Source: Diploschistes diacapsis (taxonomy: Eukaryota). From it: DNA of 62,509 nt. Within the stretch, counting starts at the first letter, position 1. Each line of letters begins with the position of its first letter. The stretch covers positions 1 through 62,509 of the forward strand of contig JALAIB010000003.1 of NCBI GenBank assembly GCA_023645945.1. The letters run 5' to 3'. This document shows positions 1-62,509 of this stretch, in pieces. Made by a program: the position numbers and the translations under genes. The notes beneath the pieces were generated by a model that was given only the letters and a program-made list of their open reading frames with translations, was not told the DNA's origin and made no database searches.

Positions 1-154
1 GTTTTGGGATGAATACGAGGTTGAAGGACGCGGATAGCAGCAGAACGATGTTGTGGGTTCCGAGGAAAGAAGGGGAGGTGAGGAGGAAGTAGGATATGAT
101 GAGCTGGAAGATGGCGAAGGAGCGGACGAGGGTGTTGGCTGATATAAGGGCCAT
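1..154 (-). CDS. ILM1: ILM1-like membrane protein (increased loss of mtDNA protein 1), N-terminal part only; gene runs off the window start
   Basis: The reverse strand from ATG at 154 reads MALISANTLVRSFAIFQLIISYFLLTSPSFLGTHNIVLLLSASFNL, which resembles the hydrophobic N-terminus of fungal Ilm1 proteins. A possible GT donor follows near position 15. Confidence 0.65.
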   Translation of the reverse strand, partial: MALISANTLVRSFAIFQLIISYFLLTSPSFLGTHNIVLLLSASFNLVFIPK

Positions 155-394
155 TGCGAAGGATAATCTCAAACTTCTGAGAAGCAGCTTTGAAAGAAAG
201 CTCAGGCGGTGAATGTTCTTCTTATTCGAATGTATACTGTTAAACATAAAAAGGGCATGAGAAAAAGTACCTTGTACCCTATTGGGTTATGTTATGCAGA
301 AATGTGCCAAAGTATAATTGCTGTATGTGATCTGGCCCGCTCTCCCCGGCCTCCGCCAATCTCCATGCGTTTATCCGCTCGGATCTGAGTTGCC

Positions 395-2098
395 ATGTTC
401 CAACAAGCTGCCCAGTCCAGCCTCCATTCCTCCTCCAAACCGCCTTCCCCGTCTTTGAACGCCCCAGCTCACGTCAGATATTGGTTGCGCTGCCTCAAGA
501 CTTTCCTGCCGACCGCCTATACAGAGCAAGACGCTTCCCGGATCCCGCTCGCTTTCTTCATCCTTTCCGCGCTCGACCTCCTGGACTCCCTCGACTCCCA
601 TACAACGCAGGTCGAGCGGGCTGGATGGATCGATTTCATATACAGTTGCCAGCATCCCGAAGGGGGTTTCAGGGCTTTCACTGGCTCAAAGTTCGGGGAC
701 AAGGCGACTACGGCGGAGAACGCACGGTGGGATCCGGCGAATATAGCAGGGACTTATTTTGCCATTGTGTCGCTAGCATTGCTCGGTGACGATCTGGAAC
801 GGGTGCAGCGGAGGAAAACATTAGAGTGGATCAAGAGACTTCAGCACAAAGATGGTAGTTTCGGCGAACTGCATGCCGGTAGCGGGCCAGTGGAAGGAGG
901 TCAGGACGTGCGCTTCTGCTTCATGGCAGCGCTGGTATGCTACCTGCTTGGCACTTGCAGCGAGCAAGATCCGATCAGCCAATGCATCGATTCGGAAGCA
1001 CTTGCCCAGTTCGTTCTGGCCTCGAAGGTGGGTCCAATACCCCATAGTAGCACCACCTCGTTCGAAGAGCTGATAAAGGATGGCAGGGCTACGATGGCGG
1101 CATTGCAAGAAAACCTCACTGCGAATCTCACGGTACGCTCTGCCCGGTTCCGCCCTTGCACCCGTCCGTTACCGTGGCAGCCTGAATGACAGCATGAAGG
1201 CGCACGAGCTCATGATGTGCAGCCGGATGTACCTACTGCGGCGTGTCGACGCTCGCTATCCTTGGCAGACTCCCGCTATCCGACGGTAGCAGTGAGCTTC
1301 CGGGACACGCAACCGGTAGCTATGCTTCGCAGTCCGATATCCAGGATCTGCTTCACTGGCTCTCGTGGAGGCAAACATGTATGTTAACAGACTATCGTGA
1401 CCTTGTAGGGTTAGAAGAAGAAGGCGATCCGGAATCAGAACATGAAGAAGAGGAGCAGCACCAGCACCAGCAGCGACAAGAGAAGCAGGACTCGGGCTTC
1501 GCCGTTCTGAGCTCAACGCCGGCACTGCCGCCTTACTTGCTTGATTTCGAGTCGCTGCATCTCGAGCCTTCGGCTGGCACTGTCGCCGGCTTCAACGGGC
1601 GCTGCAACAAGCCTGCGGACACCTGCTACTCCTTCTGGGCAGGCAGCACATTAGCAGTGAGTGGGAAGCTTATTGCCGCACACGCCGGATCCACTTGGCG
1701 CTAACTAACTCTTGTCTTCCTAATCAGATACTGGGCAAGACCTCGCTGATAAACATTGCTGCTAATCGCCAATATCTACTTGAGAAAACTCAGCATCCCA
1801 TTGGCGGCTTCGGGAAATTTCCAGGGGATTTGCCAGGTACGTTTCGTCTACATCATCACTTTGTCGTGCTAGTCATTTTTGCTACTTCAAAATTCAAGTC
1901 ATAAGTTTCATTTGGCTGACCATGTTAGACATTCTCCACTCGTACATGGCCCTCGCGGCGCTGTCAGTAATGGGCGAGCCCGGCCTGAAGCCAATAGATC
2001 CCATACTCTGCACGAGCCTAGCGGTCAAGCAGCGATTACAAGAAAGCCTCCGAGAGAGAACTCAACCAGGAGATGGAGCGGAATGTTCGTTGACATAG
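395..2098 (+). CDS. CDC43: Geranylgeranyltransferase type I beta subunit (5 exons)
   Basis: Prenyltransferase repeats GGFRAF, DGSFGE, DVRFCF, GYDGGIA..ESHAGCTYC, GFNGRCNKPADTCYSFW, GGFGKFPGDLPDILHSYM. Introns at about 1028-1086, 1132-1222, 1657-1727 and 1837-1928; stop TAG at 2096-2098. Confidence 0.9.
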
Positions 2099-2724
2099 CG
2101 TTTTTAGGTAATTTACATGCCATTTCTGCTGCAAAATGTTCATGCGGCGGAAAGACAGAGAGTCCTTCTTTCCGCTCTCTGTGCGGCCAGGCGAAACGGA
2201 AGTGTGTGGACTTCAAAAGTAATCCTTCTAGCTATACTCTATGGGACCTCCCATTGCCTCGAAAGCAAGCAACGTTGTTGACCCGAGTGACAACGCGACG
2301 TAAAAGTGTGCTTTCCCGAGCTCGACGTGGCTGCTTGCGACTTTGAACAATATATACCTAGATAACCCGATTCCATCCCGGCCACAGATCACCGCCTTTG
2401 TGAATCTACTACACAAACCCGTAGACTTATCTACTTTTGAGACTCTGTCATGGGGGCGATGTTGAGAATACTTGGTTCGCACGCCAGGTACCGGGCTTGG
2501 ACCACTTCGATGCCCACACACAAAAGCTCGAGGGGATGCTTGCAGCTCGACGATAAAACAAACTAAGATACTTGGTTGAATATCTCTCCTCAAAGATCTC
2601 AAACCTGTCTTTTCAATCGATCTGAAGCATCTCCCTGAGATCTTATGTGGTCTCTAAGATCGCCTCTCTGTGTACGAGGTTGGGTAAACTTACTAATTCG
2701 GAACCAGGGGTTGTCTTTGACTTC

Positions 2725-5700
2725 TTATTGCTCGTAAGGATTGGCGTCTCTAATTCCGCCGATCAAACCATCCAAGCAGTCGACCCAACTATCTGCCAAC
2801 GTCCTGCAACAGCTCCCTACAAAATCACCACCAAGGCATACGTCCAGTGCCTTCCGGAAGCCCGACGAATCATCTGAATTATCTTCCTCCAAAATCTTCC
2901 TCCTCATCTGCTTGACGTAATCGCCGCCGCGGTAGATGCCCTGCAGCTTGCGCACGATGCTTCCGATTTCCACATTCTTTTCGCTGACTCCGCGACTGAT
3001 TTCTCGCAGAGCTCCAATCCAAAATTGCGGGTTACATAGAGATTCGGGCAATGTTTCCCCAGAAGGAAACGTCGTCGCGTACAGAGTCACTCTCATACTG
3101 AAGAGAAGGACGATATTCAGGAAGCAGGTATATAGAACGATCAACTCGCCCTCCATGTAGTATTCGTGGAAGAATTCCCAGCCCATGCTTTCAAAGTACC
3201 ATTGCGGTTGCTCATTGACTTCCTTCCAGTAAGAACAGTCGGTGATAGCGTTCTCGATTTCGCCAATGGCGGTGTGGATATCATCTTCAGCCCTCCGCAA
3301 AATCCTAAGGTCCTGCAGCGGGGACTCGTTGCTGCTCCAATTTGACCAGACATTGAAGAAGGTGGCCATGGATTTTAGAGCTTTAATCAGATACAAACTC
3401 AGCCTCAGACATTGGAACTCTTGGTCCGTCAATTCCACAAGATCCGCATCGTCCAATTGTTCTGTGTTGCTTTTTAAGTCCCCCGGCATACCATCACTGT
3501 CCCACTTTGTTAAGAAAGTTGCAACATCCATGTCCGCAACATCTGCCGAAAATTTGTGGCGCAAGTGGGCCAGGCCAATCTGAAGCTTCACCCAGAGATC
3601 TGAAGGTACCGGGCCCGGTCTGACGTACTGATCCATGGCGGGTTGCCCGTGATGTTCGTAATTTGGAACGGCCGCCGAATCTCGTATGTCTGCCAAGAGT
3701 AGATTGCCCTCTATTGTTGGGACTCTGAATTTGTGACGGTCAGGATCATTTAACCTCCAGAGAATCCGGTCGCATTCAACTGCTAGCAAGAATCTGGTGT
3801 TGGACGTCCGAAGCAGGTGTTGTAGTTGCAAAGTCTCGCAAAGCCCCATTGGATTATCATTTTCAACATGTTTCTGCAAGATGGTTGGCGAAACATCTAA
3901 TTTGGTCTGGAGCCACAAAAGGTAATCGCGGAGCAGAATGTGAGGGTCGCAACGCTTTGTGTTGGAGGTGTGTGGGTGTATTGTCGAAATTCTGGTAAGC
4001 AGCGTCCAGGACAGCGTATAGGCCTGTATGTTTTTAACGTCAAGCCTCTCGTAGAGCTCGAAGGCCCTTGACACCGCTCCTTGATATAGATAGACCCGCA
4101 CCAGGAGCAGTATTGCGTCGTAATTGTGCATGGAAGATATCAGAAGTTTCTCGAGGATAGCGGTGCCCTGCAGAAGCGCATAGCTTCTGTTCTGGTGCGC
4201 AAGATGTATGCAGGCCATTGCAGCAAGAATGGCAGCATCGTCACCACAACGTCGCTCTGTGACAGGCATGCCCTGCTCTACCTGGAGCGAGATTTGATAG
4301 AGCCGCAGACAGTTTGCCGCGAATGTTTCCAGTAGAACCGTGTTGGATAAATTGTGCTCGGCTGATACCACCACGTTGTAGTCCAGCTTCAGACTGTTGA
4401 GCTCTGACCTTATCCATTTGATGGCCATCGCTTCCTGGCTTTGTACCGACTGGGGAGCAATTACTTCCGCCAGCTTTGCTGATTCGAGAAGCAGAGGCCA
4501 CTTTTCGTTAGCAGCAATACGAGCCATGAAATGGGAAATGTCTCGGAAGTTGGATGGCGATGCACGGTATTGGTTTTGGTATCCAAATAACGATGAGAGA
4601 AGATCAGATTTGTCCCTGGCCGTGCTGAGGGGGTGGAGTTCAAATTCAAGCCTCCCTAAAAATCGATTACGGGAGCTTAGGAACGTCATATTCTTGAAAG
4701 CGTCACAAGTTTTGGATATGATTTGTTCTGATCCAATATTGCTCGCCGCCCTGGCCAGACCTTTCCACATGCTGAAATCATCACCAATGCCACCATAAGA
4801 GAAAACGGGAATATCAGTGGACCCAGAGCGAGCCAGATTCGCGTCTAGCAGGACGGCATAGCAGGTATTCCACAGCTCTTGCCAGTATCCACAAAGTTCA
4901 AGGAGCTTGACTTTCTCTGCCATTAATTCCCAGGAGCCAGCAGCAATGGCCGATTGTAATCCAGTTCGCTTTTCGTCGCAGAGAATCCACAAGGCTTCTT
5001 CGTTTTTGCCCTGAGACCTGAATATATAAACCAACAGCAAGACGTCCTTTGAGGTTTGAAGTGCGGTAGAGGAGGGATCAATAGGCGCTGAAGCTTGTGC
5101 TGTTTGAAGCCCTTGTTTATCGGCGAGGGAAAGTTTGCTGAACATGCTACAAAAATCATCCTTTGTGACGACTCGACTCGCAGCAGCGGACAGAAACTTG
5201 AACGCAAAGGCTTCGCAAAGACGGCTCTCTTTCTCATCCATCCGAGCATTCGGCACAACGGTGGACAAGTGAGCCCAGGCAACCGCTTGAAAGAAGAACC
5301 GTCGCTTGTTCTTCGAGATCATCATGGCCCTCGTCGCAGCCTAAGTCAGAATAAGCCTTCAACACGCACGAGCCTTCGAAGCCATGTATTACCTTTTGCG
5401 CAGCCATGTAGTCATGTCGTTTCAGACTCTCTGTGATCCAAGCAGAGAGAAACTGTTCATTCCGAGGCTGTGCACTCTGGGCTCGGTCCCACATCGACGA
5501 GAGCATCTCGGGATCGAGGTAGTCATACAAATCTGGCTGATCGATGGTCCTGAGTATATCCAAGTCAACAACTGGAGGCTTGCGCTCGACGAGGTTGCGT
5601 AGCTCTTCGACACCCTGCAGAAACCTGGCTTTGTCCTCGCAGGACACGAGAATGAGAGCTTTGTTGAGCTAGCGATGTTCAAATAAGCTTAGACGTCCTC

Positions 5701-5866
5701 AAACTGCATCTCTCAGACCTACCAATAATCTATCATCTCGTACTTTTTTGAGCCGCTTTTCAACATTGGCTAATGCTTGCTTCCACTTCCCGCTGTCAAC
5801 GAGCTCCTGGATAATCAAATCGTTCTTGTCAGGCCCGAATTTGGTGGTAGACACAAGAATCTTCAT
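2725..5866 (-). CDS. MDM20: NatB N-acetyltransferase non-catalytic subunit (Mdm20/Naa25), 3 exons
   Basis: N-terminal DSGKWKQALANVEKRLKK; TERRCGDDAAILA, SMHNYDAILLLVRVYL and LDVKNIQ match the NatB_MDM20 family. Two short GT-AG introns join ORFs 5699-5941, 5234-5647 and 2725-5325. Confidence 0.85.
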
Positions 5867-8634
5867 CTTTAGTCCTACTATAATAATCTTACAACAAAAG
5901 GAAAATATAATAAAGCCGTGACCTACAGCACACTGATACAAGCAGACGCTATGGCATACATGCTAATCGGGATTCTTATGCATACAAGCATGTAGTAAGA
6001 GAGTGCTACTTTATACTCCTCGTTGTCGCACGAGGCGACAACAACAACAACGATTATCAGGAAAGCGCGGATGCTGAACCAGTCTATGCACCCCACAACG
6101 ATATGCTCAAATAAGCGAGGTTACTGGATATCAAGGCAGTGGTAAACATCTTATCTGCCGTGGTGGTTTCGCGGACAGGACTTGCTGTAGACGAAGAACA
6201 CAAAAAAGAAAGCATGCGTGGATTACTGTATGTTTGTGAGAGAGGTTGGCGCGCTTGCATACCAGTAGTCTACTAGCAGCCAGCGTACTACAGAATGCTA
6301 GGTGTGAACAGCAACAACCCCATATGCGCACAATCCGCCCTTTCATCAACAGCTTGGTCTGCAATGTTACAGGACTTGACATATCCTGCATTGTGCTTTC
6401 CTATACTCTCTAACGACGTCCAAATCCTACATTTCCCTCGGCCAACCTCGTCGCATTTAGCTTGAGGATCGCCCATACTACGTTAGATTATCACACAGCG
6501 GAGGGCTTTGGGATCCGCGTAACAAGACTTGCAGCGTTGCTTTATAGACTGTGAGCCTCGTGGATGATGGTGCCTATTGTACGATGTCTCCTTCGCATGG
6601 CAGTGGCGTAAAGTGTCTCCAATCACGGAAGCGAAATCTTAGATGGATCAAAGCAGACCGTCTATGGGGTCGCTTGTCGTTTGCCAAACTTCTTCTCCGT
6701 GATCTAGTTTTCAATAAGCATGATGCACGAGTAGTCTTCATAACGTAGCCACAAAAAGCAGTCTTTCGAGAGCATGGATGGCCTCACCCATTGTTGTTTG
6801 CAATCTCGATAGGCTCTGGAGCAGTGGAATGTTAGCGGATCTCGTGCATGCTGTTGCTTAATGGTTGAACGTAGTTTCAGGTGTGACTTGCTGGAAGTAG
6901 TCGGCACATAAATCCCTATCACCGCCGTTTCGGTGCAGACACTTGATGCTTCTCGAGGCTGCTTCTTGACATGGATCGAAATACTCGCTATTCCGCTTTC
7001 TGTAGCCAATAATCAGTAGTCATTCTCAGAAATAATGCCTTCTAGTCTTTGGCAGACCCTTTGAAGGCATTCTCGCCTTTGCTCCATGCAGTTTGTTCTT
7101 CATTATCAATGGTAGTAACGGTCGACTTATTGGTATTGGTAGCCATGCTTGCGGTATGGGGCAAACAGCGTCTTATAAGCACATCAAAGACCAAGTCAAC
7201 TCTCAACTATAGTTACGTGCTCAGTCCGCCTCTAGGTCGTCTCGCACGCATATGCAGATATCATAGCAAATATCCTATGGGCGATAATTGTTTATAGTGC
7301 AAAGTATGTTGGTCACGTGGTGTGCCGCGTACTCATAATAATAAACGACACCTGGTATCTACAGCAATATCCGTTTCCTCCTACAAGAAAATAACTTTTG
7401 GTTCTCCTACCATTGCTCCATCACTATCGCCCTTGACTCAACCTGCAGTTGCCTCGGTAGGTAATAACAACACGACACTGGTATTGTGAATGCTCGCATA
7501 TAGCCCTATGGCTCGGGTTTCAGCTTGAGGACTGTCTGGCGTAGGTAAGAGAAAGCGACATACCTCGTGAGTCGTATTTGAGTCAGATCCAGAATTGTCT
7601 ATCCAGATGAAGATTCAAAGAGCTCGTCAGATATCGCGGCTGCGTCAAATCGGGATAAATAATCGAAACTTTCCTGATGCCACTGCTCAAACTGTCGCCA
7701 TATCCACATAATGGTGATGCTCCTCCTCATTAATGAAGGTCTTGATGATTTGAAGGCCACGCTGGCGTTTGACACCCAGAGTTGCGACTGTCCTGCGAAA
7801 GTATAGCATTATCGCGATGCTGAGGGGAGAATTTTGAAGCACGCCTGAATATCCCATAAGTTGCAGAGCATGCGACTAGCAGTGGACTTGATCTACCCGT
7901 GCTCAGCCCACCCGATTCTAGAGTTGGGATCCGCCTCACGGTGGACTACATGCCATCAGAGGTTAGTGATGAAGTTCTCAGCCACCAAAGATAGTCGAAA
8001 CAGCATGTAATATCCTTCTGGCTAAATCAGAAATAGGAAACTGTTCCTTAGTTGTTGAGCATGTTTGCTATCAACCGGCCCCGCTGAAGACGTGGGTACG
8101 GACCTGATATCTCTTCACTCAAATAAGGGTGAGACTTCCACTGGTTTGTGGGGTTGCTTCAGACCACAAGAGTCGGGCGTGTTGTGTCGAACCTACAAGT
8201 CAAGGAGACATACCCTGCAACCCAGAGACAGGCCGATCTCAGTGGTGGGTTTAGCTCCTTCTTTGAAGTTTGTTCTCTGAGGCGTTGGTTCACAATTACT
8301 AGTACTAGTGCTGGATGACAAGACCGAAAGGTTCAGAAGCCAATCTACGAAGTATAAGAATATTTAATACAACATTCATAGCAATGACTCGAAGGTTCTC
8401 AGCTTGTTTCACTTTCGGAAGATCGAGTGAATCAGTGTCTGTATATACTTTTCACTTCCGGCGCTCTCTCTCCTCCGTCCATTTTCATAGTCAGCTTCAC
8501 ATAGCGAAAGCCCCTTCTCAACGATACTGCCTTTTCTCATTTCTTTAAGTTCAAAATCTCTGTCTTTCCTTCTATCCTCTGAAAATTTGAATCCAGGATC
8601 ATATCACTGATACTCTAGGAAACCGCAAATCGTC

Positions 8635-9907
8635 ATGTCTACTGCAATAGTCACAGCACCTGCTGTTGTTGTTGCTCAGCCCGTAGCCTCTTGTGATCTC
8701 TTGATCAATGAAGAAGAGGCGAAGCAGCTTGACAGTGATGACTTCAATCCACAAAAGCACATCTGTTTCAAGCGTCCAACAAAGGTGCATAGTATGAAAG
8801 ATCTGGGTCTGCCCGACCACACAGGTATCTCCTCTGTGGCAGTCTCCGAACCCTTCCCTCTATTCACTGCTGAGGCTATCCGCCGAATGCGTGCGGAAGT
8901 TCTCAGTGAAGAAGTGATGAAGAATTGCCGGTATTCTAGCGACCTCGCTCAGTGTCAGCTGAGAGGATTTGCTGCCAGGTAAGTTGAATTCGCGGCCAGT
9001 ACGAAGCTAGAAGTGATTAAAGAATCGTTAGGTACGCACCCTTCGTGTACGACGCGTGGAAGGACCCAACCACTCTGGCCATCGTCTCTGATATTGCAGG
9101 GATCGATCTGGTGACTGTGATGGACTATGAGATCGGCCATGTCAACATCGCTGTCAAGTCTGAAGAGGACAAGCACGAGGAGTTTATGGCACTTTCAGAG
9201 GAACGGCGATTCGATAAAGACAGCGAGGGCGTTGTTAGGTGTTTTGAGAAGGATGACAAGCCTATCGTCGATTGGCACTGCGATAGCTATCCTTTCGTTT
9301 GCGTCACTATGCTCAGCGATTGTTCGCGAATGGTCGGCGGCGAAACAGCGCTGCGAACGGGTACCGGTACCGTCTTAAAGGTTCGCGGCCCTCAGATGGT
9401 AACATACTTCCTCTTCTGGTGTGCCTTTTGCCTATAGTTAATTAATGGCAGGGATGCGCGGTTGTGCTGCAGGGACGATATATCGAACACCAAGCCCTAC
9501 GCGCGCTTGGCGCTACAGAGCGCATCACCATGGTCACCTCCTTCCGCCCTCGGTGCGCAAAGGTGCGCGACGACTCGGTATTGAAAACTATCAGGTCTGT
9601 CTCCAATCTGTCAGAGCTCTACTACGACTTCAGCGAGTATCGCCTAGAAATCCTCGAGGAAAGGGTTCGCGCTCAGTTGAAGACGTTACGCGAGGCTAAA
9701 AAGAGCGGGAAGAAGTTTCCTACCATAGACCTCAAAAGGTTTCTGAAGGAGCAAGTTGGCTTCTTAGACCATATGAATGAAGAACTGGTACCCGAGGGAG
9801 GAGTGAAAATGGGATTGGTCAAAGCTGCGGGGCCTCCGGGACGCGTGGTTGGAGAGAGCCCTAAAACACATCTCGTGGAATTAACCGAGGCAGATACAGG
9901 ATGCTGA
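8635..9907 (+). CDS. Uncharacterised fungal Fe(II)/2-oxoglutarate dioxygenase-like protein (3 exons)
   Basis: Three ORFs are joined by introns at about 8978-9031 and 9399-9450. It has an HxD motif (VDWHCDSYPFV), a distal His (YIEHQAL) and ERITMVTSFR, typical of a double-stranded beta-helix 2OG oxygenase. Confidence 0.7.
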
Positions 9908-10807
9908 ACTGATGCTGGGAACTCGGTGTTGTGCTTTGCTTTTGGAGTTACCAGGGGCAAGAATATGTAAATTAGCGTGGGTTTGCATGCCCATGACATG
10001 CAGTCGATTGACTACCTTTGAAGATGGCATGCTTTTTATGGGAAACTACTGGGAGGCATTTGGATACTGGGAATTGATAGCATATAGTTTAAATTAATCT
10101 CGACTTTCCACACAACAGACCCCCCGACCGTGCAGGCATTCTTGTACTCCTCACTATATCTCACACTATAGGTTGAATATTTCCGTCAAGCGTCCAAGGG
10201 TACAGTACCAAGCGGTGAAAAGGGTAAAACTTTCCGATTATAACAGAGCATTGGAGGGAATTTTGAATGCCCAAGGTCGAATTATACATATATAGAGTTG
10301 CAAGCGGCAATCGCGTGTAGTTCCCGCACTGGCATTTGCGGAGAGCGCGTTCATTTGTCCAGGGGGCAATCAAAGAGCAGAGCACCATGTCATTGTGAGA
10401 TACGGCAGCCTCATGCTACCCGTCTGATTTTTACACTCATAGCCCTCATGCCGACATTCTTCTCGTCTCAGGCACTCTTACACTAGTGACGGGCACCCCC
10501 ATGTTCGCAATCATCTGTGTTTTCAATATCACTCAGATGACTGACGCCTTCCGCATTAAGGTTGCCCAACACTTGAATGCCAGTTTACTTTGTTACCACC
10601 TTTGACGACTGCCGACAAGAGTACTGGATTCTTACTCAGCGCTGTGCCATTACGAGTTTTCTAGAGCTCAAGAGTCATCATCCCAGGTGACCGATCTATC
10701 CTTCACTGAACCTGCCGTATCAAGCCCAGGCTCCTACGAACCCTTACTGAGGCGAGGTGACAAAGTGCTCCTCCGAAGAATACTTAGTGCACGGAGCTGA
10801 GTGGAGG

Positions 10808-12593
10808 ATGGCCACAACGTCAGAGAAGCTAGAGCCTGGTGCCCGGAGAGGAGAGTCGCATGGATTGGTAAAATGCGGGGAGCCAAAGGCTAGCAAGGAC
10901 AATTCTAGCCTCCTTGAAGTCTTCACCAAAGCGATAGATGACATGCGTTCACTTGTTACGTGCCGCATCTGCACGCGACCTATGTATGAACCATACACTA
11001 CGGGATGTGGTCATTCCTATTGCTACTCGTGCCTGGTACAGTGGTTTTCGAGCCATCGGCGAAACAAATCTTGTCCTGGGTGCCGTGCGAAGATTATCCA
11101 ACAGCCAGTGCCAGATTATACCGTATGTCTTGTCCCAGCTGTATTGATGATAATTGCAGATGCAGATCTTGATGATGACACCCTCATAGATCCGAAATCT
11201 GGTCCAAGTCCTCATAAGCCACCCTGCCTTTCTAGAAGATGGAGACACGATTGAGAGGCTACGAGAAGACCAAAAAAAGGAAGCAAATTTGGTCGAAAGA
11301 GATAAATCCAATAGGGCGCAGAAAGGGGGAATACTCTTCAACGGGTGCTTCAGGTGTGCACCACGCATCAGTATTTTCGATACTTCAGATGGCATACACC
11401 GATGCCCATCCTGCAACTGGGAGCTTGAAGACAGATACTGCCTTCGTTGTGAGAGAACGTTTGAGCTTGATGGAGACTCGGATGCAGCACTGAGTTTCAG
11501 CGAGGGTGAGGATACAGACCTTGACGGTGAGCTCGACCGCATGCGGGGGATATACGACGCGTTCGATCGTGAAGCAACAGTCGGATTTGGCACAGGACGG
11601 CCTCCTCGCTACTCCTCGCCCGGTCTTACCCCGCCCTACTATGATTCGGATGGCCAGGATTCGATAAGCTCATACGATTCAGAAATGCACATGATAAGGC
11701 AGATTGCGTTGAATGCTAGAAACAGGGATCCCGCTCGGGAAGAGAGCAGTACGACTTGGTCCTCGTCGGCCTCAGACATCGAGCAGTATGATACGCCACC
11801 GCCACGATCTATCCCACATGGTCCAATAACTTGGGAAAATCACCCAAACTTTGCACAAAGGCCTCCAGACGACTTCTCAATAGACGAACATGATCCAGAA
11901 CTGGATGACTTCATTGACGATGGCTCCGATGTAAGATCTCTTAGCACGGAAAGGCTTCAAGTTGAAGATTCTACGGATGTGGAAGAGCTATCGCTGTATT
12001 CGGGCGATGATTCGCCAGTTGTAACTCGGAGACGCAGGGGGCTCTTACATGATCATGAGGATGTGGAGGAAGATGAAGGCGAGGGCTTCGAGCCGTCGAG
12101 ACAGTCGAGCAGTAACGGTCAAGACGATGATACTGGAAGAGGTCGTCCGGACGAGGAAGACGAGCAAAGTGTGGGCTCGGCAGAGTCCATCAAACTCACC
12201 TCCCAGCAACAGAGGAAACGCCGTCGAATGGTGGTAGTGGACGACTCTGACGAAGAAGAAGAATTTTCAAATGGCCGTGAAAAAAGGTCTCGAACAAGAC
12301 GTGGACTGAACAGCCGCCCAGCCGTACTTAGGCGTGGTCACGGCGTAACAACCATTCCAAACGCTACAGATGGCGGAGTTCCTCGCTCAGCTGGCTATGG
12401 GCAGACTGAGCTTCCGCTACCGGACGACGACAGTGAGATCTATGTGCCACCAAGGCTTATGTCCGCTTCCCACCTGGCTGTATTGATTCCTAATCTCTCC
12501 GCTCGTCGTTCCCAAACTGGTGCCAGCTACCTTGCAGTGTCCCGTCGGAACAATGACTGGTCATCTCTCGGCTCGAGGTCGCTGGTCCCGTGA
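10808..12593 (+). CDS. RING-finger E3 ubiquitin ligase (Psh1-like architecture: C3HC4 RING, second Cys4 cluster, acidic disordered tail)
   Basis: RING CRIC..CGHSYCYSC..CPGC; intron at about 11123-11189; second cluster CPSCNWELEDRYCLRC; long D/E/S-rich C-terminus. Confidence 0.75.
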
Positions 12594-12882
12594 TCGAACC
12601 TGGTAAATGACGTTTGGGATTAGACAAGGCATTCTAGAAAGTAGATTCAACAGGATGAGGCAATCGGAAGGTGACAGGATGAGACTTGTGCTATCAAAGT
12701 TTTTTTTGATGGATTAGCATTAAGCGTCTCGTGCAAGACAGCTTTGAGATGGCTTAGGGCTTGCAACGTTGACTTTCAATTACGTGCTCATTTGGAGTTG
12801 CCACACGATAGAGATTTCACAAAACAGGCACGTCGTATAGGTACTTAGTCTTGCTCGGGCAATGCACGAGAATGATGGAATG

Positions 12883-14664
12883 CTATGCAGAGCCCTGATT
12901 TTCGCTGGCAGGCACAGGCAACGTGATCTGGCCGGACTTCTTGGATATCTCGAACAGCACCGCACCGTTTCTTCCTTGCATTTTCTTCCACCTTCCAAGT
13001 CGATGCACGTTGCCTAAAGCGGCAACAACACCCAAGATTTCTCTGCCCTTGTCGCCGTGCTCAAGAACGGCGATATCGTTTACCACGCCTCGAGCTGGGA
13101 GACTCTCACGCTCGGATCCTGTTCTGTTACCACCGGGCCCGTCGTCCCTTCCGGTTTCGCTTTCTTGGCCATCCTGCACCATTCCTACAGCACCTACGAG
13201 CTCCAGTTTGCGTCGATCCGTTGAGACCCTCCAAGCCCTGACGTATCCATCCCAGCTTCCACTCAGAACCACGTCGCTGTACGGTACAACCGCCAGCGCT
13301 GTAATCCATCGTGCCTGCGGTGAGCTCGACACCTCCCTCCCCTCCATGTTCATCTCAGCGAAGTACTCTTCTGGGGTTGGTGGAGGATCAAAGCCGTGGG
13401 CTGCCTTAATGCTAAAGACAGGTTTCTTCTTGTGCAGCGACCATAGTGACAGTGTACCATTGTCAGAACCCGATATAAAGGTTTCCTCGTCAATAAACGC
13501 AACACGCTCGATACTGCCTGTGGCACCCCCCGCATCAAAACTGTTGACGTCATCACTCCATGATTTCCTGGACTTTCCGCCGCCCCTATCTCCGCCGTCT
13601 CCTCCCCGGAACACCAATTGTGTCTCTTCCACAACTTTCCACAGCCTCACTGTTCGATCTCGCGCCCCCGCACTCAAGCATCGTTCTTGAGCGAGCGCCG
13701 CGACATCTAGCACCGCATCTTGATGGCCGAATAGCGTTTCCACGTACGCTAGCTCGTTTAGAGACCATGTCTTAATAGTCCGATCTGCAGACCCGGAATA
13801 TAGCTGGTTAGTGCCACGGCGAAATGCAAGTCCAAGGACAGCATCGCGGTGCTGGGAAAATACGCGCAGAGGTTGAAGATCTTCAGTAGACCAGATGATT
13901 AGCCGCTTGTCAGCACCGCCAGTCGCGAGGAAGCGCCCGTCCGGTGATACGGCAAGGCAGAGAATGGGAGCCACGTGGTGCTGGGGAGAGCTGTTGGCGT
14001 CGGAACGATGCGATCCTCGGGTACTTTTGATTCTGACGGGCCGTCGCCGCCGCGGACGGGCAGGCCTTGACAGATTGTCTGCGTCCACGAGTCCATCCGG
14101 AGTGCCCGTATTGTGCCATGCTAGCTCCCATTTAGTGAGGGTCATGTTTTTATGGGCGGTATAGACGTTGGGAAAATGGACTGCAACAGAAGTGGTACAG
14201 TCTGCCGATGAGCGAAACTGAACGGCCATCGCTGCGGGGAAGTCGTAGTCGGAGGCAATGTGACGGTAAACTTTCCCTTTCGATTCGGAGACGTCCTCTT
14301 TGAGCCGCTCTGCTATGAGATCGCGGTCGAGATCCGCGGCGTCGAAGCCCGTCTCGTCTGTCTCTTCCTTGAGGTTTTCCAAGTACCTTTCGGCGAGCCG
14401 CAACCTCCGCTCCGCGCCAGTCTCATGTTCATGCTCCGAGCCGCTCGACTCGCCATCAGTGCCACCAGAGCCCATTGTAGCATCCTCGACTTCCGACTCA
14501 CTACCTGAGATGGACTCATCCCTCCTTGGTGTTTTGCTCTTTTGTGCATCCGCATCCTGCTCCTTAGCGGCAGCACTTCTTGGCCGTTTTGATGATGGAG
14601 CGGATGCTCTGTCAGCTCTTTTTCTCTTCTTTTCCGAGGCTGGAAGGGTGAAAAATGAGGGCAT
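12883..14664 (-). CDS. RRP9: U3 snoRNP-associated WD40 protein Rrp9
   Basis: MPSFF..KRKR start, ETGAERRLRLAERYL, FDAADLDRDLIAERL, and WD repeats (AYVETLFGHQD, RLWKVVEETQLVFRGG, HRLGRW). Single exon. Confidence 0.92.
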   Translation of the reverse strand: MPSFFTLPASEKKRKRADRASAPSSKRPRSAAAKEQDADAQKSKTPRRDESISGSESEVEDATMGSGGTDGESSGSEHEHETGAERRLRLAERYLENLKEETDETGFDAADLDRDLIAERLKEDVSESKGKVYRHIASDYDFPAAMAVQFRSSADCTTSVAVHFPNVYTAHKNMTLTKWELAWHNTGTPDGLVDADNLSRPARPRRRRPVRIKSTRGSHRSDANSSPQHHVAPILCLAVSPDGRFLATGGADKRLIIWSTEDLQPLRVFSQHRDAVLGLAFRRGTNQLYSGSADRTIKTWSLNELAYVETLFGHQDAVLDVAALAQERCLSAGARDRTVRLWKVVEETQLVFRGGDGGDRGGGKSRKSWSDDVNSFDAGGATGSIERVAFIDEETFISGSDNGTLSLWSLHKKKPVFSIKAAHGFDPPPTPEEYFAEMNMEGREVSSSPQARWITALAVVPYSDVVLSGSWDGYVRAWRVSTDRRKLELVGAVGMVQDGQESETGRDDGPGGNRTGSERESLPARGVVNDIAVLEHGDKGREILGVVAALGNVHRLGRWKKMQGRNGAVLFEISKKSGQITLPVPASENQGSA

Positions 14665-15089
14665 TGCGGCAGAGACTATCCACAAGAGATGTGCGCTCGT
14701 TCAGTGCTCTTCGATTATCTCCGAGGAGGAGGGCCGTACGAATGATCAATGTAGAATACGCTCCGCATTAAAAAATTTAAATCCTATACACGTGAAATTG
14801 CTATACTTATGGCCGTGGACCCCTCGGAGCTTTTTCTGGACGGAAGCGCTAATTTTATTAAACACTCTCAAACATGTAATTTACCTCTATTTTCGCAGTT
14901 TATGCTTACTCGGCCTGTTACTCGGCCCGTGCTTTGAGCTACCATGTCGGTACTTACCATGTAGGTAAGTACGTAGTTCAGTAGCTTAAGGCATCAGGAG
15001 CTCGCGCGGCTTTGCGTTGCTGTTAGGTACAAAGATCCAGGACCCGACTTTTTGCAAGCTCCATATGCTTTTTGCCAATACCACGCACA

Positions 15090-15922
15090 ATGTGAGTATC
15101 TCTGCAGCCCTCGAGCTTTTCCATCAACTGAGCAACCATAGGGAAGTCTTACTCGGGATCACTGGCAAGGACTTCACCATTGTCGCAGCTTCCAAAGCTG
15201 CAATGAGGGGAGCTACTATTCTCAAGGCATCAGACGATAAGACAAGAGAGCTGAACGACCACACTTTGATGGCATTTTCGGGTGAAGCTGGTGATACGGG
15301 TATGTTAAGGCTTCATCTCCGTTTCCCCGTCGACTGCTCACAGAAGTAGTTCAATTTGCCGAGTTCATTCAAGCAAACATCAAACTATACTCAACGCGGA
15401 ACGATGCAGACCTTGCTCCCTCTGCTGTTGCGAGCTTCGTGAGGGGGGAATTGGCAAAAAGCCTGCGGTCGAAGAGCCCGTACAACGTCAACTTGCTTCT
15501 TGGGGGCGTCGACCCGATCACGCACCGACCACACTTGTACTGGTTGGACTACTTGGCTGCGCTCGCGCCCGTGCCTTACGCAGCCCACGGATATGCACAG
15601 TGAGTCTTTTCAGCAGTCGCCTTACCTCTGCACAAATTTGACTACTGATCATGTCCGAAAAAGATATTACTGCCTCTCGATTCTTGATAAACACCATCAC
15701 CCAGACATTAAGCTCGAGCAAGGAATGAAACTCTTACAGATGTGCTCGGATGAGTTGAAAAGGCGACTGCCCATCGATTTCAAAGGAGTAAGTTACGCAC
15801 ACTCATCCTTCTGCTCCAAGAACTAGGTTGACTGGGGACTGTAGCTCATCGTCAAGGTTGTTGACGAAAATGGCATCCGAGAAGTGGCAATAGACAACGA
15901 CAGATCCGTGAAAAGCGCTTGA
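15090..15922 (+). CDS. PRE1: 20S proteasome subunit beta 4 (beta type-2)
   Basis: MEVLLGITGKDF..FSGEAGDTVQFAEFIQAN..PYNVNLLLGG..AAHGYAQYYCLSILD..RLPIDFKG. Four introns, the first splitting the ATG (15092-15141); stop TGA at 15920-15922. Confidence 0.93.
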
Positions 15923-15999
15923 GTTGAGATTGACAATTTGTTTGTATACTAGTTACTGGTATGAACACAGTGCACAAAGCTACACACGATTGATTTAAC

Positions 16000-18200
16000 G
16001 CATGGAATAGAACGTATTAGAATGCGGAGATGATATCCAAAGTAGATAAAGGTGATATTATTTTGTTGAAGAAGAGTTGTTAGATATAAGACCTTTTGAT
16101 ATCAGCTTTAATATAATATCATGAAAGCATAGTTTATAATTCTTTGGCTCATTTGAACGTAAAATACAATGGGGTTGGTGTTCCATCAAAATTCTATACC
16201 CCTTGCGCGATTGTTATTCATTTGCTCATTACCGATGCTAGACTTACGTACATTATGCCTTTGAACTAGGTTCCCCCCTGATGTATTTGAGGATCCTCGA
16301 ATGCTTTTAGCTGCTGAGGCATTTGTTTTTCTACATAATCAACGTCATCAGCGGTTATCAGCGCCGGTCGGTTCCATAAAAGGGATTTAATACCTTCTTC
16401 ATAGTCCCTCCACATTGATCATCCTATTTTCGGCTTGCGTACGCCTCAACCTCACGCGTGACATTGCCAAAGAGTTCTAGCACCTTCTGATTTTGCTCCA
16501 ATAACGCATTCAGTTTCGTTTTTATAGTATTTAGGCTGGCGTCGCTAAGCTGATCGAGCTTCGCGTCCGAAGCAACTTTACTGGCATTCAGAATATATCA
16601 TGAAAGGTCTTTATAAAGGCGCGGAACCGGTGAGGGGTGTAACTGAAAATACGTTCAAGCGCAAATCTTCATGTCTGCGAAAGGCCGCGAGGCCAATCAA
16701 GTTTTAATATGATCATAATAGGTAACTCGGATAAATCATCACTTAATATTAAAAGGTTTTAAGACCTTTCACTCAGTAAATATGTTATTGGTAATATTAG
16801 AATTAGTTAAGTAACTCGATTGCTATGGAATTTAATCAGGATTAAGCAGGTATAGTGTAATGCTACGAAAATATTAAGAAGAATATATTTTATATTACGT
16901 AAGCGTATATATTCCACGCGTGAGAGCTTTGGCAAACAATGATACCTAACGACCCGGCGCCAATTAACGGACTTTTTATAATTTCAAATTAGGAAAAAAG
17001 ATTATTTCAAATAATAAATCGTTGTATTATAATTTAATTGGTTTTATTGCCTGTTTCGCTGGTTTCTAGCGTCTCGTGGCCTTCCGCCGAAATTATAAAG
17101 TGACCCTATACGTTTTTATCGTTTTCGAAACATTTCAATCTGTTTACTACTTCATACACTTCATTATTATTATATTATATGATCCTATTCATCATACGCC
17201 ACCTAGTCAGAGAATAAGAACCCTCCCCAGAACACCGTCGCTGCCTCCATTTTCGCCAATATCTTTGTTTAAACGGTTAAATAAAGCGCTGGAGCTCTCC
17301 CGAGATCAAGTATCGAGATAACAAAAAGCATGCGGAGGGCCCTCGACGCCCCAAGAAAAGCTTATAGGGCCTAAGTCAATATTAATTAAAGGATACATTG
17401 AGCAAATCATCGAGTGGATACAATTATTTCAAGGAGGAGGACTCCCTGGCGTCTTATTTCACGACATATGTCCTTTTGTTATGCTGGAGGGATCGTGGAG
17501 AGCGCTTTTAAAAAAGGTTCTAAAGAGCGTCTAAAAGCTATTATTCAATCAGCGAGGGATACTGTTAGGCCTAAACAACTTGAAGCACTCCTGAAACTAT
17601 GGCAGAATACTGCCAGGCAGTAATGCCAATGGTACACAAGATATAAGGTAGTGCTTCAGATCAATGAAAATATCCCGAAGCACTTCTTCTGCTTGTATGA
17701 TGTCGTACTAATCGGCACTAACTTTATTCTGGTAGGGACTTCGTAATAAGCTCGCCGGCCAGTCTACTAAAAACTTTTCGTGATGAAGTTGTTTGGGGAC
17801 TCTTTATAAAATTCATTTTAATAACAGCTTTTTTGTAATATTATGTTAATAGAAGATAAGTCCTGTTACGTTGTCTTATTATTAATTAAAAATGATAAGT
17901 TTGTTTTATTTCGATTTTGTATTAATTGTTTAAGCTCAGAAATCGGTCTTAATTAATTTGCGATTGTATAAACATGGCTCATAAGCAGAAACGATGAGTC
18001 CAATATGATAGCATTATTACACGTTTAATAGGGTCTATGAAGATCTTAGCATTTAACGTAGCTTGTTATTATTATTTACAAAATAGTGTCTATGTTGTAA
18101 TGAACCAATGATATTTATCCCAACCAGCCGTTAGCTCCATCGTTGACTTTGCCGTTACTTGTACGGTTGTGCATATTTACTTGAAGCTCCAAAAGATATT
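16000..18200. other. AT-rich, TpA-rich island with decayed coding-like relics (possible RIP-degraded repeat or pseudogenes)
   Basis: GC drops sharply between PRE1 and RPT4. Protein-like frames broken by TAG/TAA and frameshifts lie at about 16270-16600 (-) and 17180-17700 (+). Confidence 0.45.
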
Positions 18201-18457
18201 AATTCAACGGAAACCAAACTAATGCACTCCAGTCCCACGGCCTTCTATTACAACTCGACCCAAGGCAATACAAGCTTCTTTGACCTTATCTTGATTCTTG
18301 GCTCTCAGGCGTGAGACCTTACCTCGCCGGTACCAAGATCCGCAGAAAATCCAGTGCTTTAGCCACTGATTCCAAGACCCAGCTTCTTCGTGGATATTGA
18401 CTTTGTAACAGCAGGGAAGCCTACCACAACCGTACCGTTCTTGACGATCGAAAAGAT

Positions 18458-19799
18458 ATGGACGAGTCCGATCCTGAAAGAAAAGATGCTTTGGACCAAT
18501 ACACAAAAAAACTTCTTGAGTCCAGGGAGCAAGAAGCTAAGCTTAAAGCTCTGCGGCTAGACATCAAGGGCTTGCAAAATGACTTTGACACCACGGAAGA
18601 TAACATCAAGGCTTTGCAAAGTGTTGGTCAAATAATAGGCGAAGTTCTTAAGCAGCTTGACGAGGAGCGATGTAAGTTGACGTGGCACTTTGGTGGCGAC
18701 CTTCTAATGAAGGGAATCATGATGCTAACAGCACAAGTCATCGTAAAGGCTTCTTCAGGTCCGAGATATGTTGTGGGTTGCCGATCAAAAGTCGACAAGG
18801 CAAAATTGAAGCAAGGGACACGAGTTGCCCTGGACATGACAACTCTCACAATCATGCGAATGTTACCTAGGGAGGTCGACCCACTTGTTTACAATATGTC
18901 ACTCGAGGATCCAGGTCAAATTAGCTTTGCAGGAATCGGCGGGCTTAGTGATCAGATCAGAGAGCTCCGAGAAGTAATAGAACTACCCTTGAAGAATCCC
19001 GAACTATTCTTGCGTGTCGGCATCAAACCACCAAAAGGCGTTCTACTTTACGGACCTCCAGGCACAGGGAAAACACTCTTGGCTCGTGCTGTTGCGAGTA
19101 GTCTGGAGACAAATTTCTTGAAAGGTAATTTGATACCAATTTCTCTCGGGCTAGGCTGATTCATGGCCAAGTTGTATCTTCTGCTATAGTCGATAAGTAT
19201 ATTGGCGAATCTGCTCGGCTAATACGAGAAATGTTTGGTTATGCTAAGGAGCACGAGCCCTGCATCATCTTCATGGACGAGATAGACGCCATTGGTGGCC
19301 GGAGGTTCTCCGAGGGCACATCCGCTGATAGAGAAATACAAAGAACTCTGATGGAGCTGCTCAATCAACTAGACGGCTTCGATTACTTGGGGAAGACGAA
19401 GATTATCATGGCAACGAATCGGCCTGACACGCTTGATCCGGCCCTCCTACGCGCAGGCAGGCTTGATCGCAAGATCGAGATACCTCTTCCGAATGAGGTC
19501 GGTCGATTGGAAATTCTGAAGATTCATGCAAGTGGCGTTGCGCTAGACGGGGAAATTGATTTCGAGAGCATTGTGAAGATGAGCGATCAGCTCAATGGCG
19601 CGGATCTGCGGAATGTGGTCACTGAGGCGTTGGTGTCACTAACTATTCTGGTTTTTGGGAAGGCTAATGTTTGTGTAGAGGCTTGTCCGCAATCAAGGAC
19701 TACAGAGACGCCGTGAACCAAGACGACTTCAACAAAGCGGTTAGAAAGGTTGCAGAAACGAAGAAACTTGAGGGAAAGCTTGAATACCAGAAGCTGTAG
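18458..19799 (+). CDS. RPT4: 26S proteasome regulatory AAA-ATPase subunit 10B
   Basis: [16 protein letters not shown], Walker A GPPGTGKT, Walker [23 protein letters not shown]-terminus KLEYQKL; 3 introns. Confidence 0.96.
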
Positions 19800-20212
19800 T
19801 AGTAAGGATTGTAGACAGGTATCTCATAGGGTGCTGCACCAAAGCCAGCCATTTGGTACTTCACGATTAACCAACGCCAAGCTCAATGTCCTTTTAGTGC
19901 TGTACATGCATAATATATGAGTAGCAGCATGGACTTAACAAATTGGTTTATTATATCTTCATCGTAGAAACTGATTAACCACAAATTCCTCCTCCTGGAG
20001 CTTTTTGGACCAAAGCCACCATACCGGAAGCACTAGGAGTAAGCGGGAGCGTGCTTGTTTGACAGAACTGGTCACTCCGTCTATCCCTAATCGCCAAACT
20101 TGCTGACTGAAAGCTCCACATTCATCTATGATCCTAAGCTTCGTGCTCAGTTCCTTCTTCCTCGTCTCCTTCGCCGAACTCCAGAATTACTTGTACGCTC
20201 CAAGTCTAGCCT

Positions 20213-22301
20213 ATGTCCTTTTCGCTTCCCAAAAACGTGCCACGCTTTGACGATGTACAGCGAAACTATGAGAATACTTACTGGGCACAGGCTCGCAATG
20301 CGAGCGGTGTCAGCAATGCGATTAGTGGCCTACTCGAGGGCAAAGAATTGCCAATGTACAAAGACAAGCCCTACAACTACCCGCGCTCGACGAGGCGGCC
20401 GCTTTGGCGACGAAAACGAAGTCTTGCTGGAGCTCTGCTTGTGTTTATAATTCTCTACTGGACCTACTTTGGCAATGGTGAGACGAAAACACGGGCAGCT
20501 TCCGACATCTGGAACCGTCTTAGGTGGCGACCATCCTCCCGATCAATCTGGGAAAGAAGAATGCAAGAGGTTCGAGTCGCTTATGAAGCTAGCTGGGACG
20601 GATATGAGCGTTACGCCTTAGGTTAGTTGAAGAGATCGAGCACCAAATACTTTCGACGGTCACTGGCGGCATTGTCTCGGTTACTGATTGCTCCAAGGGG
20701 AGGATGAGTTTCACCCCATAACCAGGACTGGCGGCAGGACTGCTCAAGGTGGTTTGGGAAATATTTGGGCAGATTCGCTAGATGGCTTGATGATCATGAA
20801 CTCGACCTCGAGGCTTTCAAGAGCAAGGCAATGGGCTGTCCAGTTCTTAAAGTTTTCGAAAAACCAAGAAGTTAGCACCTTCGATACATCATCACGTTTA
20901 CTTGGAGGATTGCTATCGGCTCATTTCCTATCAACCGAAGTACTGGAGTTGGAAAATGTCGACGGAAATGATGGTGAAGAGATCGATGAGGACATGTACA
21001 TCGAAAAAGCTACGGACCTGGTCGACCGGCTTTTTGGGGCCTTTGATTCGCCTAGCAATATACCTTATCCATTGATCCACCTCGAAACCCGAAAAGGGAC
21101 AACCTCAAAGGATAACGGTCACAGGACTACAACTGCACACGCTATTGGCATGCAGCTCGAATTTCGATACCTATCCAAACTCTTAGGCGAAAAGCTGTTT
21201 TGGGATGCTGCCGAGAAGACCTCCCAAACTCTTGATGCTGGAGCAGACTCTGACAATCTTATCCGTGGTCTGATAGTGCATAAAACTGGGGCTTTTGTAT
21301 CCTCGTCCGACCAACTGAGTAGCTTAACGGTCCCGTATTTCGGTCAGTGCAGATTTACTGTTCTTCATTGTCACTAATTTCCTATTTTAGAGTATTTGGT
21401 AAAAGAGTACCTCCAAACATCTCAGCAGGAGCCTATCTATCATGAGATCTGGACAGAGGCACTCGCTAGTATCAGAAAGAAATTCACCGCTTATTCCGAG
21501 ATCTCGCACTTTACGGTGCTTGGAGAAGCTAAGCCAGGCACCAACATTCTAGCTATGGAAGAGACGGCGTGTAAACTTCCAGGGTTGATTGTTTTAGCAG
21601 CAACTGGAGGCCGGTCTTTGACACAGGCGAGGAAAAATAAATCCTGGAATCGCGAAAGAGAGAACGAGGTTGCGTTCTCCAAGGAACTGATGAATTCATG
21701 CTGGGCCTTGTATAAGGCATCACCTTCCGGCCTCGCCGCAGCTAAATCATTCTTCAAGATTACTTTAGATGCCGCACCGGAAGCTCCTGGGGTGTATCCA
21801 TCGGCTAAGATTGACTGGGGGGCAAATAGAGGTTCAAGTGCGAAGTGGAAAGATGACATTTCTCTTGACCCTGACTGGGCCCAGAACAACCAAGATGCTT
21901 CTTTTGTCGAAAGCTTGCTCTACCTCTACCGGGTTACAGAAGAGGAGACATATCGACAATGGGGATGGGAATTGTTTACTTCGTATATCAACTACACGTC
22001 TACGCCTGCCGGTGATGGCTTTGTAGCCCTTTCAAGCGTGCTGGAGCCTCCCCAGCAGGTGGATGTCATGAACGGGCTCTGGCTGTCGCGAACGCTAAAG
22101 TTCTTCTACCTCCTTTTTGCACCGCTGGACCTCCTACCGTTGGACAAAGTTATTTTCACAACGTCTGGTCATGTTCTTCCTAGATTCAAGCTGAATAGGG
22201 GTCTGAACACTGGCTGGAAGAGGAAAGCCAGGAGTGGGAAGAGTAAGGTTACAGGCGCGTCACAGCAAGGCGAGGAGACTACCGGTTCGCGACCTGACTA
22301 G
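20213..22301 (+). CDS. GH47 ER alpha-1,2-mannosidase (Mns1-like) homolog with degenerate active site
   Basis: Type II TM anchor, SWDGYERYALGEDEFHPI, RLLGGLLSA, QLEFRYLS, YRQWGW, TLKFFYLLF. Introns at about 20622-20697 and 21343-21390. Many catalytic residues are altered (see findings). Confidence 0.85.
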
Positions 22302-22593
22302 CATGTCACTACTAGCAAAGGCATATCTAGCGGTGCCTGCTTTCTCGTATCTAGAAGGAAGGCATTCGATGACCGTTAGTTGCTGCTTGATAGAATCCAT
22401 GTGATACCACGGGTAATTTGATAGGCTCACGATCGGCCAGCTATTGACGGCTACGACAATGCAATTGTACAAATACGTCCATATTAATATCAATCTCAAA
22501 ACACGGTATCATGACTGCATAGCACATCCCATCTCAGCTAGACTGAAACTGGGTGGTCACCATAGTTAGTCGACAATGCTCAAACAACTCTCC

Positions 22594-24276
22594 TTATGTT
22601 ACTCGGGCTCTTGGCTGCTTGCGTTTTTCTAGTACCAACAGGTATGACTCTCCTGTAAAGAGCGTCTCTGCTGGGACCTTCTCGACAAACAAATCTTGAA
22701 TCTCGAGCCATTCATCGCGCGCCCGATCGTGCAGTTGCGTTTTCCAGACTTTCTTCTCTGCCTCGCCCTCAACGCTGTCGTCCCTTATCCTGATTGCCTC
22801 GTGCGTGACGTTGGCGACCAGATCGTAAAGGATAGTCTCCCCTGGAGGATGTATGGAAGGGTTTGGTTCAACATAAGGAGCCATGTCGAGGGAATGGCTG
22901 TTGAATATGACGATGGTCGGATTTCGCTCCGAAACAAACTTATTCTTGGAAAAGCGCTTGATATGGAGAAGGAGATAAGGAGGAAGCGGGTGGAGCAGGC
23001 GATAGCGCTTTCGTGCACTTTGGTGTTCAGCGGTCCGAATTCCATCATATTTGGATAGTATGGAATTTAGCGGTACCTGCGGAATGGCGTTCTTATCTAA
23101 TTCATCCTGGAAGAGAGGTGCAGGAGGAAGATCCAGGGTGAGCATTAGGAAGTGGTTCTTCTCTGTTAGGACCTCGCCAGCCTCTTCGAATCTTAGACGG
23201 TCATTGGCGTCTGCCTTTGCTGTAATCTTTTGACTCTCGATCTTGAGCTGTCCTTGAAACACTTTCTGGATGATGCTGGTTCCTGGCTTCGACTTACTGC
23301 CACCAAGCGCGAGATGAAGATTGTTCAGAAACCAGCTAAGGAATTCTACAGGATCCGACTGGTGCAAAAGATCGAAGCGCTTCTGCGACTGCCTTGAGAC
23401 CTGCTGCAACAACTCATGCGGCGAGACATGAGACTTGAATGCTCTCGTATTCCAGATTTTGCGTACCAATACCGAGAAGCGCTGTATCAGCTCCGGTTTG
23501 GTGGCGAAATCTTCGAGCATGAAATAGTTTCGAATTGGCGGAACATGCGCAAGAGCCTGAATAACGACGTTGAAATAATCGTTCGCCTTGATGTTGTTCA
23601 TTCCTACGAATCCTGGATGGTATCTCTTTCCACCGATGTCAAAGGAGCTGTTTGGCTCCTTGTCTAGCCGCAAGACCTGCTCTTTTGGTAGCCGTGGATC
23701 AACCACAAACTTGATGTCGTCCAGGCTCTTGCTTGTGACCTCATAACCTTCTGGAAGAACATAGACCCTTTTCGTTTCCATATTGACGAAGACATGGTGG
23801 TCTACCTCAAGGGCATGGAAGTAGGCGTGAGACTTAGTACCTCGGCCTTGAAAGTATTTGCCGCATACCAAGCACGCGTAGACATTAATGTTCGAGAGCG
23901 AAATGGAGCAAAGTTTCTCGAAGTCAAAGTCGAGAACGGAACGATCGATGGTGTCCAGGTACAGATCGCCGAAGCCATCAGCTGGCACCTGCTGTCGTTC
24001 TGGAGCTGCAAACGTCGGCTGATCTCCATCTGAATCTTCGTCTTCCAAAAGCGAATCCTCCAAGTTGCAAAAAGCCGACACTCCTATAGGTTGGGGACTC
24101 CGTCCAGAGATCTTAGCTCCATCACTATTCCCCAAAGCTTGTGCTTCGGGTGAGGAACCTGTGCCGTTGGATCGACTGGTACCCTCAAACCGTGGACTAA
24201 GACGTACCTTCTTCTGCGACGGGGAATTTCGGTATGTGACGTCTTCAAGAAGGTCTTCAGCGGGTCTTTTTGTCAT
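22594..24276 (-). CDS. SAD1: U4/U6.U5 tri-snRNP-associated protein Sad1/USP39
   Basis: YLDTIDRSVLDFDFEKLCS, zf-UBP (NVYACLVCGKYFQGRG), GFVGMNNIKANDY (Asp in place of the catalytic Cys, as known for this family), ERNPTIV. Confidence 0.93.
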   Translation of the reverse strand: MTKRPAEDLLEDVTYRNSPSQKKVRLSPRFEGTSRSNGTGSSPEAQALGNSDGAKISGRSPQPIGVSAFCNLEDSLLEDEDSDGDQPTFAAPERQQVPADGFGDLYLDTIDRSVLDFDFEKLCSISLSNINVYACLVCGKYFQGRGTKSHAYFHALEVDHHVFVNMETKRVYVLPEGYEVTSKSLDDIKFVVDPRLPKEQVLRLDKEPNSSFDIGGKRYHPGFVGMNNIKANDYFNVVIQALAHVPPIRNYFMLEDFATKPELIQRFSVLVRKIWNTRAFKSHVSPHELLQQVSRQSQKRFDLLHQSDPVEFLSWFLNNLHLALGGSKSKPGTSIIQKVFQGQLKIESQKITAKADANDRLRFEEAGEVLTEKNHFLMLTLDLPPAPLFQDELDKNAIPQVPLNSILSKYDGIRTAEHQSARKRYRLLHPLPPYLLLHIKRFSKNKFVSERNPTIVIFNSHSLDMAPYVEPNPSIHPPGETILYDLVANVTHEAIRIRDDSVEGEAEKKVWKTQLHDRARDEWLEIQDLFVEKVPAETLFTGESYLLVLEKRKQPRARVT

Positions 24277-24450
24277 TGTGAGAGAGATATGTAGGTGTAG
24301 TGAGACAAGAAATCAAATTTGTCAGGGCGATAAACTTCTATAGGATTATTCGCTGCCTCTGCCAGAATAAAGGTTAGCGCTGATTAGTGTGACGCTACAA
24401 CAAGCAGGGTACCATTTGTATCGATTAACATGCTTCAAGCGGTTTAGGCT

Positions 24451-24510
24451 TAATAGCTTCCCCATGCTGCTAATAGCTTCCCATGCTGCTAATAGCTTCC
24501 CATGCTGCTA
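24451..24510. repeat. Three tandem copies of a 19-20 bp unit (TAATAGCTTCCCATGCTGC)
   Basis: Seen directly at 24451-24470, 24471-24489 and 24490-24508. Confidence 0.9.
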
Positions 24511-24901
24511 GAACAATAACTTTTAGACGCTCATTAAACCTTTTTCTTTCTTTCGATAAATTCATCTCCGAAGTGCACCTGAAGTCCATTCTTTCAGAAT
24601 ACGCCAAACAGTCTCTAATGTGTTGGACGGTTTATCCGGCTACCCCCCTTTTCCGGCCGTCTTATATTACAATTTTTATTATACATTCGATTGTTATCGA
24701 TAATGATTGTTTCGCATTAACATACATCGTTATTAATAGAATCAATTTTTAACTAAACAAAAACCGATAAAATACGCCCTTCCGCCTTCACACTATTATT
24801 AAGCTTAACAGTATCCTATCGGTTAATGACTCGAATGAGCTTAGCGCCAGAAGCTAACCCAAAATGGCTAGCTAGTTAGAGCTTACTGGTCTGAAGAAAC
24901 G

Positions 24902-25140
24902 CGTTTGACTCAGGAGCAACTACCTGCTCCGCTCAAATATTAAATGAGCTTTGTGGCAATAATGTATTATACAATCTGAATCTCATTTTTTTTAATATAT
25001 TTTAGAGTTCATTTTCAGAGCTTAATGTGTCGTCTCAGGAAATGCACATACAACACGTGTACGCAAAATAATTATCAGCCCTACAGTATTTATATGGAGC
25101 TCGTGAGTGAGCGGAGCAGGTAGTGCTCCTGAGTCAAACG
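24902..25140. mobile_element. MITE-like non-autonomous DNA element (239 bp) with 33/34-bp terminal inverted repeats
   Basis: The left arm CGTTTGACTCAGGAGCAACTACCTGCTCCGCTCA (24902-24935) is the reverse complement of the right arm TGAGCGGAGCAGGTAGT-GCTCCTGAGTCAAACG (25108-25140), apart from one indel. The interior is AT-rich and non-coding; no clear TSD. Confidence 0.7.
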
Positions 25141-25159
25141 TGAGGTTGGACCCCACCCA

Positions 25160-25196
25160 TATATAGTGCCCCTCTCTCATACTGCCCCTCTCTCAA
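25160..25196 (+). promoter_or_regulatory. Putative enolase core promoter (TATATA plus duplicated CT-rich box)
   Basis: TATATA at 25160-25165 is followed by two copies of TGCCCCTCTCTCA, upstream of the 5'-UTR intron and ATG. Confidence 0.5.
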
Positions 25197-25299
25197 CAAG
25201 TTCCAGTTTTCAGTCAAAATATTCATTTGATTTGAATATCCGATCCCATCAAGTTTCTAGAGATTCGAAAGTAAGCGTCCAACTTGATAATTCTACTAG

Positions 25300-26926
<1,627 letters not shown>

Positions 26927-27950
26927 AATTGCGAGCTTATGTCGGTTTTGCAGTAGGCTGTTTCGATCAGTTTTAGGGAGCAAGCCTCCGCTGCACTAGA
27001 CAACAAGATGATGATGGAGCTTTCTCAGACATTGGCCCCCAAAGAGATTTTGAAGCTTTGAGTTTGTAGCAAGCGGCGCTTGTTAACGTTAGAGACACGG
27101 GCGAAGACCTTGCTCAACCGTACGATCCGATGCTGCCATGACCGTCCCATGCCTATACTTAAGCCTATTGATTCTTAAAGGGCCTTTCAGTACAGGTTTA
27201 ATTGTATGGAAACTGAAAACTTAAGTATGGCTTTCCAGTTTTACCTTGCATTTTTAAATCTGTTAATAGTCAAGCTATAGATAGGATATAGCAAGTGTTC
27301 GGGAAACGCAGTAAGTAATTTTTCCCGTTATTCTGGACCGAAATAAACGCTATTACGTAAGTAAAATACCGGAGCTTGACACCTCCCATCTGTCTGAAAA
27401 TTTATTGTCTTTCTACTATATTTTATATATCTGACATCAAGCATATTAAAATTCATGATTATTGGATTCAATAATAGTACTGGTTCGTATGGTGATATTT
27501 TATTTTGAGGGAATATAGGTGTGGAGAAACTTATTATCAATAATACTCCAAGGATCCGCGAAAAGGGGCGCAGAGGTTAATGGTAAAATTTATATTTATT
27601 TCTGTCACAATAACTGCTCTGAATGTTTCGGGTATAAAACCTCTTACTGGTGGCTGCTGGGTATCGCCAGACCCCAGACCCCGCTGGCATCTCCTACGTT
27701 CTTTAAATAGTATAGAATTACTTATTATAGTTATCGATACTTGATGTTAGGCACAGTGGTACCAACTTTAACCCGCCAATTATTTGTCTGACCTGACACA
27801 AAACCCTGACACTTTCTTTTTTTAATACCTTGACTTCGTCTGCTTCGATTCTTCATCCCCAAATCCAGCTTTCTCAAGTTCTACCCGCAGTAGTCTGCTT
27901 CTCTAGACTCGATTATCTGCTAGCTGGGGATTTAAAACCTGTTGATCAAC

Positions 27951-28934
27951 ATGCCGCCCAAGAAGTGGGGTAAGCAGGAGATTCCGTTACACCATGAACT
28001 TCCATTATTGCAAATATTCTAACAACCCCTAACAGAGAATGAGGAAGATAGCACACCGCCCTCTTCACCACCACAGCCAGCGATTGCGCGTCGATCAAAG
28101 TTTGATGACGAAGATGACAGTGATGTAGGTGATGGTGGTTTCGATGGTTCCTTGACATCTAACGGATCAATTTAGGTTGTAGACGATTGGGATGCGGCTG
28201 AAGATTCTGAAGCTGAAGCAGAAAAGGCCAAAAAAGCTGCTGAGGCTAAGGCGAAGGCCGATAGAGATGCTGCCGCGAACAAGAAGTCGAAGGCACAAAG
28301 GATAGAAGAGCGGCGAGAGGCAAACCTACGCCGAAAGCTCGAGGAAGAAGATGAAGAGGAATCTAGTGACGAAGAAGAAGCAACAAAGCGCGAACGACTG
28401 CGTCGAAACGAGCAAGAGGCAGACCTAAAGCATGCAGAAGATTTGTTTGGCAATATCGGGATCAAAGACCGCAGTGCACCGAAAGCCCTGGTGAGCACGG
28501 ATGCTTCGGACCCAAGCAAGGCAATTGACTTGTCCACACTTCCTCTCTTTAACCCAACGACCAAGGACCAATTTCTTCGTCTCCGTGAAACCGTTGGTCC
28601 ACTTATTGCCAACAACTCCAAGAAGGCTCAGTATAGTTTGTTCATGCAAGAATTTACGAAGCAAATTGTGAAGGATCTTCCAAGTGACCAGATCAAAAAG
28701 ATCGCCAGCGGTCTAACTACCCTTTCGAATGAAAAGATGAAAGAGGAAAAGGCAGCAGAGAAGGGCGGAAAGAAGAGCAAAGCTGCCAAGTCCAAGTCTG
28801 CATTAGTAGCAAGCAGAGACGTTTCTACACGCGCAGACTTGACCGCGTATGATGCCGATGGCCTAGATGAGTAAGACTGTACATGTCTCCAGAAGGATGT
28901 AAAACTGACAAAGTATAGTGGCGAATTTATGTGA
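27951..28934 (+). CDS. HCR1: Translation initiation factor eIF3 subunit J
   Basis: MPPKKWE..KFDDEDDSDVVDDWDAAEDSE..DLKHAEDLFG..IKKIASGLTTLSNEKMKEEK..DDGEFM; 3 introns. Confidence 0.92.
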
Positions 28935-29787
28935 AGGTTTCATTCTCTGCAGATATGCATTCGATACAACGTCAATTATCTATCCACCGAGCATGGGCCA
29001 AGCCTATCCAACTTACATACTTTGTGACTTCATAGCCACCCACCTTATCGAGCAACTGGCAGATACATTGTCTTTAGCATCACGCGCAAGCCCTTGGCCT
29101 CGCTGGCTGCACGCAGCTTTCCAAGAGCGCAAGGCATGTCGGCTAGTCCTCTTCTGCGACTGCGTTGTCAGTTAAGGAACTCACCTCTTTGGGAATCTCT
29201 TCGCCTGGAACCGGGTTGTCTATTTTCTGCCTGATTATGGTCGATCTGTTGGGCAAGGCGAAGTGGTACTAGGGAATGATCGGGATGTCTGCAATTGTTG
29301 AAGAAGATTCAACTCACATATCCATTGAGATCACGGCGTATTCCGAAGTACTTTGAATATTTTTCTGCCTCGAAATAGCATTTAAACTGAAATGGATTTT
29401 GCACAACTTATTTTCAACATGTTAGCTGGAGATCGCTTGAGCCAAACTGTAGCTGAATATTTAAGGCCAGGGTAATTTATTGGGAGAGTTCTGCTGGCAT
29501 CCATCCTGATGATGCAGTAGCAGCAGGATGTCTTTTTATGTCAGGTTCCCAAAAGTTTTTGCGACGGGCTGTTTCGAGGCCAATTGCGCTAACTTTTGGA
29601 AACCTGTGTGGCATGTTAAGCGTAGCAGCAGGTAGCTCTACTAGTTAGTCCAATTACCCTCCAGTAGAGGCACCTTGCGCAAAATCATGTCTTGGCCTTT
29701 GCGGTCCAATCCTTTTCTTGATGGCCTCACTGTTTCCTTGATCGTCACGATAGTTCTGCCGCAAGGACGCGAGCCTGTCTCGAACCT

Positions 29788-32448
29788 ATGCAGACAAACC
29801 GTTCTAGAGCCGAGTTGCGGGTGCAAAAGAACAAGGTCAGTTATTCTCCTAAATGATCAGTATGCTTGCGATACTTGTTGTATGACGCAGCTGACCCGAC
29901 AATTTCCAGCTTGCGAATTCCTATAATGAATTATTGGAGTAAGGCGCAAGGCATGCTCCCTCAAGAATCAGCTGACGGTTCTTTTATAGAGAGTTCTCGT
30001 CGAAAGAGCTGCGCTCGGTCGGCAACTACACTCTTGGGAGGCTTATAGGAAAAGGATCCTTTGGCAAAGTCTATCTTGCTACACATAAACTTACCAACGG
30101 CTCCAAGGCGAGTGAAACTTCAGCAAACCGAACTTGTCAGTCTGATCTCTGGCCTCAGGTTGTTCTCAAATCCGCGAACAAAGGCGATGCAAACCTAGCC
30201 CGCGAAATCCACCATCATCGTCAATTCCTCCATCCTCACATTGCGAGGTTACACGAAGTCATTGTCACCGAAAGCCTGGTTTGGCTCGTGTTGGAGTATT
30301 GCCCTGGTAAAAGCGCTGAATTCAGATCACTTCACAAGGCTGATCTGTGCGTAGGCGATGAGCTATATAACTATCTATTCCGCCGTGGGCCGCTGCCCGT
30401 CGATCAAGTTCAAAAGATCTTCACTCAACTCGTTGGAGCCGTTTCCTATGTCCACAATCTATCATGTGTTCATCGAGATCTCAAGCTGGAAAATATTATG
30501 CTTGACAAGCATGAAAACGTGAAGCTTTGCGATTTTGGATTCACACGGGAGTATGAGGGCAAAACAAGTCACCTGCAAACTTTCTGCGGAACCATCTGTT
30601 ACGCTGCACCCGAAATGCTGAAAGGAGAGAAATATGCGGGTGAGAAAGTTGATGTGTGGAGTCTAGGAATCATTCTATATGCGCTTTTGGCTGGTGAATT
30701 GCCGTTCGATGATGAGGACGACATTGTCACCAAGCATAGAATCCTCACGACAGAGCCCCAATATCCCGACAGGTTTCCTACAGAGGCCAAGACACTTCTC
30801 GCTAAACTTCTGTCCAAGAGACCTTTAATTCGACCTAGCATGGCCGATGTGTTGACAGACCCTTTCCTCGCAACTTACGCACCCGGCCAACAAGCCATTC
30901 TCAAAATCAGTCGACCAGCACCATTTGCTACAGACCTCGAGAAAATTACCTTGGAGCGCATGCGGAGCGCCGGCGTTGACATCGATAAGGTCATTGAGCA
31001 CGTCCTCGCTCAACGCTGTGACGCACTTGCTGGATGGTGGTCACTCTTGATTGAGAAAGAGGAAAGGAAAGAGCAGCGCAAAGAGCGCAAAAGGAGGGAG
31101 CGCGAACAGGAAGTTAAGAGCCTGCGCCGAATCAGTGTCGCGAGTAATCGTAGGGCTTCGACTCTGCATGACGTTGACGAAGAGGAGACGGAACGGGCTG
31201 TGCTAAGAGGCCGTCGGGAAAGACGGAGTATACCCAGCCGTATGTTAACCCTCCTTCTAGAGTGCTGGCATTGGTTAAACGGTGAAAGCACAAATAAACC
31301 TCTCGGATCTTCCGCGCTTACCAGAGGGTGCTTCTGTCGAGTCTCCAATATCTGAAACGCCCCCTCCACCAATAGAAAAAGACTCGGTCCGCTCTGTCAG
31401 CTCCTCCAGGCATCGACCTCTTCCTCCACCTAAGGAGAGAGAGAGACGAAAGTCCCGTGGTAGCACCCTTCAACCAATTACTGCCAATTCGGACTTGCTT
31501 GCACCACAAGGCGGAGTCGCAAAGCGCCGGAGCAATAGGCGACATCCCAACGCCATAATGAACCAACTGGCAACCCTAAAGCACTGGTTTGTGGAGTCTG
31601 CAAAGCGCGCAAAGTCACCAGGCCTCAAGACCGAAGCACTAGCTGTCGGAACTCCTCAAAGCAAGTCACCTGGCGAACCTCGCCTCTCTCCCGGGCATGA
31701 CTCTTCGAAAGTGCCTCCTGGCAGTTCCTTGGTGATGAGCCCACAGCCCAAGAGTGGAGTGCATGTTCCACGCTCTCGTTATACCAATCCGCGCAATTCA
31801 CTATCACCTGCACCTCTGACGCCCCATTCGTCGACATATCGACGCCCTTCGGCCGGCCTTCGGGGACGAAAGTCGACTTCTTCCTCAGTTTCGTCGATTC
31901 GAAGTATGCACCATGCTCATGCACACTCCAAAACCTCCTCAACTTCTTCTACCTCAAATTCCGTAATCTCATCAGCCATTAGCAAACCTCTGCCAACAGC
32001 GCGCTCGCCACATAGTTCCGTTAAAGTACTTCCCGCGACACCTACAACTTCAGCATTCCCTTCAAATATTCGCCTCGTACGCACGACACCGCCTCCGTTG
32101 AGCCTCCCAACTACCTTCGATGAGCGCGCCTTTGGCGGGGCAATGCCATCACCGGGACTGGTATTTGCGAGGCGAAAGAAGACCCCTTTTAGAGGACCAA
32201 CGCTTCATATAAATTCTAACTTGAACAGCGGCGTTCGCAGCAGGGAGCAAAGCGTGGGCAGTCGGAGCACTAGCCTACCACGCCCAAGTGGCGGGACCAC
32301 TATTGCCGAGGAGGATGAGGAAGAAATCGAAGAAGTCGAAGTATTTAGCCCCATCGGACCAAACGATGTCGAAGAAAGAATTGAAGAAGCAACTCCGGAC
32401 GAACCGCTGGAAGAAGCGAAGAAACCTCCCGATGATTCTAATAGCTAG
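29788..32448 (+). CDS. Ser/Thr protein kinase (CAMK-like, Ppk16-type) with long S/P/R-rich tail
   Basis: NYTLGRLIGKGSFGKVY, VVLKS, HRDLKLEN, CDFG, YAAPE, DVWSLG. The N-terminal exons give MQTNRSRAELRVQKNK|LANSYNELLEEFSSKEL. Five introns, including a GC-AG intron at 30108-30158. Confidence 0.88.
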
Positions 32449-33028
32449 GGTAGGGCAGGATTGGAACCGTCGATTAGCAATCTGAGAGCCAGCTTTGACC
32501 TGCCTGGGGATAGACCACCCTCTGCCGGGCTTTAATACGTTTTACAACTTCGCTTTGTTCCTATAATAAACACGGAACTCTTATCGTGATGCCACAAGCT
32601 ACATACAGAGGTCAGCTCCCTGGTAGGCTGCTTTGGGGGAGTGCATTTAAGCATTCACAGCATATATGCCCAAGCAAGCGTACTTTTTAAGGGTTTCAGA
32701 GATTATTCTGGTGTTGCACAATATGCCTGCCCAGAACCAGGCTCCTGTTCCATACCATGATTGGTAATTATCTGCCATAACGAAGCAGAAGCACATCTCT
32801 GCAGGTGCCTCAGTTCCATTTAGGTTAGCCTTAGGGGTTAAGTTCCTTCGGGGTCAGTAGATAGCTGACATAATAATTCATAAACGGAAAAGCATATTCT
32901 AGATAGTAATTACGGGTTCACTTCTGCTACCATGACATGAATGAAGGATGCTTATCCTCCCTTCTTCTTGGCTCCAACAGAGGTATCATTCATCGTTCCT
33001 GTTCGATGTCAACAGTGTTGACTAGGCT

Positions 33029-34091
33029 ATGGCCTCGCTTTCACGAGCCACTGCGGTGACGGCTGCCGGCTCTCACACTTACAAAGCGCATTTCCCCGAA
33101 GAATGGGCAATCGGTACAGGTGAAACATATCCGGATATAAAGCAAAACGATCGGAAGTGCCTAATTCAATCCTCTCATAGTTCCCAACGGAGGCTACGTC
33201 TCCTCGTGCTTCCTCTCTGTAGCAAAAGCACATTTTGGTTCGACCTTGAGTTCATACAATCAACCAGACACCTTTGTTCTCCATCTGGAATTTCTTCGCC
33301 GTACGTCAGTAGGTGAGGCACTATTCAAGGTACTACTGTCCAATAGATTCAGCATGCTCCATTGGTTCTAAGAAATGAAAACCTAGGTGCGCGATCTTAA
33401 ACTGGGTAGGCGGACTTCTACGATCCAGGTCGCGCTTTTCCAAGACTCGAACACGGAAGAAGTTGTCGGCTATCTGACAAACACCGATCTCGGCTCGGAA
33501 TCTGGACTATCACTCAACACTAGCTGGTCTATGTATCCGCCAGGGCCCCCGCCCGTAGACCTCACAAAGCTTCCGGGCGACTCGGATACGAATTGGCGGC
33601 TCGTTACAAGACTCCCCTTTGCAGACTTTCGTAAAGCCACGAAGAACGTCGACATTTTTCTCCCACGGGTCAAGCCCCCCAAGGTCGCCATCGTGGACGA
33701 GATCCTTCGCCTCAAGAACGGGGAACGTTTCCACCTGGAGTCGCTTGGTTTCGTGAACGACACATTCCCGCAGCTGGTTGAGACGCTCGACTCGGAGCAT
33801 GACCAGGTCCCGCTCGGCAAGAATTGGTACCCGACGCTCGTTTTGAATCTCGATGTCAAGAAATCTCTTCCGCCAGAGGGCGTCGAGTTCCTCTTCGTTC
33901 GTGTGCAGGCGATCGGCGTTCGGAATGGGCGGATGGATCTACAGATCACGATCCGGGATGCAGGGGGGGATTTGGTAGCATTAGGACACCATGTTTCTCT
34001 GATTTTGGATGCATCGCGAAACCTAGCCGAGCGCAGAACTTCCGGGCGAAACAATGCGGGAGAAGACCACAAGACTAAGAGCAAATTATAG
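33029..34091 (+). CDS. Thioesterase-like (double hot-dog) family protein with C-terminal PTS1 (-SKL)
   Basis: WAIGTVPNGGY, HLEFLRRTSVG, RDLKLGRRTSTI, WYPTLVLNLDVKK, NGRMD; 2 introns; ends KSKL*. Confidence 0.82.
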
Positions 34092-34428
34092 AGCTTGATT
34101 GTGTATGATTAGTGGCTGCTCATACAATTATAGATGATAGACAAATTCTCACGAGATCGGGGTCTTCATGATGAATGTGATGGCCTAAAACGCGCCGAGC
34201 TGTTGATGCTGGGAAGAGACCTCGACCATGGGGCACCCACGACTCCGAAGATTGAACTACTCATTCCAGTGGAAAGCATCTTTTGGCGGACACTAAGAGG
34301 TTGCAAGCAACAGGGCTTCAGTTCAGGCTTCATCATGCGCCTAGCACGCAAAAGAGGCATTTGCTTCGCTATCGACGGGCCTACTACAAACGAGGCAGTG
34401 TCCGCCGAGAACTGCCTAAGAAGTTCGA

Positions 34429-36471
34429 CTAGAAGTCGATAACGGCGTTAAGACCCGTGTGACTTCCTTCTTGTACGATTGAATCTTGGGCGGTAGGAAC
34501 GCCAATCAACGCGACGCCCGGGGGAACGATGACGTCCCTGACATCAAAACAGCCAAACGCTGCAACCTTTCTGACGGCAGGACATGATTTGAAGATACCT
34601 GCAACGACGGTGGTATCGACCCGCGAAACAAAGGAAATGTCGATATCAGCCAACGCAGGATACTGCATTTTGCCGTCGAACACTTGACGCAGCGTTTCAC
34701 GAGAAATGTGCCTGCAGGAACTGATATCAAGTCGCTCGAGCCGGGAACCGGAATGCTTCATAAGCGCGAAGAACCCGCCTGAGGCCAAACCTACTGCGGC
34801 TTCCGGCCCATCGGGAGCGCTGTTATCAATATCTCGAGTACTGGAAAAAGCTGCTGCAGTGAGTGGAGGATTTTCCCATTGACTGAATAAAGCAACGAAG
34901 CCTGCATCAGTGCAGCGATCATTATTTGTGATTACCAGCTTGGTGAGCTTGGCGCAGCTCTGACGGATGGCTTCAAGCAGACCGTCATCCGCATCCTGAA
35001 ATCGACGGAGCGAAAGTTTGCGAAGCCCTTTGCCGAGTGATAGGACCATGTCCGTCAATTTTGCGCCCGTTGTTGGCGTCATGAAGGTTAGGGAGATGCT
35101 CTCAAGGTTCCTCATCTGCGAAAAAAGTTCCAGAGCATCATCTCCAAGGTGAAAGCATCGTTTCATTTTCAGATGCTTCAAGTTTGGACAGCCTGTGACC
35201 ATATGTCGGACAGTCTCGTTGTCGAAAGCATAGTCGAGCCACGAGAGTTCTAAACATTCTAGTTTATTTCCAATGGTGTCGAAGAGCTCTCTCCATTTTG
35301 CGTCAGAAACCAGGTTGGCAGCATCGAGTCTGAGGTTGCGAATTGGCACCTTTCTCACCATCATGTAGTCGAATACGGAGTCCTTGAATTGACCAGCGTA
35401 GCGGAGGTCGAGCCGTTGAACGTTTGGCACAATCGAGAATATCCTGATGTAATCCTCCGTTTCTAGTCCTGTGACACGAGTTCAGACGCATGCGAATAAT
35501 GAAGATGCATCACTTACTTCCACAATCGTAAATGGCAATAGCGTCAACGTCTGGCCGTAGGAACAGATCCAGGGTTCTGGACGTGAGTACGCGTCTCTTC
35601 GATAGGATTTTGCTGAGCCTGTTCAACAACGCCGGCGGAAGATCGCCGAACTCCTCAACGTCTTTGATGCTATCAGCGACTCTCTGTAAAGGCATTAGTA
35701 AGACGCAGCCTCTGCTGGCCAGCATGATAGCTTGCAACACACCTCAATGCAGTGCTCGAGTAAAGATTTTGCGCCACGGTTGACAAGTCCGTCCAACAGA
35801 TTGCTTTGGACTTTGCGGCGCTTTTCGCGAACGGTCGGACCCTTCTTTGCCTTGGCCTCTTTCTTCCTCTCTTCCTCTTGGGCTTTGGAGCATTTAGTGC
35901 ACAGCAAGCCCCCATCCGGGCCGGTCTTGCTATAGGGAGTTACCGTAAATCGCTTCTCGCAAATCTCACAGTTTTCGAGTTGACCGGGCAAGGGTTTAGA
36001 CTTGGCGTAAATATCGAAAGCTATCTCGTCGTCGTCATCTTCCCCAGGCTCCCCAGCCAATTGCAGCTTCCTGCTCTGATACCTTTTGGATTTTTTGATC
36101 TTGGCAATAGCTGCGTCCTCCTTGCGCTTCCTTTTTTTCTTTTGTTCAGTTGTTTCTTCGCGGGCCTGAGTTTCAGCGGCCACTTCCTCGACCTGATCGG
36201 CTGTCGTAACGTCCCCATCGGCCTCAGCTTGTTGCTCCGCATCTCGCCTTCGTCTCTCGTAGTCATCCCGGATTTGCGCTGCTGATATGTTGTTGGAGGC
36301 CAGAAAGTCTGTCAGAGCCGACTGCCTGGAGGTTGTGGTTAGCAATAAAGTCCAACAGGTGCAAAAGGAGATGCCTACGGTCCCCGAATGGCATTGCCAC
36401 CTCTGCGTCGGGCAGACCTGGAGAACGGATTAGCCAGGATAAAGAGGCTTCCAACAAGGTATCACCTGCAT
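34429..36471 (-). CDS. RAD7: Nucleotide excision repair protein Rad7 (LRR)
   Basis: IRGPQSALTDFLASNNISAAQI, PGQLENCEICEKRFTVTPY, VEEFGDLP..LSKILSKRR, leucine-rich repeats; 4 introns. Confidence 0.9.
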
Positions 36472-37141
36472 TTTGGTAAATGCGATGCGAATGAAGTGAA
36501 GTGAACCGACGAGTGATATGGCCGACTGTATTGTTTCCTTGATAATGTAGGTAGGTAGTGAAGACAAGTGAAAGGGAAGTGAGCACACGTAGGATGTGAG
36601 GGTGATCTGTGAATTGTCTCTATGGTAGAGGTTACCGATGATCTGAATGTAAGCTGTAGAATGCGAATTAAGCACGTCCAAGTCGCGTTGGCGCAAAACG
36701 GTCGCCTAATATACACGCTGACACGCTGATACGCTGACACGTACAATAAAGAGCAATAAAGAGCGAAAGGGGCGCCTGGGCGTGTAAGCCAAAGGGTTAT
36801 TTTAAAATCCTTTTAGTAAAATTACGTGTTCGACTTTGGATCTGGAAAGAACAAATTTAGTTTATCGCAGCATTGGTTCCAGGCAAAGTACATAGTAACA
36901 ACTGCTACTCGGTGGCAGGAAGCCAAGTACCTAGTGCAGGACTTCATCACCCCATCCAAAGCTCAACTTTTCACGCAATCTCTCTTCCCTGGGACATGTG
37001 ATAGTTGGAATACAGTTCCAGTATTGAAACATTCACCTGTCTCTCACCCTTCTTCCTCATACCAGGAAATTTCATATTCTGCCTACGGGCGAAGTTTCGA
37101 AGCCTCGGTGGCAAATCCTCGGATGCTCGGTAATCGACAAA

Positions 37142-40100
37142 ATGCCAAAGACTGCAACCAAAGGACGGTCCTTGTGTAATTATCATATCTTCATCATATC
37201 TTCTTCACTTTACTAACCAGTTTCTACAGCTCGCAAAGCCGTCGGGTCTGCTCTACTCTCCGCGACTGATCCTCCTAAGTCTGTCAATACCCGAAGCTTC
37301 CGACACTCTCGGACGATTGAGAACAGTTCAACACGGGACTCGGACCTGGAATTTAGTGACAATCAGGGGAACGATCTTCCCATCAAAGCCTCATCTCGCC
37401 GTCGGGTTCTCCACGCAGTTGCTATTCCATCAGGCGGCAAGCAGTCCACGATGAAAGCGTCCTACCAGTCTCCATCAGCTTCCTCACCATCCCTGGACGT
37501 CTGTCCAAATGATTTGTCCAACGAATACGAAACGCCCGGAACTAGTGCAGTTGCAACACCTGCCGAGAGTGCTGGACTTAAGACACAAATGATTGCTGCT
37601 CCTGGAAATATGCCGCTATCTCAGCGAGGCAAGCGCAAGCGACCAGTGGACGATGTATGCGATACACTACGGGAGGACGAGCTCCTTGCGCAAAGGCTTC
37701 AAGAGGAAGAGTATGCTGATGGGAGCATTACGCTCGCCAAAAGTCTACCACATGGCATTGCGGATAGCGACAACCAATCCGACTCAGTCTTATCTGAACC
37801 TGATTCTGAATACTCGTTCGATTTTGAGTCACACAAGATATCTGCTGGCACCAAAATAAAGCGATTTTCGTCGTGCAGGATGGCGCCTCGGCGCCGCCCG
37901 ATGCAGGCTACAGGTCCTAAGAGGCGAAGACAGTTAGTGATCAGTGCCTCCGACCTGGAAGATCACAGCGAGGAAGATTTGCCGGAAAGCTCCAGTCAGT
38001 TGTCTAATTTCGGATTATCAGTAATGGATTCAAATGACGATGAAAATGTCATTCAAGATGGAGGCCCTTCCAGCCATCGACAGCCGTTCGGGCTTCATCG
38101 TGGAGTGGGGAAGGTTAGCATGTACAGCTCCAGAGTAAGTTAGCCAGGGATTGCTAGCATCGATTACGCTAAGCTTATTCTCAGGCTGCTTACGAGAGGG
38201 CCAAGCTCGAAAAAGCCCATCCAGAAATTAATACTTTGTGGGATGATCTCGCAGCGATCCCAAAAATTACGCCAGTTTGCGGTGAGCAGCCTGCCGGTAT
38301 TTCTCGGAAACTGAAGTCTTTCCAATTGGAAGGCCTCGACTGGATGCGCAAACAAGAAGAGTCATGTTATAAAGGAGGCTTACTTGGCGATGAAATGGGC
38401 ATGGGTAAGAAATCCTATCCTTCTTGGGAATAATGTTCCGCTCACTCCTTTCCCATAGGTAAAACGATCCAAGCTGTGTCTCTCATTATGTCAGATCATC
38501 CTGCCAAAGACCCCACCTTGGTTGTGGTTCCTCCCGTTGCTCTGTTGCAATGGTCCAGCGAGATTGCTGCATACACCGACGGAAAGCTCAAAGTGCTGGT
38601 TCATCATAATACAGACCCAAAGATCAAGAAGCTCACGGCAAAGGACCTCAAGAAGTACGATGTCATCATGATATCTTATTCTGGACTTGAATCGATTCAT
38701 CGGAAAGAGACCAAGGGCTGGAAGAGAGACGACGGGTTGGTTAAAGAAAACTCGCGCATCCATGCTGTTCATTACCATCGGCTCATTCTTGACGAGGCTC
38801 ACAGCATCAAGAGTCGCACCACCGGTGTGGCCAAAGCTTGCTTCGCTCTTCGCGCCAGTTACAAGTGGTGCTTGTCCGGGACTCCTGTGCAAAACCGGAT
38901 CGGTGAATTCTTCTCTCTTTTGAGATTCCTCGAAGTGCGACCCTTTGCCTTGTACTTTTGTAAGAGCTGCTCTTGTGCTGAGCTGCACTGGTCGCAGGAC
39001 GAGGAGAAGAAATGCACTCATTGCTCACATAGCGGCTTCTCGCACGTTTCCATTTTCAATCAAGAGCTGCTTACGCCGCTCACATCCGCGACGGACCAGC
39101 ACCTCCGAAGAGAGGCCCTGGCGAAGCTTCGACTCCTGACCGACCGCATTATGCTTAGGAGGCTCAAAAGAGACCACACCTCGTCCATGGAGCTTCCGCC
39201 AAAGGAAGTAGTGATCCATCATGAGTTTTTTGGAGAAATCGAACGCGACTTTTCGTCAAGCATCATGGGCAACACCGGGCGCCAATTCGACACCTACGTC
39301 AGCCGAGGCGTTATGCTCAACAATTATGCAAATATTTTCGGCCTCATTATGCAAATGCGTCAAGTCGCCAACCATCCGGACCTAATCCTGAAGAAGCATG
39401 CCGAGGGTGGGCAAAACGTGCTTGTCTGCAGCATATGCGACGAGACTGCGGAGGAACCGATTCGCTCACGCTGCAACCACGAGTTCTGTCGTAAATGTGC
39501 CAAAGACTATATGCGGTCGTTCGAAAACAATATTGTGGGGGATAACATGATCCAACCTGACTGCCCACGATGCCACATTGAGCTCAGCATCGATTTTGAC
39601 CAGCCAGATATTGAGCAAGACGAGGACCATGTGAAGAAAAATTCGATCATCAACCGTATCAAGATGGAAGACTGGACATCGTCCACCAAGATTGAGATGC
39701 TGGTCTATGATCTCTACAAGCTGCGGAAGAAATCGCAGACACACAAGTCAATCGTGTTTTCGCAGTTCACTTCTATGCTGCAGCTAGTCGAGTGGCGCCT
39801 ACGCCGCGCCGGTTTCAACACAGTTATGCTCGATGGAAGCATGTCACCGGCGCAGAGGCAGAAGTCGATTGAGTACTTCATGAACAACATCGATGTGGAG
39901 GTCTTTCTCGTTTCCCTCAAAGCCGGTGGTGTCGCCCTGAACTTGACAGAGGCATCGCGAGTCTTCATTGTCGATCCGTTAGTGTATTAACGCCTCACCC
40001 TTTACCCGTTTGCTAATGTGCCGCAGATGGTGGAATCCAGCAGCTGAATGGCAGTCAGCCGATCGTTGTCATCGCATAGGGCAAAAGAGACCCTGCTCGA

Positions 40101-40255
40101 TTACTCGATTGTGCATTGAGGATTCCGTCGAGTCGCGCATTGTCTTGTTACAGGAGAAAAAGGCCAAACTAATTGCATCTACGGTTAACAACGACGATGT
40201 TGCCATGGAGAAGCTTACCCCCGAAGACATGCAGTTCCTATTCCGTGGCTCTTGA
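37142..40255 (+). CDS. RAD16: SNF2-family RING helicase Rad16
   Basis: LKSFQLEGL, GGLLGDEMGMGKT, LILDEAH, LSGTPVQNR, LNNYANIF, internal RING (CSIC..CNHEFC..C..CPRC), SSTKIE, WWNPAAEWQSADRCHRIGQ. The exon-1 start (MPKTATKG) is inferred from frame continuity. Confidence 0.93.
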
Positions 40256-41297
40256 AGCCTCTGCACGCTATAGTTCTTCCACCGCAAGTTGGACGGTATG
40301 CGCGAGGGAAGTCTAGTTGACTGAGACGACCTGCTCTACTATTTATCCCAACATGTTACTGCTCCCTTCAAGGCAGGTTCCTCTGGCTTTCAGGTTGCGA
40401 GCAAGAGCGCACCTGCACGTGTCCGTCAGCTCGCTACAGCTTGACATTTTGTCCTCGCGATGCAGCCCGATTGCTCGATGTAGCTTCGCATACTGCAAAC
40501 ACAGATCTTGCGTGCCCTTTAGCAGAGCTAACCTGTGCCAGTTTGGCGAAGCTCACTTTATCTATCAGAGCGCCTTAAACTTGGACTTGTCTGTAGCCTC
40601 TTAGCCGTTCATGATCCAGAAGTTTGCATGCTCATTGCACTCCACCAGGATGAAGAGCTTGGAATCTATCCGGGGATCAAGACAAATACAAAGTGAAGGA
40701 TTGGTCTGGTGATAGCCATAACAACGAAATGACTCAGCGTATTGAAATAAGACGTATCGACATGAAGCCTGCAAAGTGAATCGTTCCAACCACTTCTGTA
40801 GCATCAACATCTCCCAGCGTTGTTCTTGTAAGTATGGGAATTACTATAATATTCCTTGGCGATTGTCCCGCATTAGTGCCTTTAGAAGTTATGCCTTTTT
40901 AGAGTAGAACATGAAGAGCCCTCCCCTAGTACGAAATGCACGTACTTTTTTACTAGGTACCTGCGTGCTTACTGCCTGACATTAATCACCTCCACACCCT
41001 GGCGCCTACTTGACCTTACTGGGAGTGACTCGACGTTGCAAACTATCCGGCTTGCATGTGGATCACCCTGTATCTAAATCCGCGGCGCGTCTTGCGACAT
41101 CATAGTACCCACAACCGTTGAACTGATGAAGATCGCTGTTTTGGATGACAACGAGCTGCTTACGAATGCCACAAGAGTCTCGCCGCCCTGCGAGAAGGCG
41201 CTGTCTGGCGATCACGCACCCTAGAACATCAGGAGCAGGTTGAAAGAGCGACTTTGTGAAGGAGGATCTCAACTCCATTGCATGCAACATCCTCGTC

Positions 41298-44200
41298 ATG
41301 GGCGTGGTGGGCAGCAGGCCTGACGATGGCTCAGCAATCTACTTCAAGGATCAGAATCGCTGTATGCTGTTGAGCATCCGACTTCGCAGAGAGCAAACAG
41401 TTGACAAGCGTGGCAGTTTCGATTTCGTCCTTATCCATCTCAAACTCGAAGAACCGGACACTCTTCCATGTAACGCCGAACACATATCCTGCTAGTACTC
41501 TGACTGTAAAGCGAGATACTGGGGATGATGCGCCGATCGAATTTGTACAGGTAAGAGCAACTTGATACCTTCCATGTGCGTCATAATCACCTCGACTCAG
41601 GATCCCGATCCTCCGTCGCTTTCTACCTGTCCCAACTTCTTATTGCGGTTAAACAGTGAGGATGGATTGAACTTCAGCTTCTCCATCGTCATTCGGCAGA
41701 GCACAGCATCTTCAAACCCAGGCACGTCGCAACCCGCTCAGGACACAGTAATCAATGGCCTCACCTTCATATTCGCTTCAAATAACAAAGATCTCGATGT
41801 GTTGGTCACTCGAGAATTTCATGCAGACCCTAACCTGCACAGAAATTCAAATGTCGAACTCGTGGGATCGGAATTTTCGACTAGGGGTGGCCCTTCGGCG
41901 CACCTCAACTACGCCTGGAAATGGCGACCGCCGAAGCGGCAGGAAGATAGGGGTGGAGGTTGGCGGAATGCATGCACATTCGTGGAATATGATTCAAGGG
42001 CGCATAGGCTGAACACCCTCGCCACGTTTGCTTTTTGGGTTCAGGGAGCGAAAGCTTCTGGAAGTCCGCAAGTCCCTTCGCCTCAGTATCACCTGCTGGG
42101 CCCGCCTCGAATTAGAATGGCTTCCTCGCATTCTGTGCAATCTGTCTTGAGCGACTCCGAGGGACTAAGCGAAAAAGACATTCCTTCACCTGCGCCGGAG
42201 CCGGAGATCATCCAGCCAATCTCTCAAACAACCACGCATACAGTTATTGATGTATCTTGTCAACGGCCAGGAGATGACTTCAGCGCCGTTGATGACGGGC
42301 CTGTTTTTCGTGCCACGATGAAGGCTCTCGAACAGAAGACGGGCAGCATGCGTTCCCGGATGAAGAAGGTTCTGCGGAAGGCAGAGGCTGCGCAGAGCGC
42401 ACAGAGTCAATGCAACGACGCCATGAAACAATTCATGGAAGCGCTACGTGAAGCCTCCGTTTCCAACGCGAACGCTATTCAACCTGCACTAGAGCATTAC
42501 TTTGAGAAGATTGCTAGACAGATACTCGTCTACGAGAACCAGAATTCGGCAAATTTGCAGAAGCTCATTATCGACCCAATGTCCAAGCTGTACTACATGG
42601 ATATCAAACAAGCCGAGCCTAAGAAACGCGATTTCGAGGACGAAAGCAAAGAGTACTATGCGTACGTTGGTCGATATCTGGGACAACGTCAAGATTCCCT
42701 CAAGGAGAAAAAACGCATAGAGAGCGATTCAAAGTATCAAACGAAAAGACGTAATTTCGAGCTTAAACGATTTGACTATTCATCTTTTATGCAGGACCTT
42801 CATGGAGGAAGGAAAGAGCAGGAAGTCTTGTCCCATCTCACGAAATTTGCGGATACCCAAACCAAAACTTACCTTAGTGCTGCAAGGAAGATCGAGGAGA
42901 TGTTACCGCAATTAGAAGCGCTGATTCGCGAGGTTAGTGAAGCTGACAAAGAGTATCAAATCCAGCGAACAGAGAGGGAAGAGAAGCGACGTAACCTGGA
43001 AAAGAGCACGAAGCCATATGTAGAGCCGGAAGCAGCAAACACCGTTAGCGGATCCGCCGGCATAGTCGCCACGACTGGAACTTCGCCCCCGTCAACGGGC
43101 GACACTGAGCTTGCTCGGGCGGATAGTAGTGGACGTTCCACGCTTCATCATAGCAGCTCTGCTGCATCCCAATCGGGGACAAGTGCCAACGCTCTAGGCA
43201 CATCCAGCAGCTTACGTTCGGCAGGAGGATCTCCCGTTGGGAGTCCTGGCCAAGATCGCTTCAGAGGCATCCGAGACCTCGAGGACAAGAGCCTGAATCT
43301 TTCATTGAATGGGGAACCAACAACTGGACCTCAAATGAAAGAAGGTCTGCTATGGGCACTTAGTAGGCCTGGCTCCCACGTTGATCCTCGTGGCTTGAAT
43401 AAACAGGCATGGCACAAGTGAGTCGATCGCGCAGCATCGTTTGCAACCTTTTTAACGGTCTCCTACAGGTTCTGGATCGTGCTAGACCAAGGAAAGCTAT
43501 CAGAGTACAGCAATTGGAAGGAAAAGCTAGATCTTCACATGGAACCTATCGATTTGCGGCTAGCTTCGGTTCGGGAAGCCCGCAATTCTGAAAGACGTTT
43601 CTGCTTCGAGGTGATTACTCCGAGCTACAAAAGAGTCTACCAGGCCACGTCAGAGGATGATATGTCAAACTGGATAAACGCTATCAATAATGCTCTTCAG
43701 AGTGCCTTTGAAGGACGAGCACAGCCGCAGACCTTTGATCAGCAGCTGGCTGCAGGAACGTCCCTGAAGCGGGACATTGGTTCCGTGCTTACTGGCAGGG
43801 CAAGCTCACACTCTAGGGAAGGCGGTGGGTCATCTCAGCCGAATGGCGTGGGCTCTGGTAGCTCAAACAATGTCTACAGACGGACCACTGTTGGTGCCCG
43901 ACCCAGTTACATAAGGTCAGATAGTGGCAGCTACGGTGAGGATCCAACCAAGCTTCTTCAAGAGATCCGAGAGAGGGATAGAGGCAACATGTGGTGCGCA
44001 GATTGTAACTCAACCGTCAAAACCGAATGGGTGTCAATAAACCTTGGCATCGTGCTATGTATCGAGTGTAGCGGGATTCATCGGTCCTTAGGCACACACG
44101 TGTCCAAAATAAGATCCCTTACATTGGATATCGTCTCGTTCACATCAGATATTGTGGAGATCATCATGTCGATAGGGAACCGAATCAGCAACCAGATCTG

Positions 44201-44807
44201 GGAAGCGAAGCTCGACCAGGAATTGAAACCCCCTTCCACGGCAAACAGGGAGCAGCGCCTGAGATTCATCACGGAAAAGTATGTTGGCCGAGCATACGTG
44301 AACCCGATCTCGAGCACGCTATCGCACTACGCAACCCCGGACGAGACCCTCGTCGCCTCGGTGAAGCGCAACGACATCGAGCAGGTTCTGTATGCGCTCG
44401 CCCTCCGCGCAAACCCCAACGCCACAGACAAATTCCGCAGCACTCACGTGGTCTTCCTCGCCCTTGCCGCGGCGGACCCGGCATCGCCGCACGCCGTCAC
44501 TTCCACCCCGACATCGGCCAGTCCGCGGAGCGGAGGGCCACATCAGTCCAAGCGCCCATCGGCTTTTCCGATCGCGGAACTATTACTGCAGAACGGAGGC
44601 GATCTGCCGAGCACGGTGCCGCCGTTTCCCCTTTCGCACAACGCACAACAGTACCTCGAGCAGAGGAGCGCAAAATTGGGCGGAGATGTCTTGGGAGCCC
44701 TGCCCACCATCAAGAGTCCTGGAAGCTCCACGGAGAAGGACAGGGAACGACTGCAGAAGAGAACAAGCGCGGGCGCGAAATTCTCTGGACGGTCATTTGG
44801 TTTATAA
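41298..44807 (+). CDS. BAR-PH-ArfGAP protein (centaurin-beta/Csx2-like)
   Basis: MGVVGSRPDDG start; DDGPVFRATMKALE (BAR), KEGLLWA..WHKFWIVL..RRFCFEVITP (PH), CADC..WVSINLGIVLCIECSGIHRSLG (ArfGAP); 3 introns. Confidence 0.9.
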
Positions 44808-45632
44808 TATCTACAACGCCGGCGCTTTTCTCCGACGTCCTACGACTCCACCACAGTAGGGCTTTTGGGAGGGGGGATGGAAGGAAGGAACGTTGAGGCA
44901 CTGTCCTCTCCCATCGTATTTAATGTCCCATCTAATGACTTACGGTTATACGCGCCTAATAACCATTGTTTGCATTCTATTCCAGGGACGCTGGTCCAAC
45001 GTTTGCACAACCGGACGACCAAATGAATGGGAGGCTGTTGAATTCCCAAGACGCTCGATTGAACGTCTCGACGAAGGTTTAAATAAATCTACTCGTGGCA
45101 TTAATAATGGCTGCGGTGCACAAAGGGGTAGACCTGAGCATCATGGTCATGAAGAGAATGACGCGAGGATCAGATCCCAGTATTTTTGAGATGAGCAATC
45201 CATACTTTCAAGAGAAGTCTGGATGCGAAATTACATGCGCTATCAAGATGACAAAAAGACGGTTCGGGAAACGATGACCACGTCCAACTCCCTGCTGTGA
45301 CCACCCATCCATGGCGTGAGGTTAACACAATGAAATGTCCAAATGGAAATCCCTCCACCGAAGACGTTTCTTCCGCACTATTACTACAGATTTCGCAAGG
45401 AAAACCCCCCAAATGTGGCAGAGAGAATTTTGGGTACGGCCCCACAACAAAAACCCTGACGCTAGTAGGCCATGACTTGGACGCATCTACCGGGTTTCTT
45501 GATTCAACGCGCACAGGCTCCAAAAAGCTTCTCGGTCTTTTCTCTGGTCGGAGATTGCGTAGCCTCAGAGGTAGCGCCGGTATATCATCCTCTGTTTCCC
45601 TCTTCTCCCTCTCCTTTTTCCCTTTCGCCCTG

Positions 45633-47326
45633 TTATGATTGCACAAATGGCTTTGCAATGTTTTGGGCTGTATGCTCGAGTTTGCCATGACCTTGACGGG
45701 GTCTTTCCCCTGCTCTCTCCGCAAGCTCTTCTTCATCACTGCTCGACAAACTGCTGTCGTCGTCCATCTGTGCATATACCGTGTCGCTCCCTTCAGCCTT
45801 ACGGCGCTCGCGCTGCTCGTTCTTCATCTTGTTCATCTTTTCCGAGTCGGCCTGGCAATCGAGTGTTGAGACTTTGAGCCCCGGAAGGTTCCGCTGGATA
45901 AAATCCTTCAGCTGGGGGAGAAGGTCCTTGTTCGGTCGATAAGTCCCGGAATCATTATCGATCCACAGGTGGTAACAAGCAGGGTCCTTTGGCGGCTCAT
46001 CGTGAGGAGGACCCCCACCAAGCTCGTCGGGAGGATGTGTCTCTGTATCAGAGGGATCCTTGCAGGGCGACTTCAGGCGACGGACAAAGAATTCGCCAGA
46101 GAATGCGATGTATATACTAACGTCGCTGTGCATTGTGTGTTTGGAGAGCAGGTCGATTCCGAACTGTTTGCCCGTCTCTGTGAATCGCCACTGGCCATCG
46201 AGCGTGAGTATATAGGTAAAGATGCGGCCACCACGGTCGTAATGAACGAGATCCAAAAACTGCCGAGTGAAGTCTTTGGATGGCTCCGGAAAAGAGCCAT
46301 ACACAGTTGTTGCATCGTAGTTGTATATACGGGCGTGTTGATGATGCAGTGCGTGATTCAGAAGCCAGCCTCTGAGGGATTTGCCTGTGAACATACCAGC
46401 AACAAATGGCTTGAATTCAACATAACGATGGTACATGTGTTCCGGGACAGGACCTCGAAGTTGCATCTGATTGGCTTGGAAGCTTATCGAACAATTAGCG
46501 GCCATTAGATTTCTGAAGCGAAAGGTGCTCACTTATAATGCTCCGTCGTCTTAGCACCATCCTTATCCTTTTCTGGATCTTTGGTCCCGGCCACTCTTCC
46601 CATCATAGGACTGAAGTGCTGACTCCACTTGCAAGGGCCAATTGTATAGAGTCTCCCGCCATTATCAGCCTGTGTCCTTCCTAGGACTTTAATACTTATG
46701 TAGACATCGCCAGACATGTGGACGCCTTTCTGAAATAGAGCAGCGCATCCGCGAAAGAAGTAAGCGCGCTTGCTACCCATCCGTTTTTTGATCGAGAAAG
46801 GCTGCTCCACGATGCCCGGCCATTGCTCGTTGACGTGATCCACACGGACATGAACATTACCCAGGCGATCATCGTGATCGGCCGGATCCTCGTCATACAA
46901 ACGGCATTTGAGCTCGAACCCATCCGCTGGTACATTGGCTACTATCCAATCCTCGTTCCATTCGGGATCAACGTTCTTACGTTTGGTCGTTGTTCGGAAT
47001 ATGAGGCGAGGATCCTGCTTGTGTCGAGGTCGAAGGTTTGTCTTCATTTGGGCGAGGATGTACGGATCCGAGGATAGGGTGTTGATATCTGCGAATGGTA
47101 GGTTGCGAGCTTTGTGAAAGGTGATCTTTACGGTGTAACCGGGCGGCGCGCGTGGAACTGCAGTGGCGTCGAACCCGCCAGCAGGCTCCTTCTTCTTTTG
47201 GCTTCCAGAAACCTCGGCTTTCTTGTCAGCAGCTTTGTCGACTTTGCCCACAAGCTTGGTGGCATAGGCATCGGTGCGATGGTCCTTGGCGCCCGTGGGT
47301 TGGACCGAACCACCATCCACCTTCAT
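45633..47326 (-). CDS. Fungal C2-domain-containing protein (2 exons)
   Basis: GYTVKITFHKARNLPFADINTLSSDPY..WNEDW..YDEDPADHDDRLG (C2 domain), then the conserved fungal region IDLLSKHTMHSD..IDNDSGTYRP. Start codon uncertain. Confidence 0.8.
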
Positions 47327-47846
47327 GCTTTCCTCAGTAGAGACGGCGGAGCAGACGGGGTTCGAATATGAGATAGACAAGTTGCAAGACGGTTCGATTC
47401 GGTCGGAATCCACGTATGAACAGGAGTTGCGGCGATTGCAGATGCCACAGAAACAGAGAGTGGGTATTCCTAGACAGTCAAGATGCTCCGGAGACGGCAA
47501 GAAGTAGGATTAAGGCCAAAGGTAATGGGACTTATGTACTGTACAAAGTGGTGTCGAGGGCGGGGATACATATGAAAGAAGAAACGGGAAGTAGGAAGCA
47601 ATTGAGTGGTTTGCTTGCGACAGCTCCTCCGGAGGTACTTATCAGAGAGTGGGGAGGGGCTACCAGTTGGAGTTGGACACTACATAGACCGGTTACCGGC
47701 TACCGGTTACGGGTATATGTAGCTTATTTGGCGCTAAAACAACGCTGCGTTAGAATCCCAAAGCGGTTTAATGCCCCGATAACGATAACGCTTATGCTCG
47801 CTAAAGAAGCCAATAATAGCAGGGAAGCTGTACTAGGCATTCTCTA

Positions 47847-47881
47847 ATATCCATATCCATATCCATATCCATATTCATATC
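47847..47881. repeat. (ATATCC)n hexamer microsatellite in the divergent C2/synaptojanin intergenic region
   Basis: atatccatatccatatccatatccatattcatatc. Confidence 0.8.
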
Positions 47882-48291
47882 ATAACAGTATAACAGTCTC
47901 GGGATTTAGAAAAGAAAGAACTCTCGCTCAATCCATGCAGATAGGCAGCATTTAATGGTAATGTTATTATTTTTTTTAATATTTTTTTGCCTGCCTGCAC
48001 TGGATAATCCACCCTTGGTTAATGCCTTTCACCTCGCTTGTATAATACAAAACTTTCCTCTCCTCTTATCCTGCTGTCTTCTACCCATCCCTGAACTACA
48101 TTCAACCATCCACCCGACCTCTGACGATCAAGCATTAGACCGCCCTGCTAGATGTGTAGGCTTTTTTGTTTGCAGAACAGTCGCGCTCGCTACGCTCTCG
48201 CCCACGCAAGAACGCTCGCCTATCCCGATCATTCGGCACACGTGAACCCTCACCTCGTTTCTCGTTGCATGAATAAGCACAAGCAGTCACC

Positions 48292-51200
48292 ATGACTCTC
48301 CAAATCCTTCAACGAGATATACCATGCAGAGCAATCGCGCTGGCCACCCCTTCGCACCTTCTCATATTCCGGTCAAGCCGCTCTATCTCCGAGCCCCATG
48401 GACTTACCAAAACGGTACCACCGCAGATCATGGTCGAGTTTACCGATAGAAAGCATGCGGATCTGCCGGATTACAGGTTGCTCAGACGTCCCACTATACG
48501 CGGCACTCTAGGTCTGATTAATGTCGGAGCTGATGTTTTCATTTGCGTCATCACAAGTGCTTCTGAAGTTGCCAACGTGAGGCCAGGGGAACGTGTTCTG
48601 CGAATTGCGGCTGTCGATTTTTGTACTACGTGGACAGATTCCCGTCTGTTTATCGCACCGGGTGCTGATGCGTCTTAGATTGCATAAACCGAGCCGACTT
48701 CGACGAGCTTGTGGGGGGTGACGCCATTGACGACGTCGACGGCCCTCACTCGGATCATTTTGACGGTGTTGATTCTCGGGGCTATGCAATTGAGCACCCA
48801 TGTACAGGGCTTAAGAAAACCCTAGGGGATGGAACATTTTATTACAGCTTCGATTTCGATCTTACCACTCGCTTGCAAGGCCGGTACGTACAGAACCTAG
48901 ATCGAGCCGCGACCTTCTCCCCCAGCCATTCCCAGTGAGTAAAAAAAACACGGGCGAGGCAACTGATTGAGAACAGAGCTTCAGAGGACCCCACGCCTGT
49001 TTTCTATGCTGGAAACTTTGATGATGGCTTCATGTGGAACTCTTACATGATCCAGCCACTCGTCGCATTCCGTTCACAGCTTGGGATCGCTGCAACGAAG
49101 GCTTTAGATGATTCTCGAATACTGACGTCTGCAATCCGGGGCTACGTTTCGACAACGATCATATCTGCGGGAATCTCCCCCATCCATAACCCCAAGGCCA
49201 GGTTACCCTCTACCTTGAGCTTGATATCTCGCTTGTCGTGTCGTCGTGCAGGAACTAGATTCAATTCGCGCGGTATTGATGATGACGGTAACGTAGCAAA
49301 TTTTGTCGAGACAGAGTCTATCTTCTGGCATCCTTCTGGCCTTTGCTTTTCGTACGCTCAGATCAGAGGATCTGTGCCCGTCTTTTGGGAGCAGGCTACG
49401 GGACTTCCACATCAGCAGAAAATACAAATCACGAGATCAGCGGAAGCGACCCAGCCAGCCTTTGATAAGCACTTTGAAGGGCTAGAATTAAAGTATAGCA
49501 GCATCCACGTGCTCAACCTCTTGAGCCGGACAAGGTCAGGGGAGGTAGAGCTGACCAATCGTTACAACACCCACATAAGCCAATGTTCTCTGAATCGGAG
49601 TGTGAAACATGGGGACGCCCTTGAGCATGCCTTGCTACGGCATTCTCAGTACGACTTCCACGCTGAGACTAGAGAAATGGGATATGAGGCTGCAGGGACA
49701 GTTCGCCGGCTCATCCAAGACCAAGCTGAGGGCTTTGCCTACTTCCTTGCCGACCAAGTGCAAGATAACGTTGATAGACCAAGTGGCGCAACGCCTCGGG
49801 TCGTGCCGATACTACAACAAGAAGGTGTTTTTCGTACCAATTGCCTAGATTGCCTAGATCGAACGAATCTGATACAGACAATCATCAGCCAGACGGCCTT
49901 GGAATCTTTTCTCACCCATCGTGGCGAACAGGCGCCGTCTGATTTCTGGTTACGGCATTCGACGTTATGGGCTGACAATGGCGACGCACTATCCCGAATA
50001 TACGCTGGCACGGGAGCGCTGAAGTCCTCTTTCACTAGGCACGGCAAGATGTCCCTGGCAGGCGCGCTAGCAGATGCAAGAAAAAGCGCTGCGCGTCTCT
50101 ATATCAATAATTTTGCCGATAGAGGTTAGGCACCAAGATCTCTCCTATTTGGCAAAAGGACTAAACTCAGAGATAAGGCCGACAAGCCATTGTCGACACG
50201 CTCCTAGGTCGGCTCGTTGATCAATCGCCGGTAAAGATCTGGGATCCGATAAACGATTTTGTCTCTTCCGAGCTGTCTCGGAGGGCTCACGAATATTCCA
50301 CATCCAAGGACATATCTATCTGGGTTGGTACTTTCAACCTGAACGGCAAGGGGAAGGGAGAAGGCGAGGATTTGTCGACCTGGCTATGTCCTTCGGTTTA
50401 TGACACACGGGCTATGCCCCAGGTTGTTGCCGTGGGCTTCCAAGAAATAGTGGAGCTGAGCCCGCAGCAAATAATGAGTACAGATCCAGCCAGGCGCCGC
50501 GAATGGGAAGTCGCTGTTACTCAAACACTCAATCGGAATGCGGGAGAACGTAACTCTGAAACATATGTTCTTTTGCGAAGCAGTCAGCTAGTTGGCACGG
50601 CTCTAATGATTTTTGTTCAGGCAAGTGCCTTATCATCCATCAAGAATGTCGAAGGCAATGTGAAAAAGACGGGTTTGAATGGCATGGCCGGCAACAAGGG
50701 TGAGTCGAGATGCCCAGCATGAGCGGGCTGCGTATGTGTTCCTTCATGTGCGACGCTAACGTGCCGATCAGGCGGTGTTGGTATTAGGTAGGTCTAGCGA
50801 ACCAAGCTCGGGAAATCGACCGGGCCGCGGTAAAGGGGAAACAGTCAATAACATCTTTCAGAATGGAGTTCGCGAGCACACGCCTTTGCTTTGTGACAGC
50901 CCACCTAGCTGCTGGCTTTGCTAATTATGAGGAACGAAACCGAGATTATCAAACGATAAGCCATGGTCTCCGTTTCCAAAGAAATCGATCTATCGATGAT
51001 CACGATGCCGTGATTTGGCTTGGCGACTTCAACTACAGGATAGGCCTCAGCGATGAGAAGGTACGCAAGTGCATAGCTGCCGGAGACCTGGCAACTCTAT
51101 ATCAAAATGACCAAGTAAGGCAGCATTCCTATCACGTGTTATAGTTATGGTGAACTGAATTCTGGCCACAGTTGAACATCCAGATGGTCGCTGGGCATTC

Positions 51201-52292
51201 TTTCCAGTTCTACGTAGAGGCAAAGATACGGTTTCCTCCTACATACAAGGTACATGTAACGTTGAACTGCCGTTTAGGGATCAAGGCTAAGCACTTCACC
51301 TAGTACCAAAACGGGAGCGATGACTACGATATATCTGAAAAAGCACGAATCCCTGCTTACTGCGATCGGGTTCTCTCAAAGGGCCATAATCTTAAACAAA
51401 ACAGTTATAACGTTGCGGCCTTGAGGTTTTCTGACCACCGCCCGGTTTATGCGACGTTCCAATGTACTGTAAAGGTCGAGGACGAAAAGAAGAGGGAATC
51501 TCTCAGCAAATCAATATATGATTCCAGATGTGCTGAAATCGGCCAAGCAATGGACCATGTTCAAGCCAGTGGACAAAAGGAATCACAAAGCATGGATTCA
51601 GAATTCGCTAGTCTCCCAGTAGCCAGCGCTGAACGGAAAAGGTGGTGGCTCAGCGAAGGTAGGGTTCTTTATACCGTTCCTTTATAAATTACTCAAATTA
51701 TATAGGCTTCGCAGCAAGGTCTAATGTTGCCGAGGAACATCGGGACTACGCTCCAAATCCTCAAAGACTGTCAAATCCCTTCTTGCCTTCTTCGGAGCCC
51801 GATTGGGTTCTGCTTTCCCAAGCTCCTAATCATCGAGCACAACATAGGGAACAGAAATATGTTGGGCTATCTCCGCCAACACAAAGCCCTAACGCGAAAG
51901 ATTGGTCATCAACCGGCTCCATTTCGTCGCCAACCGGACATATTCTACGAAAGCCTGCGCCCCCTGTTCCTGAAAAGCCCCTAATGCTCTCACGATTTGA
52001 TTCACCGGCAGACGCCGCTCAACTCAGCGAATTTAGCAATATCAACGCCCCATTTCCGGGGCCCCAAAGAATAGAGAAGCCGAACCGCGAGACGCACCCT
52101 GCGCTTCCCGCCCAGCCGTTGCAACCCAGCATATTATCCCAGGCACAAAGTTTGTCAGATATACCTCCAGAGCTTCCTCCCCGATCGAACGCTATCGATG
52201 GTAGCTCTCAACCCACACTTATCGACGCAGACGATGAGTATAGTGCGAGGCATATTCCTGCTCTTAAGCCTTCAAGAGCTAACAGGGATTGA
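48292..52292 (+). CDS. Synaptojanin-like polyphosphoinositide phosphatase (Sac1 plus inositol 5-phosphatase, Pro-rich tail; Inp52/Inp53-like)
   Basis: [24 protein letters not shown], Sac1 catalytic RTNCLDCLDRTN, GFQEIVEL, GNKG, WLGDFNYRI, PPTYK, PAYCDRV, SDHRPV; 8 introns. Confidence 0.92.
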
Positions 52293-52997
52293 TGCATACC
52301 ACGGAATTGTCATTGAGGAAGCGGCTTGTAATATTTGACACGAAGGCGTATCGCGCGCGTCCTTTGCCTATTCATGACGCCACCATTGTATGGTTTCTCG
52401 AAGGTCTCTTGGCTTCAACGGTGGGGGTACTATTTTCGATCAAATAAATATGGGATCCTTTCATGATCTGCTTAAGCAAATTGAAGACCAGAGCAACGGA
52501 GTGTCAAATTTCTGTTTTCCTTATCAAGATCTCGTGTTGGACGCATCGACGTCCTTGCCTGCAATTAACCCCCCTTCTACGCCCGCCTTCTTCAGTTAGA
52601 AACAACCTGCTCTAAAAGCATAGGGAAGCCGATCGAATCGGCAGCCAATAGTTTCTGACCGTGCGAACGACGCGGGCGTTCCGAATGCTGTAGGCTCGCG
52701 CCGCCGACCTTTTCCACTTTGTTGGAACGCTCCCCCCTCGAGGGTCGCCGTTTCTGTTGCATGGTTGGGCCCAAGAACCATACGAGTAGCCCCTCTCCAG
52801 GTAACAGAAAAAACACACGATGAGCCGCGGCGGCAGCTTTGTTGATCAGTGCTAGTTGGCCTGCTCGCCCCCGCGACCGTAGATGGATCTCCCTTCGCCA
52901 GGAAGAGTGCGCAGAGGGACGACCATGGAGGAGCCCAAATCGACGCGGAGAAGCGCCGAGGCCCTGGAGACCCCCTATGGGGCGGAGTTGAAGAAGG

Positions 52998-53019
52998 TCG
53001 ATCGATCGATCGATCGATC
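52998..53019. repeat. (TCGA/GATC)n palindromic tetranucleotide repeat
   Basis: tcgatcgatcgatcgatcgatc. Confidence 0.85.
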
Positions 53020-53527
53020 AGATGGGGCTCGAGTCGGGACGGGACTGGCAGCTTCTGAACTAATTCAGCGCGTTCTTCAATTCCGGGAACGAGCCGCAAA
53101 CTGAGAAGACAAGCAAGGCTCCGTTGGTTTTCCATGCCTCTGCCGCCCTGGGTGCTAAACCTGCGGACCTCAGGAGTTGCTCTTCAATGCGGGCGGTGCC
53201 TACCAATCATTCCCCGCAAGAGTGGGAACGTACTAGAGTTGGACCCAACCTGGCGTCGCAAGTTGAGAGATCTGCATCGGGTTGTGAAAGCTCATGTGAG
53301 GATAGTATGATCGAACCAGGCCATCGTGGAACATAAAATCTACCCTACTTTCGACACACACGGGTCTTGATCCAGGGTATGATACGACGGGGGGGCTGGT
53401 CGCAAGCATCGCGGTACAGAAGCGGTCCGTACGAGTGATGTTTGAGAGTCTACGTCAATGTATTGGGGGGGGTCCGCATCGAGGGCCGTTATGCGCCCAT
53501 GCTCTGATCCTAGGCGATCCAGGATGC

Positions 53528-53587
53528 AGGAATCGAGGAATCGAGGAATCGAGGAATCGAGGAATCGAGGAATCGAGGAATCGAGGA
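53528..53587. repeat. (AGGAATCG)x7.5 perfect octamer tandem repeat
   Basis: Seven perfect 8-bp units plus a partial unit, seen directly. Confidence 0.95.
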
Positions 53588-54398
53588 CCGTCATTTGCAG
53601 CCTGTAATGTATGGGGTTATGCGCCTCATCTAGAGGTGGATGCTCGTGCAGCGGTGATTCATGGAGAGGGAATGCGCAAGTTTTACTACTTAGTGTTCGG
53701 TTTGAATCGCGCGACAAAGCCGGAAGTTCGTTGGCAGGTTTCCCACCTCATATCCTTTTCGTAATAGGGCAAGGCTCACTGTAACCAAGTAAAACAATGT
53801 TCGAGTTCAATACCGCAGCATTTGGAGTGGGTGATGCCGCCCGCAAAGTCGTCGACAAGTCGTTGAGGAACAATTTTGAATCTAACGTTACTAAGTCTCA
53901 TCTAGAAGTAATGCAATGCTTCCTCTTCGCCACACGCCTCGCTGCATATCACTCTTTAAGCTACGGGTCCGATGGTGCCGATGCGTCCAGACTCGACGCC
54001 GTTTGATCATGCCAATGCTAGAGGACCCAATGTACTGTTTGGGGTATAAAAGATCTACACCTTCAAAAATGCATTCAGCACAGCAACTGGAAGAAAATGC
54101 TCCAACCCGACCAAGATGAAGATGAAGCGATCTCGTCAGAGACAAATGGCGCCATATGTAGAAGTAAAATTGTTCGCTTTTGTTGAGTCGATGCAACCCT
54201 GGTGAGATCACATCTTCTTCGTTGGCTTCGTTGGTTTTGGCCGTTGTCGCGCACCGAAAAAAAAGCCTGTCGTTCGCTTGGCAGGCTTTTTCCCTGTCGC
54301 GCCTGTCCGAAATAAGTCAGCGCGTAAAAAGATAACTTCTCAGCACAACTTGAAACCGGTAGGGCCGAGCTTTGAAACCAAAGCACAGTGGAGGAAAT

Positions 54399-56260
54399 TC
54401 AGTAGGCTGCAGGGGTCGAGGTTAAGGAAACGCCCCTGCCTTGGCTGGTGATACAATACGATGATGATAGAGATAGCGATTTAGGCAACTGAAAGCGCAA
54501 GAGCGTACGTACCTTTCTTCTTATCGTCTGGAGGAACCTCTGGGGCAACCTCAGGAACCTCAACAACAGGGGCCTCTTCCACTTGAGGTTCTGGCATGGG
54601 CCACATATGCATTGTGATATTCCAGTCGGGTTCGACTACAGTTTCCCACACTGCTGGTAGAATTATTTCGCTGTTGGGTCCAATCAAGTCATAGTGGCCT
54701 TCTGCGACATGTGGTCCAATCACATCCACATGGAGGAAGGCCTGGCGAATTAGATCCTCCATGCCCTGTATCACAACAGTGAGCGCAGGAAATCTGAATG
54801 GATGGAGTGCGGACAAACCTCCCAAGTGCGGCACAGATGAAAGGGAAAACTGAATTTCCTACCCACCGCATCCTTGAACTTGATAGGCTTCTTCTTTTCC
54901 TCCGGGGCGGCAGGAGCAGCGGCTGCCGCCGCTGCAGCGACTGCGGCCTCCTTTTCCTCTTTGAACTTAGCCACAGCCTCGTCAGCCTCAGCCTTGGCTT
55001 TGTTGGCGGCTTCCTCTGCTTCCGCCCTTAGCTTCGCCTGTTCGTCGGCCGCCTTCTTTTCCGCCTCTGTCGTCGCTGCCGCCGCGGCTGCCTCGGCTGC
55101 TTTCGCAATTTCTTCGGCCTTGGCTTTTGCAGCTTCGAGGGCAGCGAGTTTTTCTTCTTCGGCCTTTTTGGCCGCAGCCTCTCTAGCTTCGCGTTCGGCT
55201 TTCTCATCTAGAAGCATTTGTTTCAACTCTGCATAGCTATCATCCTTAGAGGTGTCTGGTTGAGCAGCAGGAGGGGTCGGGTTTGCTGGCGCGGGTGCTG
55301 GTGCTGGTGGTTGTTGTTGCTGCTGTGGTGGCGGTGGTGTGTATACAGGTTGATAATGTTGGTAAATGGGAGACGGCGATGCCATCGTGTGCGCAACTTG
55401 GTAGGGCTGCAGGGGATACTGATAGTATGCTGCAACATTCGCGGGATGCATCATCTCAGAATGCCCATACGGACCGGCACTTGGGGGTGGCACGGGCGCT
55501 CCGACTGGACCAGGTATGGAGGGATGCGCATGGCTAAAGTAGCCGTGAACGTTGGCATGTGGGTGCTGTTGGTAAGATGAATAAGGGTACTGGGACGACT
55601 GGTTTGGGAGTGTCATTAGCTGCTGTCCTGCCGCAATGCCGCCAGCTGGCGGATACTGGCCGTATGCCTGGCCAGGATACCCTGATGCATATTGATGGCT
55701 TTGACCTCCCCCCGTGGCAGCCCAATGCTGATATGGACGTCTTTGCCGGCTTGGGAGGTCAGGCCCATACGCGGCCAAAAGGTCGTCGTTGGATTCCACA
55801 CTTTCCGGCGACGATGGCTGAGGCCGTCTCGGCCGCGAGGGACGATGAGCTAGTCGGCCGTGGGAAGCTTGCCGACCTACGGGGCGGCGAAGCGAGGTTT
55901 CGGTGATACGGTGCTGGTCTGATATGCTGGGTCGAGATGCCGACTCAGAGGGGCCGTCGTCAACTTTGCTTAATTGCGTCCAGGACTCCTCATAGTCATC
56001 AGCCGAATCCGTAAACTCGTGATCTGAAGACTCCTGACTTCCTATACCCTCTGTCGGAGATAGATGAACGCCAGTGCCACAGGAATCCTCTTCGTCTGTG
56101 AGCGATGCGGAGTGATCTGAGCTTTGGGCGGTAGTTGCCCGACTTGGGGGCAAAGTCAATGTGATATCACTAGGTGAAAAGTATAGTTTAGTACACAGCA
56201 ACTCACAGGAAGAGGGTTAGGTAGAAATAATAGACAATGCCGTACGTACGCGCTACTCAT
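54399..56260 (-). CDS. Conserved fungal protein: Pro/Gln/Tyr-rich region, Ala/Glu/Lys coiled coil and C-terminal ubiquitin-like domain
   Basis: MSSA|DITLTLPP..; KKKPIKFKDAVGRKFSFPFHLCRTWE|GMEDLIRQAFLHVDVIGPHVAEGHYDL..WETVVEPDWNITMHMWP. The last exon is uncertain because two acceptors are possible. Confidence 0.7.
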
Positions 56261-57017
56261 GGGACTATAACTTCATCCAAGGGATTATCCAGCTCAAAGT
56301 CTTGCTCGCACGAGTAGACCGAGCATAGATAGCCTCGTTCGCTGGACTTTCAGTCAAACTCGCTACCCAGGAGACTATGGTGGAGGTTTTGAATGCTTTT
56401 CTCGACCAGTGGTGGCGGATCGCGTTTGAACAGTTTTGGATATTTTGCGGTTTTTTTTCGGTTAAGCAGTGATCCTCTGCCGGGTATTGTGATGATCAAT
56501 AGGAGATGTATTTAAAGATCCTGTGCAATAGCACAACTTGTTAGCAATATTTCACTCCTTCCCATTGGCAAGGGCTCGAGGGGCTGATAGCACAATGCAA
56601 ATAACATAGAGCTTACTACTGTATGAGGGAAAAACGAATCGCTATTTTGATTTGATTGCGGCCACCACTATGGTGACGATGTGAAGCCAGATACGAGCAA
56701 GAGTCACTGGTATATAGAGTAGTCGGTGTTCAGGGTTTTCCGAGCAGAAATCGAATGCTGCCAGTTTGTAGATACTTTACCTCCAGGTTTTGGAGGGGCA
56801 ATTGAAAGGCGCAAAGGAGGACAGGGATGGATGGGTATTACTTGTGGAGCCACGTCCTCTCAGCGATGCCCAATATTCCAAAGTTACTATTGTCAAACCT
56901 AATCTGCCAACTGCATGCCTGTGTACAATTCTATATGTGCGCTTTAGGGGATAGATACGTGCCAAACTTTCGTTCCAGCCTGACTGGTCTATCCTTGATA
57001 TTGTTGTTTCATGGCTG

Positions 57018-58130
57018 TCACGCCGTTTTCTTCAAGACGTGCCTTGCTGCAACAACGTCTTCCTGACCACAGTCGTCCTCATACTTCGCTAGAATTTTTA
57101 CCAACTTGGTGCATGCTTTAGTGTTGAGACCTGTGACGGTGTCTCGTGAAACTCCCGAGATTTCTTCCAATGCCCTCACATCGTTCGAGAATTTGACGAT
57201 GAGCTTACTCGATGCCTGCAATCACGCGACTTAGAAGATAGAGCTTAATTCGTAAGATAGGATAATGAACTACCATTCTTACGCCGCACCAGCCGCGTAT
57301 GTATCCGTCGCAAAGCTCAACACTTCGGGAGAACCGCCGCAATGCCTGTACGAGCATTCTGTCACTGTCGAGGTTACCATCAGGTATCCTGAGGGAAGAT
57401 GAGATATAATGGATTTCTCCCAGACGTGCATGCAGCTGTGGCCCGAAAAACTGTCAGAATTTGCGGCAAGGCTAGCAAGACAATCTGGTGAAGACACTGA
57501 CGTTCCATGCGTTTGGCGCAATCAACAGACTCTCTTCCAGGCAAAACACAGCCTGAGGATACAGCGACATTTTGAAGTACAGCTCGGATAATTCGGCCCA
57601 TGCCTCGATATCCGTGGGCGAGAGATTGATTATTTCGTTGAGAACCTTTATTGCTTCCTCATAACGGCCCAAGTGAGTGAGAAGCGCGGTTTGCCTCTTA
57701 GCAATTGCCTAATTCAGGTCAGCGTGATCCGCAACGAATGGGCAGGGCTTCTTCTCAGCAGGCCTACTCCGTTCGTGGGTCTTTGAGACAATGTATTCCT
57801 ATAATTCTGCAGGATTGTCTCCAAATCTCGACTATCCTCAGCCACCGCCTCGTCATACATACCTTTGAGACCCATCACCCGCTCGTTGGAGGAGTCAAAA
57901 CGGCCGGCAAGCCGTTCCAGACACATATTGGCAGATTTATCATCTCCACATTGTAGACAGGATACAAGCAACTGCTCATAAACATACCAAAGTTCCGAGG
58001 TTTCTGGCGGAGTGAGCAAGGACAGAGGAGAGAGCGGCAGCGATGTCGAATTGTGATTTAAAAACTGTGGCGTCATTTGCGCATGTTCTATGGCTTCGGA
58101 GTGTGAGTGGCAGTTTGAAGTTGCTAACAT
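57018..58130 (-). CDS. EMC2: ER membrane protein complex subunit 2 (TPR protein, Emc2/Oca3-like)
   Basis: ELWYVYEQLLVSCLQCGDD..CLERL..RF..NERVMGLKGMY, SPTDIEAWAELSELY..QAVFCLEE..PNAWN, SVELCDGYVRGWCGV-type motif; 2 introns. Confidence 0.8.
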
Positions 58131-58748
58131 GGTTGATAAAGTTCAACTTCATAGATGAGAATTATGGTCTTGATCGTTTATTGTGACTAGACAGCAAGGT
58201 AGGACATTCTTGAGATCAGCAGCGCTACTTTGTATTTTCAAAATCTAGTCTATATAAGGCTGAAGGATAGATGTGTAGTTACATTAAATTAGATTCTATA
58301 ACTTATCATTATTTTAACAGTATATAAAGTCTTAATTTTCATGCGTGGTGTGATTAACGGACTTGTTAGGACTTATACCATCAATTATGCCCATCGCCCG
58401 TGGCTAAACAGGTCACAAAGTCGTTCATACATACACCCCAAGACACCATACTTACTGATAGGTAACTAGCTCCATCGCATAATGTTTTGGTCATCAGCTG
58501 GAAAAGCATAGATAGCTATAATGATGCAGTTTGGCACCGGAAGACCCAAACACTTATAAATAATAAATCATGTAATGACTTATGAAGGTTTTCGCTGAGA
58601 TAGAAACTTCATTTCCTCTACCCAATTTGAGCAGAGATCGTGCCATGGGTACCAGGTAGTTGAAAGAACCGCTTAGTCCTTGAGGCTGTAGCCGTCATCG
58701 CATCTCTTCATCTCTTCGAGGAACTCGGCCAATTTTACCTTGCACGAA

Positions 58749-61700
58749 ATGCACGTCTAACTATGGACCTGATAAAACCCGGATGCTGACTGAAGTTAGG
58801 TTCGAGAAATCACTCTACGATCTCATAAGAGGTCTTCGTAATCATAAAGGAAGCGAACGAGAATATATACAGAATAGCATCCGAGAATGCCGTGTCGAGA
58901 TTCGAGGGCCAGATATGGGTGAGTGAGTGTCTTTTTGCCCAGTCCGAGTAGAATGACTAAGGAATAAAGACGTCAAAGCCACGGCGTTATTGAAACTGGT
59001 GTATCTGGAAATGTTTGGCCATGATATGTCTTGGGCTTCCTTTCACGTTCTCGAAGTTATGTCTTCGACCAAATATCCGCAAAAGCGTGTCGGATATCTG
59101 GGCGCAGTTCAGAGCTTCAGGCCGGATACTGAAGTGCTGATGCTGGCCACTAACATGCTAAAGAAGGTAAGATTCTCCTAATAATTTGATCATGTGCACA
59201 CTGGATGTTCTAGGACATCACGTCAATCTCAGTTCCTACTATCTCCCTGCCTTTAATTACGCTTCCACATGTTGTCACCACCTCCCTAGCCATATCTCTG
59301 ATGGCAGATTTGCTGCCTCGCCTCAACCATTCCAGCCCAAACATCCGTAAGAAAACGGTGGTCACATTATATCGCCTGGCCCTATCATACCCCAAGGTCT
59401 TGCGGCCGTCTTGGCCGAAGATCAATGATATGCTCATGGACGACCAAGAGGACCCCAGTGTAACTGCCGCTATTATAAATGTGACGTGCGAGCTGGGATG
59501 GCGAAGGCCACGGGACTTCTTACCACTGGCTCCACGCCTGTTTGAGCTTTTGGTGGATAGACAGAATAATTGGATGGCTATCAAAATCATTAAATTGGTT
59601 TGTCGCACCAAAGGACTCCCGAAAGGCTCTGACGCTTGCAACAGTTTGCGACATTGACCCCGCTGGAGCCTCGTCTGATCAAGAAGCTGTTGCGGCCTTT
59701 GACCACCCTGATAAGGACTACCCCAGCCATGTCATTACTCTATGAGTGCATATCTGGTATCATACAAGGTGGCATCCTGAGTGATCCCGAGCCGTCATAC
59801 GAAGGCGATGAGGTAGCGGAATTGTGCGTGTCAAAATTACGGGGCATGATCATGGTGGAAGGTGATCCGAATTGTACGAGTTTACCCACCATCTTAGTCC
59901 AAAATGAGCTAACACGGGAAGTAAAATATGTTGCGCTACTTGCGTTCAAGAAGATTGTTGTGTCCCACCCAACGTTGGTAGCCCTACATCAGGATGCGAT
60001 CCTAGACTGCATCGATGATGCGGATATCTCAGTCCGACTTCTGGCACTGCAGCTCAGTTCGAGAATGATCAACTCCGAAAATCTTAGAGCCTTTGTTGAC
60101 CGGCTAATGGAGCAGCTGAAGGACGCAGCCACCATGATGTATCCGCCGCTGGGAGAGAGACAGCTGAAATCAGATCTGGTGGGATCCTCCGCCGACCCTA
60201 ATAATGAGACTGTTGTTGGCCTTACTTTAGAGGAAAGCAATGAGCCGAGGCTGTTCAAGGCACTCTCAAACGAGTATTGTGCTACGGCCGTTCAACAGAT
60301 TCTAAACATGTGTTGCCGTGACGGGTATGCTAATGTGTTGGACTTCAAGTGGTACGTGACTGTCCTGATGGAATTAGTCCATGTTTTACCTCTAAATATA
60401 TCCGATATTTCTCCCTTTTACGACCCTTTTGATGCAGGCAACGATGATATCACTGGCATCGCCGTCGCGGTCGGAAAAGAACTCCAAAGCATAGCAGTAC
60501 GAGTTGCCTCTGCAAGAAGCTACACTGTCGAAGCCCTAAGCACGTTAATGGACCCGCGCCAAAGGCCAAACAATGGTTCTTGTTCACTCTTCATCTGTGC
60601 ATTGGAGTTTGCAGCGTGGACTGTAGGAGAATACGCATGTGATCTTCGAGATCCTCGACACACACTTGATCTGTTAATGTTGCCACTTGCCCCAAATGTA
60701 TGTGCTCGAGTCCTCTGCGCGTACCTACTTGCAGTACCGAAAGTACTGGCTGTCGTTCTATCAACAGACAACAGTGAATGGGACACAGAGACTCAAGCAA
60801 AAACACTATTGGTTCTTACGAAGGTCGTGAATTTCATGGGGTCTTTCGTCGACAGCCCAGATATAGAGGTTCAAGAACGGTCTGTAAGTTTTCTCGAACT
60901 CCTGAGGGTTTGCAGTCAGGCCACAGAAACCCATCCTGTATGGGAAAGAACACACGGCCCCTTGATTCTGAGCAAGGCGCTTCCATCTCTGTTCGGGCCC
61001 CAGGAACTAAAGCCGATGGCTGCAATAGCACAGAAGAGAGTTCCAGTACCGCAACAGCTACAGCTCATGGTGCCAATAAATCGCAACCTCGAAGACCTGC
61101 TTCAAAAACCCAATGTTGATGGAACAACAGATCCAGAGACGACAGCAGTGCAACATCACTACTATACCAAGGCCAATGACACCAGCAGAGAAACGTCAGT
61201 TAACACAATACTTGGATCTAGCCACGCATCTTCGTATCAGGAAACTAACGCACCAGTTTTGCATTCGAGCGAGGCCTGGGTAGAAGAGCACAAGCCTTTT
61301 GGGAAAAACCAATACGAACCATTTTACATCCATCACGATAGCCGCCTATTCCTGCAACCCTCCTCTCACGTGCATGATATTCTTCAACACGACCCTAAGG
61401 TGAACAAGGATGAAATCGAGTCTATACCTATTTTGCAGCTTGATGTCGGAGCTAAAGATTCATTTACTGTCCCCCATGATGATGGCTCTCAGTCGACAGC
61501 TCGCGAAGTTCCCAGCCGGGTCCATGTTGCAGCCGAAGAGACTTTCAATGATAGCAGTGAGGATTTCCCAGACAGGTCCAGCAATCAACCCTGGTATAAA
61601 CAGGATGGAAATCTCAAGGGTCGCTCAAACAGTCACAAGCCGCTACTTCAAGTGGATTCGAGCGGCCTCGAAACTTTCACACTTTTTCCGAGAAATGGGC

Positions 61701-62056
61701 CTGCAACTGCCCGAATTCGACCAGAGATGGAGAATGGGGAGGAGGACGAGTTATCCCGAGCACTGGCTCAGATTGAGAAGAAGCGTTTGGAAATGCAACG
61801 TGCCTCGGACAGGGTTCAGGTAGCTCATAGCATCCCGACAGAAGGCGCCCTAGTTACAAAGAAGCAAAGGCGCAAAAAAGAGCGGGAAGTGACAGAACAC
61901 CTCCATCCAGAGCGTCCGCGGCATGCTTCTACTTCTGTAAAAGCTGGCAATGGTGCGGGATCGGCTGCGAAACCCAAGAAACGGCGGAGGAAGCCTCGAG
62001 GTGAAAATGCAGCGGGAGTGGGGAGAGATGAGAACATCAGTACAGCAATACGATAG
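58749..62056 (+). CDS. APL5: AP-3 adaptor complex delta subunit
   Basis: (M)FEKSLYDLIRGLRNHKG, DMSWASFHVLEVMSS, KRVGYL, NNWMAIKIIKLF, EPRLIKKL, DPNLKYVAL, DIEVQERS. Five introns, the first splitting the ATG. Confidence 0.93.
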
Positions 62057-62509
62057 AATTACTGGCTTTCCGTCACCTTTCCATGAATTGTGCGAGTAAT
62101 ATAGTATTTAGAGGTACGTTTCCACAGCCTGAACTAATATATTTTAAGAGGATTTGGTTGCGATTGTATCAATCATTGATGGAGATTAGTTTAACAGATC
62201 TCCTACATTACGGAGATAAGTATAGATTTAACGTATATGCATAGCGAGCGGACACTCATAGCGAACGGATATCCCCTATTCGATTTTATAAACTTTCAAC
62301 TTTTGTATCAATTTTCTACACGTACGATTAATTTAATCTAATATAATTTTTAGCCGCGACGGAACAACATACGCGATATAATTAATTTAATACGCGTAGC
62401 TCGAAATACGCGGCCGGTCGGACCACGATAAGCACAAAATTTCGAACGAAGGCAAAAAATGCTTAAAATGCGATTTTAATATAGAATCGATTATTAAAGA
62501 GTATTAATA

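What the first reader, a model, noticed from the sequence alone, without database searches (positions are those of the whole stretch)
20213..22301. Intact GH47 ER mannosidase homolog with a systematically dismantled active site: candidate pseudoenzyme
Seen in the sequence: a full-length spliced ORF with no stops or frameshifts, an intact TM anchor and a conserved N-terminus. Yet the family motifs are changed at the functional residues: FETTIR->FDTSSR, TAE->TAH, GSRGDSxYEY->SSLTVPYFEY, KMDHLxCF->AMEETACK, RPETVES->DASFVES, MESFWLAETLKY->MNGLWLSRTLKF, NTEAH->TTSGH. Established knowledge (recalled yeast Mns1 numbering): E132, D275 and E435 are catalytic, and E503 and E526 contribute to the Ca2+/substrate site. 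All five appear replaced, while scaffold motifs are kept. Inference: the protein has lost hydrolase activity but is maintained for another role (scaffold or ERAD adaptor), or it is a recently relaxed gene, which would imply altered N-glycan trimming in this fungus.
Basis: partly seen in the sequence, partly recalled or inferred. Interest (0 to 1): 0.72.

Follow-up and report, generated by a model that had tools for sequence, protein, structure and literature searches.

The report
Catalytically dead ER mannosidase in lichens
A lichen-forming fungus and several relatives keep their gene for the sugar-trimming enzyme that starts protein quality control, but its active site has long been dismantled while the rest of the protein is conserved, which points to a non-enzymatic job that can now be tested.

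Summary
Confirmed and extended. The gene (three exons, 654 aa, one membrane anchor) is this genome's only Mns1/ER mannosidase I-type GH47. It differs at 12 of 18 active-site positions; 143 of 160 aligned rows differ at none. Human-numbered D463→V, E599→S, E330→D, E663→R, E689→S, R461→L and R597→D make hydrolysis very unlikely. It is no assembly error (source contig, 96x, 0 differences) and no fresh decay: a 98.6%-identical sample shows 20 synonymous against 10 non-synonymous changes (pN/pS about 0.2). Eight relatives, including Gomphillus americanus, form one clade with it (support 100, motif columns removed) and share new pocket residues (H524E, E657N, F659L, E663R/K, D463V/I/M). The cytosolic LPxYKDKP motif, disulfide and barrel are kept. 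The seven other GH47 genes keep their catalytic motifs. Differently eroded Mns1 proteins occur in Trypetheliales, an unnamed group and Tortispora. Best reading: an old pseudoenzyme at the MNS1 locus, acting as a non-catalytic membrane scaffold or adaptor in ER/Golgi quality control. That role is inferred; no RNA or assay data exist. ALG3 was the only one of 14 ER pathway genes not found, probably an assembly gap.

The parts
20213..20621 (+). Exon 1: cytosolic tail, transmembrane anchor, stem, first helix of the GH47 barrel
   Evidence: N-terminus aligns to Mns1 homologs
20348..20371 (+). Cytosolic LPMYKDKP motif (aa 46-53), kept in active and dead Mns1 proteins
   Evidence: 120 of 131 full-length canonical, 11 of 12 degenerate proteins examined
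20420..20470 (+). Type II transmembrane anchor (aa 70-86)
   Evidence: hydropathy, the strongest segment (1.9)
20622..20697 (+). Intron 1, 76 nt, GT-AG
   Evidence: inferred from splice signals and homology
20698..21342 (+). Exon 2: N-terminal half of the GH47 barrel
   Evidence: PF01532 E 4.4e-43
20883..20885 (+). D199 at catalytic E330 (yeast E132)
21324..21332 (+). L346 at R461 and V348 at catalytic D463 (yeast R273, D275)
21343..21390 (+). Intron 2, 48 nt, GT-AG, in frame with a TAA
21391..22301 (+). Exon 3: C-terminal half of the barrel and conserved PRFKL..TGWKRK end
   Evidence: PF01532 E 8.9e-48
21561..21563 (+). E409 at H524, a new residue shared by all 8 clade rows that cover it
21894..21902 (+). 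D520 at R597 and S522 at catalytic E599 (yeast E435)
22071..22091 (+). N579 (E657), L581 (F659), R585 (E663/yeast E503): shared new pocket residues
22161..22166 (+). T609 (Ca-binding T688, kept here, lost in relatives) and S610 (E689/yeast E526)
18401..19799 (+). Upstream neighbour: proteasomal AAA ATPase (Rpt4-like; name recalled)
   Evidence: PF16450, PF00004; ends approximate
22594..24276 (-). Downstream neighbour: zf-UBP + UCH protein (Sad1-like; name recalled)
25558..26926 (+). Enolase exons, the synteny marker
   Evidence: PF03952, PF00113

Best explanation
The gene is the fungus's MNS1 (ER alpha-1,2-mannosidase I) orthologue, which lost hydrolysis in an ancestor shared with Gomphillus (Ostropomycetidae lichens) and has been kept since as a type II membrane pseudoenzyme. 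Shown by sequence: the catalytic acids and most Ca2+/mannose contacts are gone, the reading frame is under purifying selection, and the cytosolic tail, anchor, disulfide and barrel are kept. Inferred: the old metal site is plugged from within, the new R/K at E663 pairing with the kept E467/E602 and the new E at H524 in place of Ca2+, with a hydrophobic residue at D463 repacking the floor; the protein then works through its outer surface and cytosolic LPxYKDKP tail as a scaffold or retention/retrieval adaptor in ER/cis-Golgi glycoprotein quality control, like the catalysis-independent role described for human MAN1B1. Man9-to-Man8B trimming is then skipped or done by one of four membrane-anchored GH47 paralogues or by Mnl1/EDEM. 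My odds: dead enzyme 0.93, kept by selection 0.9, orthologue and not spare copy 0.85, quality-control adaptor as the retained job about 0.5.
For: 12 of 18 sites changed against 0 in 143 of 160 rows. E330, D463, E599 are the proposed catalytic residues (PMC5035969, passage); R597, E599, E663, T688, E689 hold the terminal mannose and T688 the ion (bioRxiv 10.1101/2025.01.29.635535, passages). pN/pS 0.16-0.23, p<=6e-5 against run X2, no coding indel. Nine-row clade, SH-aLRT 100 with motif columns dropped; catalytic positions drift (E330: D/H/A/E; T688: T/S/A/P; E689: S/G/A) while H524E, E657N, F659L, E663R/K, E404, E467, C527, E602 are fixed. Of near-invariant canonical positions the query keeps 34 of 72 in pocket motifs, 116 of 180 elsewhere in the barrel, 21 of 21 in the tail motifs (Fisher p 0.016 and 0.0003). 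Relative P0159 folds as a full GH47 barrel, pLDDT 90.6, best match yeast Mns1, TM 0.81. Only Mns1-type gene found in G000; lies 3 kb from enolase, as A. nidulans AN5748 (mannosidase) is two locus numbers from AN5746 (enolase). Seven of 7 other GH47 loci keep all five motifs. Non-enzymatic MAN1B1 function through stem and cytoplasmic tail is described in reviews (PMC7835635, PMC5035969, passages).
Against: No activity assay, localisation or partner. The low-depth run X3 gave 9 synonymous to 12 non-synonymous changes, pN/pS 0.43-0.60, p 0.05-0.17, and no neighbouring gene was laid as a control. The barrel outside the pocket has also drifted (43% identity to Lambiella Mns1, while active orthologues are 62-78% alike), so constraint is relaxed overall. 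G000 is in 4361 contigs and a gene as conserved as ALG3 was not found, so a second, active MNS1 could be missing. Placement of the clade is unstable: beside a canonical Lecanoromycete-like sequence when alone (95), inside Dothideomycetes with the other degenerate groups (83). The tail motif is equally conserved in active enzymes and may serve only the protein's own sorting. Three acids (D199, E409, D520) remain near the pocket. The fold was made from a relative with an alignment of mostly active enzymes, and no coordinates were available to check the salt bridge. Htm1/EDEM proteins were once wrongly called inactive (PMC7835635), although they keep the acids.
Confidence: 0.6

Rival explanations
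1. Dead enzyme turned lectin or ligand sensor: the remodelled pocket still binds a glycan (or a hydrophobic ligand) and sorts clients without cutting.
For: Several new pocket residues are fixed across the clade (H524E, E657N, F659L, E663R/K, hydrophobic D463; R/K kept at R334), which shows selection on the pocket's new state.
Against: The residues that hold the terminal mannose and the ion (R597, E599, E663, T688, E689) and R461 are lost or vary freely between relatives; pocket motifs are the least conserved part.
Confidence: 0.15
2. Duplicate that kept only a non-catalytic job while an active MNS1 copy exists elsewhere and is missing from this fragmented assembly.
For: 4361 contigs; ALG3 not found; the combined tree groups all degenerate proteins (83), which an old duplication could also give. 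Whether Gomphillus, Trypethelium or Bogoriella have an active copy was not tested directly.
Against: No second Mns1-type match in two searches of G000; 13 of 14 ER pathway genes sought were found; the gene sits beside enolase as in Aspergillus; the degenerate groups carry different substitutions and long branches attract.
Confidence: 0.1
3. Substrate lost first: ALG3 is gone, the N-glycan precursor lacks the B arm, and Mns1 catalysis became useless (a cause that is compatible with the best explanation).
For: PF05208 gave 0 candidates and two recalled ALG3 motifs 0 matches in G000, while ALG9, ALG12, GPI10, SMP3, ALG6, ALG8, ALG10, UGGT, calnexin, Yos9, glucosidase II beta and Mnl1 were found. 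In yeast alg3 mutants CPY* degradation needs no glycan trimming (PMC2615083, passages).
Against: No positive control for the PF05208 search. ALG9 is well conserved (63% to Lambiella) and ALG12 looks intact, yet they add little without ALG3 in A. nidulans (PMC12198042, passage). The PKC1 gene, near ALG3 in Aspergillus by my recall of locus numbers, lies alone on a 5056-base contig, so that region is broken in the assembly.
Confidence: 0.07
4. Decaying or recently relaxed gene without function.
For: Fast evolution; X3 pN/pS not significantly below 1; a stop 3 codons before the end in X2.
Against: Open frame kept over a clade with 40-60% identity; shared new residues; X2 pN/pS about 0.2; tail motifs 21 of 21 kept.
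Confidence: 0.04
5. Still an enzyme, with residual or altered chemistry using the remaining acids (D199, E409, D520, E352, E525).
For: E330 is D here and E in five Gomphillus-side rows; T688, E467, E602 are kept in the query.
Against: D463 and E599 are non-acidic in every clade row that covers them; E330 is H or A in P0214 and P0159; the R597 position is D only in the query.
Confidence: 0.04

Closest known systems
Yeast Mns1 / human MAN1B1 / Aspergillus ManE-type ER alpha-1,2-mannosidase I (GH47, PF01532)
   Same: Type II membrane layout, GH47 barrel, disulfide pair, best sequence and fold matches, 42-45% identity to Pezizomycotina Mns1, neighbourhood with enolase.
   Different: All three catalytic acids changed (one conservatively) and most ion and mannose contacts lost; new fixed pocket residues.
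Catalysis-independent function of human MAN1B1 (Iannotti 2014; Sun 2020, seen only as described in reviews PMC5035969 and PMC7835635)
   Same: A non-enzymatic quality-control role through stem and cytoplasmic tail is the model for how the dead protein could work.
   Different: MAN1B1 is an active enzyme; no sequence likeness of the tails was tested; here evolution has removed catalysis altogether.
Htm1/Mnl1/EDEM proteins
   Same: GH47 proteins once thought to be inactive lectins in ERAD (PMC7835635, passages).
   Different: They keep the catalytic acids and are active; G000 has its own intact Mnl1 (L007). The query lacks their C-terminal extension and is Mns1-like.
S. pombe Mns1 (Movsichoff 2005; recalled, paper not held)
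   Same: Recalled as nearly inactive yet needed for ERAD.
   Different: Not compared here; by recall it was not described as lacking the catalytic acids.
Degenerate Mns1 of Trypethelium eluteriae, Bogoriella megaspora, Tortispora caseinolytica and an unnamed ENA group (found here)
   Same: Open frames with eroded pockets (7-13 of 18 sites changed); LPxYKDKP kept in the ascomycete rows that cover it.
   Different: Other substitutions (H524 kept); the Trypetheliales pair and the unnamed group each fall inside Dothideomycetes when placed alone (99), so probably separate losses; not proven.

Membership tests
GH47 / PF01532 (sequence family) | Pfam score above the curated cut-off over the domain | tested here: met
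   148 and 164 bits for the two halves, cut-off 22.9
GH47 / PF01532 (sequence family) | (alpha/alpha)7 barrel | tested here: inconclusive
   Met for clade relative P0159 (pLDDT 90.6, TM 0.81 to 1g6i); the window's own spliced protein was not folded
Mns1 / ER mannosidase I subfamily (descent) | Closest to Mns1/MAN1B1 and not to Golgi, secreted or EDEM GH47 | tested here: met
Mns1 / ER mannosidase I subfamily (descent) | Type II anchor with cytosolic N-tail | tested here: met
   hydrophobic aa 70-86 after a basic patch; topology predicted only
Mns1 / ER mannosidase I subfamily (descent) | Single-copy orthologue at the ancestral locus | tested here: inconclusive
   only copy found; enolase nearby as in A. 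nidulans locus numbers; assembly fragmented, tree placement unstable
Active class I alpha-1,2-mannosidase | Catalytic E330, D463, E599 | tested here: not met
   D199, V348, S522
Active class I alpha-1,2-mannosidase | Ca2+ and terminal-mannose site (R597, E599, E663, T688, E689, with E467, E602) | tested here: not met
   D520, S522, R585, S610 changed; T609, E352, E525 kept
Active class I alpha-1,2-mannosidase | C527-C556 disulfide pair | tested here: met
   C412 and C455 invariant in the clade
Active class I alpha-1,2-mannosidase | Converts Man9GlcNAc2 to Man8GlcNAc2 isomer B | not testable with these tools
   needs an assay
EDEM / Htm1 / Mnl1 | EDEM-type domain with long C-terminal extension and intact acids | tested here: not met
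   protein ends about 40 aa after the barrel; E 3e-11 to the genome's own Mnl1-like gene
Pseudoenzyme | Catalytic residues lost, frame intact, purifying selection | tested here: met
Pseudoenzyme | Expressed and shown inactive | not testable with these tools
   no RNA run was offered; no assay

The most novel reading that the evidence does not exclude
These lichen fungi run a rewired N-glycan pathway: ALG3 is lost, Alg12 and Alg9 build the C arm on a precursor without a B arm, Mnl1 and Yos9 still make and read the degradation signal, and Mns1, left without substrate, survives as a pure membrane adaptor. The same switch would explain the repeated erosion of Mns1 in Trypetheliales, an unnamed group and Tortispora.
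Probability: 0.07. Interest if true: 0.85.

Novelty: new variant of a known kind. Interest (0 to 1): 0.64.

Why it matters
ER mannosidase I makes the first mannose cut that times glycoprotein degradation, and in yeast Htm1 trimming almost needs it (PMC2615083). Whether the protein also has a job without catalysis has been argued for human MAN1B1 from mutants in cell lines. A natural lineage that removed the active site but kept the protein, apparently more than once in fungi, separates the two jobs and marks the surfaces that matter (tail motif, barrel exterior). It also predicts different N-glycans or a replacement enzyme in these lichens, and shows that database labels such as 'alpha-1,2-mannosidase' for the Gomphillus, Bogoriella and JGI proteins are probably wrong.

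Tried and rejected
Assembly or frameshift artefact: rejected. Mis-splicing hiding the D463 motif: the only frame-preserving GT-AG pair that restores the YFEYL helix was used, and relatives have the same hydrophobic residue there. Genome-wide GH47 decay: rejected, 7 of 7 other loci keep the motifs. Expression: no RNA holder listed, which says nothing either way. First fold (P0034, 14 sequences) was poor, pLDDT 53.9, and was not used. A FastTree with all columns put the degenerate groups together outside the canonical Pezizomycotina; I read this as long-branch attraction. The AU test for one clade of groups A and B did not finish. ALG3 counts for Gomphillus or Trypetheliales: no GT58 or GH47 entry in 8 supplement files of PMC9098629 or 2 of PMC7082219; supplements of bioRxiv 10.64898/2026.07.28.741190 could not be seen and may hold such counts. 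P0046 was dropped from the degenerate count (20% identity, not a GH47 alignment). P0045, P0048 and P0074 were left out of the trees as near-copies of P0047 and P0308. Rows with changes only at fragment ends (P0170, P0176 and similar) were not counted as degenerate; P0185, P0208, P0209, P0302, P0305 are eroded or fragmentary and unplaced. No complex prediction was run, since no partner is supported. Prior descriptions: five paper searches and two look-ups of earlier findings showed none of a catalytically dead Mns1 orthologue; the library lacks most subscription papers.

Full report
Observation. The gene runs from ATG 20213 to TAG 22301 in three exons (20213-20621, 20698-21342, 21391-22301) with two GT-AG introns of 76 and 48 nt, giving 654 aa without a stop. 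The introns are inferred from splice signals and homology. Both halves match PF01532. The best solved relatives are yeast Mns1 and human ER mannosidase I, and the 44 long homologues found with exon 3 are Mns1-type proteins of Pezizomycotina at 35-45% identity. I fixed residue numbers from the PDB alignments (yeast chain 1dl2 offset 33; human chain 1fo2 offset 239). In human numbering the query has E330D, E397H, R461L, D463V, H524E, E570A, R597D, E599S, E657N, F659L, E663R and E689S, and keeps R334, E404, E467, C527, E602 and T688. The 18-site list is partly recalled. E330, D463 and E599 are the proposed catalytic residues, and R334C and E397K are disease alleles (PMC5035969, passage); R597, E599, E663, T688 and E689 stabilise the terminal mannose and T688 binds the ion (bioRxiv 10.1101/2025.01.29.635535, passages). 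Of 160 aligned rows, 143 had no change at covered sites, 5 had one, 12 had six or more; one of these (P0046) is a misaligned unrelated piece.

It is real and under selection. The probable source run, a lichen metagenome, covers the gene in one contig at depth 96 with no difference. Run X2 (one contig, depth 92) differs at 30 coding positions: 20 synonymous, 10 non-synonymous, one of them a stop that removes the last three residues; pN/pS 0.16-0.23, binomial p at most 6e-5 over four transition/transversion settings. Run X3 (fragments, depth 2-4) gave 9 and 12, pN/pS 0.43-0.60, p 0.05-0.17, which is not significant. Neither has a coding indel and neither restores a catalytic residue. No control gene was laid. 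No RNA run was listed.

It is old and shared. Among the 44 first hits, two were also degenerate. P0034 clusters with Gomphillus americanus CAF9916538.1 (Ostropomycetidae). Profile searches added P0049, P0074/P0308, P0086, P0159, and two fragments closer to the query, P0194 (57%) and P0214 (60%). With 112 motif columns removed, nine rows (query, P0194, P0214, P0159, P0049, P0308, P0086, P0034, P0047) form one clade with support 100, sister to a canonical unnamed JGI protein (95) among Lecanoromycete and Eurotiomycete sequences (42 rows, quick search, no bootstrap). The genome's Alg9 has its best named matches in Pleopsidium, Lambiella, Xylographa and Agyrium at 60-63%, which fits a Lecanoromycete. 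Within the clade the catalytic positions drift, while H524E (8 of 8 covering rows), E657N, F659L (7 of 7), E663R/K (7 of 7) and a hydrophobic D463 (8 of 8) are fixed. Counting positions held by at least 90% of 30 canonical proteins, the query keeps 34 of 72 in pocket motifs, 116 of 180 in the rest of the barrel and 21 of 21 in the N-tail, LPMYKDKP and C-end motifs. P0159 folds as a full barrel (pLDDT 90.6, pTM 0.92) whose best match is yeast Mns1; the alignment was mostly active enzymes, so the model leans that way.

Other losses. Trypethelium eluteriae (P0123) and Bogoriella megaspora (P0162), an unnamed ENA group (P0044, P0161, P0169) and Tortispora caseinolytica (P0195) have eroded pockets with other substitutions. 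Placed alone, the first two groups each fall inside Dothideomycetes (99); placed together with the query's clade all three join (83). Separate losses with long-branch attraction is my reading; one old degenerate paralogue is not excluded, and the AU test did not finish.

Genome context. G000 has eight GH47 genes. A search with a canonical Mns1 found only the window's gene as a close match (45%, E 1e-138; next 34%, E 1e-51). The other seven keep all five motifs: four with an N-terminal hydrophobic anchor (L001-L004), two of secreted type (L005, L006) and one Mnl1/EDEM-like (L007); these type names are my reading. The gene lies between a proteasomal ATPase and a zf-UBP/UCH gene, 3 kb from enolase. 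In A. nidulans enolase is AN5746 (PMC5863803, passage) and an alpha-1,2-mannosidase is AN5748 (PMC12198042, passages); that AN5748 is the Mns1 orthologue is my recall, and the A. oryzae MNS1 homologue is AO090003000057 (PMC4086290, passage). The title of Akao 2012, seen in a reference list, says a manE disruptant of A. oryzae lacks the Man9-to-Man8B activity, so paralogues did not cover for it there. Of 14 ER pathway genes sought, 13 were found: ALG9, ALG12, GPI10, SMP3, Yos9 and glucosidase II beta, ALG6, ALG8, ALG10, UGGT, calnexin, Mnl1 and the query. ALG3 was not found by its profile or by two recalled motifs, with no positive control. The PKC1 gene, two locus numbers from ALG3 in A. nidulans by my recall, sits alone on a 5056-base contig, so a gap is the simpler cause.

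How it most likely works. Shown: no standard GH47 catalytic machinery, intact frame, purifying selection in one of two comparisons, conserved tail, anchor, disulfide and barrel. Inferred: R/K at E663 with the kept E467 and E602 and the new E at H524 replaces Ca2+ by an internal salt bridge; the protein serves as a membrane scaffold or retention/retrieval adaptor in ER/cis-Golgi quality control through its outer surface and cytosolic tail. The precedent is the non-enzymatic role of MAN1B1 through its stem and cytoplasmic tail (PMC7835635 and PMC5035969, passages; the primary papers were not read). The LPxYKDKP motif is kept in 11 of 12 degenerate and 120 of 131 full-length canonical proteins; LPxY resembles a WW-domain (Rsp5) ligand by recall, untested. 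In yeast, loss of Mns1 almost abolishes Htm1 trimming (PMC2615083, passage), so this fungus, which keeps Mnl1 and Yos9, needs a substitute enzyme, an Mnl1 that accepts Man9, or another precursor. Rivals are a lectin (0.15), a spare copy (0.10), substrate loss through ALG3 (0.07), decay (0.04) and altered catalysis (0.04).

Membership and novelty. By descent it is a GH47 of the Mns1 subfamily; it fails the test for an active class I mannosidase and should not be filed as one. Five paper searches and two look-ups of earlier findings showed no description of a dead Mns1 orthologue; PMC5225481 (passages) and bioRxiv 10.64898/2026.07.28.741190 (passages) mention GH47 without it. The library misses most subscription papers. 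I rate it a new variant of a known kind, interest 0.64: pseudoenzymes are common, but a lineage-wide and probably repeated loss of catalysis in the single ER mannosidase I makes its debated non-catalytic role directly testable.

Noticed in passing
G000 (whole genome): ALG3 (PF05208) not found while 13 other ER glycosylation and quality-control genes were; probably an assembly gap, possibly a real loss.
   Followed up: partly
P0123, P0162 (Trypethelium eluteriae, Bogoriella megaspora): Mns1 with eroded active site in both Trypetheliales lichens found, with substitutions unlike the query's clade.
   Followed up: partly
P0044, P0161, P0169/P0309 (ENA, unnamed): A third group of eroded Mns1 proteins that falls in Dothideomycetes when placed alone; keeps D463 but has E599K.
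   Followed up: partly
P0195 (Tortispora caseinolytica ODV92703.1): Yeast GH47 with 13 of 18 active-site positions changed.
   Followed up: no
P0045 (Gomphillus americanus CAF9916538.1): The 1060-aa database model seems to fuse the 615-aa Mns1-like gene with a downstream gene; ENA members of the cluster end at 615 aa.
   Followed up: no
window 22594-24276 (-): The convergent neighbour is a zf-UBP + UCH protein that looks like Sad1/USP39, by recall itself a known inactive deubiquitinase; ordinary.
   Followed up: no
window 22290-22291: Codon 652 varies between samples (stop in X2, Gln in X3), so the last residues of the C-tail are unconstrained.
   Followed up: yes
L003 (G000:C846): GH47 paralogue of about 1000 aa with a long Ser/Thr-rich stem and two large insertions in the barrel, motifs intact.
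   Followed up: no
window about 14700-18400: A+T-rich stretch (GC 0.37 at 16001-18000) without an ORF of 130 aa or more, upstream of the proteasomal ATPase gene.
   Followed up: no
P0302 cluster (Logan), P0209 (JGI): More distant GH47 proteins with 11 and 7 of 18 sites changed; taxon unknown.
   Followed up: no
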